A DNA stretch of 64,000 nt from an uncultured bacterium (GTDB lineage: Bacteria; Babelota; Babeliae; Babelales; Babelaceae), in contig CAWKFG010000001.1 in the NCBI GenBank assembly GCA_963848965.1, positions 480,001 to 544,000 on the forward strand. Reading direction: 5' to 3'. The notes below the pieces were generated by a model. The model searched no databases. It had not been told where the DNA came from and saw only the letters and a list, made by a program, of their open reading frames with translations. The position numbers were made by a program, and so were the translations under genes. Each line of letters starts with the position of its first letter. The first letter of the stretch is position 1. This document shows, one piece after another, positions 1-64,000 of this stretch.

Positions 1-25
1 AGGGTACCTCAAGAACTAATTTTTC

Positions 26-1240
26 TTAAGCTAACCCATTTTTAAGGACATGAGCAATAGTAATATGCTTAATTTTGTAAGCAGGCAGTAACGTTGCTAA
101 AAAGCTCAGAATAACTGTTATACCAAGCACCAAAGCTATCATAGAAGTATCTATATAGATAGGTAAATGTGGTACATAGTAAATGTCAGGCAGCTGAATA
201 AGTGGATAATTGCGTAAAAACCAACTAGCACCCAGAGCAAACAAAATGCCACAGGCAGATGCAGTTAGTGTAATGCAAAGGCCAACTATAACGAATATGC
301 TCATAAGTGCTCTGTCTGCAATGCCCATACTTTTTAAAAGAGCAATATCTCCTTGTTTTTGAGTTACAAACATAAAAAGAAGAGAGACAATGTTCATGCT
401 TGCTACTAATACTACTAGTGCAAGAATGATAAATAAGGCATATTTCTCAAGAGCAAGCGCAGATACGAGGGCAGGATAAAGATCTTTCCATGACGAAACT
501 TCAAGAGGAAACCGCTGCCTAAGGAGCATAAGTGCTTTTTTCTCATCTGTGCTTGAAGAGAGTTTCACATTTACTTGCGAAATTCCTTGGGAAAATAATT
601 CTGTAAAAAATGAGAGTGAACTTAAAATAACATATTCATCAAACTCATTAATACCAGTTTTAAAGAGAGCTGCAATACGAGCTTCTTGACTGTGAAGTGT
701 TATTTTATTAGTAAGTATGTCGTCACCATATAAGAGTGTAAGAGAGTCTCCTACAGTAACGCCAAGTTGCTGAGCAAGCTTTTCTCCTATAAAGACACCT
801 CTGTCTTGCAAAAGTATATCCCATGTTGAAGATGAGGTTGTTATCATGCTTTTAAGGGCACTTACCTGCGGTTCTAATACAGGATCTATGCCTTTAAGAA
901 CACAGAGAGTGCTATTGTCTTTGTTTCCTTGAATAATTACTTGGGAAAGAGCGATAGGGCTTATACATGCTACGGGACCTTGAAATTCCGTATCGATAAC
1001 TTCTTTGAGTTTCTTAAAATCAATTGATTTTCCATGAGCAGTTATTATAACATCAGCATGAATACCTTTTAGTTTCTCATGAGTGGCATGCTCATAACCA
1101 TTCATGATTGCAGCAACAAGAGTAAGCGCAAAAGTGCTTAAAAGGATGCTTATAAAGCAGATTTTGATCATCACAGAAATGCTTTTTTCATCTTTTGAGC
1201 TTTTTAAAAAGCGCCAAGCAAGAAGTAAACTAATAGGCAT
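26..1240 (-). CDS. Lipoprotein-releasing ABC transporter permease, LolC/E (FtsX-like) family
   Basis: N-terminal TM, MacB-like periplasmic domain (GEKLAQQLGVTVGD), C-terminal 'KQGDIALLKSMG' and 'LPDIYY' motifs with 3 further TMs; ATG at 1240 preferred over GTG at 1252. Confidence 0.88.
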   Translation of the reverse strand: MPISLLLAWRFLKSSKDEKSISVMIKICFISILLSTFALTLVAAIMNGYEHATHEKLKGIHADVIITAHGKSIDFKKLKEVIDTEFQGPVACISPIALSQVIIQGNKDNSTLCVLKGIDPVLEPQVSALKSMITTSSSTWDILLQDRGVFIGEKLAQQLGVTVGDSLTLLYGDDILTNKITLHSQEARIAALFKTGINEFDEYVILSSLSFFTELFSQGISQVNVKLSSSTDEKKALMLLRQRFPLEVSSWKDLYPALVSALALEKYALFIILALVVLVASMNIVSLLFMFVTQKQGDIALLKSMGIADRALMSIFVIVGLCITLTASACGILFALGASWFLRNYPLIQLPDIYYVPHLPIYIDTSMIALVLGITVILSFLATLLPAYKIKHITIAHVLKNGLA

Positions 1241-1308
1241 ATTTTTTCTCACGCAATAGAGGATTTTAAATCAGTGTACTATAAAAAACAGATGAGAAAA
1301 AGGACGGT

Positions 1309-1776
1309 ATGGATATACGTATAGCTATCGGAGCAGATCACCGAGGATTTTTATTAAAAAGTTACCTTGTCTTGCAAAAGAAGATAGGTCCATTTTCTAT
1401 TGCTTGGGATGACGTAGGAACGTTTACTGAAGAACGAACAGATTACCCTCTTTTTTCACGTAAAGTAGTGCAACTTATACAGGATGGGTGGGTAGATCTT
1501 GGCATTATGGCATGTGGTAGTGGTATTGGTATGGCTATTGCAGCTAATCGCTTTCGTGGTATTTATGCAGGCCTTGTATGGAATGAAGAGGTTGCTCGTC
1601 AAGCTCGTCAAGATGATAATGTTAATGTTCTTGTACTACCTGCAGATTTTATCTCTTTAGAAGAAGGATATGCTATAGTACTTGCATGGCTTTCAAGCGA
1701 CTTTAAAGGTGGTCATTATCAAGAACGGCTTACACAACTTGATGATTTACAAAGAGAATCATGCTTATCACTGTGA
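1309..1776 (+). CDS. rpiB: Ribose-5-phosphate isomerase B (RpiB/LacA/LacB family)
   Basis: Motifs GADHRG, DYP, CGSGIGMAIAANR, FKGGHY. Confidence 0.92.
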   Translation: MDIRIAIGADHRGFLLKSYLVLQKKIGPFSIAWDDVGTFTEERTDYPLFSRKVVQLIQDGWVDLGIMACGSGIGMAIAANRFRGIYAGLVWNEEVARQARQDDNVNVLVLPADFISLEEGYAIVLAWLSSDFKGGHYQERLTQLDDLQRESCLSL

Positions 1777-1792
1777 TAACACTCTATAAAAA

Positions 1793-1818
1793 AAGAGGGA
1801 AGCTTTTGCTTCCCTCTT
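1793..1818. terminator. Bidirectional intrinsic terminator
   Basis: AAGAGGGAAGC-TTTT-GCTTCCCTCTT hairpin between convergent genes. Confidence 0.8.
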
Positions 1819-1826
1819 CTAGTAGT

Positions 1827-4412
1827 TTATCCAAGTAATTCTTGCATTTCTGAGGCGGTGATAACAAGTTTATCTTCAAGCTGTTGTGCTACAAGCTTAA
1901 GCTGATCTTTATGCTCTTCAAGAAGAGCAGCAGCTTTTTCTGTAAGCTGTTCAACATGTTGTTCAATTGTTATCTTTTTACGTTCACGAAGTTCTTTAGA
2001 AAATGCTTTCTCAGTAAGGCCTTCAAAAGCTATTTTATTAAGTTCTGTAATGACCACCTGTTTTGATGGTCTGCTCAGAGCTGGCGCTACAGAATTTAAC
2101 AGAATACGTTGTGCTTGAGCTCCTGCAAGCTCGATGATACACAATTTTTCTATATCTTTTTCTGTTGCATACGTTGCAAATGAAGGATCTTCATAACTAA
2201 TAAGAGCACCTTGGAAAGTTCCTTTTTTTCTATCTACTGGTAAGATAGTTGCTTTTAAGAGCTTTGTTTGTGGTGCAAGTAACAAATGTGCAAGTGCTTT
2301 ACCTGCATAATGAGCAGCTAATATATGTTTTTCTGTAACATTTTGTATCTGTTCTTGAGTACGAATACGATGTATGAGTTCGTTAATACTTTGCTCAATG
2401 TGAACCGGCTTTACTACTTCGCGGTTGGTATGGGCAGTATTTAACGCTCTATTGATAAGAGACCGCAACTGTGTATAGGTGCATCCCTCTGTCTCTTGAG
2501 CGATACTAGCAGTGTTAAATTGAGAGCGCTTAATGCACCGCTCATGAAGTTCTTTATCTATAAAGAGCTCACGATCTTCGAGTGTTGGCTTCTCGCATAC
2601 AATAACGGAGCCAAGGCGATCTGCGCTTTCTAGTACTCTGTCGATACTACGTCTTTCCTGGGCTGTTGCCACTACAAACACATCTTTTTTGCTTTTTGCA
2701 AGACCACTAAAAGCATTCTTTATTTTGTTCCACACTGTGGCATCAACACCATCTTGTTTGCAAAGCCAATCAAGTTCATGCACTAATACAACGCATGGTG
2801 CTACTTTTTCTGCGTCCTTGAGTATGTCTTTAAGGTCTTTTGTAAGAAGATCTGCAGCTGCTACATCATACACTTTACAAACTGTTCGTTTATTCTGTGC
2901 TTTAAAGGTATCGGAAACGTCTTTTGCTACTGCGTGAACTAAATCGCGTGCAGTATCAAGAGGCCCTACTATCACATAGCCACGTCCAAGAAGAGTACCT
3001 GATCGGTCAATCATCTCTTTTTCTTTAAAGTAGGTAGCTATTTTTGAAAGGTGTTTTTTAGCATCTTCATTACCGGTAATAGGAAAGATAACTTTTGCTT
3101 CTTTTGCAGGAGAACCATCATCAAAGGATTCGCCTTTAAGATAGGCAAACGTTCTACGTGTTTGCTTTGAACCCCATCCTCCAAGATTCACAAGGTCTTC
3201 TTTCACTCGTGGCCAAAAGAGACTTGCGATGCTTAAAGTCAGAAGTGGTGTTTCGGTTTCAAATTTAATAAGGTTCCCTAAATGGAATGCTATAGAACCT
3301 ATAATACCGCCCTTATTTTCATAGGCATCTGCTGTTGATGATTTAAATGAAGCTGCCATATTATCCATTTTTTTGCTGAGCGTCTCAAATTTATCATTGA
3401 GATCTTTAACGGTTGGCTCAGCTTTAGGAGCTGCTGCCTCTGGTTGTTTAGGCTCTGCTTTTGGTACTTCTTGAGCAGGTACTGATTCTGCGGGTTTTGC
3501 TGTTTCTTTGGTAGCTGCTGGAATAGTTACTTTTGGTTCAGATTCTGCAGGTTTTGCTGTTTCTTTTGCTGACTCTGTAGGAGCTGTGCTTGGTTTATCT
3601 GGCGCTTTATCTTTTTTAATCGCATCTTTAGCAGCTTCGTTTGAGGCAATATGACCTGAGGTATCTTGTTTTTTCTTTGGTCGTGAACCGATAAATGCTT
3701 TAAGCTTATCAAGCCATGGCATCTTGAGTGTTTTAAGGGTATCTTCATGAAGTAAATAGAGGGCATACGTGCCTACAGCAGCATAAGGTAAAGCTCGTTT
3801 TGCAGCATCAAACATATGCCATTGAGTACCTGCTGTATCTATATCTTTTGCTACTCGATTAACAGATGTTATTCCTATATCTTTTATATATGAGTGTAAG
3901 GTATCAAGTTGTACTTGGCAGCTATCAAGCTCTGCTTGAAGAATTTCACCGTTAACAGGCAAAGAGCTGCGCACATGGCGTACTGCATCTAGTTCATTAA
4001 ATTCGCTCGTTTCCTTAAATTCTTTCAGAACAAGCTCATTTGTTCGAGCAATAAGTGCTTTATCAAGCTCTACAAGAGAGCGTACATTTACTGGTGTTTG
4101 GCCAATTGATTTCGTTTTATGGTCGAGGCTTCTTTCTATAAGCTCACGTAAATAAAGAATTTGTTCTCGTGCTGCTTTCTTATCAGTAACTTTTGCAGCT
4201 CCTGAATAAACCACTTGTCCTAATTCTTCAAGTGCAAAATCGAGTTCTAATAATTGTTGGCGTGTCTTTGTAAGAAGCTCTCTGTTATCTTGAAAATTTT
4301 CAGTAAGTTCATCAAATGATTCTTGATGATCCGTTGCTAGCAAGGAAGAGAATCCTGCAGTGCTTAACAAGAGAGTAAGTGCAAACTTTTTGGAAGATTG
4401 TAAGGGTATCAT
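1827..4412 (-). CDS. Degenerate FtsH-like AAA+ protein (no Walker A Lys, no HEXXH), with signal peptide and Pro/Ala/Lys/Glu linker
   Basis: FtsH-like order GYVIVGPLDTA / APCVVLVHELD / VVATAQ / DRLG / ETEGCT / AAHYAGKAL / LAGAQAQ; paralogous to the adjacent 818-aa gene; ATG 4412 preferred. Confidence 0.8.
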   Translation of the reverse strand: MIPLQSSKKFALTLLLSTAGFSSLLATDHQESFDELTENFQDNRELLTKTRQQLLELDFALEELGQVVYSGAAKVTDKKAAREQILYLRELIERSLDHKTKSIGQTPVNVRSLVELDKALIARTNELVLKEFKETSEFNELDAVRHVRSSLPVNGEILQAELDSCQVQLDTLHSYIKDIGITSVNRVAKDIDTAGTQWHMFDAAKRALPYAAVGTYALYLLHEDTLKTLKMPWLDKLKAFIGSRPKKKQDTSGHIASNEAAKDAIKKDKAPDKPSTAPTESAKETAKPAESEPKVTIPAATKETAKPAESVPAQEVPKAEPKQPEAAAPKAEPTVKDLNDKFETLSKKMDNMAASFKSSTADAYENKGGIIGSIAFHLGNLIKFETETPLLTLSIASLFWPRVKEDLVNLGGWGSKQTRRTFAYLKGESFDDGSPAKEAKVIFPITGNEDAKKHLSKIATYFKEKEMIDRSGTLLGRGYVIVGPLDTARDLVHAVAKDVSDTFKAQNKRTVCKVYDVAAADLLTKDLKDILKDAEKVAPCVVLVHELDWLCKQDGVDATVWNKIKNAFSGLAKSKKDVFVVATAQERRSIDRVLESADRLGSVIVCEKPTLEDRELFIDKELHERCIKRSQFNTASIAQETEGCTYTQLRSLINRALNTAHTNREVVKPVHIEQSINELIHRIRTQEQIQNVTEKHILAAHYAGKALAHLLLAPQTKLLKATILPVDRKKGTFQGALISYEDPSFATYATEKDIEKLCIIELAGAQAQRILLNSVAPALSRPSKQVVITELNKIAFEGLTEKAFSKELRERKKITIEQHVEQLTEKAAALLEEHKDQLKLVAQQLEDKLVITASEMQELLG
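3484..3566. repeat. Intragenic direct repeat encoding KETAKPAES twice
   Basis: GATTCTGC(G/A)GGTTTTGCTGTTTCTTT at 3484 and 3541. Confidence 0.8.
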
Positions 4413-4455
4413 ACCTCGACCTTTCGTCAATCAATCGGTTTTTCTACTGTATTTT

Positions 4456-4486
4456 AGTATACAGGAGCTTGAAGCCCCTGTATACT
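4456..4486. terminator. Stem-loop between the two FtsH-like genes
   Basis: AGTATACAGGAGCTT-G-AAGCCCCTGTATACT, one mismatch. Confidence 0.6.
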
Positions 4487-4492
4487 TCTAGA

Positions 4493-6949
4493 TCACTTAC
4501 GGTATTCTTGAACAAGTGCTTGCAACTCTGAAGCACGAAGATTTGTGTGTGTCTCTAGTTCTTGTGCTATTTTTTCAAGAAGCACTTTTTGTTGTGTAAG
4601 AAGTTCTCGTACTTCTTGTTCATACCGCTTTACAAGTTTATAGGCTTCTTGATGAAGCTCTTTTTGTACCGATTTTGGAAGGTCTTTTTCAAGCATTCCA
4701 TCAAAAGCAATCTCTTTTGCATATTTAAGCGCTTTTTGTTTGTCTTGAGGATGATAACTATACCCTGTTGATCCAAGGAGTATCTCTTCTGCAATCGATC
4801 CAGCAAGTGCAACTTTGCAGAGCATCTCCTTATGAGTCTTTGTTTCTACATTAAGAACTTCTGCATCATTATAGGTAAAGAGTTTACCATATTTGCTTTG
4901 CTCTTGTTTATACAGTAAGTGCTGCGATTTTTCCCAATAACGTATCTCTTTAATAGTATTCCAGCGTCCTCTAATAGTAACAAGTTCAACTTTTTCAGGA
5001 ATATCAAGAAGTACATGTAATAAAGCATGACCTGCTAAGTGAGCAGAGATAAGTTTTCTCTCTTCTATGCTTAATGGAAGAGCATTTTTGAGTCTATAAA
5101 CGTGTTGATCAATACGATTTTGTAAGTGCTCTTGTGATACTGAGCGAGCAAGTGTACGAGCAACAAAGCGAGCGTTCTTTACAATGGTTTCAAGATCACC
5201 ATACGAACATCCCTGTGTTTGACGTGCTAGGGCATCAATATCTAGAGAGCTTGTATCGATAACATTATATTTAAATATAATGTCAAAGTATTTTTTACGA
5301 TTATGATAGTTTGGTTTCTCAAATCGTATAATGGTACCAAAACGACCAGGTTGTAAAAGAGCCGTATCAAGCTTTTCTGGTTGATTTGTTGCTCCAAGTA
5401 ATATTACTTGGTGGCGTGCATCATTTTCACTGTTGATACCGCTCATACCAGTAAGGAACTGCGTAAGAACATTTCCTCCCTCTTTGGTTTGCAAAGGAAG
5501 ATTATGAATCTCATCTATAAAGACAACGCAAGGAGCATTAAATTTAGCTTCATCAATGACGCTTTTAAGCCCTTCGCTATCCCACACAATTTCACTCCAT
5601 TTTACTTCTTTAAAGCCATATTTAGTTCCTATGCCTTTGGCTTCTAATGCATCATTAATGGTATCTCGTAATGCTCGTGCTAAAAATGTTTTTCCGCACC
5701 GAGAAGGACCTACTAAAAGAATTCCCTTTTCTAAACTTGTATTAGTACGATCATACATCTCTGGATCGGTAACATAGCGTACAAGATTACGAAGTTCATC
5801 AATTTGACCATCAAGCCCAACAAGGCGTGGATCATCGAGGGTAATATGATCGTGAGAAGTAGAATCTCTCTGTTCTACTTCGTAACCTTTAAGTTTATTC
5901 CACTGATTTCTTAAGGTTTGCTTTGTTGCCATATAACCAGGTATAGATTCTTTCTTAAGAAGTAAAAGGGGTACTCCTACTTCTAAAATTGTTTTGAGTA
6001 ATTTTCGGTTATTTTCTACAAGCTTAACACCTTTGCTGTACCATCCTGTACGAGATTTATCTCGGTTAATTTGTGTATTAAGCTCAACTTCATCAAGATT
6101 GAGCCGGTCCATTCGCTCTTTAAATACTTGTTCGCCTACGTTCACTTTGTTATCGTTGAGTGCATCTTTCTTTGCTTTTATATCATCTAAGCGTTCTTTC
6201 GCAGATAGTGGGCTATTATCTGTCCAATGATCTCCTAGCCACTTTTTTACTGTTTTTATAACAGGAATATCTTTTAACCAATCTTTTGGAGTGAAGTAGA
6301 GAGCTCCTCCTGCAAGAGCAGTAACAAGTGGGATGTTTTCTACAATTGTTGTAATATGGTATTTATTATTAATGTCATCGAGTTTACGAGCGAATCGATT
6401 GAGGTCTGTGAGTCCTGCATCTTTTGCTCGTGCTCGCAATTCTGTTATAACTTGGTTATTACTTTGAGAAAACGCGTTTAGAGCATCTAATGATGGTGTT
6501 GTTGATGGCTCTTTTGTCACAGGAGGGATATCAAAATGAATGAGTGTTTCAGGTTTAAATTTTTCGTTAATTGTTTCGGTGATATGTATTGCAAGGAACT
6601 TAACGGTGACGAGTCCGTGTCTTAAAGAGACTTCAGTAGGGGGTTCAGTAGTACACTGTGTCTGAAGACCACTTACTAATTTCTGGTGCTGCCGAATCCA
6701 ATCGCGAGTGTTTTCAATATTACTTACTTTGATAGAACCTTTGTTAAGAGCCTGTCCAAGATACTGTAATGTAGAGTTAATTTCTTCAAGGTGTAAAAGC
6801 TCTTTTTCTAATATACTATTAAGTTTTGTAGCTCGTTGAATTTCTTCTAATTGAGGTTCTGATGAAGGAGCGTCTGGTGAGGTAGCTATAAGTGGAGATG
6901 CTAGGCTCCATACCATAAGTGGGGTGAAAAAGCGCAATCGAAATTTCAT
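4493..6949 (-). CDS. FtsH-like AAA+ ATPase with inactive M41 protease domain
   Basis: Walker A GPSRCGKT, Walker B VVFIDE, SRH ATNQPEKLDTALLQPGRFG; zinc motif reads HLAGH instead of HEAGH; N-terminal signal peptide. Confidence 0.88.
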   Translation of the reverse strand: MKFRLRFFTPLMVWSLASPLIATSPDAPSSEPQLEEIQRATKLNSILEKELLHLEEINSTLQYLGQALNKGSIKVSNIENTRDWIRQHQKLVSGLQTQCTTEPPTEVSLRHGLVTVKFLAIHITETINEKFKPETLIHFDIPPVTKEPSTTPSLDALNAFSQSNNQVITELRARAKDAGLTDLNRFARKLDDINNKYHITTIVENIPLVTALAGGALYFTPKDWLKDIPVIKTVKKWLGDHWTDNSPLSAKERLDDIKAKKDALNDNKVNVGEQVFKERMDRLNLDEVELNTQINRDKSRTGWYSKGVKLVENNRKLLKTILEVGVPLLLLKKESIPGYMATKQTLRNQWNKLKGYEVEQRDSTSHDHITLDDPRLVGLDGQIDELRNLVRYVTDPEMYDRTNTSLEKGILLVGPSRCGKTFLARALRDTINDALEAKGIGTKYGFKEVKWSEIVWDSEGLKSVIDEAKFNAPCVVFIDEIHNLPLQTKEGGNVLTQFLTGMSGINSENDARHQVILLGATNQPEKLDTALLQPGRFGTIIRFEKPNYHNRKKYFDIIFKYNVIDTSSLDIDALARQTQGCSYGDLETIVKNARFVARTLARSVSQEHLQNRIDQHVYRLKNALPLSIEERKLISAHLAGHALLHVLLDIPEKVELVTIRGRWNTIKEIRYWEKSQHLLYKQEQSKYGKLFTYNDAEVLNVETKTHKEMLCKVALAGSIAEEILLGSTGYSYHPQDKQKALKYAKEIAFDGMLEKDLPKSVQKELHQEAYKLVKRYEQEVRELLTQQKVLLEKIAQELETHTNLRASELQALVQEYRK

Positions 6950-7110
6950 AAATTTTTACCTTTCTCTAAAACCTATAGTATACTAAAATGTATGATAGTT
7001 TATATTTTTAGTGTAGAATGGACTAGTCGTTTCGTCAAAAGGTTCACAAAAGTGCGTTTTTCTTTGTATGCTGAAGAGCATATCTACACTGTGGTAAAAA
7101 TGAGGTATTT

Positions 7111-8607
7111 ATGAATCGTTTATTTTATATAATTGTGGTTATTAGTGCTTTGGGTGGCGCTGCTATGTATTGGTATCAAAAAAAAGAGGCTCGTGTTCAT
7201 GCAACATTTGACATGAAAAAGGCGCTCGAGAAGAAAAATATAGTCCCTGTAGCTGTTATTGGATCGGGGCCAGCTGGCTTAAGTGCAGCCCTCTATACTG
7301 CGCGGGCTTCCTTGTACACTGTGGTATTTCAAGGAAAGACGCCGGGAGGGCAACTAACAGGTACTACCTACGTTGAAAACTGGCCAGGAACACCAAAGTT
7401 GCTTGGATCACAGCTTATTGATATTAATAAAAAGCAGGCGGAAAAATTTGGAGCTCTTATGGTAAATGATACTATAGAGTCAGTCGATTTTTCTTCGTGG
7501 CCTTATGCACTTAAAACAGAAGATGGGCATGAGCTCTTTGCTCTTGCAGTTGTTATAGCTACAGGAGCAAATCCTCGATTGCTGAGTGATACTAAACCAG
7601 TACCTGGAGAAAAGGAGTACTGGGGTTATGGGGTAACTACCTGTGCTGTATGCGACGCTCCATTTTATAAAGGTAAAAAAGTTGTTGTTGTAGGAGGCGG
7701 TGATTCTGCAGTTGAAGAAGCTATGCTTCTTTCTACCTATGCAAATGAAGTAACTATGCTTGTACGTGGTGCATCGATGCGAGCGGCACCTGCCATGAAA
7801 GATAGATTAAAGGCAATAAATAAAATTAAGGTGATGTATAACACTGAGATTACTCAAATTATAGGGGAAGGTAAGGCAGTTACTGCGGTAGAATTGCTGA
7901 ATACTAAAGATAATACAAAATCTACCCTTGCTGTTGATGGAGTATTTTTAGCAATTGGGCATAAGCCAAATAGTGATATCTTTAAAAAGTACCTTAAGCT
8001 AGATCAGTTAGGATATATTGAGATGCATGATCGTTCACAAGCTACCTCATTACCAGGAGTATTCGCAGCAGGTGATGTTACTGATAAGGTATATAGACAG
8101 GCAGGGGTTGCAGCTGGTGATGGTATTAAAGCAGCACTTGATGCTAATGCGTTCTTACAACACAACGGATTTAATGAGACTGTTGCTCGTCAACTTGAAA
8201 AGAACTATTATGATCCACATCAGGATCTGCCTGCGGTAAAGCTTGAACATATTGTAACAAACAAGGATTTTGACGCACTTGCAAAACTCCCAGAGCCTCT
8301 CATTGTTGATGTCGGTGCAGATTATTGTCCAACATGTAAAGTACTACTTCCTGTAGTAGAAACTGTTGCTGCTCAAATGCAAGGAAAAGCACACTTTAGG
8401 CAAATAGATTTAGGTGATAATCCTACAGAGTTGGTAAAGCGGTTTGATCTAAAGGCTATACCTGCATTACTTATCTTTAAAAATGGGCAGCTTGTTTCCC
8501 GTTATGATCAGCAATTGTTTACTAAACGTGAGCTGTATAACCTTGTAAATCAACTTATTATGGGTGAAGAAGAGAAGAAAGAAGAGAAAAAGGCGGCATC
8601 ATTATGA
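7111..8607 (+). CDS. trxB: Thioredoxin reductase fused to a C-terminal thioredoxin domain, with N-terminal TM anchor
   Basis: GSGPAG, GGQL, VENWPG, CAVCD, GGGDSA, FAAGDV; C-terminal Trx fold with CPTC and 'AIPAL' cis-Pro. Confidence 0.92.
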   Translation: MNRLFYIIVVISALGGAAMYWYQKKEARVHATFDMKKALEKKNIVPVAVIGSGPAGLSAALYTARASLYTVVFQGKTPGGQLTGTTYVENWPGTPKLLGSQLIDINKKQAEKFGALMVNDTIESVDFSSWPYALKTEDGHELFALAVVIATGANPRLLSDTKPVPGEKEYWGYGVTTCAVCDAPFYKGKKVVVVGGGDSAVEEAMLLSTYANEVTMLVRGASMRAAPAMKDRLKAINKIKVMYNTEITQIIGEGKAVTAVELLNTKDNTKSTLAVDGVFLAIGHKPNSDIFKKYLKLDQLGYIEMHDRSQATSLPGVFAAGDVTDKVYRQAGVAAGDGIKAALDANAFLQHNGFNETVARQLEKNYYDPHQDLPAVKLEHIVTNKDFDALAKLPEPLIVDVGADYCPTCKVLLPVVETVAAQMQGKAHFRQIDLGDNPTELVKRFDLKAIPALLIFKNGQLVSRYDQQLFTKRELYNLVNQLIMGEEEKKEEKKAASL

Positions 8608-8614
8608 TGCCGCC
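8592..8614. terminator. Terminator hairpin between convergent genes
   Basis: GGCGGCATCA-TTA-TGATGCCGCC. Confidence 0.7.
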
Positions 8615-8622
8615 CTCATGTT

Positions 8623-11124
8623 CTATTGAAGTGCTGGTAAGCCCTGTTGTGCACGTGTAGCATTGATTTGCGATAAGTTTGGTACACTACCCATAGGTGG
8701 AGCTGGTAGTTTTAGGATGAGCCGCATTTGATTAAGAACATCCTGCGATATAGTTGGATATTGCGATACAATCGTGCCAAGAGCAAATAAGTTTACTGGA
8801 GTATACTTTGTTAAGTCCCTAGCTACAGGAACTGCTTCTATATAATAGAGAGCCTGCATTTGAGGATTATTGAAGTCTCGTCCTATAGAAGCTGCAAGGC
8901 TTCTTCTTACTATATCAAGAGCAGCATCAGAAAGTGTTGGATTAGCTGCTTTCATCTGCTTAATTTGAGCTTCTATAGCATTAGGCGTTAATTGTGGCCC
9001 AGCAACGAATTCGTCAATATCATTTGCTTTAGATGGTACTTTACCTTTACAGCGCGCAACTGCAGCGTCAAGTTTGGTTTTAGTAGCATTAAGACCACTA
9101 ATTTGCTGTTGTGCTTTGGTTATATTAGCTTTATTTTCTGTATCGAATGCTGCATCTTTTTTATCAATATCAGCAATCTTTTTATCAAGATCGGCTATTT
9201 GATTATTAAGAGATTCGACTTCCTTTTCACGTTTGTCAATCTCTTTATTGGCATCGATAAGCATCTGTTTTGCAGATTCTGTACAAGCTTTACCCCATTT
9301 CTCTAAAGCTGTTTGGGTTAGTTTTACATAGACACCATAGCTTGTATCTTGAGAAAGGTCTCCAGTAGCAGGTGCTGTTGTACCTGCCTTGAGAGCATCA
9401 GCAGCTGATTTAAGAGAATCTGAGGCTGCTTTTTGTGAAGCAGCTGCGGCTGCGCTAGGAGATACAGCACCGATTGCACTAATTCTTACGGTAGCAGAGA
9501 ACTCTTTAAAGATATCAACAGATACTTGGAAGCTTAACCCTTTTGTAGAAAGGTTAATAGTAGTTCCGGATTTGATACCGTCAAAGATATCGAGTTCTAC
9601 TGTTGCATCAATAAAGAGACTAGCAAGAAGCTTCTTAGGATCTACCTGAATTTGCACAACAGCACCATCATCGGCAGTACCAGCTTTTCTATCTGGGCCA
9701 GCGCCTGTTATAGACAGAGGTCCTATCTTGAATGCTTGGATATAACCAAGAGCGTTGATACCTTCTTCATCTACTCGTACAGCAAGGCCAACATCAGTTT
9801 TAAGAATATCGGCAACAACTTCAACTTCAATACCTTTTTTGTATATTTTATCTCCAAAGAAGGTATCTTTTGGCACAATATACACTTTGAATGTCTTGAA
9901 GCCGATATGAGGAAGATCTTTGGCAATGCCAGAGATATCTTTCTTTGTCACTCGTTTAATAATGTCTGCAGCAAAGGCAACAATATCACTTAAATAGAGA
10001 CCGCCTTCAAGGCTGCTGACAAGCATAAGGTCTGGTGAGGTAGAAAAGTCTATACAGCCAAGAACAGATAATGTTTTTTCACCAAAGCCGATAGCACCCT
10101 GTAAACAGAACCCTGAAAGGGCCAAGAGTCCACCTGATGCAGTAGCAGCAGCAAGGTCCATATCTGCACGAACACCAAATTGGCCAATACGAAGTCCATT
10201 AAGGCCAAAAGCATTTTCATAAAATCCTTGCATCCAGCCGGTAATATAAAGCTTTGGAGGAGCGGTTTTTGCTCGTATTTCACCAAAGAAGAGTAAAGGA
10301 GCAGTTTGAGTAGGAATTTTAATACTTAAGCCAGTTTTAATAGCAATGTCAAGTGTTGGAACACCAGGTGTTGCTTCTGTAATAGCCAACGTAAGAACGA
10401 GTCCTGTAGTTTCTCCTACTTTACCAAGGCTAATTTTACCAGGAAGCGTGATAGACAAGAATGAGCCACTTATTTGTGGATTAATAGTTCCTTGTACGAT
10501 AATTTCTGTCATATCTTTGCCGATGGCACGCAATAGTTTTTCAATTTCACCGCCTACTTTAACTCCAGCAACGAGCGTGAATCCTGGTTTTACTCGAATA
10601 TTCCAATCTGGATCCCAATAACCTTCATTAGAATCGTCTTTTGAGAAGATGAAGGCTGCTTTAGTAAGCTGCAATACATCAAGTGCTTTAAGTTTGCTGT
10701 CGATTTGAGAGAGTTTAAATCCTTGTCCAAGACCGACAATAACACTCAGTTTTTGTCCGCCACCCTGCAGGTTAACGATACGAACTTTTACATCAACAGT
10801 TACAGTTGCAATAGTTGCTTGTCCTGTAATGATAGTACCAAAGTCAGTAGGGCTTGTGGCTGATTCAGGATCTCGTTTAACCGGAACATTTTTTGTAATG
10901 GTAGGTTTAACGATAGATACCTTTTTCAAAAAGTTAGTAACACCACTTGGTAATGGAATCTTTTTAATAAAAGAAAGATCACCAATAACTATAGGCTTAC
11001 CCTGCGATGCAGTAGCAGTAATAGCAGCACCTTCATCAGATTCTGTCGTTTGGCTATAGAGTGGTGCTATAAGGAGGCTGCTTGTAAAAAGAAGGATAAG
11101 AATGAATTTATTTTGTATTTTCAT
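8623..11124 (-). CDS. Large secreted protein: long beta-strand-rich region followed by coiled coil; function unknown
   Basis: Signal peptide; ~500 aa of alternating hydrophobic/polar strands with Gly turns; heptads around 'NKEIDKREKEVESLNNQIADLDKKIAD'. Confidence 0.75.
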   Translation of the reverse strand: MKIQNKFILILLFTSSLLIAPLYSQTTESDEGAAITATASQGKPIVIGDLSFIKKIPLPSGVTNFLKKVSIVKPTITKNVPVKRDPESATSPTDFGTIITGQATIATVTVDVKVRIVNLQGGGQKLSVIVGLGQGFKLSQIDSKLKALDVLQLTKAAFIFSKDDSNEGYWDPDWNIRVKPGFTLVAGVKVGGEIEKLLRAIGKDMTEIIVQGTINPQISGSFLSITLPGKISLGKVGETTGLVLTLAITEATPGVPTLDIAIKTGLSIKIPTQTAPLLFFGEIRAKTAPPKLYITGWMQGFYENAFGLNGLRIGQFGVRADMDLAAATASGGLLALSGFCLQGAIGFGEKTLSVLGCIDFSTSPDLMLVSSLEGGLYLSDIVAFAADIIKRVTKKDISGIAKDLPHIGFKTFKVYIVPKDTFFGDKIYKKGIEVEVVADILKTDVGLAVRVDEEGINALGYIQAFKIGPLSITGAGPDRKAGTADDGAVVQIQVDPKKLLASLFIDATVELDIFDGIKSGTTINLSTKGLSFQVSVDIFKEFSATVRISAIGAVSPSAAAAASQKAASDSLKSAADALKAGTTAPATGDLSQDTSYGVYVKLTQTALEKWGKACTESAKQMLIDANKEIDKREKEVESLNNQIADLDKKIADIDKKDAAFDTENKANITKAQQQISGLNATKTKLDAAVARCKGKVPSKANDIDEFVAGPQLTPNAIEAQIKQMKAANPTLSDAALDIVRRSLAASIGRDFNNPQMQALYYIEAVPVARDLTKYTPVNLFALGTIVSQYPTISQDVLNQMRLILKLPAPPMGSVPNLSQINATRAQQGLPALQ

Positions 11125-11133
11125 GGTAGTCCT

Positions 11134-11796
11134 TTAAAGCTTAATATTTTTAGCAGCTGCTTCGATGATAGACTTGGCACTTCCAGCAATGTCTTTAAAG
11201 TTGATTTGAAGATCAAAATCGATCTTTTTACCTGCTATAATTGCAGTGAGACCAACTTTAGGAAGTTTACCTTTTTTAATATCAGCAAGATTCATATCAA
11301 ATTCCATACGCTGAATATCAAATCCGCCACTAATAGCTTTACCAACTACTTGACCAAGAACGCTGGTAGCAGTAGCCATACCACGAACAGCTTCAAGGCC
11401 AGCTTTACCGGTTTCTCGAGTAGCAACAAGACCTGCACGAGCAGCTACAAGTCCAGCTTTTTCTGTTTGTAGAGCAGTTCTACGAGGATCAAGGCGCTGC
11501 AGCTGCATAGCAGCATCTAGTACACCTTTTGCTACAGCATAGGCCGCTTTTTTTCCGGCCCATTCGGTACCTAATGGTACTACGTCAATGCACTCACCTA
11601 CTTTTTCAAAAGCTTTCTTTAAATCATTTGCTCGATCTTCAAACCAATTGCCAACTGTTTGAAAACCTTCTTTAATACCAGAACCGACTTTTTCAAAGCC
11701 ACTCTTAATATCATCAAAGACATTACTATAGAGCATGTGGTAACTAATACCAGCAGCAATACAGACTCCAAGTGCTATGAGTAGATGTTTTTTCAT
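11134..11796 (-). CDS. Secreted or anchored amphipathic-helix protein, operon partner of the 833-aa gene
   Basis: Signal/TM, repeated GFEKVG/GFQTVG/AFEKVG, Ala-rich helix, beta-rich C-terminus; 9-nt gap with RBS to the next gene. Confidence 0.75.
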   Translation of the reverse strand: MKKHLLIALGVCIAAGISYHMLYSNVFDDIKSGFEKVGSGIKEGFQTVGNWFEDRANDLKKAFEKVGECIDVVPLGTEWAGKKAAYAVAKGVLDAAMQLQRLDPRRTALQTEKAGLVAARAGLVATRETGKAGLEAVRGMATATSVLGQVVGKAISGGFDIQRMEFDMNLADIKKGKLPKVGLTAIIAGKKIDFDLQINFKDIAGSAKSIIEAAAKNIKL

Positions 11797-12039
11797 TTTT
11801 TCTCCTTTTACCTGTGCTATTTTCGGCGCTTTATTTCAGTTTACTTGGTAATATTTTCAATTTGCAATAATTTACAAATAAAGCTTAAATTTTAAGGATA
11901 AAAAATTGATTAAAAAGTAAAAAAACAAGAATAAAGGACCGACTTTCTTTTTTCGTATTAAATTATTGCAATTAGCAATTTAGAATTGGTAGTATAAGAA
12001 TAAGTTTAACTGTAAGATGCTGAACAGGGGGAGTAAGCT

Positions 12040-13128
12040 ATGAAGCGAGTGAGTGGGGTGCTGCTCGCAGTCAGTGCCATGTGGGGAAGTAATTTGGCTG
12101 TTTCAAACAGTATTTTACAGAAGCATCATAAAACATTAAAGTATCTTTTTAATGCACATGAAGAAAAGGTCTCGTTTTATTCACGAGAAAGTGCGTACTC
12201 AGACAAGAAACTTCTTCGTAAAGGTATTCTTTTGCGACGTCCAGGAGCAAAAGCAACTGTTCTTATTTGTCATGGGTTTATGTGTGATAAGTTTGATGTT
12301 AGTTTCTTACATCTTATGTTTAAAGAATATAATAGTATGACATTCGACTTTAGAGGGCATGGAGAGGAGACAGAAGGGCAGTACTGTACGCTTGGCAGAG
12401 ATGAGTCATATGATGTTATAGCTGCGGCAGAGTTTATTAGAAAACACCCAGATTTGAAAGATAAGCCTCTTATTGTGTACGGATTTTCCATGGGTGCAGT
12501 AGCATCTATTCTTGCACAAGCTCAAGAAAGAACATTATTTGATGCTATGATTTTAGATTGTCCGTTTGATTCAACTGATAAACTTTTAGAGCGCGGTCTT
12601 GACCAACTTAAAATTAATCTTTTTGGGTATGAAATGGCATTACCAGGATCATCTCTTTTAAAAAGTTATGCCTATAGTCCTTTTGTACAATCGCTTCTTA
12701 AAGCAATTCTTAAAACATTTACTAAAATGGATTCAACACAGATTACTACCTGTATCTCCCCTGTATATGCAGAAGAGGCAAGTAAATATATCTCTATTCC
12801 GTGCCAAGTAATCGGATGTGCGCAAGATGATAAGGCTCCAGAGGAGGCCGTACTCTCTGTGTATAATGGGCTAACAGGCTTTAAGCGTCTTTGGATTACT
12901 GATGGTAGACGGCACTATGATTCAATTTTTTACCGAATGCATGAATATTTTTATCGCGTAAAACAGTTTATTAAAAAATATCTTGATGGATCTTTAGCAC
13001 GGAGGAAACAACACAAAATTAAAAAAGAGCATATAGCTGCAAAAATTCCACCTGCAGAAGTTACACAAGAAACATTATCTGATGTTGTTGCTGCAGAGTC
13101 TTTACAAAAGCTGCAAAATGCTCTATAG
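12040..13128 (+). CDS. Alpha/beta hydrolase
   Basis: CHG, FDFRGHG, nucleophile elbow GFSMG, late Asp and His. Confidence 0.88.
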   Translation: MKRVSGVLLAVSAMWGSNLAVSNSILQKHHKTLKYLFNAHEEKVSFYSRESAYSDKKLLRKGILLRRPGAKATVLICHGFMCDKFDVSFLHLMFKEYNSMTFDFRGHGEETEGQYCTLGRDESYDVIAAAEFIRKHPDLKDKPLIVYGFSMGAVASILAQAQERTLFDAMILDCPFDSTDKLLERGLDQLKINLFGYEMALPGSSLLKSYAYSPFVQSLLKAILKTFTKMDSTQITTCISPVYAEEASKYISIPCQVIGCAQDDKAPEEAVLSVYNGLTGFKRLWITDGRRHYDSIFYRMHEYFYRVKQFIKKYLDGSLARRKQHKIKKEHIAAKIPPAEVTQETLSDVVAAESLQKLQNAL

Positions 13129-13152
13129 ATTATCGCTTCCACTCCTCATAAG

Positions 13153-13171
13153 GCCTCACCTTGGGTGAGGC
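13153..13171. terminator. Terminator hairpin
   Basis: GCCTCACC-TTG-GGTGAGGC between convergent genes. Confidence 0.65.
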
Positions 13172-13201
13172 TTAAATGTTTTCTATGGTAATGAGAGATG
13201 C

Positions 13202-13864
13202 TTAGTTATGCACCCTAAGGTGGCACAGAGATGCAGGCCAGCGCTTACCACAGAGCTCATTGATCCACTTTTCAGTTCCAGGGTTTCTAAATCCATGCTC
13301 TCTAATTACAATACCAGGATGTATGCCGAAGTAGTTAAAGAGAACTGACATGAGCATACCAATAAATTGAAGATCATTGAAAAAGTGAGCATTGTCTTTT
13401 TGTTGAGTAATCTGATTTAAAGCTTTTACAGCTTTAGTAATGTCTTCAGCTGCATCGAATTCCTTCTTTATTGAAGGACCAATAGCAGGATAGAGAAATT
13501 CAAAGAACTCGTCCTCTTTGTTAATTACATCATATTGTTTGTGTAAAAGTTGTGCGAGATTATCAACAAATTGGCGATTAGAGAAAAATGGAGCATTTTC
13601 TTTTTGCCGTGCTAGCTCTTTTAGAGCGTTCATAGCTTCAGTATATCCTTCCTGGTATGTTGGATGTTGTTCTAGAATATTTTTTATCTGACTCTCAAGT
13701 CTATAAAGCTCTGACCCCGTTATTGTCTTCTCTAATTCCTTAAAAACGTCAGCAGGTAATAAACCTAACAAAGATCCTTCATAAGGACGCTGAGCTTCTG
13801 GTAAGTGTGCTGCAAAGCTTGTTGTTGCCATCGATAGCAAGAGAATTACATATATTTTTAGCAT
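13202..13864 (-). CDS. Secreted hypothetical protein with F-box-like motif and internal duplication
   Basis: Signal peptide; LLGLLPADVFKEL; two copies of A..AL....QK.NA.FF....F. Confidence 0.7.
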   Translation of the reverse strand: MLKIYVILLLSMATTSFAAHLPEAQRPYEGSLLGLLPADVFKELEKTITGSELYRLESQIKNILEQHPTYQEGYTEAMNALKELARQKENAPFFSNRQFVDNLAQLLHKQYDVINKEDEFFEFLYPAIGPSIKKEFDAAEDITKAVKALNQITQQKDNAHFFNDLQFIGMLMSVLFNYFGIHPGIVIREHGFRNPGTEKWINELCGKRWPASLCHLRVHN

Positions 13865-14131
13865 AATTTTCCTTAGTTAATATATTTTATTTCAATTATT
13901 TAATGTAAATAAATCAGACCATAAAAATCAACTTTTTTGTATATTGAAATAATTTATATAAAGAAATTTCTGGAAGGGTGCAACAGAAGGTAAGGGTAGT
14001 ATAAAAGACGAAATAATAGAGAGGAAGTCTCTAAGGTAGGCAGAATAAGGATCTTGGTTTTCTGCAGGTTTTTGTATAGACTAGTTCTTACTTTAAATCT
14101 TTTGCATAAAGCACTTTTTTAAGGAAACACC

Positions 14132-15647
14132 ATGATTACTGTTACGCTTGATACGCAGAAAATGCTTGATGTTCAAGTAGATGCATACGCCTATGTACTT
14201 GAGCATGAGTTTGATTTTGCTTGGCTCTCGGAAGTTTCAAAAAGATTGTATCCTCCGCTTGCAATGGCTGCAAAGCAACGTGGATTTACAGGAGCAGCAG
14301 GAGATTCACTTATTCTTACAGGAGTACGTGATGGCAAGGCTGTGTACATTATTTTGCTAGGTCTTGGAGATGTCTGTGGAGAACAATTAGATGTTGAATC
14401 GTATAGACGAGCTATTGGTAAATTAGTACGTATTGCTGAAACGCATAAACTAAATTCGTTTGGTATTGAACTACCAAACCCTGCACGATTGGGACTTTCT
14501 TATCAAAGACTCGCGCAAGAAACGACTGTTATTTTGCAAAAAGCTTCATACCATTTTGATGAATATATTACCAATCCAGATCGAAAATTTCATTGGGATA
14601 TGACAGCTCGTCTTTTTGTAGGACCTGAATTTCAAGAGGTTGCTCAAAAAGGTATAAATCATGGTCTCTCTATAGCTGATGCGATTAATACTGCTCGTTA
14701 TTGGTGTGATTTACCTCCGTCAAAGCTTACCCCACCAGTTTTTGCACAACAAGCTGAGGAGATAGCTCGTGAATATGGGCTTAAATCAACTGTTTTTGAT
14801 CGTAAGGCAATTGTAGAGATGGGCATGGGCGGTATTGAAGGGGTAGCAAGGGGTTCCATGCATGAGCCGCGCTTGGTTATTTTAGAGTATAAAGCGCCAC
14901 GTGAAGATGCACCAACGATTGCATTGGTTGGTAAAGGAATTACCTTTGATTCTGGTGGATTAAGTTTAAAACCATCAGAGAGTATGTTAACTATGAAAGA
15001 TGATATGGCAGGAGCTGGAGTAGTGCTTGCTACTATGAAAGTGCTTGCTCAGTTAAAGCCTGAGATTAATGTTGTGGCACTTGCTCCCCTTGCTGAAAAT
15101 ATGCCAAGTGGAACTGCTCATAAACCGGGTGATATTATACGATTCTATAATGGAAAGACAGCAGAGGTAAAAGATACTGATGCAGAAGGTCGCCTTATAC
15201 TCGCAGATGCACTTTCGTATGCAGTGAAGAATTATAAACTTGATGCTCTCATAGATGTTGCTACACTCACAGGAGCATGTTTAGTTGCGCTAGGACCATT
15301 CTACGCTGCACTACTTAAGTCAGCATAATAGTCTTGCTGAAAAGGTCTGTATAGCTTCAGAGCACTCTGGTGATAGAGTGTGGCGCTTGCCTATGGATAA
15401 TGACTATAAAGCAGCTATTCGCTCTGACGTTGCTGATATAGCTAATATTGGAAGTCCTGTCTATAAAGCAGGTACTATTACTGCATCATTCTTTTTACAA
15501 AACTTTGTAGATGATGTTCCGTGGGTACATTTAGATGTGGCTGGAACTGCATTTGGTGTTCCTGATATGAGTTACTTACGCCCAGGAGCTACGGGGTTTG
15601 GTATTCGTCTTTTTGTAGATCTTATTATGCATTGGCATAAAGATTAA
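14132..15647 (+). pseudogene. pepA: Leucyl aminopeptidase (M17), split by a +1 frameshift near 15317 (pseudogene or assembly error)
   Basis: VGKGITFDSGG, MKDDM, DTDAEGRL, TLTGAC in ORF 14132-15328; WRLP, WVHLDVAG, GATGFG in the next frame; removing one A at 15317/15318 fuses them. Confidence 0.9.
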
Positions 15648-15658
15648 TAGCCTTTAAT

Positions 15659-15688
15659 ATAAAGGGCGCGAATACTCGCGCCCTTTAT
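15659..15688 (+). terminator. Intrinsic terminator of pepA
   Basis: ATAAAGGGCGCG-AATACT-CGCGCCCTTTAT. Confidence 0.8.
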
Positions 15689-15886
15689 AATGCATTCTTA
15701 GTCTCCTGTAGTCTTTACTCGTTGAGGCTCTAGTAAAAGAATTACTGAGCGGTTCTCAGAGCGAGATTTATGCTGCATTCATTGCGTATATCTTTCTTTT
15801 CTATATGATTATTGACAAGCATATTTTGATAATTTTATAGTGTGAAGGTAGTAATGATGGTACCTTTAACAGGAATGGGGAGAGTT

Positions 15887-16567
15887 ATGAATAAAAAGAG
15901 AACGTCTTTGTTATTCTTATGTGCGCTTTCACTGAGTTATCAGACAAGTACTATAAAAGCGCTTGATACTGACAATAATCAAGAAAAAGAAGCACGAGAA
16001 CAATTAAATGAAGTACGAGAAAGGGTAGATAGGGATGAGAGAAATTCTAAGGCATTTATTACCCTTACGCTTACTATGGGAGCATGTTGGATTTTAAATG
16101 AATTAGGAAGTAATAAGAATGCTATTAAATTTGGTCAAGAAAGTGATGCGAGCGTTACTTATGGAGAGTTAAAGTTTGTGCTTGGTTTTTCAGGGTTGCT
16201 CTGGGCGCTCAGAAATTGGGGTATAGAGTGGGCAGGAGATATAGCTAAAAAGCTTCCTATTGCTGCAGCAAGTCTTAAATTGGTGAACTGGAACGCATTT
16301 CAATCAATTGTGAAAAAGCTTCCGGGTGGTATTGGTAAAGAAATTGGTTGTACTACTGATCAACGGGTATCTTCTGCAGATCCACGAGATATACGAGTAG
16401 ATAGAGAAGATCCGCTTATTGAAGAATCTCAATTTGCTCTCAGACGCGGTTTACAAACAATCTTTATTTATAACTTAGCTGACAGGCTTTTACCACTTGC
16501 GTATAAAAAAGCTTCACAATCAGTTTCAAACTTTTTCAGAAAGAAACAGATAGTCATACAGCCGTAA
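15887..16567 (+). CDS. Hypothetical membrane or secreted protein
   Basis: RBS GGGGAG, signal peptide, two hydrophobic segments; TTGACA..TATAGT at 15812-15841. Confidence 0.7.
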   Translation: MNKKRTSLLFLCALSLSYQTSTIKALDTDNNQEKEAREQLNEVRERVDRDERNSKAFITLTLTMGACWILNELGSNKNAIKFGQESDASVTYGELKFVLGFSGLLWALRNWGIEWAGDIAKKLPIAAASLKLVNWNAFQSIVKKLPGGIGKEIGCTTDQRVSSADPRDIRVDREDPLIEESQFALRRGLQTIFIYNLADRLLPLAYKKASQSVSNFFRKKQIVIQP

Positions 16568-16574
16568 GGTACTG

Positions 16575-16599
16575 AAAGCCGGAGAATACCTCCGGCTTT
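16575..16599. terminator. Bidirectional terminator
   Basis: AAAGCCGGAG-AATAC-CTCCGGCTTT followed by T run. Confidence 0.8.
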
Positions 16600-16601
16600 T
16601 T

Positions 16602-17702
16602 TTATGTTTTTGAACGAGTAAAATTTATAATAATGCCAAGCATACACAGGTTAATAAGAAGAGCGGAGTTACCATAACTTATAAAAGGAAGCCCTAATCC
16701 TTTGGTAGGCATAAGCCCTGTAGCAACAAAAAGATTTACCAGTGCCTGAAGTGTTGTAAGAATAACAAAGCCTGCTGTAGCGTAAAAACAAAAAGGATCT
16801 TTCAAAAATCGTGCAACCTTGAGTCCTGTATAAAGAAAAAGAACGTATAACATAATAAGACAGCTTGATCCTAGAAAGCCGGTCTCTTCTGCAATAATTG
16901 AGAAAATAAAGTCGGTATGTTGCATAGGTAAATAAAAAAATTTTTGCTTTGACTGTGCAATGCCTACTCCTGAGATATCTCCTGAACCAATGGCAATAAG
17001 TGATTGAATGATTTGGAACCCTGCTCCCTGAGGATCATTCCATGGATTTAAGAACGTAAGGACTCTTTGGAGTCGGTAGGGCTTAATGCATATAAGAGCA
17101 ACTGCCACAGGGATCATACTCCCTACCGTAGCAACCAAATGCTTTGTATGGCATTCTGCAAGAAAAAACAACAGAAAAGAGGTTAAAGAAAGAGTAACCG
17201 TTTGGCCAAAATCTGGCTGTTTTAAAAGAACAAGCGCAGTGCAGCCAAGTACACACAGTAAGGGAATATAGCCATGAATAAGAGAGCCAAGTCTATGCTG
17301 CTTTTTTGCAAGTAAATAAGCTATATACATAATGAATGCCATTTTAAGAATCTCACTAGGCTGAAAGCCAAAGCCACCTAGCGATATCCAGCGATTAGAG
17401 CCATGCACTGCAAAGCCAAGGCCAGGAATAAGCGTGAAGGCAGTAAGGAGTAATGAAGCACAAAATACCCACGGAGTACAGCGCTTTATGACGTCAAGTG
17501 AAAGGAAACGAAAGAAAAGGAGTCCTATAAGACCAAGAAAAAGTCCTATAAGTTGCTTTTTTACAAAATAATGAGCAGAGCCAAACTTTTCTAAAGCAAA
17601 GACTGAACTTGATGAATAAATAAAAATAAGACCAAGTATTATAAAGATTCCACTTAATGCTATAAATGAAAAAAGAGCTTTTTGTTTTTGTGTATCTACC
17701 AT
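16602..17702 (-). CDS. ftsW: Cell division SEDS protein FtsW
   Basis: RWI, FQPSEILK, QPDFG, QSLIAIGSG, HTDFIFSIIAEE, PTKGLGLPFISYG. Confidence 0.93.
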   Translation of the reverse strand: MVDTQKQKALFSFIALSGIFIILGLIFIYSSSSVFALEKFGSAHYFVKKQLIGLFLGLIGLLFFRFLSLDVIKRCTPWVFCASLLLTAFTLIPGLGFAVHGSNRWISLGGFGFQPSEILKMAFIMYIAYLLAKKQHRLGSLIHGYIPLLCVLGCTALVLLKQPDFGQTVTLSLTSFLLFFLAECHTKHLVATVGSMIPVAVALICIKPYRLQRVLTFLNPWNDPQGAGFQIIQSLIAIGSGDISGVGIAQSKQKFFYLPMQHTDFIFSIIAEETGFLGSSCLIMLYVLFLYTGLKVARFLKDPFCFYATAGFVILTTLQALVNLFVATGLMPTKGLGLPFISYGNSALLINLCMLGIIINFTRSKT

Positions 17703-17909
17703 AATATTCTCCTTTGCTTTATAGGGTACTATAGTATAACAAGTAAGAGCAATGGTCTTTGTGTACTGGAAAAAATGCGCTTAATGTTTCTAATGCTGCA
17801 AATTTTGCAAAGTTTGTAGCATCCTTGAAGAGCGTAGTAGCTTTAAAGGGCTTTTAAAAGATTTTGCTTTTCTTATTAAAGTAGATTCGATTAAGAAAAA
17901 TTATCTTGT

Positions 17910-17938
17910 TTGACAATTTTAAGGATAAACATTAAGCT
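17910..17938 (+). promoter_or_regulatory. Sigma70-like promoter
   Basis: TTGACA-17 nt-TAAGCT upstream of ATG 18016. Confidence 0.5.
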
Positions 17939-18015
17939 AATTTCAATTGATAAATTATAGTGTGCGTACCGTTTGCGTACGTAAGAGTTCAGTTTCTTGC
18001 TTACTTGAGGTAGAC

Positions 18016-18897
18016 ATGAATAAAAGTATTTTTATGAGACTGTTTTTTGCTGGATTTCTTTCTTTTGCTTGTCTATCGCTTACTGCTATGGAGAGGCGGC
18101 CGGTAGTATATAAATATGATATAGAAGATTTTAAAAATAAATTTAAGCAAGCTTTAGAAAGTAACGACCTTTTAGCAGAAGCTCAACGGCTTATGCTTCT
18201 TTTGCCAATGCTTGAAAACCTTAAGGTATGGCAGGAGCTTACGCCAGCTATACAGGAGTATCCTATAACGTTCGAACTTTTAAAAAGAAAATTATCAAGG
18301 GCGGAGTTAAAAAAGTTACGAGATAATCTTTTGGCTAGCTGCCGTATGGTCTATGAATTGAAAGAGTATCTTCAGCGTTTTGAAGAATATGGCCGTCAGC
18401 ATATTAAAAGTCAACTCTTTCGTCCTTACTACGTTAAGCTTCTAGTTTTCTATGGTTTTTATATCTGTATTCTTTTTGTAATTAGATCTTATCTAGCTCA
18501 ATCACCTGTTGTTGAGTTAGAATGGGATTATAACGCAGGAATACAATCATTAATAGCGTCAGGACGTGCTCAAAAAGAAGATATCCCGTTATTGCAAGAA
18601 AAATATCAACAAGCATATCAACAACTTTTGCAAAGATTGAGTGATGAACAAGGTTCTCGTAATAATGCAGATTCTACTCTAGCCTTTACATCTGCATATA
18701 CGCAATTAGAAATCATAATTTTAGTGGTATTTAATGCGTTTGTGCACAGTGGCTATTTTAATGCTGCGTTTGCACCCCATGAGCAACGTTATAGGCAAAT
18801 TTATGACATTCTTGATACTGCAGTTAAGAAAGTAAAGAGTCTTGCTTATGATATAGAGGTTTATCTTAACATTGAAAGTGAAGATCTATATGAATAG
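18016..18897 (+). CDS. Secreted/membrane hypothetical protein (putative effector)
   Basis: RBS GAGG; signal peptide ending LTA-MER; two hydrophobic segments flanked by helices. Confidence 0.7.
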   Translation: MNKSIFMRLFFAGFLSFACLSLTAMERRPVVYKYDIEDFKNKFKQALESNDLLAEAQRLMLLLPMLENLKVWQELTPAIQEYPITFELLKRKLSRAELKKLRDNLLASCRMVYELKEYLQRFEEYGRQHIKSQLFRPYYVKLLVFYGFYICILFVIRSYLAQSPVVELEWDYNAGIQSLIASGRAQKEDIPLLQEKYQQAYQQLLQRLSDEQGSRNNADSTLAFTSAYTQLEIIILVVFNAFVHSGYFNAAFAPHEQRYRQIYDILDTAVKKVKSLAYDIEVYLNIESEDLYE

Positions 18898-19882
18898 TTT
18901 TATATACGCAGTATTACCACTTTTGCTTTTCGGTACCTTATCATATGGTATGGAACCTGATGTGTCTAATAATCAAAAAAGTTTTCCAGCGGGATTTCCT
19001 ATAGAGCTTAAGCACAACATTTTGAAAGCTCTGCCTGGTAATAGTCATATATTGAATACGCTTGTACGGTATGAAGAAGTAAAAATCACAGAGGAGCTTG
19101 CAGATAAAATAATTACAGCTTTTATATCTCATGCAAGAGATATTGCATCGATTCAGCAGTTTATTCGCTTCTTTACGACTGCTAAGTACAAAAAATTTAG
19201 TGAGGCTCTCGTTAATGCTTTTAAAAGGCTTAAAGCTAAAGGTAATCTTAAAATAGCTGTTTCAGATCCAAATCTTGCTCAATTTACAGCATTACTATCT
19301 ACCTGTGTTTATATCGATTTTAAGTACTTAAGTGAAAAATTAGGTCTAGATATATCGAGAGGAATACCAACTGTTCAACAGCTAAGTCCAGGAAATCAGG
19401 AAAAGCTTGCAAGAAGCATAACTCCTTATTGGTCTAATAAAGGGTTAGATATGTTAATTGCAACTCAAAAACAGTTGACTGAAGCTCTTACTTTGCTTAA
19501 CAGTCGTATTTCTTTGGACCAGACACTAGTAAGGCGTACTACGGTTAAATGGAAAGAAGATGTACGTCGTCATGTTATTGCGGCTAGCATCTGTTTAGCT
19601 CTCTATGCTTTTGAAACATTTCTATTACAGAGCAAGTACACAGGCCTTTCTGAAACTATGTGGTTAGTATTATCAGAAAACTTAGTAATGTTTTTTCGTC
19701 AGGGTACTCGGTTTGTATTTCTATTAAATGTGATTCCTTCTACTCCTGTAGCTTTCGACGCATCTGCTACTTATTATTCAAATGTAGCTGATGTACAACA
19801 AGCAATTGAGCTAGTAGAAAACTCACTTGAAAACTTAAGTAAGTTTATAAAGTTACTAAGTGATATCAAAAAAGTGGAATAA
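18890..19882 (+). CDS. Secreted/membrane hypothetical protein with F-box-like motif
   Basis: Signal ending SYG-MEP; FPIELKHNILKAL; C-terminal hydrophobic segments; overlaps upstream stop. Confidence 0.7.
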   Translation: MNSFIYAVLPLLLFGTLSYGMEPDVSNNQKSFPAGFPIELKHNILKALPGNSHILNTLVRYEEVKITEELADKIITAFISHARDIASIQQFIRFFTTAKYKKFSEALVNAFKRLKAKGNLKIAVSDPNLAQFTALLSTCVYIDFKYLSEKLGLDISRGIPTVQQLSPGNQEKLARSITPYWSNKGLDMLIATQKQLTEALTLLNSRISLDQTLVRRTTVKWKEDVRRHVIAASICLALYAFETFLLQSKYTGLSETMWLVLSENLVMFFRQGTRFVFLLNVIPSTPVAFDASATYYSNVADVQQAIELVENSLENLSKFIKLLSDIKKVE

Positions 19883-19935
19883 GAACAAAGGGTGCTCAGT
19901 TGCAATATTAACTTTGATTAATGTAGTATTTGGAA

Positions 19936-19958
19936 AAAGAGGACCATAGGTCCTCTTT
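19936..19958. terminator. Bidirectional terminator
   Basis: AAAGAGGACC-ATA-GGTCCTCTTT. Confidence 0.7.
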
Positions 19959-19976
19959 CTGTATAGAGTAGTTTTT

Positions 19977-20405
19977 TTATGCAGGAACTTGTGTAACGTT
20001 TCCGGCAGAGTCAATAACAACGTTTATATTTGTACTTGCTGAAATTGGTCCACTGGTACTGTTAGTTAAAAAGCTTGAACGACCATCGTTAGTCAGTACA
20101 CTTGTTCTTACACCAGCTGATGTTGCAACGTCAATAGTTACTCCGGGACGTTCGTCTGAGTAACTAGGATTGATGGTTTGGAAATCTTCAGCTGGAGTTA
20201 CAGTTGTTTGTGGAGGAACAACAAACCATCCATGAATTCCTAATACAGAGTTTGTAAAAAATTTATTTACTTTAGATGCTGTGGTAGAAAATTTTGCATG
20301 ATAAGGGCTGTTGTTAATAATGTTTTTAATATGATTAGCTGCAGCTTCAACTTGACTAATCGCAAACAAAGATGCAATTGCTAGGAAAATGGTATATTTT
20401 TTCAT
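19977..20405 (-). CDS. Small secreted beta-rich hypothetical protein
   Basis: RBS AAGGAG, signal peptide ending VEA, Ser/Thr/Asn-rich. Confidence 0.75.
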   Translation of the reverse strand: MKKYTIFLAIASLFAISQVEAAANHIKNIINNSPYHAKFSTTASKVNKFFTNSVLGIHGWFVVPPQTTVTPAEDFQTINPSYSDERPGVTIDVATSAGVRTSVLTNDGRSSFLTNSTSGPISASTNINVVIDSAGNVTQVPA

Positions 20406-20680
20406 GAAGTACTCCTTAATAGTTAGTATTATTCTTGTTTCTACATGAAATTATAACAGTATGCCGCTCTTTTTTTCAATAATAATTATATTAAAAATCT
20501 GTGGTCTAAAAGAATTATTAAAAAAGTTATAGCCTATAAAAAAGGTTAAGTAGGAGCTCTAAAAAATTATTCTTCCGTTTATAAGCAGGGAAAAAGTTGC
20601 AGGTAATTCTACAAGAATGCTTGAAGAATGAGTTCCTTTTGGTATATGCTGGCGATAATTTTACTAAGAGGGAGTAGTAT

Positions 20681-21616
20681 ATGTTTGAAGTTACTGTCAA
20701 TGAAAATGCATTACGAGACGTACGCACGTTAGAAGGATATATTCCTCTTTTCTTAAAATCACTTGATATACGCCAATCGTCGAAAAATACTTATGAACGG
20801 CAATTACAGGAGTTCTTTTTGTGGCTTAACCAGCAGCAGGTTTCATTTCCTGCTCGAGAAGATCTTCTTTCGTATAAAGAATACTTGAAAAATGAAAAAG
20901 AGCTGGCAGCATTTACTGTAAGTGGCTATTTGACGGCAGTACGAAGACTTTTTGAGTGGCTTGAAGCTACAAAGGTATATCCTAACATTGCCAAAGGTAT
21001 TAAGGGTCTCAAGCGTAGACGAGGATTCAAAAAAGATGCTCTTACGGTAGACCAAGTGAAACATCTCTTGCGTTCTATTGATCAAAGTACATTATCGGGC
21101 AAACGTGACTATGCAATACTCAATCTTATGATTAGAACTGGGTTGCGTACTATAGAAGTAGTGCGTGCAAATAGAGAAGATATTAGTCGTCAAGGTGGAG
21201 AAACAGTGCTTTTTATTCATGGCAAAGGGCGTGATGGTAAAGATGAGATAGTAGTACTTACAGAAAATACCTTACAGCCTATTAAAGCTTATATGCAAGC
21301 ACGAGGCAGAGTACGAGATGAAGATCCTCTTTTTGCTTCACATAGTACGAAAAACAAGGGAAAACGATTAACAACACGTTCTGTATCCCGTATTGTAAAG
21401 AATAGGTTAAGAGATATAGATCTTGATGATGGGCGACTAACAGCACATAGCTTGCGCCATACTGCAATAACGTTGAGCCTTCTTGCAGGAGCAACGCCAC
21501 AAGAAGCACGTGCAATGGCGCGCCACTCAGATATTAATACAACACTCGTGTATGCCCATAATATTAATCGAATTAAACAAGCTCCTGAGCGTAAAATAGA
21601 TTCATTCTTAGAGTAG
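20681..21616 (+). CDS. Tyrosine recombinase/integrase
   Basis: RDYAILNLMIRTGLR, GKG, HSLRH, RHSDINTTLVY; SAM-like N-terminal domain. Confidence 0.92.
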   Translation: MFEVTVNENALRDVRTLEGYIPLFLKSLDIRQSSKNTYERQLQEFFLWLNQQQVSFPAREDLLSYKEYLKNEKELAAFTVSGYLTAVRRLFEWLEATKVYPNIAKGIKGLKRRRGFKKDALTVDQVKHLLRSIDQSTLSGKRDYAILNLMIRTGLRTIEVVRANREDISRQGGETVLFIHGKGRDGKDEIVVLTENTLQPIKAYMQARGRVRDEDPLFASHSTKNKGKRLTTRSVSRIVKNRLRDIDLDDGRLTAHSLRHTAITLSLLAGATPQEARAMARHSDINTTLVYAHNINRIKQAPERKIDSFLE

Positions 21617-21645
21617 AAAACGTAGATAGGTAAGGTATAGTTCAC

Positions 21646-21673
21646 TTGCTAATTTTTCAAAAAAGCGTATAAT
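21646..21673 (+). promoter_or_regulatory. Sigma70-like promoter of the RecT/Bet gene
   Basis: TTGCTA-16 nt-TATAAT. Confidence 0.5.
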
Positions 21674-21741
21674 AAATAAGGGGACATATCTCATCTTATC
21701 TAGAAAATAATATAATCTAATTTTTGTAGAAAGGCACTCTT

Positions 21742-22515
21742 ATGGCTACTGTTTCAAAAAGCAAACAGAGTAGTACTCTTGTGCAATGGGACGATATAAA
21801 CTTCTTAAGAAACACTGTTGCACAAGGAGCAACTGATGAAGAGCTTAAAATGCTCTTATATCTCTCTAAAGAATATGGTTTAGATCCTCTTAAAAAAGAG
21901 ATTTACTTTATTAAGTATGGCGGAAAATCAACTATTATTACCAGTAGAGATGGGTACCTCAAGATAGCTAATAGCAATCAAAACTTTGATGGTCTTGAAA
22001 GTGATGTAGTTTATCAAGGAGATAAGCTCTCTAAGCGTGAAGATGGAAGTATTCATATTGAATATTCAGAAGCACATCTTGCATTTGATAAATCAAAGTT
22101 AACTGGAGCATTTTGTAGTGTTTTTAGAAAAGATCGTGCTAAAGCAACGACGGTTTTTGTAAGTATCAAAGATTATTACAAAAAAAGTGCCCCTATTTGG
22201 GAGCAATATATTAATGCTATGATTCTTAAAGTAGCTGAAGCTATGGCACTCAAGCGTGCATTTGCTATTAGTGGATTAGTAACACGAGAAGAAATTGAAA
22301 AAGAAGGCTTTGAATTGGATGTAGAGGTTGATACTCTTGAAGAAAAGATGGCAACAGAAGCCCAACGCAAAGCAGTATTTAGTAGTGCTCACAGTAAGAA
22401 CGTCTCTGAAGATGCTCTTAAGCAGTTGTTGCTTAAGAATTTTAATAAAAGTACTACAAAAGAGCTTACGCAAGAAGAAGCTTCCCACCTTATTGCAATT
22501 CTTAATTCACTATAA
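21742..22515 (+). CDS. RecT/Redbeta (Bet) family single-strand annealing protein
   Basis: GATDEEL, YGLDPLKKEIYFIKY, SRDGYLKIA, MILKVAEAMALKRAF; short helical C-terminal domain. Confidence 0.88.
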   Translation: MATVSKSKQSSTLVQWDDINFLRNTVAQGATDEELKMLLYLSKEYGLDPLKKEIYFIKYGGKSTIITSRDGYLKIANSNQNFDGLESDVVYQGDKLSKREDGSIHIEYSEAHLAFDKSKLTGAFCSVFRKDRAKATTVFVSIKDYYKKSAPIWEQYINAMILKVAEAMALKRAFAISGLVTREEIEKEGFELDVEVDTLEEKMATEAQRKAVFSSAHSKNVSEDALKQLLLKNFNKSTTKELTQEEASHLIAILNSL

Positions 22516-22522
22516 GTATCTG

Positions 22523-22548
22523 AGTCCCTCAATATGAGGGACTTTCTT
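22523..22548 (+). terminator. Intrinsic terminator
   Basis: AGTCCCTCA-ATA-TGAGGGACT then TTCTT. Confidence 0.75.
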
Positions 22549-22603
22549 ATTTCTCTTGCTATTGTTGCCCAAATATTTTTATTTTAAAAGTAAGGGGGGA
22601 ACT

Positions 22604-23143
22604 ATGACAGAGTATGTAAGAGAGCTTTTTTTATCACTTTTAAAACCAACAACCGAGAGTTTGAGTATTGCACAAATGAGCTTGCGAGCAGCACTCATTT
22701 ATCTGCTTACACTCATTTTTATTCGCCTTGGCAAAAGGCGCTTTTTAGCTCGTCCTACCCCTTTTGATGTTATACTATGGCTTGTATTTGGCTCTGTTAT
22801 AAGTAGGTCTATCAATGGTAATGCTCCTTTACTCCCTACGATAGGAGCTGCTGCAATTCTTATTATATTGCATTTTATCTTTTCTATTCTTTCTTATTAT
22901 TCAAGCCGTATTGGGGCACTTGTCAAGGGGACTCCTGTAGTCCTTATTAGAGAAGGCGAAATACAATGGACTGCTATGAAAAAGCATGGTATTACAGAGC
23001 ACGATCTTTTGAGTGCTTTAAGACGTAATGCACAAATACTGAATCCTCGAGAGGTAGAGCTTGCTATGCTTGAGCGCAGCGGAGAAATAAGTGTTATCCC
23101 TTTCAAGAATACTAATTCGTGCGTTCATGTATGTAAAGATTAG
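22604..23143 (+). CDS. DUF421/YetF family membrane protein
   Basis: RLGKRR..TPFD, 3 TMs, GTPVVLIREGEI, LERSGEISVIP. Confidence 0.85.
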   Translation: MTEYVRELFLSLLKPTTESLSIAQMSLRAALIYLLTLIFIRLGKRRFLARPTPFDVILWLVFGSVISRSINGNAPLLPTIGAAAILIILHFIFSILSYYSSRIGALVKGTPVVLIREGEIQWTAMKKHGITEHDLLSALRRNAQILNPREVELAMLERSGEISVIPFKNTNSCVHVCKD

Positions 23144-24444
23144 CTTTGTGCTTCATAACAAAGCATGACAGGAAGTTGTTCCTTATCTGTCCCATAGCCT
23201 CTTTTTGCAATTGCTTTTATCTCTTCAATTGGTATGGGTTTTATCTGGGTATCGTTGCAGAAATACCATTGATTATTATGAAGGACATAAGAAGTATAGT
23301 GACCTCCTTCTGCGCTTCCTGAGTGAATAAGAATTGCTTTAAGCCTATAGAGGGGAAAATGCATACTTTTATCACTGTATTTAGCGAGATCTAAATCTTG
23401 CCAAGGAAATGAAATAGGCCTTAAAATTCGTTTATAACTTTTAGAAGTAAGATCGTATACTTTTCTTTTAAGTCCAATAAAAAAATAATGCCCGGTTTTA
23501 TGCAATACTGTAACGCGAGGCTGTGTTTCAGATTCATATTCTACTTCTTCGAGTTCAAAGAAAGTATCAAGACAATCAGTTAGATGGTTGCAGTCTTGTA
23601 TGGTAAGACTAAGCATCAGGTGTTCTTCTGGTTGAAACTTGTGTCCTATACGTTGAGGATGAAGCTCAATAGAGAATAACGACTTTACTTCTAGATGTTC
23701 TTTGTCTTTTGTTTTTTCTCGGTTGATATCTTCAGTAATAATACAATCGAGAAGCATTTGAATAAATTCAACAGCATCTTGTTGTGAACCTGAAGGCCGT
23801 TGTAAATTTTTCCATCCTATAAGGCACAGCGGTAACAGGTCTACATAAGGTTCTGATGATCGTGTAATAAGACGAATAAACTGTATATAAAGATCTGCGA
23901 TACTTAACGGTTTGTAATAATTAGTATCCTCTTTTTTTAAAAGAGCCTCGTTAAAGTGTGATAATACATACATACTTTGTAATGCTGCATTCATAAAACA
24001 GCGATTGCCGGACTCTTTTGAACTAGGATTCAAAAAACCGCGTAGGGCTGCTGGACGTGCTATTTTTCCCACGCGTTCAATGTCCTTTAGCAGTTCTTCT
24101 AGCATCATGTTTCCAAATTGCTCAAGAGAAAGTTCTCCATACAGAGGGCTAATAATCTTTTCTTTTTTATATTCTTTATCTCGAGTAAATGCTTTAATGT
24201 ACTCAAGTTGTTGTAGTATTTGTTTGAGATCCTCTGAGTTTTTGGAGGAAGCTAAAAGGTCTTGGATACCCATAAGGAATCCTCGAGTGAGAGTTATGCC
24301 TTCAGTTTTTTGAGGTAAATTATGTATAAGATTTTCTATATGGGATCTAAGCTCTTGGTATGGTTCTACATTCATACTATAGAGAGGTATATATCCCAGA
24401 AAGACTGTTACGAGAAAGGATTTTAGCAAAGTTGTTATGTTCAT
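23140..24444 (-). CDS. Eukaryote-like ubiquitin-specific protease (USP/peptidase C19) with signal peptide
   Basis: Cys box GFLN..GNRCFMNAALQ, QQDAVEF, LKR, His box LIHSGSAEGGHYTSY, WYFCND. Confidence 0.9.
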   Translation of the reverse strand: MNITTLLKSFLVTVFLGYIPLYSMNVEPYQELRSHIENLIHNLPQKTEGITLTRGFLMGIQDLLASSKNSEDLKQILQQLEYIKAFTRDKEYKKEKIISPLYGELSLEQFGNMMLEELLKDIERVGKIARPAALRGFLNPSSKESGNRCFMNAALQSMYVLSHFNEALLKKEDTNYYKPLSIADLYIQFIRLITRSSEPYVDLLPLCLIGWKNLQRPSGSQQDAVEFIQMLLDCIITEDINREKTKDKEHLEVKSLFSIELHPQRIGHKFQPEEHLMLSLTIQDCNHLTDCLDTFFELEEVEYESETQPRVTVLHKTGHYFFIGLKRKVYDLTSKSYKRILRPISFPWQDLDLAKYSDKSMHFPLYRLKAILIHSGSAEGGHYTSYVLHNNQWYFCNDTQIKPIPIEEIKAIAKRGYGTDKEQLPVMLCYEAQS

Positions 24445-24536
24445 ATATTTTCTCCCCACCATCTGTTAACTTTTTTGTTTATTTGTAATTATAATATAAA
24501 ATGGAATGAATAGCAAGGCAAGTAAAGGATTGTAAA

Positions 24537-24812
24537 ATGGTAAAAAATAAGAAAAGCTGGGTACAACATATTCAAGAAACTTCGAATGCTATGGATATTC
24601 CGGTAGGGCTCTTTACTCGTTCAGCAAAAGATGTTGCTTTAGGATTACAAAGAGCAGTACTCGAAAGTAATCGTACAAAGGGAACAAAGTTTCAATCGGC
24701 TATGTCTATGCTTAATTTTTATATTAACAGAGCAGGAAGAAGTTTACCTGATAAAGTTAAAAAACAACTTGAACAGGCTAAAAAGGAGCTCAGAAAGCTC
24801 TTTGGCAAATGA
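24537..24812 (+). CDS. DUF3175 family protein
   Basis: SNAMD, FQSAMSMLNFYINRAG, LEQAKKELRKLFG. Confidence 0.8.
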   Translation: MVKNKKSWVQHIQETSNAMDIPVGLFTRSAKDVALGLQRAVLESNRTKGTKFQSAMSMLNFYINRAGRSLPDKVKKQLEQAKKELRKLFGK

Positions 24813-24951
24813 GAGCTAGGGCATCTCTCGTGGCATAATTATTTGGTGAAGTTAAAATTTAATAGAAATCATTGATTTTATAACGTGTTTTACAATAAAA
24901 TTTCTATAATGAATAATCTAATTGATATAACATTATATTTAAGGAGATGCT

Positions 24952-25570
24952 ATGAAATTAAGAAATCTTATTGTACTAGCGATCGTCCTTCTCGGAGGAG
25001 CTTTAGAATTAGAAGCTCGTAACGGTAGAGGCGGACGTGGCGGTGGAGGTCGTGGTTTCCATGGAGGTGGACGCGGTTTCAGGTGGCGGAGGACGTTTCC
25101 ATGGCGGAGGACGTTTCCATGGTGGAGGACGCTTCCATGGGAGAGGTTTCCACGGTGGACGCTGGGGCGGCAGATGGGGTCATGGACGCTGGGGCGGTCG
25201 AGGCGGACGCTGGGGTGGCTTTTATCCAGGCTACTACAGCAGCTACTATCCAAGCTATTATACTGCCGATTATTATCCAACTACAACATATGTAGCAGAA
25301 GATTATTATCCATCAGATGAATACTATACAACTTCTTATGCATATCCATCTTATTATAGTTCATATTACTATCCATCATACGGCTACTATCCAGGATACT
25401 ATGGAAGCTGGGGCCGTTGGGGTGGCAGATGGGGTGGCGGACGCTGGGGCCACGGTAGATGGGGTCATGGACGCTGGGGCGGTCGAGGCGGACGCTGGGG
25501 TGGCAGAGGACACTTCGGTGGTCGCGGTGGATTCCGTGGTGGATTCCGCGGTGGTCGTGGCAGACGATAA
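24952..25570 (+). CDS. Secreted Gly/Arg/Trp- and Tyr/Ser-rich low-complexity protein, +1 frameshift near 25081
   Basis: RBS AGGAG, signal peptide, RGG start in ORF 24952; GGGRFH and GRWGG repeats and YYPSYY core continue in the ORF ending 25570. Confidence 0.8.
25172..25504. repeat. Exact 48-bp direct repeat (25172-25219 and 25457-25504)
   Basis: AGATGGGGTCATGGACGCTGGGGCGGTCGAGGCGGACGCTGGGGTGGC occurs twice, flanking the Tyr-rich core. Confidence 0.85.
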
Positions 25571-25582
25571 CAACAAATAAAG

Positions 25583-25606
25583 TAAGAGCCTCATGCGAGG
25601 CTCTTA
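25583..25606. terminator. Terminator hairpin
   Basis: TAAGAGCCTC-ATGC-GAGGCTCTTA. Confidence 0.75.
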
Positions 25607-25645
25607 TTAGTTTTTGACAGTACTGCTGATTAGGTCAGTGGTACT

Positions 25646-25963
25646 TTACTTTTTTAAAGACTGTGTAACAAATTGAAAATAGGGCTCGTAAGCTTGTGTG
25701 CTGAAAGCAGTAATACACGGTACTGTATATGGATGCAAATTTTTTACCTCTGCCTGTACTTGTTTATACAACAATGGTGTAGTTTTTACGAGGAAAGCTG
25801 TTTCTGTAGCTGATTCGATTTTGTTTTCCCACCAATAAAGACTTTTATGAGAAGCAAAAATATTGGCACATGCGATGAGATTCTTTTCAAGAAGGTGCTG
25901 TGCTAGAGAACGTGCATTCTCTTCTGAAGACGTTGTAATATACACAAAGAGTATCTCATTCAT
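25646..25963 (-). CDS. cutA: Divalent-cation tolerance protein CutA
   Basis: LIACANI, SLYWWENKIE, LHPYTVPCI. Confidence 0.92.
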   Translation of the reverse strand: MNEILFVYITTSSEENARSLAQHLLEKNLIACANIFASHKSLYWWENKIESATETAFLVKTTPLLYKQVQAEVKNLHPYTVPCITAFSTQAYEPYFQFVTQSLKK

Positions 25964-27300
25964 GAATGGTCCCTTTCAAATTCTTTAACGAGTGAAACAA
26001 ATCTTTCTCCTCGCTCTTCATAATGTGCAAAGAGGTCATAACTTGCTCCCGAAGGAGAAAAAAGTACAATATCATCTTTTTGTGCTTGTTGTATACATGC
26101 TTTAAATGACTCTTCAAGTGTTACATGCTTATAGGCAGGTATTTCTTGTGTAGCACATTCATTATACAGAGCCTGTGCTTCTGCGCCAAAACAGAATATA
26201 CGGACTACTTTGTTCTTAAGAGAAGTAATAAGACTTTTTCTATCAACGCCCTTGCTGATACCTCCTAAAAAGAGATTAATCGGTTTTCCTTGGCACTGCT
26301 GTACGGCTGCTTGTGTTGCTTGGGCAATTGTTGCTTTAGAATCGTTATAAAAAGTTATTCCTTTTATAGTTCCTAAGCAATGTAATCTATGCTGAGGAAG
26401 TGATAAAGCAGAAAAATAAGAGCATAGTTCTAGAGGTATGCCAAGTATATCGAGTGCAGCGCATATAATGAGCCAATTAACTGGATAAGAAAGAGCAGGA
26501 AGTTGGGTTGTAGCTATAAGATTGCTGGTTATACCATTTTTATAGACAGCAATATAACTGTCTTGAAAGAAATAAACAGGACTTGCTGTTTGTAAAAGTG
26601 GTCTTACTTCAGCAAAAAAGTACACCTGAGCCTTGTAATTCTTGTAAGATTCTATGTTTTCTTTCAGTTGCCAGGGTATTAATGCTTTTTGGTGGGTCTT
26701 CTGATGTTTAAGAAGATTGTATTTTGCTTTAAAATATTCTTCTAACGAGCCATGTCTATCAAGATGGTTAGGATAAAAGTTTGTCCAAATAGCAAGATCT
26801 GGAGCAAATGTTTTACATTTTTCTAATTGGAAGCTTGAGAGCTCTAAGAGAGCGCCCTGTACTATCTCTTGCGTAGGTAAAAGGTCGAGCATGCCAGTGC
26901 CTATATTGCCTCCAGTACTATATGCAAGGCCGAGAGATTCAAAAATTTTTGAAAGAAGATGAACAACAGATGTTTTTCCTATAGTTCCCGTAACTGCTAT
27001 AATTGGTTTTTTCCAATATTCATAGAAAATATCGAGCTCTGGTAGCCATTTATGTTCATATGCGTAGTAGTTTGTAAGATTGATACCAGGGCTTGGGACG
27101 ATACGCTCATTTCTTTCAAGAAAAGAAGAAAGTTCTTGTGGTGGGACAAAAGAAGCTTCATGATTTTCAAGAAAGAGAAGTTCTTCTTGTGTAGGCATCC
27201 GTTTATCAGTAACTTCAATCATATGTCCATAGTGGTGAAAGTGCCGAATAGCTGCTTTACCTACTACGCCGAGTCCCCAAACGCCAATTTTTTGTTTCAT
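25960..27300 (-). CDS. murD: UDP-N-acetylmuramoyl-L-alanine--D-glutamate ligase
   Basis: SPGI, AVTGTIGKT, GGNIG, ELSSFQL, NHLDRH, YNDSKAT, FSPSGASYDLF. Confidence 0.95.
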   Translation of the reverse strand: MKQKIGVWGLGVVGKAAIRHFHHYGHMIEVTDKRMPTQEELLFLENHEASFVPPQELSSFLERNERIVPSPGINLTNYYAYEHKWLPELDIFYEYWKKPIIAVTGTIGKTSVVHLLSKIFESLGLAYSTGGNIGTGMLDLLPTQEIVQGALLELSSFQLEKCKTFAPDLAIWTNFYPNHLDRHGSLEEYFKAKYNLLKHQKTHQKALIPWQLKENIESYKNYKAQVYFFAEVRPLLQTASPVYFFQDSYIAVYKNGITSNLIATTQLPALSYPVNWLIICAALDILGIPLELCSYFSALSLPQHRLHCLGTIKGITFYNDSKATIAQATQAAVQQCQGKPINLFLGGISKGVDRKSLITSLKNKVVRIFCFGAEAQALYNECATQEIPAYKHVTLEESFKACIQQAQKDDIVLFSPSGASYDLFAHYEERGERFVSLVKEFERDHS

Positions 27301-27563
27301 GTGATTTTTGATGCTAAAGTGAATCTAATCTGTATAAAGAAATCTTATAAGTATTTACCTATTTTAGAACAAGCCCTACAAATAGATGAAAACTTACAGC
27401 TCTTGTATCAGAATAGGCAAAATAAGGATTTTGTGCAAGAGGTATACTGCTTCTTCTCCTTATCAGAGAGATAAAATAAAAAGACAAAAACAACGCTTGC
27501 TATTTTTGTTCTTTTTGATGTACCTTCTTCAAGAATTGAGTATATCAAAAAGGAGTAGTGCAT

Positions 27564-28103
27564 ATGAGCATAAGGAATTATATAGGAGTGGTTATGTGTA
27601 GTGCCTCAGTGCTAGCGGGTGAAAGTGAGTTAAAAATTACTTCTTCTTCATTTAATCATGGCAGTTCTATTCCAATGACATTTTCATGTGAAGGAGCTAA
27701 TAAGCCTCCAGCGCTTTCGTGGACAGGAGTGCCCAAAGAGGCTAAGTCTCTTGTGCTTATTGTTGATGATCCTGATGCACCTCATCAACCACAACCATGG
27801 GTCCATTGGGTTGTATTTAATATACCTCCGTCAGTAAAAGGTTTTAGAGCTCCTTTAGATGATAGAGAAAAGCTTGCAGATGGTACCATGCAAGGGAAAA
27901 ACACTTCAAATAAGATTGGCTATGATGGACCATGTCCGCCACATGGCAACCCGCCTCATCGCTATTTTTTTAAGCTTTATGCGTTAGGTATAATGTTGCC
28001 TTTAAAGCCAGGAGCCACAAAAGAGGAAGTAGTAAAGGCAATGCAGGGCCATATTCTTGCTCAAGCAGAGCTTATGGGTACCTATCAACGTAGTAAGAAA
28101 TAA
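27564..28103 (+). CDS. YbhB/YbcL (PEBP, Raf kinase inhibitor-like) protein
   Basis: DDPDAP, WVHWVVFNIP, YDGPCPP, HRYFFKLYAL. Confidence 0.92.
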   Translation: MSIRNYIGVVMCSASVLAGESELKITSSSFNHGSSIPMTFSCEGANKPPALSWTGVPKEAKSLVLIVDDPDAPHQPQPWVHWVVFNIPPSVKGFRAPLDDREKLADGTMQGKNTSNKIGYDGPCPPHGNPPHRYFFKLYALGIMLPLKPGATKEEVVKAMQGHILAQAELMGTYQRSKK

Positions 28104-28113
28104 TTACGATAGC

Positions 28114-29505
28114 ATGATATGTAAGTATAGAATAAAAGGGCAGCTTCTGTGCGCTGCTTTGAGTATCTGTTCGTTAATTTTTGCACATAATAATTGGAGT
28201 AATTGGGGCAATACACAAACATGTACACCTTGCAAGATTTTGTATCCAGAAACACGAGAAGAAGTACAAGCACTTATCGTTGAAGCTGTTCGGCAAAAGG
28301 TTCCTCTACGAGCAGTAGGTTCTGGTCACTCGTGGAGTGATGTTGTATGTACTAATGGTTATCTTGTCACAACCGATAGATTGAATCGAATACTTTCAAT
28401 TGATACAAAAACATGTCAGGTAAAAGTAGAATGTGGTATTAAAATTAAAGACCTTGTTCTCGAGTTAGCAGCTGAAGGGCTTGCGTTAAGTAATCAAGGA
28501 TTTATTACTGAGCAAAGTATTGTAGGTGCCTTATCAACAGCAACGCACGGTAGTGGTCATACAGGAACGCTCTCAGATTTTATTGTAGAGATGGAGATTA
28601 TAGATGGGCGAGGAAGATTACAAACAGTTTCAGAAAGCTCTCATTCAGACTGGTTACCAGCTGTACGTGTAGGACTTGGAGCAACGGGTTTTGTCTATTC
28701 AGTTACTTTGCAATGTGAACCACTTTTTTGTCTTTCACATGAGCGGGTGATGATCCCTTTTGAGCAAATGCTTGAAACATATAAAGAATTGTATCAGAAT
28801 AACGATTTTTGCACATGTATGGTTCATCCGTCATCTCGTAAAACGCTTCTTTATCTGTGGAATAAAACTGCGAAACCCATAACACGTAATTTCTTAAAAG
28901 GACTCAAAAATGATGTACTATTTAATTATGCAATGAATTATACCATTGTTAAATCTATGTCTTACTTTCCAAGGCTTGGTAATAAGTGTTTTGAAAGCTT
29001 TCTTGATACTATGCAAGAAAGTAAGCATATTGAATATAGCTATAAATCGCTTTCGCCTTTAAAAGATCCGCTTGCTACTGATTGTTATATTGAAACTGAG
29101 TATGCTATTCCTTTTGAGAGCTTTGTAGAAGCATTGCAAAAAGTGCTTACTCTTTTTGATGATTATGAAAGAAAAGGCATTTATCTGTTTGGTATTGTAA
29201 CTTGTAGATTTGGGCCGGCTCAGACTCGTGCTTATATGAGCCCCAATTATGGGCGAGAAACTGCCTATATTAATATTAATATTTTTAATTGTTTTCCAGA
29301 GTATGAAGAGTTTTTCAAAGAATTTGAACAGATACTAGAAGTTTACGAAGGGCGGCCTCACTGGGGTAAATTCCATAGTTTAACAAAAGAGAAGTTAGCT
29401 ACTCTTTACAAAGATAACTTTAAAAAGTTTAATAATGTACGTAAGCAAATAGACCCGTATAATATCTTTGCTAACGAGTTTGTAACTCGTTGCTTTGGTG
29501 TATAA
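28114..29505 (+). CDS. FAD-linked aldonolactone oxidase (L-gulonolactone/D-arabinonolactone oxidase-like)
   Basis: WSNWG, RAVGSGHSWS, STATHGSG, ETEYAIP, GRPHWGK, DPYNIFAN. Confidence 0.88.
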   Translation: MICKYRIKGQLLCAALSICSLIFAHNNWSNWGNTQTCTPCKILYPETREEVQALIVEAVRQKVPLRAVGSGHSWSDVVCTNGYLVTTDRLNRILSIDTKTCQVKVECGIKIKDLVLELAAEGLALSNQGFITEQSIVGALSTATHGSGHTGTLSDFIVEMEIIDGRGRLQTVSESSHSDWLPAVRVGLGATGFVYSVTLQCEPLFCLSHERVMIPFEQMLETYKELYQNNDFCTCMVHPSSRKTLLYLWNKTAKPITRNFLKGLKNDVLFNYAMNYTIVKSMSYFPRLGNKCFESFLDTMQESKHIEYSYKSLSPLKDPLATDCYIETEYAIPFESFVEALQKVLTLFDDYERKGIYLFGIVTCRFGPAQTRAYMSPNYGRETAYININIFNCFPEYEEFFKEFEQILEVYEGRPHWGKFHSLTKEKLATLYKDNFKKFNNVRKQIDPYNIFANEFVTRCFGV

Positions 29506-29600
29506 GAGGTAATGCATAGTGTGCTCTCTTATGGTGTACATAAGAGGCACTATTTGTTATTGCTTATGAGAAAAGCACGTTTTATGTGCAGTTTTTTCTC

Positions 29601-31544
29601 TTATTCACTAAAGCACGCTGCTATTGTTGCTAGTGTATTCTGCCATTCTTGGGCTTCAGGCATATGGTTTGCAAGTGCTTGAAGCTGTTCATTATCTTTT
29701 ACAACAAGACCAAGAAGGCGAAGCATTATTCTTAGATATCCTGCTTCTTTAGCAAGAAGTACAAGGTCGATTGAGGGTTTTACACCAACTTTTAAAAGAG
29801 CGTTTACCAGTGTGAGGTTTCCCTTTTCTACTGCTAATCTTAAGAGGGATTCTCCTTCATTCTGTACCTTTTGAAGTAAAATTCCATAAGTATTAATTAA
29901 GAAAGCAGCACCATCAAGAAAGCCGTATTCTAGAGCATAGTCAAGTGCTGTATAACCATACTCATCTTTCAAATTTAAATAAAGAGGGGAGAGATTACGC
30001 TCTTTTAAAAAGTTAAGAACTTCTTGGTGACCAAATGTACATGCGAGGCAGGTAAGCATAAGTGTTGATTGGCTATGTTCAGGGTACGTATCTTTTTGCT
30101 CAAAGTTTAAGGATGCAAATGTTAAAGGATTTTGAAGATATTGTTTTACGTGTTCTTGTTTATACATCTCTAAAAGCCTCAATACAAAGGGATTGTGTGC
30201 TATCTTAAAAATGTTCTCTCCTTGGTCATTTTTGATCTGACAATCAGTTCCGTGCTTTAGCAAGCGTACTACAATATCTTGACGATCTTTTTCTACTGCT
30301 ATCATAAGAGCTGTTTGTTTGCTTTTCAATGACTGAGAATTAGTCCAAGCTTGATGCTTAAGGAGAAGCGATACAGTATTACAATGGCCATTTTGTACTG
30401 CAAACATAAGAGCAGTAAAATGATCAGAATCTTGATGGTCGATATCTGTATGTTTACTAAGTAAAGCTTCAATAGCCTCGTTATTTCCATATATAGCAGC
30501 ATACATAAGGGCAGTTCTACCCTTTTGATCTCGTTCATTAACATCTGAACCAGCTTCAAGAAGCTTAAAAAAGAGTGTTCTGTTGTTCAACTGTATTACT
30601 TTTATAAGAGGAGTTAAGCCATCAACGTCGCGAACGTTAAGATTGGCTTTTGCTGCTATAAGTTTGCTTGCTATAGCAGTATTATTTTTCTGTAAAGAGC
30701 ACGTTAAAGGAGAATAGCAATTTTTTGAAGGATCTATATGAGCAGGTAATGTTAACCCATTAAAAACATTATACAGCTGCATGCAGTTCACATCAGCTCC
30801 ATGTTCTAGTAAGAGTGCAACAAGAGCCTCGTTCTCTCTGTGAGCAGCGATGGTAAGCGCAGTCCAATTGCACATACCAGGTTCATTAATATCTGCCTTT
30901 GCTTCAAGTAATAGTTTCACGAGCTCTATTTTTTGGTGCCCTACTGCGATAGTAAGAGGCGTATTTCCATTCAAGCTCTTTTTATTAACATTAGCTCGAG
31001 CCTTAATAAGTATAGTTACTACTTCTTTATGTCCTTTTCTTACTGCTTTCATTAAGGCTGTTTCTCCTTCGTCATCTTGAGCATCAATCTGCGCGTTGTT
31101 TAGAAGAAGAAAAAGTACCATCTCTGGAAAACCTGCTTCTGCTGCAAGAGTTAGAGCTCTTCTGCCAGAACAGCCGGGTGCATTTATTTCTGCACCATTC
31201 TCTAAAAGAAGCTGTATAAGCTGAATCGACCGTGTAAAAACAGCTGAATGCAACGGTCTGTCTGTGCCCCATAAGGTACAATTTGCCTGAGCTCCTTTTT
31301 GTATAAGCATACGAGCAAGATCTGTATGTTTATAGCACACTGCAAGATTGAGTGCATTATTTAAAGACTCTTGTTTATTAGTACTTTTATCTATAAGAAG
31401 AAAGAGTGCTTTATGGTTGAAAGGAGTTTCACGAATAAGCTTTAGCAGCTGTTGGTAATTATCTTGCTCTTTTTCCATTGCTTGTAAAGAACTGGTGGCA
31501 ATAAGTACGCTAGAGAAAAAAAGAGAAAGCACTAATTTTTGCAT
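29601..31544 (-). CDS. Ankyrin-repeat protein with signal peptide
   Basis: More than a dozen G.T(A/P)L..A...G....V..LL..GA..N repeats; signal ending LQA-MEK. Confidence 0.92.
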   Translation of the reverse strand: MQKLVLSLFFSSVLIATSSLQAMEKEQDNYQQLLKLIRETPFNHKALFLLIDKSTNKQESLNNALNLAVCYKHTDLARMLIQKGAQANCTLWGTDRPLHSAVFTRSIQLIQLLLENGAEINAPGCSGRRALTLAAEAGFPEMVLFLLLNNAQIDAQDDEGETALMKAVRKGHKEVVTILIKARANVNKKSLNGNTPLTIAVGHQKIELVKLLLEAKADINEPGMCNWTALTIAAHRENEALVALLLEHGADVNCMQLYNVFNGLTLPAHIDPSKNCYSPLTCSLQKNNTAIASKLIAAKANLNVRDVDGLTPLIKVIQLNNRTLFFKLLEAGSDVNERDQKGRTALMYAAIYGNNEAIEALLSKHTDIDHQDSDHFTALMFAVQNGHCNTVSLLLKHQAWTNSQSLKSKQTALMIAVEKDRQDIVVRLLKHGTDCQIKNDQGENIFKIAHNPFVLRLLEMYKQEHVKQYLQNPLTFASLNFEQKDTYPEHSQSTLMLTCLACTFGHQEVLNFLKERNLSPLYLNLKDEYGYTALDYALEYGFLDGAAFLINTYGILLQKVQNEGESLLRLAVEKGNLTLVNALLKVGVKPSIDLVLLAKEAGYLRIMLRLLGLVVKDNEQLQALANHMPEAQEWQNTLATIAACFSE

Positions 31545-31842
31545 GATAAAGCCTTTTGATAATTATTTAGACCATTTGAAATCTCAATTATAAATATAAA
31601 TTATACTTTATCTAGTAGTTAAAATCAATAGAGATAACTGAAGTACAGTGTGCACATATTAAAAAGACGAGGTGCTTGTCTATAATCTAGCAAATCTATA
31701 GCTCCTTGTTGATTTTTCTTCTCCTAGATATTTTAATGCTAATGACCTTTTGTTGTAGTGTTTGTCTTGCTTTTGTGCTATAAATAAGATAGAGAAGCGG
31801 GACATTTTATCTTCTTATTGGTATGCTTAAAAGCGAGTTTCA

Positions 31843-33523
31843 ATGAAATTATTACCTATTGGCAGAAGTAACTTTAAAGAGATTATTGAAGAGAACTTTT
31901 ATTATATTGATAAAACTCTTCTAATTGATGAGATAACAAACAGTTCAGGTAAAGTACTGCTTATAACTCGTCCTCGCCGATTTGGTAAGACACTTAATCT
32001 TTCAATGCTTAAGTATTTCTACGAGATTTCAGAGCCTAGTAATAAGCACTTATTTCATAATACAGCTATTTGGCAGTGTGAGCGCTATCGCCAGTTGCAG
32101 GGTACATTTCCACTGATTTTTATTACCTTAAAAGATGTAAAATCCCCTACCTGGCAACAAGCATATGATGACATTGTAGTGCTCATTATTGAAGAGTTTA
32201 AAAGACATGCTGAATTTTTATTGCCTAAACTTTTAGCCTATGATTATGCAGATTACGAAGCTATCTTATATAGAACTGCAAGTGTTGCTGATTATAGTAA
32301 TAGTCTCCTTTTTTTAAGTAGGCTTCTTGCTACTTATTATGGGCAAAAAGTGATAATTTTAATTGATGAGTATGATACGCCTATTCACATTGCTTATGCT
32401 CATGAGTATTATAAAGACCTTGTAAGTTTTATGCAGAGATTCTTATCCAAAGCATTAAAAGATAATGATTTTCTTGAGCGCAGTGTACTAACTGGTATAC
32501 TGCGGACTGCAAAAGAAGGCATATTTTCGGGTCTTAATCATTTAGATGTCTTTACTATTTTGCATGAAAGATTTTCAGATAAATTCGGGTTTGTTACTGC
32601 TGAGGTAGATCAACTGCTTATGGATTATGATATTAAGCATGATGGTGAAGCTGTTAAATCCTGGTACAATAGTTATACGTGTGGTAAGGTGGCTTTATAT
32701 AACCCATGGTCAATCTTACAATGTGTCCAAAATAAAGGTATTCTCAAGGCATATTGGTCTAATACGAGTGATAATTATTTAATAAAAAAGCTTATTGCAG
32801 GCTCAAGCTCCTGATATGAAAATCGAGTTGGAATCATTATTGACTGGTGCATCGATAAAAAAACAAGTTGAAGAACGTTTGGTGTTTCCAACACTTGAGC
32901 AAAGTTCTCAGGCATTATGGAGTTTATTATTGTGGGCAGGATACTTAACGTATACTTCTCATGAAATTGATGAAGAAAGCAGAGATATCTGTACTCTGGT
33001 TCTTCCAAATAAAGAGATAAAGATCCTCTATCAAATGCAAATTGAAGAAATCTTTGAGCAATCATTATCTACTCTAAAAATACATGCACTTTTTGAAGCA
33101 ATAATTATAGGGAATATCTCTAGAATAACGGAACTTTTGCAGGATTTTGTAATAAGCAGTATGAGCATGTTTGACATATCTGATACCGAACCGGAGAAAA
33201 GTTATCATTTATTTGTACTTGGCCTTTTGGTAACTCTGCGCGAGAATTATGAGATTAAATCTAATAGAGAAAGTGGTTATGGAAGATACGATATTATGCT
33301 TATTCCTAAAGAGATAACAAAACCTGGTTATGTTATAGAATTCAAAAAAGTTTCTACGTATACTAAAGAAACGTTAGAAGAGGCTGCTAAAAAAGCACTT
33401 ATGCAGATAAAAGAGAAACACTATATACAAGAGTTGCATGATAAAGGAATTTCTAGAGCTATAGCCTTGGGCATCGCATTTAAGAGAAAACAAATCTTGG
33501 TTTTATCAAACTCTTTTCTATAA
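31843..33523 (+). pseudogene. AAA-ATPase-like + PD-(D/E)XK nuclease (PDDEXK_9-type) protein, split by a +1 frameshift near 32805
   Basis: YIDKT, RPRRFGKT, LIDEYDTP, YNPWS in ORF1; EKSYH, SNRESGYGRYDI, IEFK, QI...Y in ORF2. Confidence 0.88.
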
Positions 33524-33539
33524 CACGTGAAAGGAATTT

Positions 33540-34214
33540 ATGCAATTTCTTCAAAAGCTTATGGTAATAAGTATTTTATTAGGCATACAAGAAACTACTT
33601 TGTATTCAATGCATGAGCCCAGTTTAAAAGATTCTGTACAAAAGAGGCAAAACAAACATATCACTTTTGTAACTGGAAACAAAGACAAGTTTGAAGAAGT
33701 AAAACAGTATCTTACTACACTTGATTCATCGATTGTTCTTGAGCAGATAGCTTTAGATCTTCCAGAATATCAAGGCCTTGATATAAAAAAGATTGCTCTA
33801 GCAAAAGCACAGGAAGCCTGGAGGTTACTGCAAAAACCTGTATTAATTGATGATGGCGGTATTTACCTTGAACGATTCAATAGTTTCCCTGGTCCGCTCA
33901 TTAAATATGTGTTTCAAGGTATTGGTTTTGAGGGCTTTTGGTTATTAGCCAAAGATGATCCGCGGGCATGCTTTCTAAGTTGCTTGGTCTACTACTATGA
34001 GCCAAACAAATATGAGATTTTTGAGGGTACTTGTTATGGTACAATTATTAAACCAAATGGAGTTATATCGCGCGAGCAGATGCCATTTAGCGATATTTTT
34101 ATTCCTCAAGAAGCTACAAAAACACTTACTCAGATGCGAGGTACTCAACAAGAGTGCTTATATCATCATCGGTATAAAGCGCTTAAACTATTTGTTCAAT
34201 GGTTTAATAAATAA
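33540..34214 (+). CDS. Ham1/ITPase-family non-canonical purine NTP pyrophosphatase with signal peptide
   Basis: FVTGNKDKFEE, LPEYQG, IDDGG, FPGPLIKY, DIFIP, HHRYKAL. Confidence 0.88.
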   Translation: MQFLQKLMVISILLGIQETTLYSMHEPSLKDSVQKRQNKHITFVTGNKDKFEEVKQYLTTLDSSIVLEQIALDLPEYQGLDIKKIALAKAQEAWRLLQKPVLIDDGGIYLERFNSFPGPLIKYVFQGIGFEGFWLLAKDDPRACFLSCLVYYYEPNKYEIFEGTCYGTIIKPNGVISREQMPFSDIFIPQEATKTLTQMRGTQQECLYHHRYKALKLFVQWFNK

Positions 34215-34344
34215 TTAATTGTACCTGAAGTTTGCTGCAATTCTGATTTTGCTTGTGTGCAATTGCACTGCAAGCAATATACGCTATACTGATAAATAGT
34301 TAGTTATGCAAATAAAGCTTTCTCTAATGAGGAAATGGTTAAAT

Positions 34345-35889
34345 ATGCTACTATTTAGAAAGAATTGTTATACGGCTTTTGTGAAAACCTTATCTTTTAT
34401 ACTTTGTATAGGCGCTTTTGAGTATCTTGTTGGAAATAATAGAATTAGCTATTTGATTGCAAATCCGCGAGCTTCTCTGGTTGAGTTTTTGAGAATGGTT
34501 GGCAATAGAGGTGACTTTAAGGTTATGCATATACCTGCAAATTGGGCTTACTGCCATGCACATAATTATACAGATATAGCAAAAGGCTGGTATAGAGAAG
34601 ATGCTCCTACTACCTATGCACAAGCAAAGGCTGATATTTTAAAAGAGGTAGAAAAAGCACCTGTCTTTGTAGGAGAAAATACTCATACAGCAAAAGATTT
34701 TTTAGAGTATGATAAAGACTTTATTAAGGATCCGCGCGTCCAATTGGTCTTTCTTATAAGTAATCCTCACCGTGCTATCATTGAGTATTATGAGAAAAAG
34801 AAAAACTATTTTGATAAATTACCTTCTTCTCAACTATCTGAATCAATAGGATTAAAGGATTTATACAAGCTTTTAGAAGATATGAAGAAGAACGGGCTTA
34901 CTCTGCCACTCATAATTAAATCTGAAGATCTTTATTATACTACAAAAGAAGCAGTACAGTCTGTATGTGATTATTTACACGTCCCTTTTAAAGAAGAATC
35001 TTTGCATTGGAAAGATATAAGTGAAAATTTCTCAAGTTTCACAGACCTTGGATGGTATACCATTGAGCTTACTGAATGTTCAAAGCATTGGCATGGTGAT
35101 GCTATTAAAAGTACAGGTTTTTCTGAACCACAGGCGTACGCCCTTGATAAGAATCACAATCCCACATTTGAAGAAATATCAAATCCAGAGCATCGAAGGA
35201 TTTGTATGCAAGCATATGAAGAAAATATAGCTTACTACAAATTATTACTTGCACATGGTTGGCAAAAGCCTCAGGCTGGCCCTTCAGAAAATAAAGTAAC
35301 ACTTGAAGCTTATGAAGCCCGTTTACAAGAATATACCAATAACACACCTCAGCATGTTGATGGCTTTATAAAGGAGTGGATTGATCATTCGTTAACATAT
35401 GTTAAAAAAGGAGAAACCATTCTTGAACTTGGTAGTGGTTGTGGACGTGATGCAGATTATATAGAATCGCAAGGTTATAAAGTTAAAAGGACGGATGCGG
35501 CTCATAGCTTTGTAGAACTTTTAAAAAAGCAAGGTAAAGAAGCTTTTTTACTTAATGCGATAACAGATGAGTTCACTAGTATATATTCTATGTTTTTTGC
35601 TAACGGTGTGTTTCTTCATTTTACTCCTGAAGAGACTAAAAAAGTTTTTAGTAAGGCTCACGCAAGTTTGAAAGCTGATGGAATTCTTGCTTGTACGGTA
35701 AAGCAGGGTGAAGGATCTGGTTGGTCTGAAGAAAAGCTTGGAATGCCTCGCTACTATTGTTATTGGCAGGAACAAAAGCTTCAAGAATTATTATATCAAA
35801 CTGGTTTTGAAGTCTTAGAGCTAAAAGTTAGTGAACGTGGTAAGAATGCTTCATGGATATCTATAATTGCTAGAAAGATAATTTCTTAA
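34345..35889 (+). CDS. Fusion of a sulfotransferase-like P-loop domain and a class I SAM methyltransferase
   Basis: PRA..FLRM..RGDF, FLISNP, WHGDAIKSTGF; C-terminal ILELGSGCGRD, ANGVFLH. Confidence 0.75.
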   Translation: MLLFRKNCYTAFVKTLSFILCIGAFEYLVGNNRISYLIANPRASLVEFLRMVGNRGDFKVMHIPANWAYCHAHNYTDIAKGWYREDAPTTYAQAKADILKEVEKAPVFVGENTHTAKDFLEYDKDFIKDPRVQLVFLISNPHRAIIEYYEKKKNYFDKLPSSQLSESIGLKDLYKLLEDMKKNGLTLPLIIKSEDLYYTTKEAVQSVCDYLHVPFKEESLHWKDISENFSSFTDLGWYTIELTECSKHWHGDAIKSTGFSEPQAYALDKNHNPTFEEISNPEHRRICMQAYEENIAYYKLLLAHGWQKPQAGPSENKVTLEAYEARLQEYTNNTPQHVDGFIKEWIDHSLTYVKKGETILELGSGCGRDADYIESQGYKVKRTDAAHSFVELLKKQGKEAFLLNAITDEFTSIYSMFFANGVFLHFTPEETKKVFSKAHASLKADGILACTVKQGEGSGWSEEKLGMPRYYCYWQEQKLQELLYQTGFEVLELKVSERGKNASWISIIARKIIS

Positions 35890-35899
35890 GTAGCACTCA

Positions 35900-36328
35900 T
35901 TATAGAAACGTAAGAAGTTCTCTTCCAGGATAATCTTGTTGTTTAAGCACAGAAAGCAGATTGTGCAAACATAAAAATAAGGGTGTTGGCAAGTTTTCTT
36001 TGGTAAACCAGCACCATTCATAGCATTTTTCTGATTCTAAAACTTCGGGTGTCCCTCCATCATATTCTGCTATCATGTAAATAGTAATATAATGCTTATT
36101 TTCATTGAAAAAAATATCATTGGTAAATGTGGCTGGTCGGATGTTTTTGATAATAAGGCCAGTCTCTTCTTGTACTTCTCGTAAAGCACATTCTTCTAAT
36201 GTTTCACTATATTCTAGATGTCCTCCTGGAGGTGCCCAAGTCTCTGCACCATGAGCATTTTTTCTTTTGCCTAGAAGAATGCTGTTTTCTTTTACAATAA
36301 ATACAGCGACTCCAACTTTTGGAAGCAT
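35900..36328 (-). CDS. NUDIX hydrolase, NUDT15/MTH2-like
   Basis: KVGVAV, GKRKNAHG, Nudix box GGHLEYSETLEECALREVQEETG, HYITI, EKCYEW. Confidence 0.9.
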   Translation of the reverse strand: MLPKVGVAVFIVKENSILLGKRKNAHGAETWAPPGGHLEYSETLEECALREVQEETGLIIKNIRPATFTNDIFFNENKHYITIYMIAEYDGGTPEVLESEKCYEWCWFTKENLPTPLFLCLHNLLSVLKQQDYPGRELLTFL

Positions 36329-36430
36329 AAAAGGTGTCCTTATTTGATTTTTTTTGAATGTATACTATGATTCTTATGTGAAAATATAAGCGTACTTATA
36401 CTTCTTGTCAAAGTTATATGTAAGGAATAT

Positions 36431-36964
36431 ATGCGATATATTATTGCGCTGTTAGCTCAAGAACCAGAGCCATTTATTCAGGAAGCACAAAGACAGTTTT
36501 CACCTATAGCACAAGGTTATTTGTTATCAAACAATAGCTTACCTCATATAACTCTTGCTCAGTTTAATGTAGATGATGTATATAAATTAGGGAAGATTTG
36601 GAATGAATTGCTTACATATATTAAGGATATTCCACAGCCAAGATTTCTAGGTATCGGCTTTAGTAAAAAAACTAAAATGCCGTGGGGTGCTTCGCTCTCT
36701 GTAGCAAGAGAGCCCGAGCTTGTTGCTCTTCATCTTATTGTTATTGATGTGCTGAAAAATTATGGCATACAATCTATTACTCCTTCAAAAGAATTGTATC
36801 GACCTCATGTGACGCTTGCTCGTATTACAGAACCAAGACTTTCTCTGTTTGATGATAGTATATTAGACCCTTCTTCTTTTATTCTTGCTCTTGGTCAGGG
36901 AGATGAAAATGGCCAATACTTAAAGACTGTCTTAAAAAAAGAAGATCTTCCAGATCAATTATAA
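36431..36964 (+). CDS. 2H phosphoesterase (2'-5' RNA ligase-like), copy 1
   Basis: Two HxT motifs, PHITL and PHVTL. Confidence 0.85.
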   Translation: MRYIIALLAQEPEPFIQEAQRQFSPIAQGYLLSNNSLPHITLAQFNVDDVYKLGKIWNELLTYIKDIPQPRFLGIGFSKKTKMPWGASLSVAREPELVALHLIVIDVLKNYGIQSITPSKELYRPHVTLARITEPRLSLFDDSILDPSSFILALGQGDENGQYLKTVLKKEDLPDQL

Positions 36965-37200
36965 GAAATGAACGTATGGGAATCTTATGTATCTCTCTAT
37001 AATATATGACATAAAGAGAGAATAGCTTTGTCTTTATTGTAAGGCTATACTTCAAAGAAACAAGAATGCTGCTATTAATTCTGAATAGAGATGTTACTTT
37101 GTCAAATATGATAAAAAGTAAATTACATCTTATGGTGATTTTGGTATACTTGTCCTGTAAAATTTTTACTTATAAACTAAAGTTAGAGGGGTTACTTATA

Positions 37201-38619
37201 ATGCTAAGAAAATATTTTTTTGTGCTAATTTCACTTATGTTGTGGAACAACCTACATCTTCTAGCAGAGCAAGAAACTATTTATCAAATAAGAGCCTATT
37301 GTGCTCAGCTTGCCTTTGAGTATGAAAGAGAACTTGAGTATCTTGTTACTCAAAAAGCTCTAGATGATAAAGATACTATGCTTAGGCTGAGTATGGAGTC
37401 ATATTATAAAAGAGGACTTGAGGAGTTAAAAAAAGTTAAAGATGCTCTAGAAGCAGGTCAGGAAGATGCTATTTTTAGTCAGTTTATTCTATTTGTTGAA
37501 GATTTCCTTGGCTATGGAGAGGAAGAGTCAGTACTTAATGGCCCAAAAGAACTTCAAAAAGTTGTGTCTAAACCACAAAATGCTTTAAGGAGATGGTATA
37601 AACTAGGTGGAAAATTGGCTTTAGTTGCACTTATAGTTCAAACTGCTTTTGCTAAATTTATACCTTCAATAGAAGCAATCTCTATACCTTTAAATACTAA
37701 ATATCAAAATCTTTGTGATAAGCTTGTAGAAACCAAATGTCCGGGAATTACTTATGGTGCTCTTAGTAATATTCAGTGTCCTTCCTTACTTCCTATCGAG
37801 TTACGAGATGCTCTTCAGAAGACTATAAATGCAACAACAGTTAATGTAGAAGGGACTGCGCATTTGTGTCATTGCAGTGAATTGCAAGACAAAAGCGTAA
37901 GATGTCTAAGCAATATTCAGTTTCTAGAAAAGGATATATATGATGTTGATCCTACTACTCAACGAGCAAGGCAGGTAGGGTCTTATCGTGTAGGAACTTC
38001 TGAAGCATGCGATATAACTAGTAGACTATGTACTTATATAACATTTCTTCCTTGTGATGAGCAAGATAGGTTAATGAGAATGGGTGCTGCAGTGAGAGCG
38101 CAAGTTTCATACCATTTTAAACCAGATGTAACAGCAGAACTAGCATGTCTTAAAGATCTTATCGATTTAAAACCGAGCTATAGTGCTCTGGAAGAATTGG
38201 CTGCTATTTATAAGAATAAACCGCGTCTTTTAGCACGATGGGAAAAAGATATTGTAGACATGGTTGAGCGAAATAGTATTACGAACAGTGAACATGGTTG
38301 TTTTTATGCATCTGCGCGAGCTTTAGAAGAGTATAGTATCCAGGTTTCTGATGATTTTTTGCTTTATCTGTATACCCAATCATTACTACGTCAAGAAAAT
38401 CCACATGCTCTTGTGCGATACCATCTTGTTTTGCAAAGAGCAGACAGAGCTCCTTATGTTGCAGAAACACTGCAGCGCTTAAGGGAGCTTGATACGCTTT
38501 CGCGAGATTCATACGAAAATTACTCAGTAGATTTTTTTGGCAGAGCAGAATTCGATTTTTATGCTGCTTGTAAGAATACTCCTACCTCAAGTCAGCTATC
38601 TTCTTGTTCTTTTGAATAG
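37201..38619 (+). CDS. Secreted Cys-rich hypothetical protein with internal hydrophobic segment
   Basis: Signal peptide from ATG 37201; LALVALIVQTAFA segment; many Cys in the central part. Confidence 0.7.
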   Translation: MLRKYFFVLISLMLWNNLHLLAEQETIYQIRAYCAQLAFEYERELEYLVTQKALDDKDTMLRLSMESYYKRGLEELKKVKDALEAGQEDAIFSQFILFVEDFLGYGEEESVLNGPKELQKVVSKPQNALRRWYKLGGKLALVALIVQTAFAKFIPSIEAISIPLNTKYQNLCDKLVETKCPGITYGALSNIQCPSLLPIELRDALQKTINATTVNVEGTAHLCHCSELQDKSVRCLSNIQFLEKDIYDVDPTTQRARQVGSYRVGTSEACDITSRLCTYITFLPCDEQDRLMRMGAAVRAQVSYHFKPDVTAELACLKDLIDLKPSYSALEELAAIYKNKPRLLARWEKDIVDMVERNSITNSEHGCFYASARALEEYSIQVSDDFLLYLYTQSLLRQENPHALVRYHLVLQRADRAPYVAETLQRLRELDTLSRDSYENYSVDFFGRAEFDFYAACKNTPTSSQLSSCSFE

Positions 38620-38771
38620 GAGAAGTGGTTGAGCTATTAAGAAATGTTTATGTTTTAATACCATGGGCTGAAAATCTGTTTATCTATTATTCATTATGCT
38701 AACGTTCCAGGATCTGAGCCTCTAGCTAATGCTTTAGGTCCTGGAGTTTTGTTGTATATTTAAAGGATTTT

Positions 38772-39299
38772 ATGAGATATATTATTGCACTATTGGCTCA
38801 GGAACCAGATCCATTTATTCAAGAGGCTCAAAGACAGTTTTCAGATATAGCACAAGGTTACTTATTATCAAATAGCAGCTTGCCTCACATAACTCTTGCT
38901 CAATTTGATTTAGACGATGAACAAAAGCTGGAGGAAGTTTGGCGAGAACTTTTTGCTTGCGTTAAAGACATTCCTCAACCAAGATTTACAGGTATCGGCT
39001 TTAGCAAAAAGGCTCAAGGCCTATGGGGGACTTCGCTCTCTGTAGCAAGAGAGCCAGAGCTTGTTAACCTTCATCTTATGGTTATTGATGTACTGAAAAA
39101 TCATGGCATACGATCAATTACTCATTCAAAAGAATTATACCGCCCTCATGTAACACTTGCTCGTGTTGCAGAACCAAAACTCTCTCAGTTTAATGACAGT
39201 ATATTAGATCCAGCTCTCTTTATTCTTGCACTTGGACAAGGTGATGAAAATGGTCAGTATTTGAATACAGTCTTTCAGAAGGATAAAATGTTCACATAG
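38772..39299 (+). CDS. 2H phosphoesterase, copy 2
   Basis: PHITL/PHVTL; about three-quarters identical to 36431-36964 by manual alignment. Confidence 0.85.
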   Translation: MRYIIALLAQEPDPFIQEAQRQFSDIAQGYLLSNSSLPHITLAQFDLDDEQKLEEVWRELFACVKDIPQPRFTGIGFSKKAQGLWGTSLSVAREPELVNLHLMVIDVLKNHGIRSITHSKELYRPHVTLARVAEPKLSQFNDSILDPALFILALGQGDENGQYLNTVFQKDKMFT

Positions 39300-39518
39300 C
39301 TGCTCTGTAAAATGTCCTTTTGTTAAAGCTTCTTTTGCTAATTCAAGCACTTCAAAACAGGGTGATAACGAAAATGTTATAATAAATAGCTTAATTTCTT
39401 ATCTTGTAAAAACTATAGTGCGTTTGATGATTAATTTCTTTTTGTTACCATAATAGTATTACTTAACTACTTTTAGTAAAAGAGGCAAAGCCCCTTTTTG
39501 GCAGCCAAGAGGATATTT

Positions 39519-40706
39519 ATGAAACTAAGCGTAATGCTATTACTGTTAATTGTTACTTTTTCTTATGCTATACAAGCTACTTTAAGCAATGGTAGTTTAC
39601 TTATAAAAGGACAGAAAAAAGTTCTTTTGCTCGGCGATAGACATCCTTTGCCAGATCCTTTTATAACTGCATCTGATCACGTTGAAATTATAAAGCTTGA
39701 TATGGCTCATTCAACAGTGCTTCTTGATTGGGTTAAAAAAATAGCATTATCTATATCTGCTTGTATGCTTGTAGAAGCAAGTAAACATCGACCAGAAACA
39801 ATTGATGTAGAAATGCTTGAGAAGGCTCCATTTATTCCTCTTGGGCTTTTGTTTCCGTATATGGCAAAGATAGCTAACTATCATTTAAATAAATTATCAT
39901 TTGTATATGCAGATATACGAACAGACCCTATGAGTGATTGTGTCAGATTTGTACATGATTTAATTACTAGTTCGACACAGGATACTATAAGCTTTCAAGC
40001 AATTAAACACAGGTACTTACATGAAAGAAGATTTACTATTACAGCAGAGGAATTCTATAATCATCTTGAAAATCAGGTAAAGATGTTTGTCAAGGCAGAG
40101 GATATGCAACCATTGCTTGATAAACTACTAATAGAACTTGAGCGGGGTAAAAAGCTTTTAGGTTCTTTGAATCAAACGGAGCCTTTAATTGAAGCTCTTT
40201 ATAAAGAAACTTGTTGTGCAGAAACTTCTGTACCAGGTATAAATATGCCATGTTCTATTTGGATTAATTGTTTTGATGGATTATTTGCGAGCGTTAGCTT
40301 TATTAATGAACTTATCTTAGCGTTGCAGCGTGTTGATACTTGTATTGTTATTGCAGGAAGCCAACATATAATCGATCTGCATTCTTTTCTGCTTGATCAG
40401 AGATTTCATGAGCAAAAAAGTTTTGGGAATTTTCATTCGTTGCGAGATTTAGCTCAAAATAGTGATTATAAAGCTGTAAATAGTTTAAATCGAGCATCCC
40501 TTAAATCCTTAACTTCTGGTGAATTATTGGCTCATTTTTTACAGGATGTAGAATCTTTTCTTTTGGCTCAAGAGGTAGTTAAAAGTTGTGCTATATGCAG
40601 TAAAGAAAGCACTAAGTATTGTAGTACATGCAAAAAAATATATTACTGCTCAGCCGAGTGTCAAAAAAAACACTGGCCAGAACATAAAAAAGTATGCAAA
40701 AAATGA
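39519..40706 (+). CDS. Secreted protein with C-terminal MYND zinc finger
   Basis: Signal peptide; CAIC..CSTC..YYCSAECQKKHWPEHKKVC. Confidence 0.88.
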   Translation: MKLSVMLLLLIVTFSYAIQATLSNGSLLIKGQKKVLLLGDRHPLPDPFITASDHVEIIKLDMAHSTVLLDWVKKIALSISACMLVEASKHRPETIDVEMLEKAPFIPLGLLFPYMAKIANYHLNKLSFVYADIRTDPMSDCVRFVHDLITSSTQDTISFQAIKHRYLHERRFTITAEEFYNHLENQVKMFVKAEDMQPLLDKLLIELERGKKLLGSLNQTEPLIEALYKETCCAETSVPGINMPCSIWINCFDGLFASVSFINELILALQRVDTCIVIAGSQHIIDLHSFLLDQRFHEQKSFGNFHSLRDLAQNSDYKAVNSLNRASLKSLTSGELLAHFLQDVESFLLAQEVVKSCAICSKESTKYCSTCKKIYYCSAECQKKHWPEHKKVCKK

Positions 40707-40932
40707 AATGATTAAACTTCTTTTAAAAGCAGGAGCTGATGCACGGTCTAACGGTGGTCAAAGTACTTTATCAGGAACAGTATGCATGTAATAAGGGTAT
40801 AAAAATGCTTCTTGAAAAAGAGCTGATCCAAAAGTACCAAATGCATTTATAACCCAACATCTCTTAAGATCTGCTGATGGTTCAGTTGATCAAAGATTAG
40901 TAGAGCTTCTTAAAGAATATGGTGCAAACTAA
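40702..40932 (+). pseudogene. Ankyrin-repeat gene remnant
   Basis: Fragments EMIKLLLKAGAD, IKMLLEK, ADP, LVELLKEYGAN* broken by stops and frameshifts. Confidence 0.65.
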
Positions 40933-41032
40933 CACTTACGAGAGAAAGTGCTCAGAAAGCCAACAAGTTTACTGGTTCTTATGAATGATCGTCACTGGTC
41001 GCAGAAGCTCTCGTTTCTGCTATACTACTTAA

Positions 41033-41178
41033 TAATAAAGAGTTGGATGTCGACTCTTAGGCTAGGCAGTGTAAGACTAACCTTATTAGCGACTGCTGCT
41101 TGAATCCAAAAATAGCGATTTATCGCCATCCCTATGACTTTAGTCATAAGGGAGTATGCCAATTACGATAAAAAGAAG
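41033..41178 (+). ncRNA. Putative orphan IS200/IS605 TnpB-type omega/reRNA scaffold plus guide
   Basis: Ordered elements: 5' hairpin, GGCAGT-GTAAGAC-hairpin-ACTGCT, TTGAA, CCCTATGAC-TTTA-GTCATAAGGG, AGTATGCCAA; TATACT at 41021. Confidence 0.6.
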
Positions 41179-41206
41179 AGAGCATGTATTATGCGCGCTC
41201 TCTTCT
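41174..41206. terminator. Terminator hairpin overlapping the doxX 3' end
   Basis: AGAAGAGAGC...GCTCTCTTCT, with an A run on the left. Confidence 0.6.
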
Positions 41207-41623
41207 ACATCTTCTACAAAAATCCCATAAAGCATATTTACCAGGACCGCCTACAATAATAGCAAGAGCAGAAATTATAAGACTAAGCGGATATTCAAAT
41301 CCCTTATTTTGAGAAAAAAAGCCATGTTTCCAATGAATAAGCGTAACTGCTCCTATCATAACAGGAATAACAAGCAATGCTCCCACTTCTGCTGCTACGC
41401 CAAGTAAAAGAAGTATTCCGCCAGTAAGCTCAGAAAATGCAGCTAAATAAGCAAGCCATTCAGGTACACCGTATTTAGCAATCCATGTTACAAAACCTTC
41501 AAGACCGGTACCACCAAAGAGACCTAAAACTTTTTGGCCACCATGAGCAATAAAAATGATACCGAGTGCTACTCGTATGATAAACAGCGCCCATTGTGCT
41601 CTTTCATTACTCGTCATATGCAT
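41189..41623 (-). CDS. DoxX family membrane protein
   Basis: RVALGIIFIAHGGQK, ELTGG, GFEYPL, GPGKYAL. Confidence 0.92.
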   Translation of the reverse strand: MHMTSNERAQWALFIIRVALGIIFIAHGGQKVLGLFGGTGLEGFVTWIAKYGVPEWLAYLAAFSELTGGILLLLGVAAEVGALLVIPVMIGAVTLIHWKHGFFSQNKGFEYPLSLIISALAIIVGGPGKYALWDFCRRCRRERA

Positions 41624-41748
41624 CTCCTCTGTTAAGAAATTTTACCATCACCGTTAGTCTAAGAAGTGCTTTGATGAAAATGCAAGAAAGTTATAAAGAT
41701 CATTTTGAAGTTTCTACCAGATTTTGTACGCTAGACATGGAGGTCATT

Positions 41749-42948
41749 ATGAAAAAGCTTTTAATTTTATATACTTTTCTATGGTTCTTTTCTTTCTGTT
41801 GTGGGCATACAAAAATGCTTACTGTTGTGCCGATAACACAGGGACTACGAGTATCGTTGCATACAGAGTACAAACAAGCTTTAAACAAAGCAGCTTTTAA
41901 GAAGCTTTTTGATAAACTTATTGTTCATCCTAAAATGGTATTAGATGCTATGAGCGAAAATATAGTACCTTTTATTAATCATCCAGGTACTTATCTTGAT
42001 TACACTCTCTTTAGAAGTCTAACAAAACTTTATCCTCTCTGTTTTTTAAGTGAATGTAGAGCGCGAGAGTGTCTTGCAAGCAGAGCAAACTCATCATTAC
42101 GAGAGCAACTTGAACATGATGTTATAAAAAAGGTTAAAGAACAGTATGGACCAGAACAAGAACTTATATACGTAAGTTTTGGCTGCGGTTATCTGTTTAC
42201 AGATTGTGTTATTCTAACAAAACTTGTAGCTGCAGGTTATAAAAACATTAAAATTCATCTTATTGATAAGATGTTTAGTGAATACATACAGGCTATAAAA
42301 ATGTCTGGAGAGACCGTTTCTACAGATAGTGAAGATGTTGATAAGAAGAAGCAATCTTGGTTGCGTGCTCAAACGTACCGATTAGCAACTTTTCTTTCAT
42401 GGATGGAGCACTGTGTTGGAAAAAAGGTAGAGCTATCTCTCTATGACTCAGTAAAAGGGTACTTATGTACGGTTGAACAAGATCCTTGTTGTGCAGCTGA
42501 TATAATAACGGGAGTAGACTACTTTGAATCGCCAAATGTTAAGGCGATAAGAGACTTTAATAAGTTGGCTTTAATTGGAGCTAAAGATAAGGGACTTGTG
42601 ATATACCTTGTATCTGGTATGAGCATTGTCCAGGCTGCTGGACAATCATATTTAGAAAAGATAGCAGCCTATGGAACTTTGGTGAAAAAAGTGGCACTTT
42701 CTTATACTGAAGCGAATAAACTATGGTAGGAGTCTCATAATACTCTGGATCTTAAAGATTTTTTTGATGTTTCTATAAAAGAATTCAGAGAAAGTGATTT
42801 TAAGCTTTTGCCTAAACAGTCGGCAAGGCAATTTTTTACGTTTAAGAAAGCAGTTCTTGCTTTTGCTTTAGGTGGAGTGTGTCTAGGGGCATATTGGCTC
42901 TATAAGCACTTTGCTCAACCCAATCAAAAATCGAAAGTAGCACACTAG
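41749..42948 (+). CDS. Secreted hypothetical protein (possible Rossmann/methyltransferase-like fold) with in-frame TAG at 42727-42729 and C-terminal TM
   Basis: Signal peptide; YVSFGCGYLFTD, IHLID; frame stays open 72 codons past the TAG to 42948. Confidence 0.6.
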
Positions 42949-42967
42949 CTTATAAAGAGCATTTTTC

Positions 42968-44110
42968 TTACTGAGTTTGTGCCTTTTTTGCAAGCTCCTG
43001 CTTTATACTTCTTTCTATAAGAGTACGTAATCTTTGTGTAGCAGGGCTATATCCTAAGTCACTAGCTTGTTTATAGTATCTTCTAGCGGCAGTTAGGTCT
43101 TTTTCTCGCTCTGCAAGTGCTCCTAAATTGAAAAAGGAACGTACCTTGTTTTGCTCTGCAGCGAGTAGAAACATCTGTCTTGCGTGTTCTTTTTCTCCTT
43201 GGTTAAAATAGATCATACCCAATCTGTGAGCTGCTCCTGGATGACTGTACGTTACTGCTTTTAGTAGTGCCTCTTTATATTCTGATGCTTTTTGTTGTTT
43301 TTGATAAATTCTAGCAAGATAATAATAGACATCACCTAGATATGTAGGCTCATCAGAACATATTTCTGCAGTAAGAGCTTTGTTAAAATTGTATTCTGCT
43401 TTTTGTAGATCATTTTCTTCAAATGCCATAAGCCCAAGATGGTAATAAGCATAACCACAGTTTCTATTGGCAGCTATACCTAAAAGTTTTTTAGCTTCAG
43501 TTCTGTTACCTTCTTTTTTATGTATGAGCGCTAGAGCATTTGTATTACCTGATTTTTGGTACCATTTGCGTGCTTCTTTATAATCTTCTTGTTGTTCTGC
43601 AAGTTTGCCAAGATTATCATAAACACTATTTTGATTTGATGATGCTGCTTGCATATACCATCTCTTTGCTTCTTCAAAGTTTTTTTCTTGAGCTGCGAGC
43701 TCTCCTAATCTATTTTGAGCTTGCCAAGAACCATACTTAGCTGCAAGATTATATTTTTCTAGTGCTGCTTTTGCTCTATTTCTGTCCTCTGCTATATTTT
43801 GTTTTTCGATAATTTTTCCTTCAATAAAGTATGTTAATGCGTGTGCTTGTGGGGAAAAATCTTCTGCATAAGGTACTAGAGTCTGAATTGAGGACGCAAT
43901 GGCCTTTTTTGCCCACATGAGAGCATCCTTGAGATTACCCTGATCTAAATAATCTTGTGCAAGTTGTAGTTGTGCTGAAGTATTGCCTTGTTGTGCACGG
44001 CTTATTAAAAGCTTTTGACCTGGTTTAGGTGGTTGTTCCATTGCCAATAAAGATGATAGTAAAGAAAAAGAGATAAGTAATTGCAACATTGTAAATAATA
44101 TTTTTTTCAT
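42968..44110 (-). CDS. Sel1-like/TPR repeat protein with signal peptide
   Basis: Repeated AQ..LG....A..WY..AA..G; signal ending LLA-MEQ. Confidence 0.9.
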   Translation of the reverse strand: MKKILFTMLQLLISFSLLSSLLAMEQPPKPGQKLLISRAQQGNTSAQLQLAQDYLDQGNLKDALMWAKKAIASSIQTLVPYAEDFSPQAHALTYFIEGKIIEKQNIAEDRNRAKAALEKYNLAAKYGSWQAQNRLGELAAQEKNFEEAKRWYMQAASSNQNSVYDNLGKLAEQQEDYKEARKWYQKSGNTNALALIHKKEGNRTEAKKLLGIAANRNCGYAYYHLGLMAFEENDLQKAEYNFNKALTAEICSDEPTYLGDVYYYLARIYQKQQKASEYKEALLKAVTYSHPGAAHRLGMIYFNQGEKEHARQMFLLAAEQNKVRSFFNLGALAEREKDLTAARRYYKQASDLGYSPATQRLRTLIERSIKQELAKKAQTQ

Positions 44111-44296
44111 TATAAGTCCTTTTTATATTTTATTTATAATTAATTATACAATTTTAGAATAAAAAAGTCTAGTAGTGCTAGATCAGAGAAAGGAAAAAAT
44201 CTCTTTATAATTAAGGTATAGGCAGGCTAAGAAATAGCATGTTGTAAATCTAAGTCTGAGTATAATTCTGATTTATCTGGTAGGCTAATATTCGGA

Positions 44297-44324
44297 TTGA
44301 CATTATTTTTTGTTGATTTATAAT
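44297..44324 (+). promoter_or_regulatory. Consensus sigma70 promoter
   Basis: TTGACA-16 nt-TATAAT upstream of 44363. Confidence 0.65.
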
Positions 44325-44362
44325 GGGCTATTATACTTAATAATCGTATATGAAAGGTTTTT

Positions 44363-44806
44363 ATGAAAAAGCACATTTTATTTTTGACAGCGGTTACTCT
44401 CATAATTCCTGCCGCACTTATGGCTATGCATCCGGAAGAGCAAACTCCATTACAAGGATTCATTGGAGGCAGTAGTATGCGCTGTATAGTGACGCCCAAT
44501 CTTATGTTGCTTGAGGGAGCGATTGCAAATAACTACAACAAAGTAGTGCAAGCGCTTGGCAAAGGGGCCTCAGCAGATGTTCGTGATGGTTATGCGAACC
44601 CTCTTCATATAGCTATAAAGAATGGCAATAAAAATATAGTAGAGCTTCTATTGCAGCATGGTGCGCGAGTAAACGCAGTAATGCAAGGTCTTACCCCTAT
44701 GCAAAGAGCAACTATGAATAATCAAGAAGAAATTATATCTCTTCTTATTGCTTATGGTGCAGAAGTTCCTGTAAATCAAGGACTAGCTCCTATGGATTTA
44801 GCGTAA
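44363..44806 (+). CDS. Small ankyrin-repeat protein with signal peptide
   Basis: NPLHIAIKNGNKNIVELLLQHGARVN and flanking repeats; LMA-MHP. Confidence 0.88.
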   Translation: MKKHILFLTAVTLIIPAALMAMHPEEQTPLQGFIGGSSMRCIVTPNLMLLEGAIANNYNKVVQALGKGASADVRDGYANPLHIAIKNGNKNIVELLLQHGARVNAVMQGLTPMQRATMNNQEEIISLLIAYGAEVPVNQGLAPMDLA

Positions 44807-44991
44807 ATTCCTGCAATTATCTCGTTAAGCTTCTTATACTATACAGCAAAAGTGTAAGAAATTTTAAGAGTATGGAAGTTTTCAAGCACGAGATTTTCTC
44901 GTGCTTTTTTTATCCTTGAGCAATTCTTTACAAATAAGGACTAATTATGGTATACTGTTATTATATAATTTACTAATACTATGGAGTATCG

Positions 44992-45060
44992 ATGAGCGCT
45001 GTAAGACAAAGCTCACTTTTCTACATTTCTTTCCTTTCTATTATAGGCCTCGGCGCCTAA
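44992..45060 (+). other. Possible 22-aa leader ORF upstream of ileS
   Basis: GGAG RBS, MSAVRQSSLFYISFLSIIGLGA*, three Ile codons. Confidence 0.3.
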
Positions 45061-45166
45061 AGACTACCATTACATCACTTTTTATTTTCTGTTTTTTATA
45101 GGCTCCTTTCATAAGGAGTGGTATACTAAGTACGATTTTATTATTTATACTGAGAAAGGATTGCGT

Positions 45167-48091
45167 ATGTCGCGCGATACTCATGATGACTCTAAAAAGA
45201 GTTTTAAAGATACATTAAATTTACCGCATACTGATTTTCCCATAAGACCGAATCACAAGGTTGATGATGCAGTGCTAGTAGCACGTTGGGAACAGCATGA
45301 ATTATTTCATGCTTCATTTACCCATAATGAGGGTAATGAGAAATACATCTTACATGACGGGCCTCCCTATGCTAATGGAAATATTCATTTAGGGCATGCC
45401 TATAATAAGATCCTTAAAGATATTATGTGTAAATCCCGTCGTATGATGGGCTATCATGTGCCAGTTACGCCAGGATGGGACTGTCATGGTCTTCCTATTG
45501 AATTAAAAGTAACCAAAGAGCAGCCGGGACTTGAACGAAGTGCTTTAATGAAAGCATGCAGAGAGTATGCTCATCATTGGATTAATGTACAGCGAGAATC
45601 TTTTAAGAAACTTGGTGTGCTTATGGATTGGGATAATCCTTATACTACAATGAATTTTGGTTATGAAGCTACTACTATCCGAGCGTTTGGCAAACTTGTT
45701 GAAAAAAGTTTCATTGAGCGGAAAAATAAGACGGTACCCTGGTGTATGCATGACCAGACGGTGCTTGCTTCTGCTGAAATTGAGTATAAAGATAAAAAGG
45801 ATCCCTCAATCTATGTACCTTTTACTTTAGAAGCAGATGATGCACAGCGATTGTTTCCTGAAGTACAAGGACCGGTGAGCGTAGTGATTTGGACAACAAC
45901 GCCGTGGACACTGCCTTTAAATCAAGCAGTACTAGTAAAGCCACGTGCTTTATATGTGCTTTTAGAGATACATGGCACATTCTTTATCGTAGGAGCTCAT
46001 GTTGCAGATAAACTGTGCTCTTTACTAGACGTAGAAAAGAAGGTAATACGTGAATTTCATGCAGAATATCTTGCAGGATTACCTGTTCAGCATCCATTCT
46101 TACGCCGTAGAGTTCCGCTTATCTTTGATGAATCGGTAGGTACTGATGAAGGTACTGCGTTTGTACATTGTGCACCAGGAGCTGGGCCCTTGGATTATGA
46201 AATAGGGGTCAAAAATAACCTTGATATTTACTCTCCGCTTACTGATGATGGGCGCTATAGTTTGCTTGTAGAGCCTCAAGAGTTAGTAGGAATGTCAGTA
46301 GTTGATGGACAAATATGGGTAATAAAAAAGCTTGCAGAGCTTCAGAAGTTACTGTATAAAACAACGATTACTCATAGTTATCCTCATTGTTGGCGGTGCT
46401 ATAATCCACTCATATTTAGAGCGACACCACAATGGTTTTTTGACTTAGAGCGCGAGAATATTAAAGAAAGAGTGCTTGAAGCTATTGCAAGAATTGCATT
46501 TATACCAGAACGTGGTCGTAACTTTTTACGTGCAACTGTTGAAAGTAGATGGGAATGGTGCCTTTCGCGCCAACGCGTATGGGGAACTCCAATACCTGCA
46601 TTAATCTGTGCAAAATGTGATAATGCCTATCTTAATGCAGAGCTTATTGAGCGTGTAGCACAAGGTGTAGAGCGTGAGGGTATTGAATATTGGCAGACCG
46701 TTCGTGTTGCTGAGCTTATCTCTCATGACGTTCTATGTCCACAGTGTGGCTCCCATGACCTTAAGAAAGAGCATGATATTCTTGATGTGTGGTTCGATTC
46801 AGGAGTAAGTCACTATGCTGTACTATATGATAATCTTCATCTTGCATATCCAGCTGATTTATACCTTGAAGGATCAGACCAGTTTAGAGGATGGTTCCAA
46901 AGTTCACTTATTATGAGTCTTGTGCTTGAAAGTGAGCCATGTACTAAGACATTTATGTCTCATGGCTATACTGTTGATGCTAAAGGTCAAAAGATGTCCA
47001 AGTCGTTAGGCAACGTAGTACTTCCTGAAGACATTGTCAGTCAAGTAGGAACAGATGGACTCCGTTTGTGGGTAGCAAGTATTGGACATGATAGTGATCC
47101 GGTTGTGTCTGAAGTGCTCATGCGTAATGTTGCTGAAGTATATCGCAAAGTTCGTAATACGAGTAGATTCTTGCTCTCTAATTTGTATGACTTTGATATA
47201 AAGCGTAATGCAGTAGCTATAGAGAATCTGTTGCCAATTGATTACTATGCGCTTACGCAGTTAAGTGCTATAAATGCACGACTGATAGAGAGCTATGTAA
47301 AGGGAGATTTTACAGGAGTATTTCACGCTTTAGCTGATTATTGTGCTGGTGAGTTAAGTTCATTCTACCTTGATGTAATTAAGGATAGGCTCTATGTAGA
47401 GCGTGCTGATGGACATCTCAGGCGCTCTGCCCAAACAGTTTTATGGATGCTTTTAGACACTCTCACGCGTCTTACTGCACCTATACTTTCCTTTACTGCA
47501 GAGCAGGTATCTGATGTTTATCAGAAGGATAAAGAAGCTTCAATTCATCTTCAGTCTTTTGTCGATCCTGTAAAGCTTCATGAGTTGTGTTTTTCTCATG
47601 GTGAGCAACTAGTGCCAGGTCTTGTATGGCCCAATACACAACAGGCTATACAAATGCAGTATACTATAGAACTGCGTCAAAAAGAGATGAACTATCTAGT
47701 ACAATGGCAACAACTGAAGGCTCTGCGATCAATTGTGCTTAAAGCAATTGAACGTGAGCGAGAAAAAGAAGTTATTAAACATTCCTTAGAAGCACAAGTT
47801 CAGCTGTTTATTGATATGACAAAGTCTGATTATGCGCCGTTAAAGGATCTTTTTGAAGAATTTAAGCATCGTGGACAAACAGTTGATAAGTTCTTTAAAG
47901 AGTTTTTAATTGTATCACAGTTTACATTGCAGAGAGATAAAGAAGGTTTACAACCTACTGAAGCAGAGAGTGTATATGTTCTTGTTTCTCATGCACAGGG
48001 AGAAAAGTGTCCTCGTTGTTGGCAATGGGATGTTGCTGCTCATCCAGATCATCTGTGTCATCGCTGTCAACATGTACTTGAAAGTAGATAA
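45167..48091 (+). CDS. ileS: Isoleucine--tRNA ligase (type 1)
   Basis: HDGPPYANG, HLGH, GWDCHGLPIE, WTTTPWTLP, KMSKS, C-terminal CPRC..CHRC finger. Confidence 0.97.
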   Translation: MSRDTHDDSKKSFKDTLNLPHTDFPIRPNHKVDDAVLVARWEQHELFHASFTHNEGNEKYILHDGPPYANGNIHLGHAYNKILKDIMCKSRRMMGYHVPVTPGWDCHGLPIELKVTKEQPGLERSALMKACREYAHHWINVQRESFKKLGVLMDWDNPYTTMNFGYEATTIRAFGKLVEKSFIERKNKTVPWCMHDQTVLASAEIEYKDKKDPSIYVPFTLEADDAQRLFPEVQGPVSVVIWTTTPWTLPLNQAVLVKPRALYVLLEIHGTFFIVGAHVADKLCSLLDVEKKVIREFHAEYLAGLPVQHPFLRRRVPLIFDESVGTDEGTAFVHCAPGAGPLDYEIGVKNNLDIYSPLTDDGRYSLLVEPQELVGMSVVDGQIWVIKKLAELQKLLYKTTITHSYPHCWRCYNPLIFRATPQWFFDLERENIKERVLEAIARIAFIPERGRNFLRATVESRWEWCLSRQRVWGTPIPALICAKCDNAYLNAELIERVAQGVEREGIEYWQTVRVAELISHDVLCPQCGSHDLKKEHDILDVWFDSGVSHYAVLYDNLHLAYPADLYLEGSDQFRGWFQSSLIMSLVLESEPCTKTFMSHGYTVDAKGQKMSKSLGNVVLPEDIVSQVGTDGLRLWVASIGHDSDPVVSEVLMRNVAEVYRKVRNTSRFLLSNLYDFDIKRNAVAIENLLPIDYYALTQLSAINARLIESYVKGDFTGVFHALADYCAGELSSFYLDVIKDRLYVERADGHLRRSAQTVLWMLLDTLTRLTAPILSFTAEQVSDVYQKDKEASIHLQSFVDPVKLHELCFSHGEQLVPGLVWPNTQQAIQMQYTIELRQKEMNYLVQWQQLKALRSIVLKAIEREREKEVIKHSLEAQVQLFIDMTKSDYAPLKDLFEEFKHRGQTVDKFFKEFLIVSQFTLQRDKEGLQPTEAESVYVLVSHAQGEKCPRCWQWDVAAHPDHLCHRCQHVLESR

Positions 48092-48119
48092 AAAGAGGCT
48101 GCATTACGCAGCCTCTTTT
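48091..48119. terminator. Bidirectional terminator
   Basis: AAAAGAGGCTGC-ATTAC-GCAGCCTCTTTT. Confidence 0.85.
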
Positions 48120-48124
48120 TTCTT

Positions 48125-48454
48125 TTATCCTTCTGCTACAGTAAGAGCATCATCTATGTCATACAACTTAGCAAGCTGTTTGCCAAGTTCATGACGGGGA
48201 CTGAGACAAGTTTTGTCTGAATACTCTTGTGTAAATGGTTTTCCTAACTTTTGTTTTCGAATGGGAATTCCAAACGATCGTTCTATCTGTTTTTTAAGAC
48301 AGAGTACTGTATCTCCTGAATCAATTTCGGTTTCTACTGTTTGCCCAGTATGCTCATTTTTTATTTTGAGCACATATATTTGTATTGGTAAGGCCGATAA
48401 ACGAACGCGTGTTAATGCAAGCGGGAATTTGGCCAAAAAAAATCTACTGTTCAT
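48125..48454 (-). CDS. Ubiquitin-like (beta-grasp) domain protein
   Basis: IQIYV..TGQTVETEIDSGDTVLCLKKQIERSFGIPIRKQKL aligns by eye with ubiquitin residues 1-43; RBS AAGGGGG before ATG 48454. Confidence 0.75.
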   Translation of the reverse strand: MNSRFFLAKFPLALTRVRLSALPIQIYVLKIKNEHTGQTVETEIDSGDTVLCLKKQIERSFGIPIRKQKLGKPFTQEYSDKTCLSPRHELGKQLAKLYDIDDALTVAEG

Positions 48455-48748
48455 AGTGTGATTCCCCCTTCTAAAGAATATAAATGCACTATAAATCAAC
48501 GTAGACGCCAAAGCTTGAAGAACGAGAATAATATACTAGTTGTTTGGCGAACACTGCTTTAAAAAGTCCCTCCAGGTTAGTTAATTGGACATCTATATGG
48601 TACTGATAAAAAACATACTATAATAAATTTTCCAAGTCAATGTCAATAGTTTAAAAAAAATAAAATACTTAAATAGAAAATGTTGTTGCGATAAAAAAGT
48701 AAAGAAAAATGAGGATAAAATGATTATAAAAGTACAATCATTCAAATT

Positions 48749-49063
48749 CTATTTTTTTGTACTTGATCGGATTAAAAATTCCTGCTCTATCAAGTTATAT
48801 ATATGTGGTGAAAGGTGGTAGATATTTTTCTGAGTATCTGTATAAATACATGTTCCTTCTATGGCGGTTGTTGTTCTAAAGCATTGTATTGTTGAGGCAT
48901 TAGGAAATACTGCTAAATAGTAAGTAATATAAGCTGTTGGTGTTTGATATATTCTTACAAGAGTTTCAAGCGGAGGTATTGGCGTAGCCTTTTTTTCTTC
49001 TACTGGCTCCATGCTATACAATAAAAAAAAATTTGCAATACATAGGAAAATGCGTTTCACCAT
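48749..49063 (-). CDS. Small secreted hypothetical protein
   Basis: RBS GAGGAG, signal ending LYS-MEP. Confidence 0.65.
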   Translation of the reverse strand: MVKRIFLCIANFFLLYSMEPVEEKKATPIPPLETLVRIYQTPTAYITYYLAVFPNASTIQCFRTTTAIEGTCIYTDTQKNIYHLSPHIYNLIEQEFLIRSSTKK

Positions 49064-49316
49064 TGTGAGACTCCTCTTTATATTTTCTTTATTATAAAAA
49101 ACAATACAACCACAGGTCAAGATTGTATAATTAAAATTAGACTTTCATTTAAATGGCTTGCCATTATTATTTTCTTATAGTAAAATACGTTTTGTCTCTT
49201 TAAAATACTTTTAAGAGATGTTACATAAATTTTAAGAATTACAGTATACATGTACTATAATTGAATAGTTTAAAAATAATTTAAATTTATTATATTCGAG
49301 CATTGAGGAACATTGT

Positions 49317-52300
49317 ATGAGACAGTTTGTAGCGCTTCTGTTGCTTATGAGCGTATGTGTTGGTAACACCTTGTGTATGAAACGTGATAGAGAGGATGAG
49401 AAGCAGCATAAAAAGGTAAAAGAACCAAGAAGTAGTAAAAGTACAAAAGAAAACTCTAATTTAGAAAGAGAGCTTTTTAAGGCAATTGCTCAAAAGGATC
49501 ATACGTTAGTTCATAAGCTTATTAAGCAAGGGGTAAATATAAATACTCGAGGAACATATAAAACAACTCCTTTAATAGATGCAGTTAAAACTGGCGATAG
49601 TGAACTCGTGCGCCTTCTTCTTAGTGTAAACGCTCAGGTAAATGCTGAAGACAAGCACCTTGCTACTGCTTTAATGTATGCTGCTTATGCAGGAAATAAT
49701 GAAATTGTACGTATGCTTGCTGAAAAAAGCAAGCCTACTGAAAGTAACTCCAAAAGAGCCCTTATACTGGCATCTGCTTGTGGCCATTTAGAAATAGTAC
49801 AGTCTCTTATAGACCACGGTGTTCCTTTAGATGCTACCGAATTAGGTCAATTTTTAGGTACTTTTGTAAGCAAAGAAGATGGTGTAAAATTTAAAGGGAA
49901 CGTGTGTCCTTTAATTATTGCTTCATACTATGGTCACAGAACACTTGTTGAATGGTTCATAAAAAAAGATAAGTTCTCAATTAACACTAAATGCTATGGT
50001 CGTACCCCTTTAACAGCTGCTATAGAAGGAGGGCATAGAGACATTGTACTTATGCTCCTTAAACATGGTGCCAAAATTACTGTGGTAAAGACAGAGCATC
50101 CTCTTATTGTTGCTGTACAAAATAATCGTTATGACTGTGTAAAAGAACTTTTTGACCAAGGTCATTTTACTGCACAAACTATTGAGTATCGTACTAAAGA
50201 CGAACGAACTGCTCTTATGATTGCTGCTCAGTTAGGGTACGATAACATTATTGAGTTTCTTGTAGAAAAGTACATAATGCATGCAGTAAAATGTGAGGTC
50301 TACTATCAAGTGTTGTGTGGAGCTGTTGAAGGTGATCAAGAAGCGCTTGTGCATAAGTATATGCCATTACTGCTTGCTCTTGATGTAAAAGAAAGAACGA
50401 GAGGTATTTCTCGTGAGACGCCACTCATGCGTGCTGCTAAAATGGGTAAGGAGAAGATGGTAAAGCTGTTACTATCACTAGAAGCGTCATACTGGGACTG
50501 TAGATCAGCCTTAAGCCTTGCTCAAGACAGTGGACATAAGGAAGTAGCGGCACTTCTTGAAGGTGCTGTAAAGCGTAATACCGAAAGATACCAGCAGCTT
50601 TTAAATGCATGCTCACAAGGGGATGTGCCTCTTATAAAAGAGCTGTATCGTAAAGGAGAAGATATTTCTAATGAACCAGAAAAAAATCCTTTAATGCTTG
50701 CGGCTCAAGGTGGACATCGGGAAGCAGTATCGTTGCTTCTTGAGCATAGTACGTATAGAATAGAAGATGCTCTTCTATTAGCTGTGGAGGCTGGACATAC
50801 TGCGGTTGTAAAACTTTTGCTTGCAAAGGGCGCTCTTAATCCCGAGCGAGAATACCGTACTTTTTTTAGCAATGAGAAAAAAGTTACTCCACTTATGCGT
50901 GCAGTGGAATATGGATATACACATATTGTTGAGATGTTACTGAGTGCAGGGGCAGATATTTTTGCTCAAGATAAAGAAGGGCACAGCGCTTTAGCCTGGG
51001 CAAAGTTTAAAAACAACCATTCTATGGTAAGTATGCTTGAAGCAGAAATATGCTATAGAGAAGAATTATCCAAACGCTTTCTTCTAGCGTCAAGCTGTGG
51101 AAATGTAATTCAAGTGAAAGAGTTACTTGAGCAGCCTATAGATACTACCGTACAAGATGAAGAAGGTAGAACTGCTTTAGAGCTTGCTATTGTTAATAAT
51201 CACAAAGCAGTTGTTGAGCTTCTTATCGGATCACGAATGTACTCTCATGTCGACAAGGTTTTGGCTTTACAATATGCAGCCAAGACAAACGATAGTGCTC
51301 TCATAAAGTTTGTAGCAGATAAACTCGGTGAGCGACATATTTTAAGAGTAGACTTAAAGGCTCTTGAATGTGCTGCAATGCATGGAAATGAGAATGCTTT
51401 AAGTAGCCTTATAAACATGTATCTTCATGATTGCTATGGTCCTTCAAAAACAAAAAGGTTGAACGTTACTATAGCTACATTAGCAGGAGCTGCTCGAGGT
51501 AATAGAAGTATGCTTGTAAAGAAAACTTTAGGTAAATTAAAAAACTGGCCAGCCGATGGAAAGCGGTCGCTCCTTACTCTTGCTGCTGCAAATGGGTCAT
51601 TAGACATAGTAAAATTATTTATACAAAAAGGATGTCCTATAAATGAGCACGATGAAGAAGGGAGTAATGCGCTTATAGCAGCAGCACAAGGGGGCTTTAT
51701 AGAGCTTATGGAATTCTTGCTTGAGCAGGGTATTGATAATGCTCATGAAAATAAGCATGGTATATCTGCATTGGCATGTGCTGCAGGTACTGGTCAGAAG
51801 GATGCAATACAGATACTCCTCAAAAGAAGAGTTCCGATAACAAAAATGGCATTTCATCAAACAATAGCGCGAAATCATGAAGAGATTATAACTCTTCTCC
51901 TAGAAGCGAGTGAAGATAAACACTTTGCCCTTACTACCGCACTCTTTGAAGCTGTTATGTATGGTAGAACTACGTTGGTAGGATACTTAATAAAGCAGAT
52001 AGCACATTTAAATGTTAGAACAGAGAATAATAAGACACTTCTTATGGTTGCCATCGAATGCGATCATTGGGATATTGTAGAGCTTCTTATTGCATCAGGT
52101 GTAGATCTTTATGCCTGCGATGCACAAGGGCGTAGTGCCTTGCAGGTAGCGCAAGAAAAGGGAATGGAAGAAGCTTTTGAACGTATGTGTACTCATGCTT
52201 TACAAGGCAAAAATGAGATTTTACAAAGATTATTTAAAGCTGTTAGTGAGAATGATAAACCTTTGTTAGAAGAACTTTTAAAGAGTAAAGCTCACGTTTC

Positions 52301-54275
52301 AATGGTTGATGAGCGGGGTAGGACGCTCTTAATTGTTGCAGCTCAAATGGGCAATAGAGATTTAGTAGAGCTCTTATTGCGCTATAGAGCGGATGTTAAC
52401 GCATGTGATAAAGATCAAGGTACAGCGTTGACGCATGCTGCTGCTTTAGGGCATGAGGAAATCGTAAAACTTCTTATGAAGGAACCGCTTTCGCACAGTC
52501 AATTCGCTAATGCAATGCAAAAGGCTGCCCACAATGGTCATGATACCATTGTGCTTCTTTTACTTTCAGAAAGTTCATCAGATAGAAATGAGGCTCTTAC
52601 AAATGCATTACACGCTGCTGCGCTAGGAGGTAGAAATGGCTTAGTGTCTCGCTTACTGGATGCTGGTGCTACTATCAATGCTCGAAGCTCTCTAGAACAG
52701 ACTCCTTTAATGTGGGCAGCATGGGCAGGGCATAAGGAACTAGTACAGACTCTATTAACTGCTGGTGCAGATGTTACAGCTCAGGATACTGCAAAACAGG
52801 ATGCTTTAGAATATGCTAAAAAAATGGAACGTACAGATGTAGTAAATCTCCTGCAAGAAGCTCTTTCTGATAAAGAAACATTGCAAAAGAATTTCATGCA
52901 AGCATGTATTCGTGGTGATAGTTCCTCAGTAAGAACATTAGTTAAGCAGGGTGTAACTATTAATTATCAAAATCAAGGTAGAGTTACTGCTTTAATGCAT
53001 GCAGCACATAAAGGACATGCAGATATTGTATACTATTTACTTGAACAAGGTGCTCAAGTGACCCTACAGGATATCTACAAAAGGACTGCTTTAGCATATG
53101 CTGTACTTAAAAACCATAAAGAGATTGCAGAACGTTTGTTGCAAGCTTCAACTAATGAACAGGAAGATCTTAATGAAAGCATAAAGCTTGCAACTGAAAA
53201 CAGCTCATATGAAATGCTTCTATTCCTTATGGAGAAAAGTGAAGACAAGACTAAGGCTTTTAGTCTTGCTTTAACAGGAAGCAGTACAAAAGGTAGATAT
53301 GAGATAGTAGAGAAATTGCTAGACGCAGGAGGGGATATTCTTAAGGAAAAATTGCATGCAATTGCTTCTATTGCGCTAAAAGAAGCTGCTGGTAATGGTC
53401 ATACAAACATTATTAAACTCTTGCTAAGCAGGGGAGCATTACTACGTGTTCCAGGGCAGTTTCATTTGCCACCTGCATTGCAACTGGCAGCTGAAAATGG
53501 ACATCTTGAGGCATTTACATTTCTTGTTGGATTGCATAGTAACACTCTATCTCTCACAGAATTATATAAAAAGATACCTTCTATTATGGGTAATTGTATT
53601 GCAAAAACATATACAACAGGTCCTTCTGCTTTTTTTGCGTCTCTAAAGAAGAACTATTATGATGAAATACTCTTACTTGCAAGACTTCTAAATTCAGCGG
53701 AGATAGTGGCATATCTTAAAGATCCTACTACTGTGAGTAATGAATATATAAGAATATATAAAGAGATTGGCGTTTATACTCGTACTCAATTATCTAGACA
53801 AACGCTGCTTATGTGGGCTTGTATGTTTGGTCATAAAGAAGTTGTAAAGAACCTTTTGGCTGCAGGATTGCCAGCCACTGTTATTAATACTCGAGATATA
53901 TTTGGTCGTACGGCACTCATGTATGCTCTTTTCTACGGTCATAAAGATTGTGCTCTTGCTCTTCTAGACTATTACGCTAAAGAAGCAGAGCTTATACAGG
54001 CTTCATATAAAGAAGATAATGATGCTCGCAATAAAGCTTTTATGACTTTAGGTATCAACCTCACAGATAACAAAGGTGAGACAGCGCTCTTTTATGCAGT
54101 ATTACAAGGAGATCTTGCTCTTGTTAACAAGCTTCTGGTAATGGGAGCACGGCTTTCAACAGATAAAAGAAAAGTTGCTCTTGCTCTTAAAATAGCAGCA
54201 GAGCATGGTTGGAAAGAGCTTTTGATACGATTACTCTTTAAGTGTAAGAATCTACCGCCTCTTTTTAATGCCTAG
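49317..54275 (+). CDS. Giant ankyrin-repeat protein (1652 aa) with signal peptide
   Basis: Ankyrin repeats over almost the whole length; TLC-MKR followed by a basic patch. Confidence 0.93.
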   Translation: MRQFVALLLLMSVCVGNTLCMKRDREDEKQHKKVKEPRSSKSTKENSNLERELFKAIAQKDHTLVHKLIKQGVNINTRGTYKTTPLIDAVKTGDSELVRLLLSVNAQVNAEDKHLATALMYAAYAGNNEIVRMLAEKSKPTESNSKRALILASACGHLEIVQSLIDHGVPLDATELGQFLGTFVSKEDGVKFKGNVCPLIIASYYGHRTLVEWFIKKDKFSINTKCYGRTPLTAAIEGGHRDIVLMLLKHGAKITVVKTEHPLIVAVQNNRYDCVKELFDQGHFTAQTIEYRTKDERTALMIAAQLGYDNIIEFLVEKYIMHAVKCEVYYQVLCGAVEGDQEALVHKYMPLLLALDVKERTRGISRETPLMRAAKMGKEKMVKLLLSLEASYWDCRSALSLAQDSGHKEVAALLEGAVKRNTERYQQLLNACSQGDVPLIKELYRKGEDISNEPEKNPLMLAAQGGHREAVSLLLEHSTYRIEDALLLAVEAGHTAVVKLLLAKGALNPEREYRTFFSNEKKVTPLMRAVEYGYTHIVEMLLSAGADIFAQDKEGHSALAWAKFKNNHSMVSMLEAEICYREELSKRFLLASSCGNVIQVKELLEQPIDTTVQDEEGRTALELAIVNNHKAVVELLIGSRMYSHVDKVLALQYAAKTNDSALIKFVADKLGERHILRVDLKALECAAMHGNENALSSLINMYLHDCYGPSKTKRLNVTIATLAGAARGNRSMLVKKTLGKLKNWPADGKRSLLTLAAANGSLDIVKLFIQKGCPINEHDEEGSNALIAAAQGGFIELMEFLLEQGIDNAHENKHGISALACAAGTGQKDAIQILLKRRVPITKMAFHQTIARNHEEIITLLLEASEDKHFALTTALFEAVMYGRTTLVGYLIKQIAHLNVRTENNKTLLMVAIECDHWDIVELLIASGVDLYACDAQGRSALQVAQEKGMEEAFERMCTHALQGKNEILQRLFKAVSENDKPLLEELLKSKAHVSMVDERGRTLLIVAAQMGNRDLVELLLRYRADVNACDKDQGTALTHAAALGHEEIVKLLMKEPLSHSQFANAMQKAAHNGHDTIVLLLLSESSSDRNEALTNALHAAALGGRNGLVSRLLDAGATINARSSLEQTPLMWAAWAGHKELVQTLLTAGADVTAQDTAKQDALEYAKKMERTDVVNLLQEALSDKETLQKNFMQACIRGDSSSVRTLVKQGVTINYQNQGRVTALMHAAHKGHADIVYYLLEQGAQVTLQDIYKRTALAYAVLKNHKEIAERLLQASTNEQEDLNESIKLATENSSYEMLLFLMEKSEDKTKAFSLALTGSSTKGRYEIVEKLLDAGGDILKEKLHAIASIALKEAAGNGHTNIIKLLLSRGALLRVPGQFHLPPALQLAAENGHLEAFTFLVGLHSNTLSLTELYKKIPSIMGNCIAKTYTTGPSAFFASLKKNYYDEILLLARLLNSAEIVAYLKDPTTVSNEYIRIYKEIGVYTRTQLSRQTLLMWACMFGHKEVVKNLLAAGLPATVINTRDIFGRTALMYALFYGHKDCALALLDYYAKEAELIQASYKEDNDARNKAFMTLGINLTDNKGETALFYAVLQGDLALVNKLLVMGARLSTDKRKVALALKIAAEHGWKELLIRLLFKCKNLPPLFNA

Positions 54276-54276
54276 A

Positions 54277-55032
54277 TTAAAAAGGAAGTTCTGTAGTATA
54301 TGCTTCAATCTCATCTTTGAGTTGTAGGTTTGTGCTACAGAGCTTGTCTAGAATTTCTTTACCTACAGGAATTGGATACATAGCTTTTACAAGAGCTTCT
54401 TTTGCATAATTATTCCAGCGAGAAAGAGCAGAACCATTACGAGCAATTTCTTTTGAGGTAATGTGTGTTGCAAGAGAAGAGAGGAATGTTTTTTCATAAG
54501 AAGAGAGGCTTGGTTTATTGATAATAATTTTTACAAGAGTTATATAACGGTCAATCAAGGTTGTATCTACTGTTCTTGTATAGGTATTTGGTTCAAAAGT
54601 ACGTGTAACGCGCTGTTCAAAAGAAGGATAATTTTCTGCTAGAAGTGTTTCTACTTTCTCTAAAAATGAGAGCGGTACTTTTTGGGACCATTCGTGCCAC
54701 TGCTCGATAATGATTTTACCGTATCCATTATCATTAAGACCAATGGCATAGGCATATAATGGAGCTAAAAGAGGTATATCAAAGAGTGATAGCTCATGAG
54801 TAAAAGAGACCACTTTTAGCTCATTGTTATCAGGATATATAACAATATCTTTTGAAAGAGGTATAACATCGCCTATTACTGGCCTGCGTTGTGCACAATG
54901 CACTGTGAATGTAGGAATAAAATGATGCTGTTGCAGATCCTTAATACATTCGTTATCTTCTGGTCTTTCTTGTGCATATGCAGGAGAAAGTAAAGCTACA
55001 GATAAAAATAAATAAATATCATGTATATTCAT
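54277..55032 (-). CDS. Secreted hypothetical protein
   Basis: Signal ending AYA; no recognised motif. Confidence 0.65.
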   Translation of the reverse strand: MNIHDIYLFLSVALLSPAYAQERPEDNECIKDLQQHHFIPTFTVHCAQRRPVIGDVIPLSKDIVIYPDNNELKVVSFTHELSLFDIPLLAPLYAYAIGLNDNGYGKIIIEQWHEWSQKVPLSFLEKVETLLAENYPSFEQRVTRTFEPNTYTRTVDTTLIDRYITLVKIIINKPSLSSYEKTFLSSLATHITSKEIARNGSALSRWNNYAKEALVKAMYPIPVGKEILDKLCSTNLQLKDEIEAYTTELPF

Positions 55033-55046
55033 AGTCTTTCTTCGGT

Positions 55047-55089
55047 TATGCAGTTACCATTCTCTTTTTAGAGTGACGGTAACTGCATA
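55047..55089. terminator. Long intergenic hairpin
   Basis: TATGCAGTTACC...GGTAACTGCATA. Confidence 0.65.
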
Positions 55090-55103
55090 CTTTGTCAACA
55101 GCT

Positions 55104-57341
55104 TTATCTTCTTTTAGCATGTGGTGCCTGTGCAAGTGCTTGAGGTGCTTGCGCTTTTGCTTGTAATTCAACACCAAATGCTTGATTAATATTTTTAAAG
55201 TATTCGTGAATACCTTTTATATAATTTCTATACAGACCAAGATCACCTGATACTGCTGTATCATCTACAGGTATATCTTTATCAGCTTGATCTTTGTTGC
55301 CGTTATCTTTTTGATCTTTGCCCTTTTGCCAGAGCTGTACTTCTGGTTTATCAAGTCCCCAGCGTGTCAACTTTGCCTTATTTATCGGCTTCATCCCTTT
55401 ATTGTGTCTTTCTGTAAGGTTTAGAAGCGGATAAATTTGGTTATGCCATTCTTCTATCCGGGCTTTGTATCTGTCATATACATGCTCTTTCCACATCTTT
55501 TGCAGAGCTGCAGGTAACTTTCCTTGAGGTCCGGGAGCAAGCTTTTGAAGCTTGTCATGCAATTCTCCTAATTTATTCTGCTCAAAGAACTGTTTGAACT
55601 GCTCTAATGCAGTAATTTCTTTAAGAAATGCTTGGTTAGATTGAGCCATATTCTGTGCTTGTTGAGCGCCATTTGCCTGAGGTGTACGTGTAGGAATCGC
55701 AGGAGTCGCTGAAGTAAGAGCTGTATCGAGATTTGCAAGAATGTGCTTTAATTCAACTTTCTCTACTTCTGGTTTACTGTCCTGTTGCTGATCATCTGTA
55801 AGATTGTTGGCTTTCGTAGGCGCTTGAGCTACTTCAATAGTATTTGATGTTCCTGATAAAAGCTCTTCAATAGAACTGATTAAAGCGGCCTTTTCAGCAT
55901 CTTTATCAGAAAGCTGCTTTGCTGCTTTATCTTTTTTAGAAGCTTTTGCTGCTTTATCCTTCTCATCCTTTGCTTTGTCTTTACCTTTTGGTTTCGTTTT
56001 TGATGATTTTGAAGGTTTTGCAGGTGTTGATTCGCTCATAGGTTTTTGTGCAAAAGGTTCTTGTTTATTGAAGCTATTGTTATAGGGTCGTGGATGCTGC
56101 GTACGATAGCTTTCTTGTGCCATATGATGGTAAAACGGATCATAAGGCCCTTCATGATAGCTTGGTGCACGAGGAGCCTGAGCAACGCGTATTGGTTGCT
56201 TTGAGCGCTCATACACTTTCTTTTCAATCTCAAGCTGCTGCTTTGCTTGTGCAAGTTCTTGTGGTTTATGCTTTTCAAGCAACTGATGTATATCTCCCAA
56301 GATATTATGTGGATAGAGGGCTGTTGTGAGAGCGTCTAGAACCTTATTAAACGCTGCAGTTGAAGATTTTTCAAGCCGATTTGCTCGTTCAATCTTATCT
56401 TGCAAAGTGCGATCAACAACTGCACGCTGTTGCGGATCCTTTAATGAATCGTAAGCATCTTGAATAAAGCTGAATGTAAGACGTGCTTCTTTAAGCCGTT
56501 TTTTGCGAGCTCTTTCGTCACTTATTCCTTCAGCCTTTAATTGCTTTTCAATCGCTGTTGGATGTTTTTCTGCTTTGAGTGTATTGTATGCTGCTTTTAT
56601 CTCATCTTCAGTGGCGGTATATGGTATACCAAGTAGCTCATAAGGATCCTCTTCATCGCCCGTACCTGCTTCTTGAGGAGCTATACCAGGCTCATAGGTT
56701 GCAATAGTAGAATGAAGTGTTTCAAGATTCTTATAGAGCTTTGCAAAGTCTTTACTAGTTAAATACGGGAGTAGCTCTTCTCTTGAAAGGATATTTAAGA
56801 AGTATACAAGTTCAGTTAGCTCTTGGCGAAGTCGCGTTTCTAATTTATGTGCAAGAGCAGGATAGCTGCTTGCCTTTTGTCGCAACGAACCAAGATGTTG
56901 TAAAAGCTCTTTAAGTAAGGTCTTAGCATTTGTAGGGCTTGTTACCTGTACTAACTGAGGAGTTGCTGGTTTAGCCTTAGGAGCGGCTACTTTTTCTGGG
57001 ACTTTTATTTGTGGTTTTTCTGGTTGTGCTGATGGAGCTGGTGGTGTTTGTGTTTCCATCCATTTGGCTACATCGTCAAAATTGTTTGGATCAAGTCCCT
57101 TATCGCGCATCTGCTGTTCCATCTCTTGGCCAAGCTTTTTTAAAAAATCTTGGTCTTGGGGTGGGAGGTTATTAAGAGCGTCGATAAATTGTTTAAATTC
57201 TTGCGCTTCCGATTCACTTAAATTAAGAGAGCTTAAATCTGTATCATTAAGTTGAAACAATTGCTGTTCTGCTCTTGTTATAAGGAATATGGGGAAGCAA
57301 GAAAAAATCAATGAGATAAAAATTTTTTTAAAGTACTTCAT
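55104..57341 (-). CDS. Secreted protein with internal J-domain (HPT in place of HPD)
   Basis: DPYELLGIPYTATEDEIKAAY....KHPT...FSFIQDAYDSLKDPQQR; signal peptide from ATG 57341. Confidence 0.82.
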   Translation of the reverse strand: MKYFKKIFISLIFSCFPIFLITRAEQQLFQLNDTDLSSLNLSESEAQEFKQFIDALNNLPPQDQDFLKKLGQEMEQQMRDKGLDPNNFDDVAKWMETQTPPAPSAQPEKPQIKVPEKVAAPKAKPATPQLVQVTSPTNAKTLLKELLQHLGSLRQKASSYPALAHKLETRLRQELTELVYFLNILSREELLPYLTSKDFAKLYKNLETLHSTIATYEPGIAPQEAGTGDEEDPYELLGIPYTATEDEIKAAYNTLKAEKHPTAIEKQLKAEGISDERARKKRLKEARLTFSFIQDAYDSLKDPQQRAVVDRTLQDKIERANRLEKSSTAAFNKVLDALTTALYPHNILGDIHQLLEKHKPQELAQAKQQLEIEKKVYERSKQPIRVAQAPRAPSYHEGPYDPFYHHMAQESYRTQHPRPYNNSFNKQEPFAQKPMSESTPAKPSKSSKTKPKGKDKAKDEKDKAAKASKKDKAAKQLSDKDAEKAALISSIEELLSGTSNTIEVAQAPTKANNLTDDQQQDSKPEVEKVELKHILANLDTALTSATPAIPTRTPQANGAQQAQNMAQSNQAFLKEITALEQFKQFFEQNKLGELHDKLQKLAPGPQGKLPAALQKMWKEHVYDRYKARIEEWHNQIYPLLNLTERHNKGMKPINKAKLTRWGLDKPEVQLWQKGKDQKDNGNKDQADKDIPVDDTAVSGDLGLYRNYIKGIHEYFKNINQAFGVELQAKAQAPQALAQAPHAKRR

Positions 57342-57429
57342 AATATGCTTCCTTATATGGTATTGATACTCTGTGACCTTTTTTGGAGTCAAATATGTCT
57401 ATTTTTAATTTTAGTTTAATTGGAGGCTA

Positions 57430-57792
57430 ATGTCAATGGCCCTGGTACTGATAAAGCAGAGAGGTTTCTTGTTATTTGAAGCATGTATAAGCCTCTTATT
57501 AGTTGCGTTATGTGCTACAATTCTGTCAATGTGGTATAGTCACTTTATAGAAGAGCATACGTCTATAAAAAAGCGAGTTCATGCATTACTCTATGCAAGT
57601 TCTCTTCTTGAGTATATAAGGGTATATAAGGCGATTCCTAAGCATCAAAAGCATAAAGATTATTCAGTACAATGGAATGTTGTGCCCGATACAACTATAC
57701 CTTCTTTTAAACATATAACAGTAACTGTTACGTGGGCGGGGCGAAGAAAGAATTCTCGTGTGCACTTGAGTACAGGAGCTGTTATACTATGA
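57430..57792 (+). CDS. Prepilin-type N-terminal cleavage protein (GspI/PilV-like)
   Basis: QRG-FLLFEACISLLLV; C-terminal HITVTVTW. Confidence 0.75.
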   Translation: MSMALVLIKQRGFLLFEACISLLLVALCATILSMWYSHFIEEHTSIKKRVHALLYASSLLEYIRVYKAIPKHQKHKDYSVQWNVVPDTTIPSFKHITVTVTWAGRRKNSRVHLSTGAVIL

Positions 57793-58274
57793 AACCAGGA
57801 TTTACCCTTTTAGAGTCTCTTGTGTATCTTTTGTTAACTACTCTTATAGCAGGGTTGTCTTTGCATATTGGTGCTCTTTTTTATCATACAATTGCTATGC
57901 ACCTAGAAGATAGTTCGGTAGAGGTTTTGTCTTTACTTGCATTACAAAGCTTTAAAAAAGATATCCAAAGAGCTTGTAAAGAAGAAGCATCATGGAAGTG
58001 TATAAAGGGATCCATGATTGTATTTTCAGATGGAGTAACTGACTATGGCTGGGCACACGAAGATGGGTGTTTACTAAGGTACCAAGGAGTTTTTCGAATT
58101 AAAGCACAAAACTGGAAACGCTCTACAAAGAGTAAAGTGCTGTCTCAGGTATGTAGTGTTCGCTTTAAAGTGTATAAACAAGAGTATATTCAAGGTGTTG
58201 AAATAGAGCTTTTGTTAAAAGATTCATCGATACCGCTGCACTTATTTTTAGCAGTAAAGGCAGAGTCTTTATGA
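57789..58274 (+). CDS. Prepilin-type N-terminal cleavage protein (GspJ/PilW-like)
   Basis: MKPG-FTLLESLVYLLL; ATGA overlap with upstream stop. Confidence 0.8.
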   Translation: MKPGFTLLESLVYLLLTTLIAGLSLHIGALFYHTIAMHLEDSSVEVLSLLALQSFKKDIQRACKEEASWKCIKGSMIVFSDGVTDYGWAHEDGCLLRYQGVFRIKAQNWKRSTKSKVLSQVCSVRFKVYKQEYIQGVEIELLLKDSSIPLHLFLAVKAESL

Positions 58275-58465
58275 ATATGATAGGAATTTTAATTGGTATT
58301 ACTATTGTGACTATATATCTTACTGTTCTTGTTGAACGTACATACTATCTTCACGAAACAGTTCAAGCTTGGGAGTGCAGCATAAAGGAATCTTATCAAA
58401 GAGAGGGCTCTTTGTGTTATAATGCTGAAACTCAGGCTTTGAGAAAAAAGCAAGAAGATGGTTGA
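58271..58465 (+). CDS. Small N-terminally anchored protein, third gene of the pilin-like operon
   Basis: Hydrophobic N-terminus, ATGA overlap. Confidence 0.55.
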   Translation: MNMIGILIGITIVTIYLTVLVERTYYLHETVQAWECSIKESYQREGSLCYNAETQALRKKQEDG

Positions 58466-58479
58466 CACCCAGCTTTAAC

Positions 58480-58507
58480 ATAAGAGCTCTTTGTAGAGAG
58501 CTCTTAT
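58480..58507. terminator. Bidirectional terminator
   Basis: ATAAGAGCTCT-TTGTAG-AGAGCTCTTAT. Confidence 0.75.
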
Positions 58508-58551
58508 TATTTTATAAATGGGTAGAAAAATTTGAGGAATTTATAAGAAGA

Positions 58552-59373
58552 TCATTGCTCTAATAATGTAACAACTCCCTCTTTTCTTGCGGATCGTGCT
58601 TCATCAAGAGCTGTTTGCCCACGATAATTTTTGAGCGTTCTATCAGCGCCTCTTTCGAGTAAAAGTTCTACTATTTCTTTATGTCCTACTACTGCAGCAC
58701 TCATTAAAGCGGTATTGCCAACATCATCTTGAGCATTTACATCTGCGCCTTTATCTAATAAAAGCTTTATTATTTCTTTATGTCCTCTACCAGCGGCTGA
58801 TGCTAAGGCAGTTGCATCAACTATATTACGCTTGTCTACTTGTGCTCCATGCTCTAATAGGTATTGGACGAAAGGTAGATGTCCATAAGCGGCTGCCATT
58901 TCAAGTGGAAGGTTATGTGCATAGTATTTATTGGGATCCCATCCTTGTTTTTCTATAAAGTCTTGTACTTTAGAAAGATTGCCCTCTTTAGCAGCTTCAA
59001 GAAGTTGCTTTTCTTTTTCAACAGCTTCTTGCCATAGTTTTATACCTGGTATAGTAAGTTCTTTAGCTATTTCAGATGGTAATGGGCGAGGAGTAAACTT
59101 TTTTTGTATATAGTCGATAATGAGCCTGGTAAACTCTAGATCACTAAATAAAGGTATACTAGGTCCCCTTCTATACAGGTCATCTATTTTGAAGGCGGCT
59201 TGTCGCCAATTTTTAGAATCATCTATAATGCTAAAAATTGTATGAGGAGCAAGCTGTGTTCTCAAATCTTGTGGTAAGTACTTAAAGTATGCTTCTAAAG
59301 GTTGTTTTTGCATAGCAAAGTTTATGCTATAACAACTTAGTGAGAGCAGTAAAATAAACATATAATGTATCAT
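58552..59373 (-). CDS. Ankyrin-repeat protein with signal peptide and F-box-like N-terminus
   Basis: NFA-MQK, YFKYLPQDLR, 4-5 C-terminal ankyrin repeats. Confidence 0.9.
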   Translation of the reverse strand: MIHYMFILLLSLSCYSINFAMQKQPLEAYFKYLPQDLRTQLAPHTIFSIIDDSKNWRQAAFKIDDLYRRGPSIPLFSDLEFTRLIIDYIQKKFTPRPLPSEIAKELTIPGIKLWQEAVEKEKQLLEAAKEGNLSKVQDFIEKQGWDPNKYYAHNLPLEMAAAYGHLPFVQYLLEHGAQVDKRNIVDATALASAAGRGHKEIIKLLLDKGADVNAQDDVGNTALMSAAVVGHKEIVELLLERGADRTLKNYRGQTALDEARSARKEGVVTLLEQ

Positions 59374-59759
59374 GGCATCCTTATTTAATTAAAATTAATC
59401 ACATTGTAAGAATATGTTGTTAGTCATTATAAAGTATTCTTTTAACTCTTTAACTGATTTTTGTTCAGGTGCCATTGCAAGGCACGTACCACTAAAACTT
59501 GCTACTAGTGCTAAGGCAAGTAGATTTTTCATGCAACACCATTTATTTATATTTTTATTTTTAATCATTTTATATTATAAACAAATTTATTTGCAGGATC
59601 AATACTACTGCAAGTTATGATAAAATATTATGTGCTTTAGAAGAGCTTTCAAGAGGTGAGCGAAAGTTGAGGTACCTTACTATTGCAAAGAGATTTTCAA
59701 GAAGAAGCTTTTAGTTTATACTATAAGTGATATGAACTATACTAGTATGAGGATACACT

Positions 59760-60200
59760 ATGAGAGTATTTTTATTAAAAGATGTTGAAAGAGTTGGTAT
59801 GGCTGGTGAAATAGTGCAAACATCAGAAGGATATGCACGTAACTATCTTATTCCACGAAAATTAGGTGTAGAAGTGACGCCTCACAATGAGGCCCAGTTT
59901 GCCAATAGAGTAAAAGTTATTGAACATCGTAAAGAGGTTGTAGCTACTAAAACTTCTATGCTTGCAGAAAAGATAAAAGCAATAGAGCTTACCTTAAGGC
60001 GCAAAATGCATGATGGAGGTAAACTCTATGGTTCTATTAGTCCTCATGAGATTGTTGATCTTCTTGCAGAAAAAGGGGTGAGTGTCTCTAAAAACCAAAT
60101 ATTAGTAGACAGTATTAAATCAAAAGGAACGTATCCAGTAACTATTAAATTGTCTTCAAAGTTGCAGCCAACTCTTACCCTTAAGGTTGTTCCTGAGTAA
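59760..60200 (+). CDS. rplI: 50S ribosomal protein L9
   Basis: GYARNYLIP, GKLYGSI. Confidence 0.96.
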   Translation: MRVFLLKDVERVGMAGEIVQTSEGYARNYLIPRKLGVEVTPHNEAQFANRVKVIEHRKEVVATKTSMLAEKIKAIELTLRRKMHDGGKLYGSISPHEIVDLLAEKGVSVSKNQILVDSIKSKGTYPVTIKLSSKLQPTLTLKVVPE

Positions 60201-60205
60201 CGCAT

Positions 60206-61585
60206 ATGCAAAAAAAATATTTGCAAGATAAAGAAAAAGGCTCTGTTACAGTTGCAGAAAAGATTTTAGGTAGAACATTGCCTTTTAGTGTTGAAGCAGA
60301 GCGGGCAGTATTAGGTTCACTGTTAATTCATGATGGGCAGCTTGACCTTATTGTAGAGCTATTAACTCCACAAGACTTTTATACTCCTGCACATAAAATT
60401 ATTTTTGAAGCTGTAGAGACTATAGCAGGGCGCAAGCAACGATTAGATATGGTAACGCTGCAGGACGAGCTTGAAAAGATGGGGCAGCTCTCTTATATTG
60501 GAGGGATAGTCTATTTACTTTCATTGCAAGAAGATATTCCTGCCTTAGGTCTTTTAGAACAGCATGCTCGTATTATAAAAGAGAAAGCTACTCTACGAGA
60601 TCTTATAGCATCTGCTACCTCTATTATTACTAACTGCTATGCTCAAAACGATAAGGAAATAGAGACTGTATTAGATGAAGCTGAACGAACTATTTTTAAT
60701 ATATCGCAAAAGCGAGCTCAGCAATCGTTTATGCAGCTTAATATTTGGCTTAAAAAAACATTTCAACATCTGTCTGATATTCGAGGTCACTCAAAGGGAA
60801 TTACTGGTATTGCATCAGGATACAAAAAATTAGATGAGCATACCTCTGGCTTTCAAAAGAGTGATTTTATTGTTTTAGCTGCTCGTCCTTCTATGGGTAA
60901 AACTGCACTTGCATTAAGTATTGCTCGTAATGCAGCTGCACAAAATAAGGCTGTAGGATTCTTTTCTCTTGAGATGTCTGCTGAGCAGTTAACACTTCGT
61001 TTGTTAGCTGCAGAGTCTGGTATTCCTCATCACAAGATTAGAAATGCAACAATATCTTCGGATGAATGGTTGGATCTTACGCATGTAGCAGGCCAACTTG
61101 CAGGAGTCAAACTTTTTATTGATGATACTGCCCAACAAACTATTCTTGATATACGAGCAAAGGCACGTAAACTAAAAGCTGAACATAATTTAGAGTTTCT
61201 TGTTGTAGATTATTTGCAGCTTTTGCATAGTAGCAAAAGGCATGAAAATAGACACCAAGAGGTTTCTGAAATTTCTCGATCATTGAAGGCTCTTGCTAAA
61301 GAGCTTAATATTCCTATATTTGCACTTTCACAGCTTTCACGTGCAGTTGATAGCCGTGTTGATAAGCGTCCGTTGTTGTCTGACTTGCGTGAATCTGGTG
61401 CTATTGAGCAAGATGCTGATGTTATTATGTTTCTTTATCGAGATGTTGTATATCATCAGGATACTGAAAATCCTCATGCAGCAGAGCTTATTATAGGTAA
61501 GCAACGTAATGGTCCTACAGGAACGGTACAGCTGCATTTTCAGAATGAGCTTACGTTGTTCCAAGATCCAGAACTTTCTTCATAA
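60206..61585 (+). CDS. dnaB: Replicative DNA helicase
   Basis: EAERAVLG, AARPSMGKT, SLEM, DYLQL, DLRESGAIEQDAD, KQRNGPTG. Confidence 0.97.
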   Translation: MQKKYLQDKEKGSVTVAEKILGRTLPFSVEAERAVLGSLLIHDGQLDLIVELLTPQDFYTPAHKIIFEAVETIAGRKQRLDMVTLQDELEKMGQLSYIGGIVYLLSLQEDIPALGLLEQHARIIKEKATLRDLIASATSIITNCYAQNDKEIETVLDEAERTIFNISQKRAQQSFMQLNIWLKKTFQHLSDIRGHSKGITGIASGYKKLDEHTSGFQKSDFIVLAARPSMGKTALALSIARNAAAQNKAVGFFSLEMSAEQLTLRLLAAESGIPHHKIRNATISSDEWLDLTHVAGQLAGVKLFIDDTAQQTILDIRAKARKLKAEHNLEFLVVDYLQLLHSSKRHENRHQEVSEISRSLKALAKELNIPIFALSQLSRAVDSRVDKRPLLSDLRESGAIEQDADVIMFLYRDVVYHQDTENPHAAELIIGKQRNGPTGTVQLHFQNELTLFQDPELSS

Positions 61586-61648
61586 GCTTTGCAACAAACT
61601 ATAAAAATCCTTATACTAGGTAGCGATCTTATACGTATAAGGAATGGT

Positions 61649-62137
61649 ATGGTAATTTTAGGAGTTGATCCGGGTTTTTCTGTGACCGGTTATGGTATAA
61701 TGAAGCGTGATGGGCGCAAAGTTTCTGTGCTCGATTATGGTGCTTTGCGTATGGATAGTTCTAAGCCGCTGAGTGAACGTATACATATATTTCATGACTT
61801 TTTTGTATCTAAAATTGAGCAATGGCAGGTGTCTGCAGTTGCGCTTGAGACACCGTTTCTTGGAAAGAATGCACAAAATTTTTTAAAACTTGGATATCTT
61901 CGCGGTGTTTTGTATCTCTTAGCACATAGATATAAGCTTCAGTTATCTGAGTTTTCTCCTCGAGAAGTAAAGCTTTCTGTTACAGGATTTGGTGGTGCAG
62001 AAAAAGAGCAAGTAGCACGTGTTGTTATACGCTTATTACCTGGAATGGTGTTACCAGAAAAACTAGATATAACCGATGCTCTTGCAGTAACACTTTGTGG
62101 AATCTGGAAACAGACATCTCTTGTAAGGCAAGTCTAG
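61649..62137 (+). CDS. ruvC: Holliday junction resolvase RuvC
   Basis: ILGVDPG, ALE, VKLSVTGFGGAEKEQV, DITDALAV. Confidence 0.95.
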   Translation: MVILGVDPGFSVTGYGIMKRDGRKVSVLDYGALRMDSSKPLSERIHIFHDFFVSKIEQWQVSAVALETPFLGKNAQNFLKLGYLRGVLYLLAHRYKLQLSEFSPREVKLSVTGFGGAEKEQVARVVIRLLPGMVLPEKLDITDALAVTLCGIWKQTSLVRQV

Positions 62138-63069
62138 CCTGTTTTTTCTCTTTTTTGAGATTCGTTGAGTTTCTTTGTGCTTGCTTGAGCAGTACAAAAC
62201 TGTTTGTGTGTCGACCAATCCAGTTTTTGGCATTGTTGTGAACAATAGCGGACTTTTTTACATCTGTTGCACATCTGTAATTGTATAGATTGTGTAAGAA
62301 GCTCCTTTTTATATCGTTTGCAGGTATGACATTGATGTTTTGCGTAGTATGGTGATGCTTGAGCTCCTTTGATAGATATGTTCTGAGTAGGTTCTACTAC
62401 AAGGAAAGTGGAACTTGTGAGCTGTTGGGCGGGTACTTGCGCTCCTGCTTTTATAAGAGGCTCAATAACTTTTTTGCATCCTTCGCCAAGCGCCCACATT
62501 AAGGTTGTATAACCATTTTGAGATCGGTCGTTAATACGAGCGCCTGATGCAAGAAGCATTTCTACTATTTCTTTATAGTCATATTGGGCTGCAATTATCA
62601 AAGCAGTGTTACCTGCACAATTACTAAGATGAGGGTCTGCTTTATGCTCTAAAAGTAGTTGTACCATTTCTGTATAACCCTTTTCTGAGGCTATCATTAA
62701 GGGTGTAACTCCTTTGCTATTTTGAGCATTAACATCTGCTCCTGCTCGAATAAGCAGCTCTGCTATACTTTTATAGCAGCTTTTATCTTTATGGCTGTAA
62801 AAAACGGCAAACATTAAGGAAGTGTTTTTGTAAACACCATCTTTATTCATACAAGTAAAATGAGGATCTGCTTTTTGTCTAAGAAGCTGCTCTACTTCTT
62901 CTTTATTACCTTTAAATATGGCTGTTACTAACTGAGCGTTAAGTTTATCGCTTTCACTTGGTTCTTGAGAATCACTAGTAATAAAGGTAACAAAAGATGC
63001 TTGATCCATACAGTAGCTTATGCAAAACAGGCTTATTGTAAAGAGAAAGCTTATTATAGAGGTAATCAT
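62134..63069 (-). CDS. Ankyrin-repeat + MYND zinc finger protein with signal peptide
   Basis: SYC-MDQ; about 5 ankyrin repeats; CHTC..CNRC..YCSQQCQKLDWSTHKQFC. Confidence 0.9.
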   Translation of the reverse strand: MITSIISFLFTISLFCISYCMDQASFVTFITSDSQEPSESDKLNAQLVTAIFKGNKEEVEQLLRQKADPHFTCMNKDGVYKNTSLMFAVFYSHKDKSCYKSIAELLIRAGADVNAQNSKGVTPLMIASEKGYTEMVQLLLEHKADPHLSNCAGNTALIIAAQYDYKEIVEMLLASGARINDRSQNGYTTLMWALGEGCKKVIEPLIKAGAQVPAQQLTSSTFLVVEPTQNISIKGAQASPYYAKHQCHTCKRYKKELLTQSIQLQMCNRCKKVRYCSQQCQKLDWSTHKQFCTAQASTKKLNESQKREKTG

Positions 63070-63359
63070 TGAATTTCCCTAATGTATTATCGCTGTATAG
63101 TATTATAGCAAACTCATTATTCAAAGACATATTCTTTGAATAAAATTTCTTATAATTGAATTATATCAAGTGCGTAGAAAAATACAACATGACTTTTTTT
63201 TAAAAACAGAAATCTGTGCATAGTTCATTGTTATCAAAATTAGTTAGTGCTCTCTTATTAAGGGGAAAAGTATCTATCAAAAATTTTCTTGCTGACTCTT
63301 GCATTTTAAAGATAAAGCACTGTACATTCTCAGATGATGATTGAAAAAAGGAGGAAGAA

Positions 63360-63794
63360 ATGTATACGTTTGTCTCAGATAATAATGCAAACTTGCCGAT
63401 TTCTTTTTCTGAAAATGATGTGTTTGAGTTACAGAATTATTTTTTATTGCCGGGGCTGCGCTCTGTTAGGGTAAAGAATCTTGCTGCTGGCCGCGTATTT
63501 ATAAAAATGCTTTTACCTCTTTTTCATCCATTTTCTTATACAGCTTATGTAGGGACACTTCCATTTCATTTAGAGCATCTTACAAATCTTTTAGATGAGC
63601 TTAAGGAATGGGCAGTTAATGAAGAGGCTCTAGAGAAGTATTTATTAACAACTTTTTATTATGACTTTCTTTTTATAGAAGAGACTAAGCAGCTCACTGA
63701 GCATTCATGGTATGCTCTTTTTAAAGCATTGCTTGCACGCTCTTCTTTGGTTTCTCCGTTACCATGCATAGTACTTTCCTATGAGAGAGAATAG
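63360..63794 (+). CDS. Hypothetical protein
   Basis: RBS AGGAGG, 144-aa ORF; no recognised motif. Confidence 0.65.
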   Translation: MYTFVSDNNANLPISFSENDVFELQNYFLLPGLRSVRVKNLAAGRVFIKMLLPLFHPFSYTAYVGTLPFHLEHLTNLLDELKEWAVNEEALEKYLLTTFYYDFLFIEETKQLTEHSWYALFKALLARSSLVSPLPCIVLSYERE

Positions 63795-64000
63795 TATTTT
63801 TTATGCCCTTGTAACTATTATTTTAGTCGCATAATTTTATAATATAGCCTTACTTTGGTGTCTTGTCTCTCCATGCCGACTTTTATCTTATAAGTATTGA
63901 AGAGAGATATGCTCTCTTAGGGGAACCACATAACTGGGAGAAATAGGAACAGGGGTCATTGATAGAGGAATTCTCTAGGTTTGTAAGGGAAAGCGAATTT

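Follow-up and report, generated by a model that had tools for sequence, protein, structure and literature searches.

Positions 40940-41162 (+ strand) of the DNA analysed here probably hold a 223-bp gene-less miniature derivative of a tnpB-type insertion sequence of the IS200/IS605 family, similar to the elements called PATEs. The analysed stretch, referred to as the window, comprises 64,000 nucleotides (C1:480001-544000) of a 1.73 Mb genome which is in 5 contigs and 88.7% complete. The homology of the element, its structure with covariation, the linkage of its homologues to tnpB and the element boundaries were all demonstrated. On the evidence of sequence and covariation, positions 41034-41162, at the right end, are a genuine TnpB omega-RNA scaffold, and the element is most likely an orphan, immobile and functionless relic, probably inert, whose RNA fold is still intact. 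The initial annotation of this DNA had proposed a TnpB-type omega-RNA (reRNA) scaffold at an IS200/IS605 right end, and every string and motif that it listed is found where it had placed it. The scaffold assignment itself was borne out by the covariance model, the tnpB-linked homologues and the covariation described below. An inert IS scar, which had been named as an alternative, comes closer to our reading than the preferred one of a stand-alone guide RNA, but the sequence appears to be a complete gene-less miniature element with both of its ends.

The element is preceded by a gene for a MYND-finger protein (39498-40706) and by an ankyrin pseudogene which is interrupted by in-frame stop codons and ends at 40932, and it is followed by a convergent DoxX gene (41189-41623, - strand). 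The closest relative of this DoxX is found in a Candidatus Babeliales MAG (54% identity) where the gene neighbourhood differs, and a single scan for DoxX synteny in a metagenome gave a 29% match only. The hypothesis of an ankyrin 3' flank was rejected, as the ends of paralogous ankyrin genes have only the stop codon in common.

The left end of the element abuts TTAC (40936-40939, + strand), the target or transposon-adjacent motif (TAM). All the features that follow within the element are on the + strand. The left-end and internal module (40940-41036), which recurs in the genome and is conserved in the related genome G003, carries the left-end motif TGCTCAGAAAGCC at 40949-40961, placed at a similar offset from TTAC in relatives, and the string TGcTATACT at 41018-41026, in which a -10-like hexamer (TATACT, 41021-41026) has an upstream TG. 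The omega-RNA (reRNA) scaffold extends over 41034-41164, as defined by the model match, the covariation and the homologues at tnpB 3' ends. Its first helix is the hairpin AAGAGTTG/CGACTCTT (41038-41058). A further helix, 41060-41102 with an inner stem at 41075-41090, contains the arrangement GGCAGTG..GTAAGAC..CTAA/TTAG..ACTGCTGC (41063-41102), and positions 41060-62 form the closing stem of the scaffold with 41158-60. The TTGAA string listed in the initial annotation is also present in the scaffold. Inside the same region the sequence STLRLGSVRLTLLATAA, ending in a stop codon (41050-41103), is a relic of the tail codons of tnpB, recognised by its similarity to the C-terminus of the TnpB of the related genome G053. 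An extra 4-bp hairpin, GCGA-UUUA-UCGC (41115-41126), lies within an insertion of 16 nt (41111-41126) with respect to the family model, and the terminal hairpin CCCTATGAC-TTTA-GTCATAAGGG occupies 41129-41153. The foot of this right-end hairpin is 10 nt from the end of the element, which is reached at 41162 with AGTATGCCAA and has as its last tetranucleotide CCAA (41159-41162), in place of the TCAA of most relatives. The 16-nt flank TTACGATAAAAAGAAG (41163-41178, + strand) stands where the family architecture would place the guide.

The element is free of genes. The open reading frames within its 223 bp encode 51, 45 and 41 amino acids, with no match in Pfam or to proteins genome-wide, and tblastn revealed no protein-coding potential in the stretch. 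The absence of tnpA and tnpB from the 64-kb window, already pointed out in the initial annotation, was confirmed. No terminal inverted repeat was seen in the element sequence and no left-end hairpin comparable to that of the right end was evident. Other RNA classes were also considered: no tRNA or tmRNA was found in the stretch; 6S RNA was rejected, given that the Rfam model finds none in the genome and that the fold is not rod-like; and SRP RNA was rejected, being located elsewhere in the genome.

Homologues of the element were not recognised by BLAST-type DNA searches with the 227-nt stretch, which were run first against 40 and later against 261 genomes of the phylum, and against plasmids and phages. 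These gave chance matches of 17-55 nt, save for one 17-nt match in G003 which later proved to be real. In a collection of genome contigs, an exact-pattern scan for the left end gave no match, and a scan for the right-end hairpin pattern gave 51 matches, near a rough chance estimate for 17 fixed bases in that collection; in all 51 the similarity ended within a few bases of the hairpin, and the longest alignment spanned 39 nt. Rfam returned no match in the window at the gathering score and only chance-level matches at E <= 10. As a control, Rfam also found nothing significant at the 3' ends of the four tnpB genes of this genome. Since Rfam is blind to the genome's own tnpB 3' ends, the blank result is uninformative on omega-RNA identity.

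Purpose-built covariance models were able to tie the scaffold to the 3' ends of tnpB genes. Model R1, built from the 41034-41164 sequence and its own predicted fold alone, detected full-length copies in five of the 149 other related genomes, seven of these copies being in G053, and matched 22 of 26 tnpB loci at E <= 1, each time at the tnpB 3' end. Model R2, built from 25 recovered sequences with the element under study left out, matched all 26 of these loci at E <= 0.01, again each at the tnpB 3' end. The scaffold of the element scored 89.3 bits with R2 (E 1.5e-17) over model positions 1-116 of 116, more than any of eight tnpB-linked sequences outside the R2 training set (31.3-69.5 bits). The family marks named in the initial annotation are real in the recovered family: the motif GT(A/C/T)AGAC and the TGTCAA end are each present in 23 of the 25 sequences of alignment A5, where the terminal hairpin is found too. 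The 16-nt insertion at 41111-41126 is absent from the family model, and its paired columns are filled in only two of the 25 sequences; a long insertion at the same site is carried by locus L125.

Covariation was assessed on the 25 sequences, from which the element was excluded. Paired cells made up 93.6% against 31-49% when the partners were slid, and 22 of the 39 pairs change on both sides, counts which lean towards the structure given that it was derived from the element and the alignments were fitted to it. None of 500 shuffles reached any of the five measures, and RNAalifold recovered helices 1, 4 and 6 independently. The 35 of 35 pairs of the element itself are there by construction.

The linkage to tnpB is best seen in G053. 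One of its copies, at L102 (record CAWFXL010000001.1) 1501-1610 on the - strand, coincides over ~70 nt with the 3' end of an intact ORF of 380 amino acids (1540-2682, - strand) with OrfB_IS605 and TNB domains and a score of 248.5 bits with NCBIfam guided_TnpB. Protein similarity to this TnpB served to fetch 28 loci, and the 26 searched with the models have 43-94% identity to it. Of the 28, most belong to cyanobacteria, Selenomonadales and further Firmicutes, with identities of 43-54% (Anabaena azotica, Microcoleus vaginatus and Selenomonas ruminantium are examples), and two come from the G053 record itself. In the element, the 16 codons of 41050-41097, STLRLGSVRLTLLATA, are identical in 10 of 16 positions to STLGVGDVSPTLLAIA, residues 364-379 of the intact G053 TnpB.

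The comparison of copies also defines the ends. Similarity stops directly after ..GTATG(T/C)CAA, which in our element is directly after ..GTATGTCAA, and in all five delimited copies of relatives (L096, L098, L100, L101 and L102) it starts directly after TTAC. The three copies in the present genome likewise have TTAC abutting the start of homology, and the G003 copy has TTGC in its place. The motif TGCTCAGAAAGCC is identical in 12 of 13 positions to TGCGCAGAAAGCC, found 8 nt after TTAC in a gene-less element of genome G161, and a related motif, TGCGCTGGGAAGGCC, is present in left ends of G053 and G047, including that of the tnpB-bearing L102 element; it is on this 13-nt motif, similarly spaced from TTAC, that the left-end likeness to G161 and G053 rests. 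When the left module was aligned pairwise with tnpB coding sequence or with left ends from G053, no alignment reached significance (p 0.2-0.8). The string TGcTATACT aligns with GACTATAATGC (codons D-Y-N-A) of the G053 tnpB, an alignment which has no statistical support; the last ~40 nt of the left module may be a relic of tnpB codons, a suggestion drawn from such resemblances, and the TATACT stretch may descend from codons D-Y-N-A-A.

A closer relative of the whole element is found in G003, a genome which is 95% complete in one contig and where no match to the G053-type TnpB was found. It has the same left module, to which the 17/17 match overlapping TGCTCAGAAAGCC belongs, and it also ends in CCAA (..GCATGCCAA). 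The CCAA end pointed out in the initial annotation is therefore a subfamily trait and not random decay. The G003 copy is non-syntenic, lying between a gene for a repressor-like protein with HTH and peptidase S24 domains and the gene for ribosomal protein S6, and it is visibly decaying (52.5 bits, GTAAGAC lost). Gene-less derivatives of like design, namely a left end, the last tnpB codons and the scaffold, exist in G053, G047, G161 and G003. In those of G053 and G047 the left end runs directly into the last ~15 tnpB codons and the scaffold, and at least three of the seven scaffold copies of G053 are gene-less.

Elsewhere in the present genome, repetition is limited to the first ~100 nt (40936-41036). 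A second left module, putative junction included, lies at C1:388760-388859 with 75% identity over ~100 nt, a copy which is repeated on C3, a 99.5% duplicate contig, and a left-end piece of ~36 nt recurs at C4:758379-758414. The 3' halves of the element and of the C1:388760 paralogue are unrelated, and the latter has kept the left module with no recognisable scaffold. The genome thus holds one complete copy, one left module without scaffold and one left-end fragment of 36 nt; R2 found no scaffold in the whole genome besides that at 41034-41164. With just one complete and two partial copies here, mobility as a miniature is presumed, which counts against our reading, as do the shortness of the left-end motif in common with relatives, the lack of significance of the pairwise left-module alignments and the absence of an evident left-end hairpin like that of the right end. 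Two other readings of these repeats were dropped. The upstream 100-nt module had been considered as a promoter cassette common to different small RNAs, and it is the left part of the IS-derived element; GCTATAC at C4:758462 had been taken as part of a full copy of the module, and it encodes G-I-A of a conserved protein C-terminus there.

The copies bear on the possibility that a full-length tnpB insertion decayed in place, its tnpB lost by deletion and mutation, and never moved as a miniature. The relic of the last 16 tnpB codons would fit such a history, as would the internal module, which may align with the ..THDRDYNAA.. codons of the G053 tnpB. However, the tail codons belong to the scaffold in every member of the family and are therefore uninformative on decay, and the same left module with its junction is carried by the second locus at C1:388760-388859. 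Together with the same layout at a non-syntenic site in G003, this second locus suggests that the short form itself spread, and we consider decay in place to be an unlikely origin.

If the element is a miniature of this family, published work on the family suggests how it would once have behaved. A Y1 TnpA supplied in trans would mobilise elements of this kind in single-stranded form. An RNA made of the scaffold and 16 nt of 3' flank would let the cognate TnpB cut the emptied donor site, which is TTAC plus the flank, and recombination after the cut would restore the element. In full-length relatives the scaffold overlaps the last ~70 nt of tnpB and ends at the right end of the transposon. Joining the two flanks of our element would give TTAC+TTACGATAAAAAGAAG as a hypothetical donor joint.

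The partners required by such a mechanism were searched for in the 88.7%-complete genome. No Pfam Y1_Tnp match was found at E <= 0.01. The genome does have four full-length tnpB genes, all of clades other than the cognate type: the G053 TnpB has 21-30% identity to the four resident TnpBs by alignment, and the best tblastn matches, two of them, reach 28-31%. The 3' ends of these genes have no sequence similarity to the stretch, and those of resident tnpB genes and tnpB fragments gave no R2 match even with filters off. When <=3 mismatches are allowed, the genome contains no TTAC-flanked match to the 16-nt guide; there is one match with a single mismatch, which is not TTAC-flanked, and matches to the guide are no commoner than those to shuffled 16-mers. 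Given that no Y1 transposase, cognate TnpB or guide target was found, this copy is most likely an immobile relic. Against this it can be said that the assembly, in 5 contigs, is incomplete and that a cognate tnpB or tnpA could sit in the missing part, that repeats often remain unassembled, and that the good preservation of the scaffold, with its 89.3 bits, would equally fit continued selection.

The initial annotation had preferred a functional orphan guide RNA, transcribed from its own promoter, which would load a protein encoded at another site of the genome, either a TnpB or a TnpB-like repressor without nuclease activity, and direct it to a target in trans. Such a role is not without precedent, as stand-alone omega-RNAs have been described to occur in genomes with effector loci and to work in trans with compatible effectors (PMC10691335). 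The scaffold is moreover intact, with a score comparable to those of tnpB-linked members, the first stem is preceded by TGcTATACT at a distance of ~12 nt, and among the four full-length tnpB genes the one at C4:613685-614902 encodes a TnpB which aligns Gly where the others carry the RuvC-II Glu. Nevertheless the four resident TnpBs are distant from the cognate type and their 3' regions unrelated to the scaffold by sequence and by model score. The search of the genome with the guide led to no TTAC-flanked target, and the guide-position flank enters the DoxX terminator stem, overlapping its 5' arm by 5 nt. The orphan of the same subfamily in G003 is also decaying.

The promoter and the terminator which had been attributed to this RNA did not stand either. 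The consensus scan called no + strand promoter at TATACT, where the hexamer has its upstream TG and no acceptable -35. The G+C-rich hairpin at 41174-41206 lies outside the element; its T-run is confined to the - strand and its loop holds the DoxX stop codon (41189-41191), and it is therefore the intrinsic terminator of the opposite-strand DoxX gene. Neither a promoter with -35 and -10 boxes nor a U-run terminator on the RNA strand, both of which an independent small RNA would have, was found. Taken with the distant TnpBs and the guide results, this makes a working orphan guide unlikely.

A related hypothesis is that the scaffold has been kept by selection after the loss of the nuclease. The orphans of the CCAA subfamily, known from two genera (G000 and G003) with no cognate TnpB, would then be transcribed and either act with a distantly related TnpB of the genome, for which the protein with Gly at RuvC-II would be a candidate, or serve on their own, with no protein partner, as regulatory RNAs of an obligate intracellular bacterium. 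We regard this as improbable.

The stability of the fold is by itself notable and not extreme for this genome. For 41036-41155 the z score is -3.3 when the + strand is folded and -4.2 for the - strand, and none of 200 shuffles was as stable; among 123 random intergenic windows of 120 nt, z <= -3.3 is found for 7% when the + strand is folded and for 4% whichever strand is taken. The decisive evidence against chance is homology together with covariation. Hence an unrelated lineage-specific small RNA, or a DoxX 3' cluster of - strand terminator hairpins, which would accord with the folding of the hairpins on both strands, with the two hairpins followed by T-rich tracts on the - strand and with the 4-7% of intergenic windows that are equally structured, is contradicted by the full-length, strand-specific R2 homology at the tnpB 3' ends of 26 of 26 loci with its covariation, and by two stems whose + strand G-U pairs become A-C mismatches on the - strand, and it is very hard to credit.

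The gene-less relic that we favour has close counterparts in the literature. PATE-like gene-less IS200/IS605 elements have been described in Geobacillus stearothermophilus, and PATEs often encode omega-RNAs that need TnpB in trans (Meers et al. 2023, PMC10055086). Our element resembles PATEs in being gene-less, in having the right end and probably the left end of a tnpB-type IS, in abutting the 4-nt target TTAC, in its lack of inverted terminal repeats, and in a right half which is a complete omega-RNA scaffold followed by a flank in guide position. It differs from the published cases, which share the genome with a compatible TnpB and TnpA, whereas none was found in this 88.7%-complete genome; the host here is a Babeliales-like bacterium with a small genome, the end is CCAA and not TCAA, and no second scaffold copy was found. 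Guide RNAs are also used by TldR proteins, TnpB-like nuclease-dead repressors (10.64898/2026.09.22.753285), and a TnpB-type scaffold like ours could in principle act without DNA cleavage. Unlike the TldR case, our element has no adjacent tnpB-like gene, the resident TnpBs retain the first and third RuvC Asp, and no guide target was found.

With the scaffold family of G053 L102, cyanobacteria and Firmicutes the element shares the scaffold itself, the order of helices, GTAAGAC, the ..GAGTATG(T/C)CAA end and the TTAC left flank. Its nucleotide identity to the nearest members is 67-69%, and it is set apart by the 16-nt insertion with the 4-bp hairpin, by the lack of an attached tnpB and by a first-stem loop that reads GAUGU in contrast to the GGGCAU-type loop of the family. 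A more distant parallel is IS608 of Helicobacter pylori, a member of the IS200/IS605 family with a TTAC target and a TCAA right end. Our element resembles it in the insertion 3' of TTAC and a (T/C)CAA end a few bases past a subterminal hairpin, and it differs in having no tnpA and no left-end hairpin resembling the right-end one. IS608 had a role in defining the TAM and TEM motifs, as mentioned by Meers et al. (PMC10055086).

Elements of this kind have therefore already been described; what the present copy adds is a new host lineage and a genome in which no compatible effector was found, and it reveals no new mechanism. It documents tnpB-type insertion sequences and their gene-less derivatives in Babeliales-like (Dependentiae-type) genomes, with a scaffold family which is common to cyanobacteria and Firmicutes. 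The persistence of orphan copies here and in G003, where no cognate nuclease was found, is a data point on the persistence of relics. Moreover, the work shows that the sequence alone can suffice to recognise a TnpB guide-RNA scaffold, and that a covariance model made from a single sequence can link an orphan to its family where Rfam has no model. The alignment of 37 sequences (A6) could seed an RNA family for annotation.

One feature of the flanks counts against the reading that we favour. The element is bordered by an imperfect direct repeat of 13 nt, TTACGAGAGAAAG (40936-48) and TTACGATAAAAAG (41163-75), identical in 11 of 13 positions. Such a repeat is unexpected for an IS200/IS605 insertion, and the 3' flank, like the 5' one, begins with TTAC.

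Two related genomes, G053 and G047, carry gene-less derivatives of the kind found in the window. G053 (loci L095 and L100-L103) holds one intact tnpB element together with at least three such derivatives, and G047 has one (L098). A single deletion junction, in which the last ~15 tnpB codons are joined to the left end, is common to the gene-less derivatives of both genomes, and the 3' flank differs for each of them. These derivatives are a small family of omega-RNA mini-elements that is co-resident with its own nuclease.

The source genome itself, G000, encodes a 405-aa TnpB at C4:613685-614902, which corresponds to 1375-2592 of locus L009 on its minus strand. When this protein was aligned with four other TnpBs, their RuvC-II Glu (..IEDFN..) was placed opposite Gly-Asp (..VVGDVT..), and the first and third RuvC Asp were retained. 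The L009 TnpB may be an inactive nuclease, or else the alignment may be wrong at the RuvC-II point.

Rfam gave a weak match to Ref70, an Enterococcus sRNA (26.6 bits, E 0.57), at 1394-1502 on the minus strand of L005, a locus with a resident tnpB element of G000. This match coincides exactly with the 3' end of a G000 tnpB, and Ref70 itself may be an omega-RNA.

The window element is bordered on both sides by an imperfect 13-nt direct repeat, TTACGAGAGAAAG at 40936-40948 and TTACGATAAAAAG at 41163-41175. In the L005 tnpB element, the flanking sequence is TTATTTACGAGAC. Upstream lies an ankyrin-repeat pseudogene with three in-frame stops (40708-40932, plus strand), directly 3' of gene 39498-40706. 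The MYND zinc finger, typically a eukaryotic domain, is the one Pfam match of that gene. The C-terminus ..LVELLKEYGA is common to many ankyrin paralogues of G000. Two genes upstream of the element, a 2'-5' RNA ligase/LigT superfamily protein of 175 aa is encoded at 38772-39299 (plus strand).

On C4, the left end of the IS family also recurs as a 36-nt fragment, which lies between the shared terminator and the stop codon of a large protein gene (C4:758416-759705; 1538-2827 of locus L022, minus strand), whose product ends in a C-terminus (..ALGIAFKGK..) that to us looks like the AAA-ATPase/PD-(D/E)XK type. Contig C3 of G000 (9474 bp) is 99.5% identical across its full length to C1:387180-396639, and is probably a strain variant or assembly redundancy and not a true repeat.
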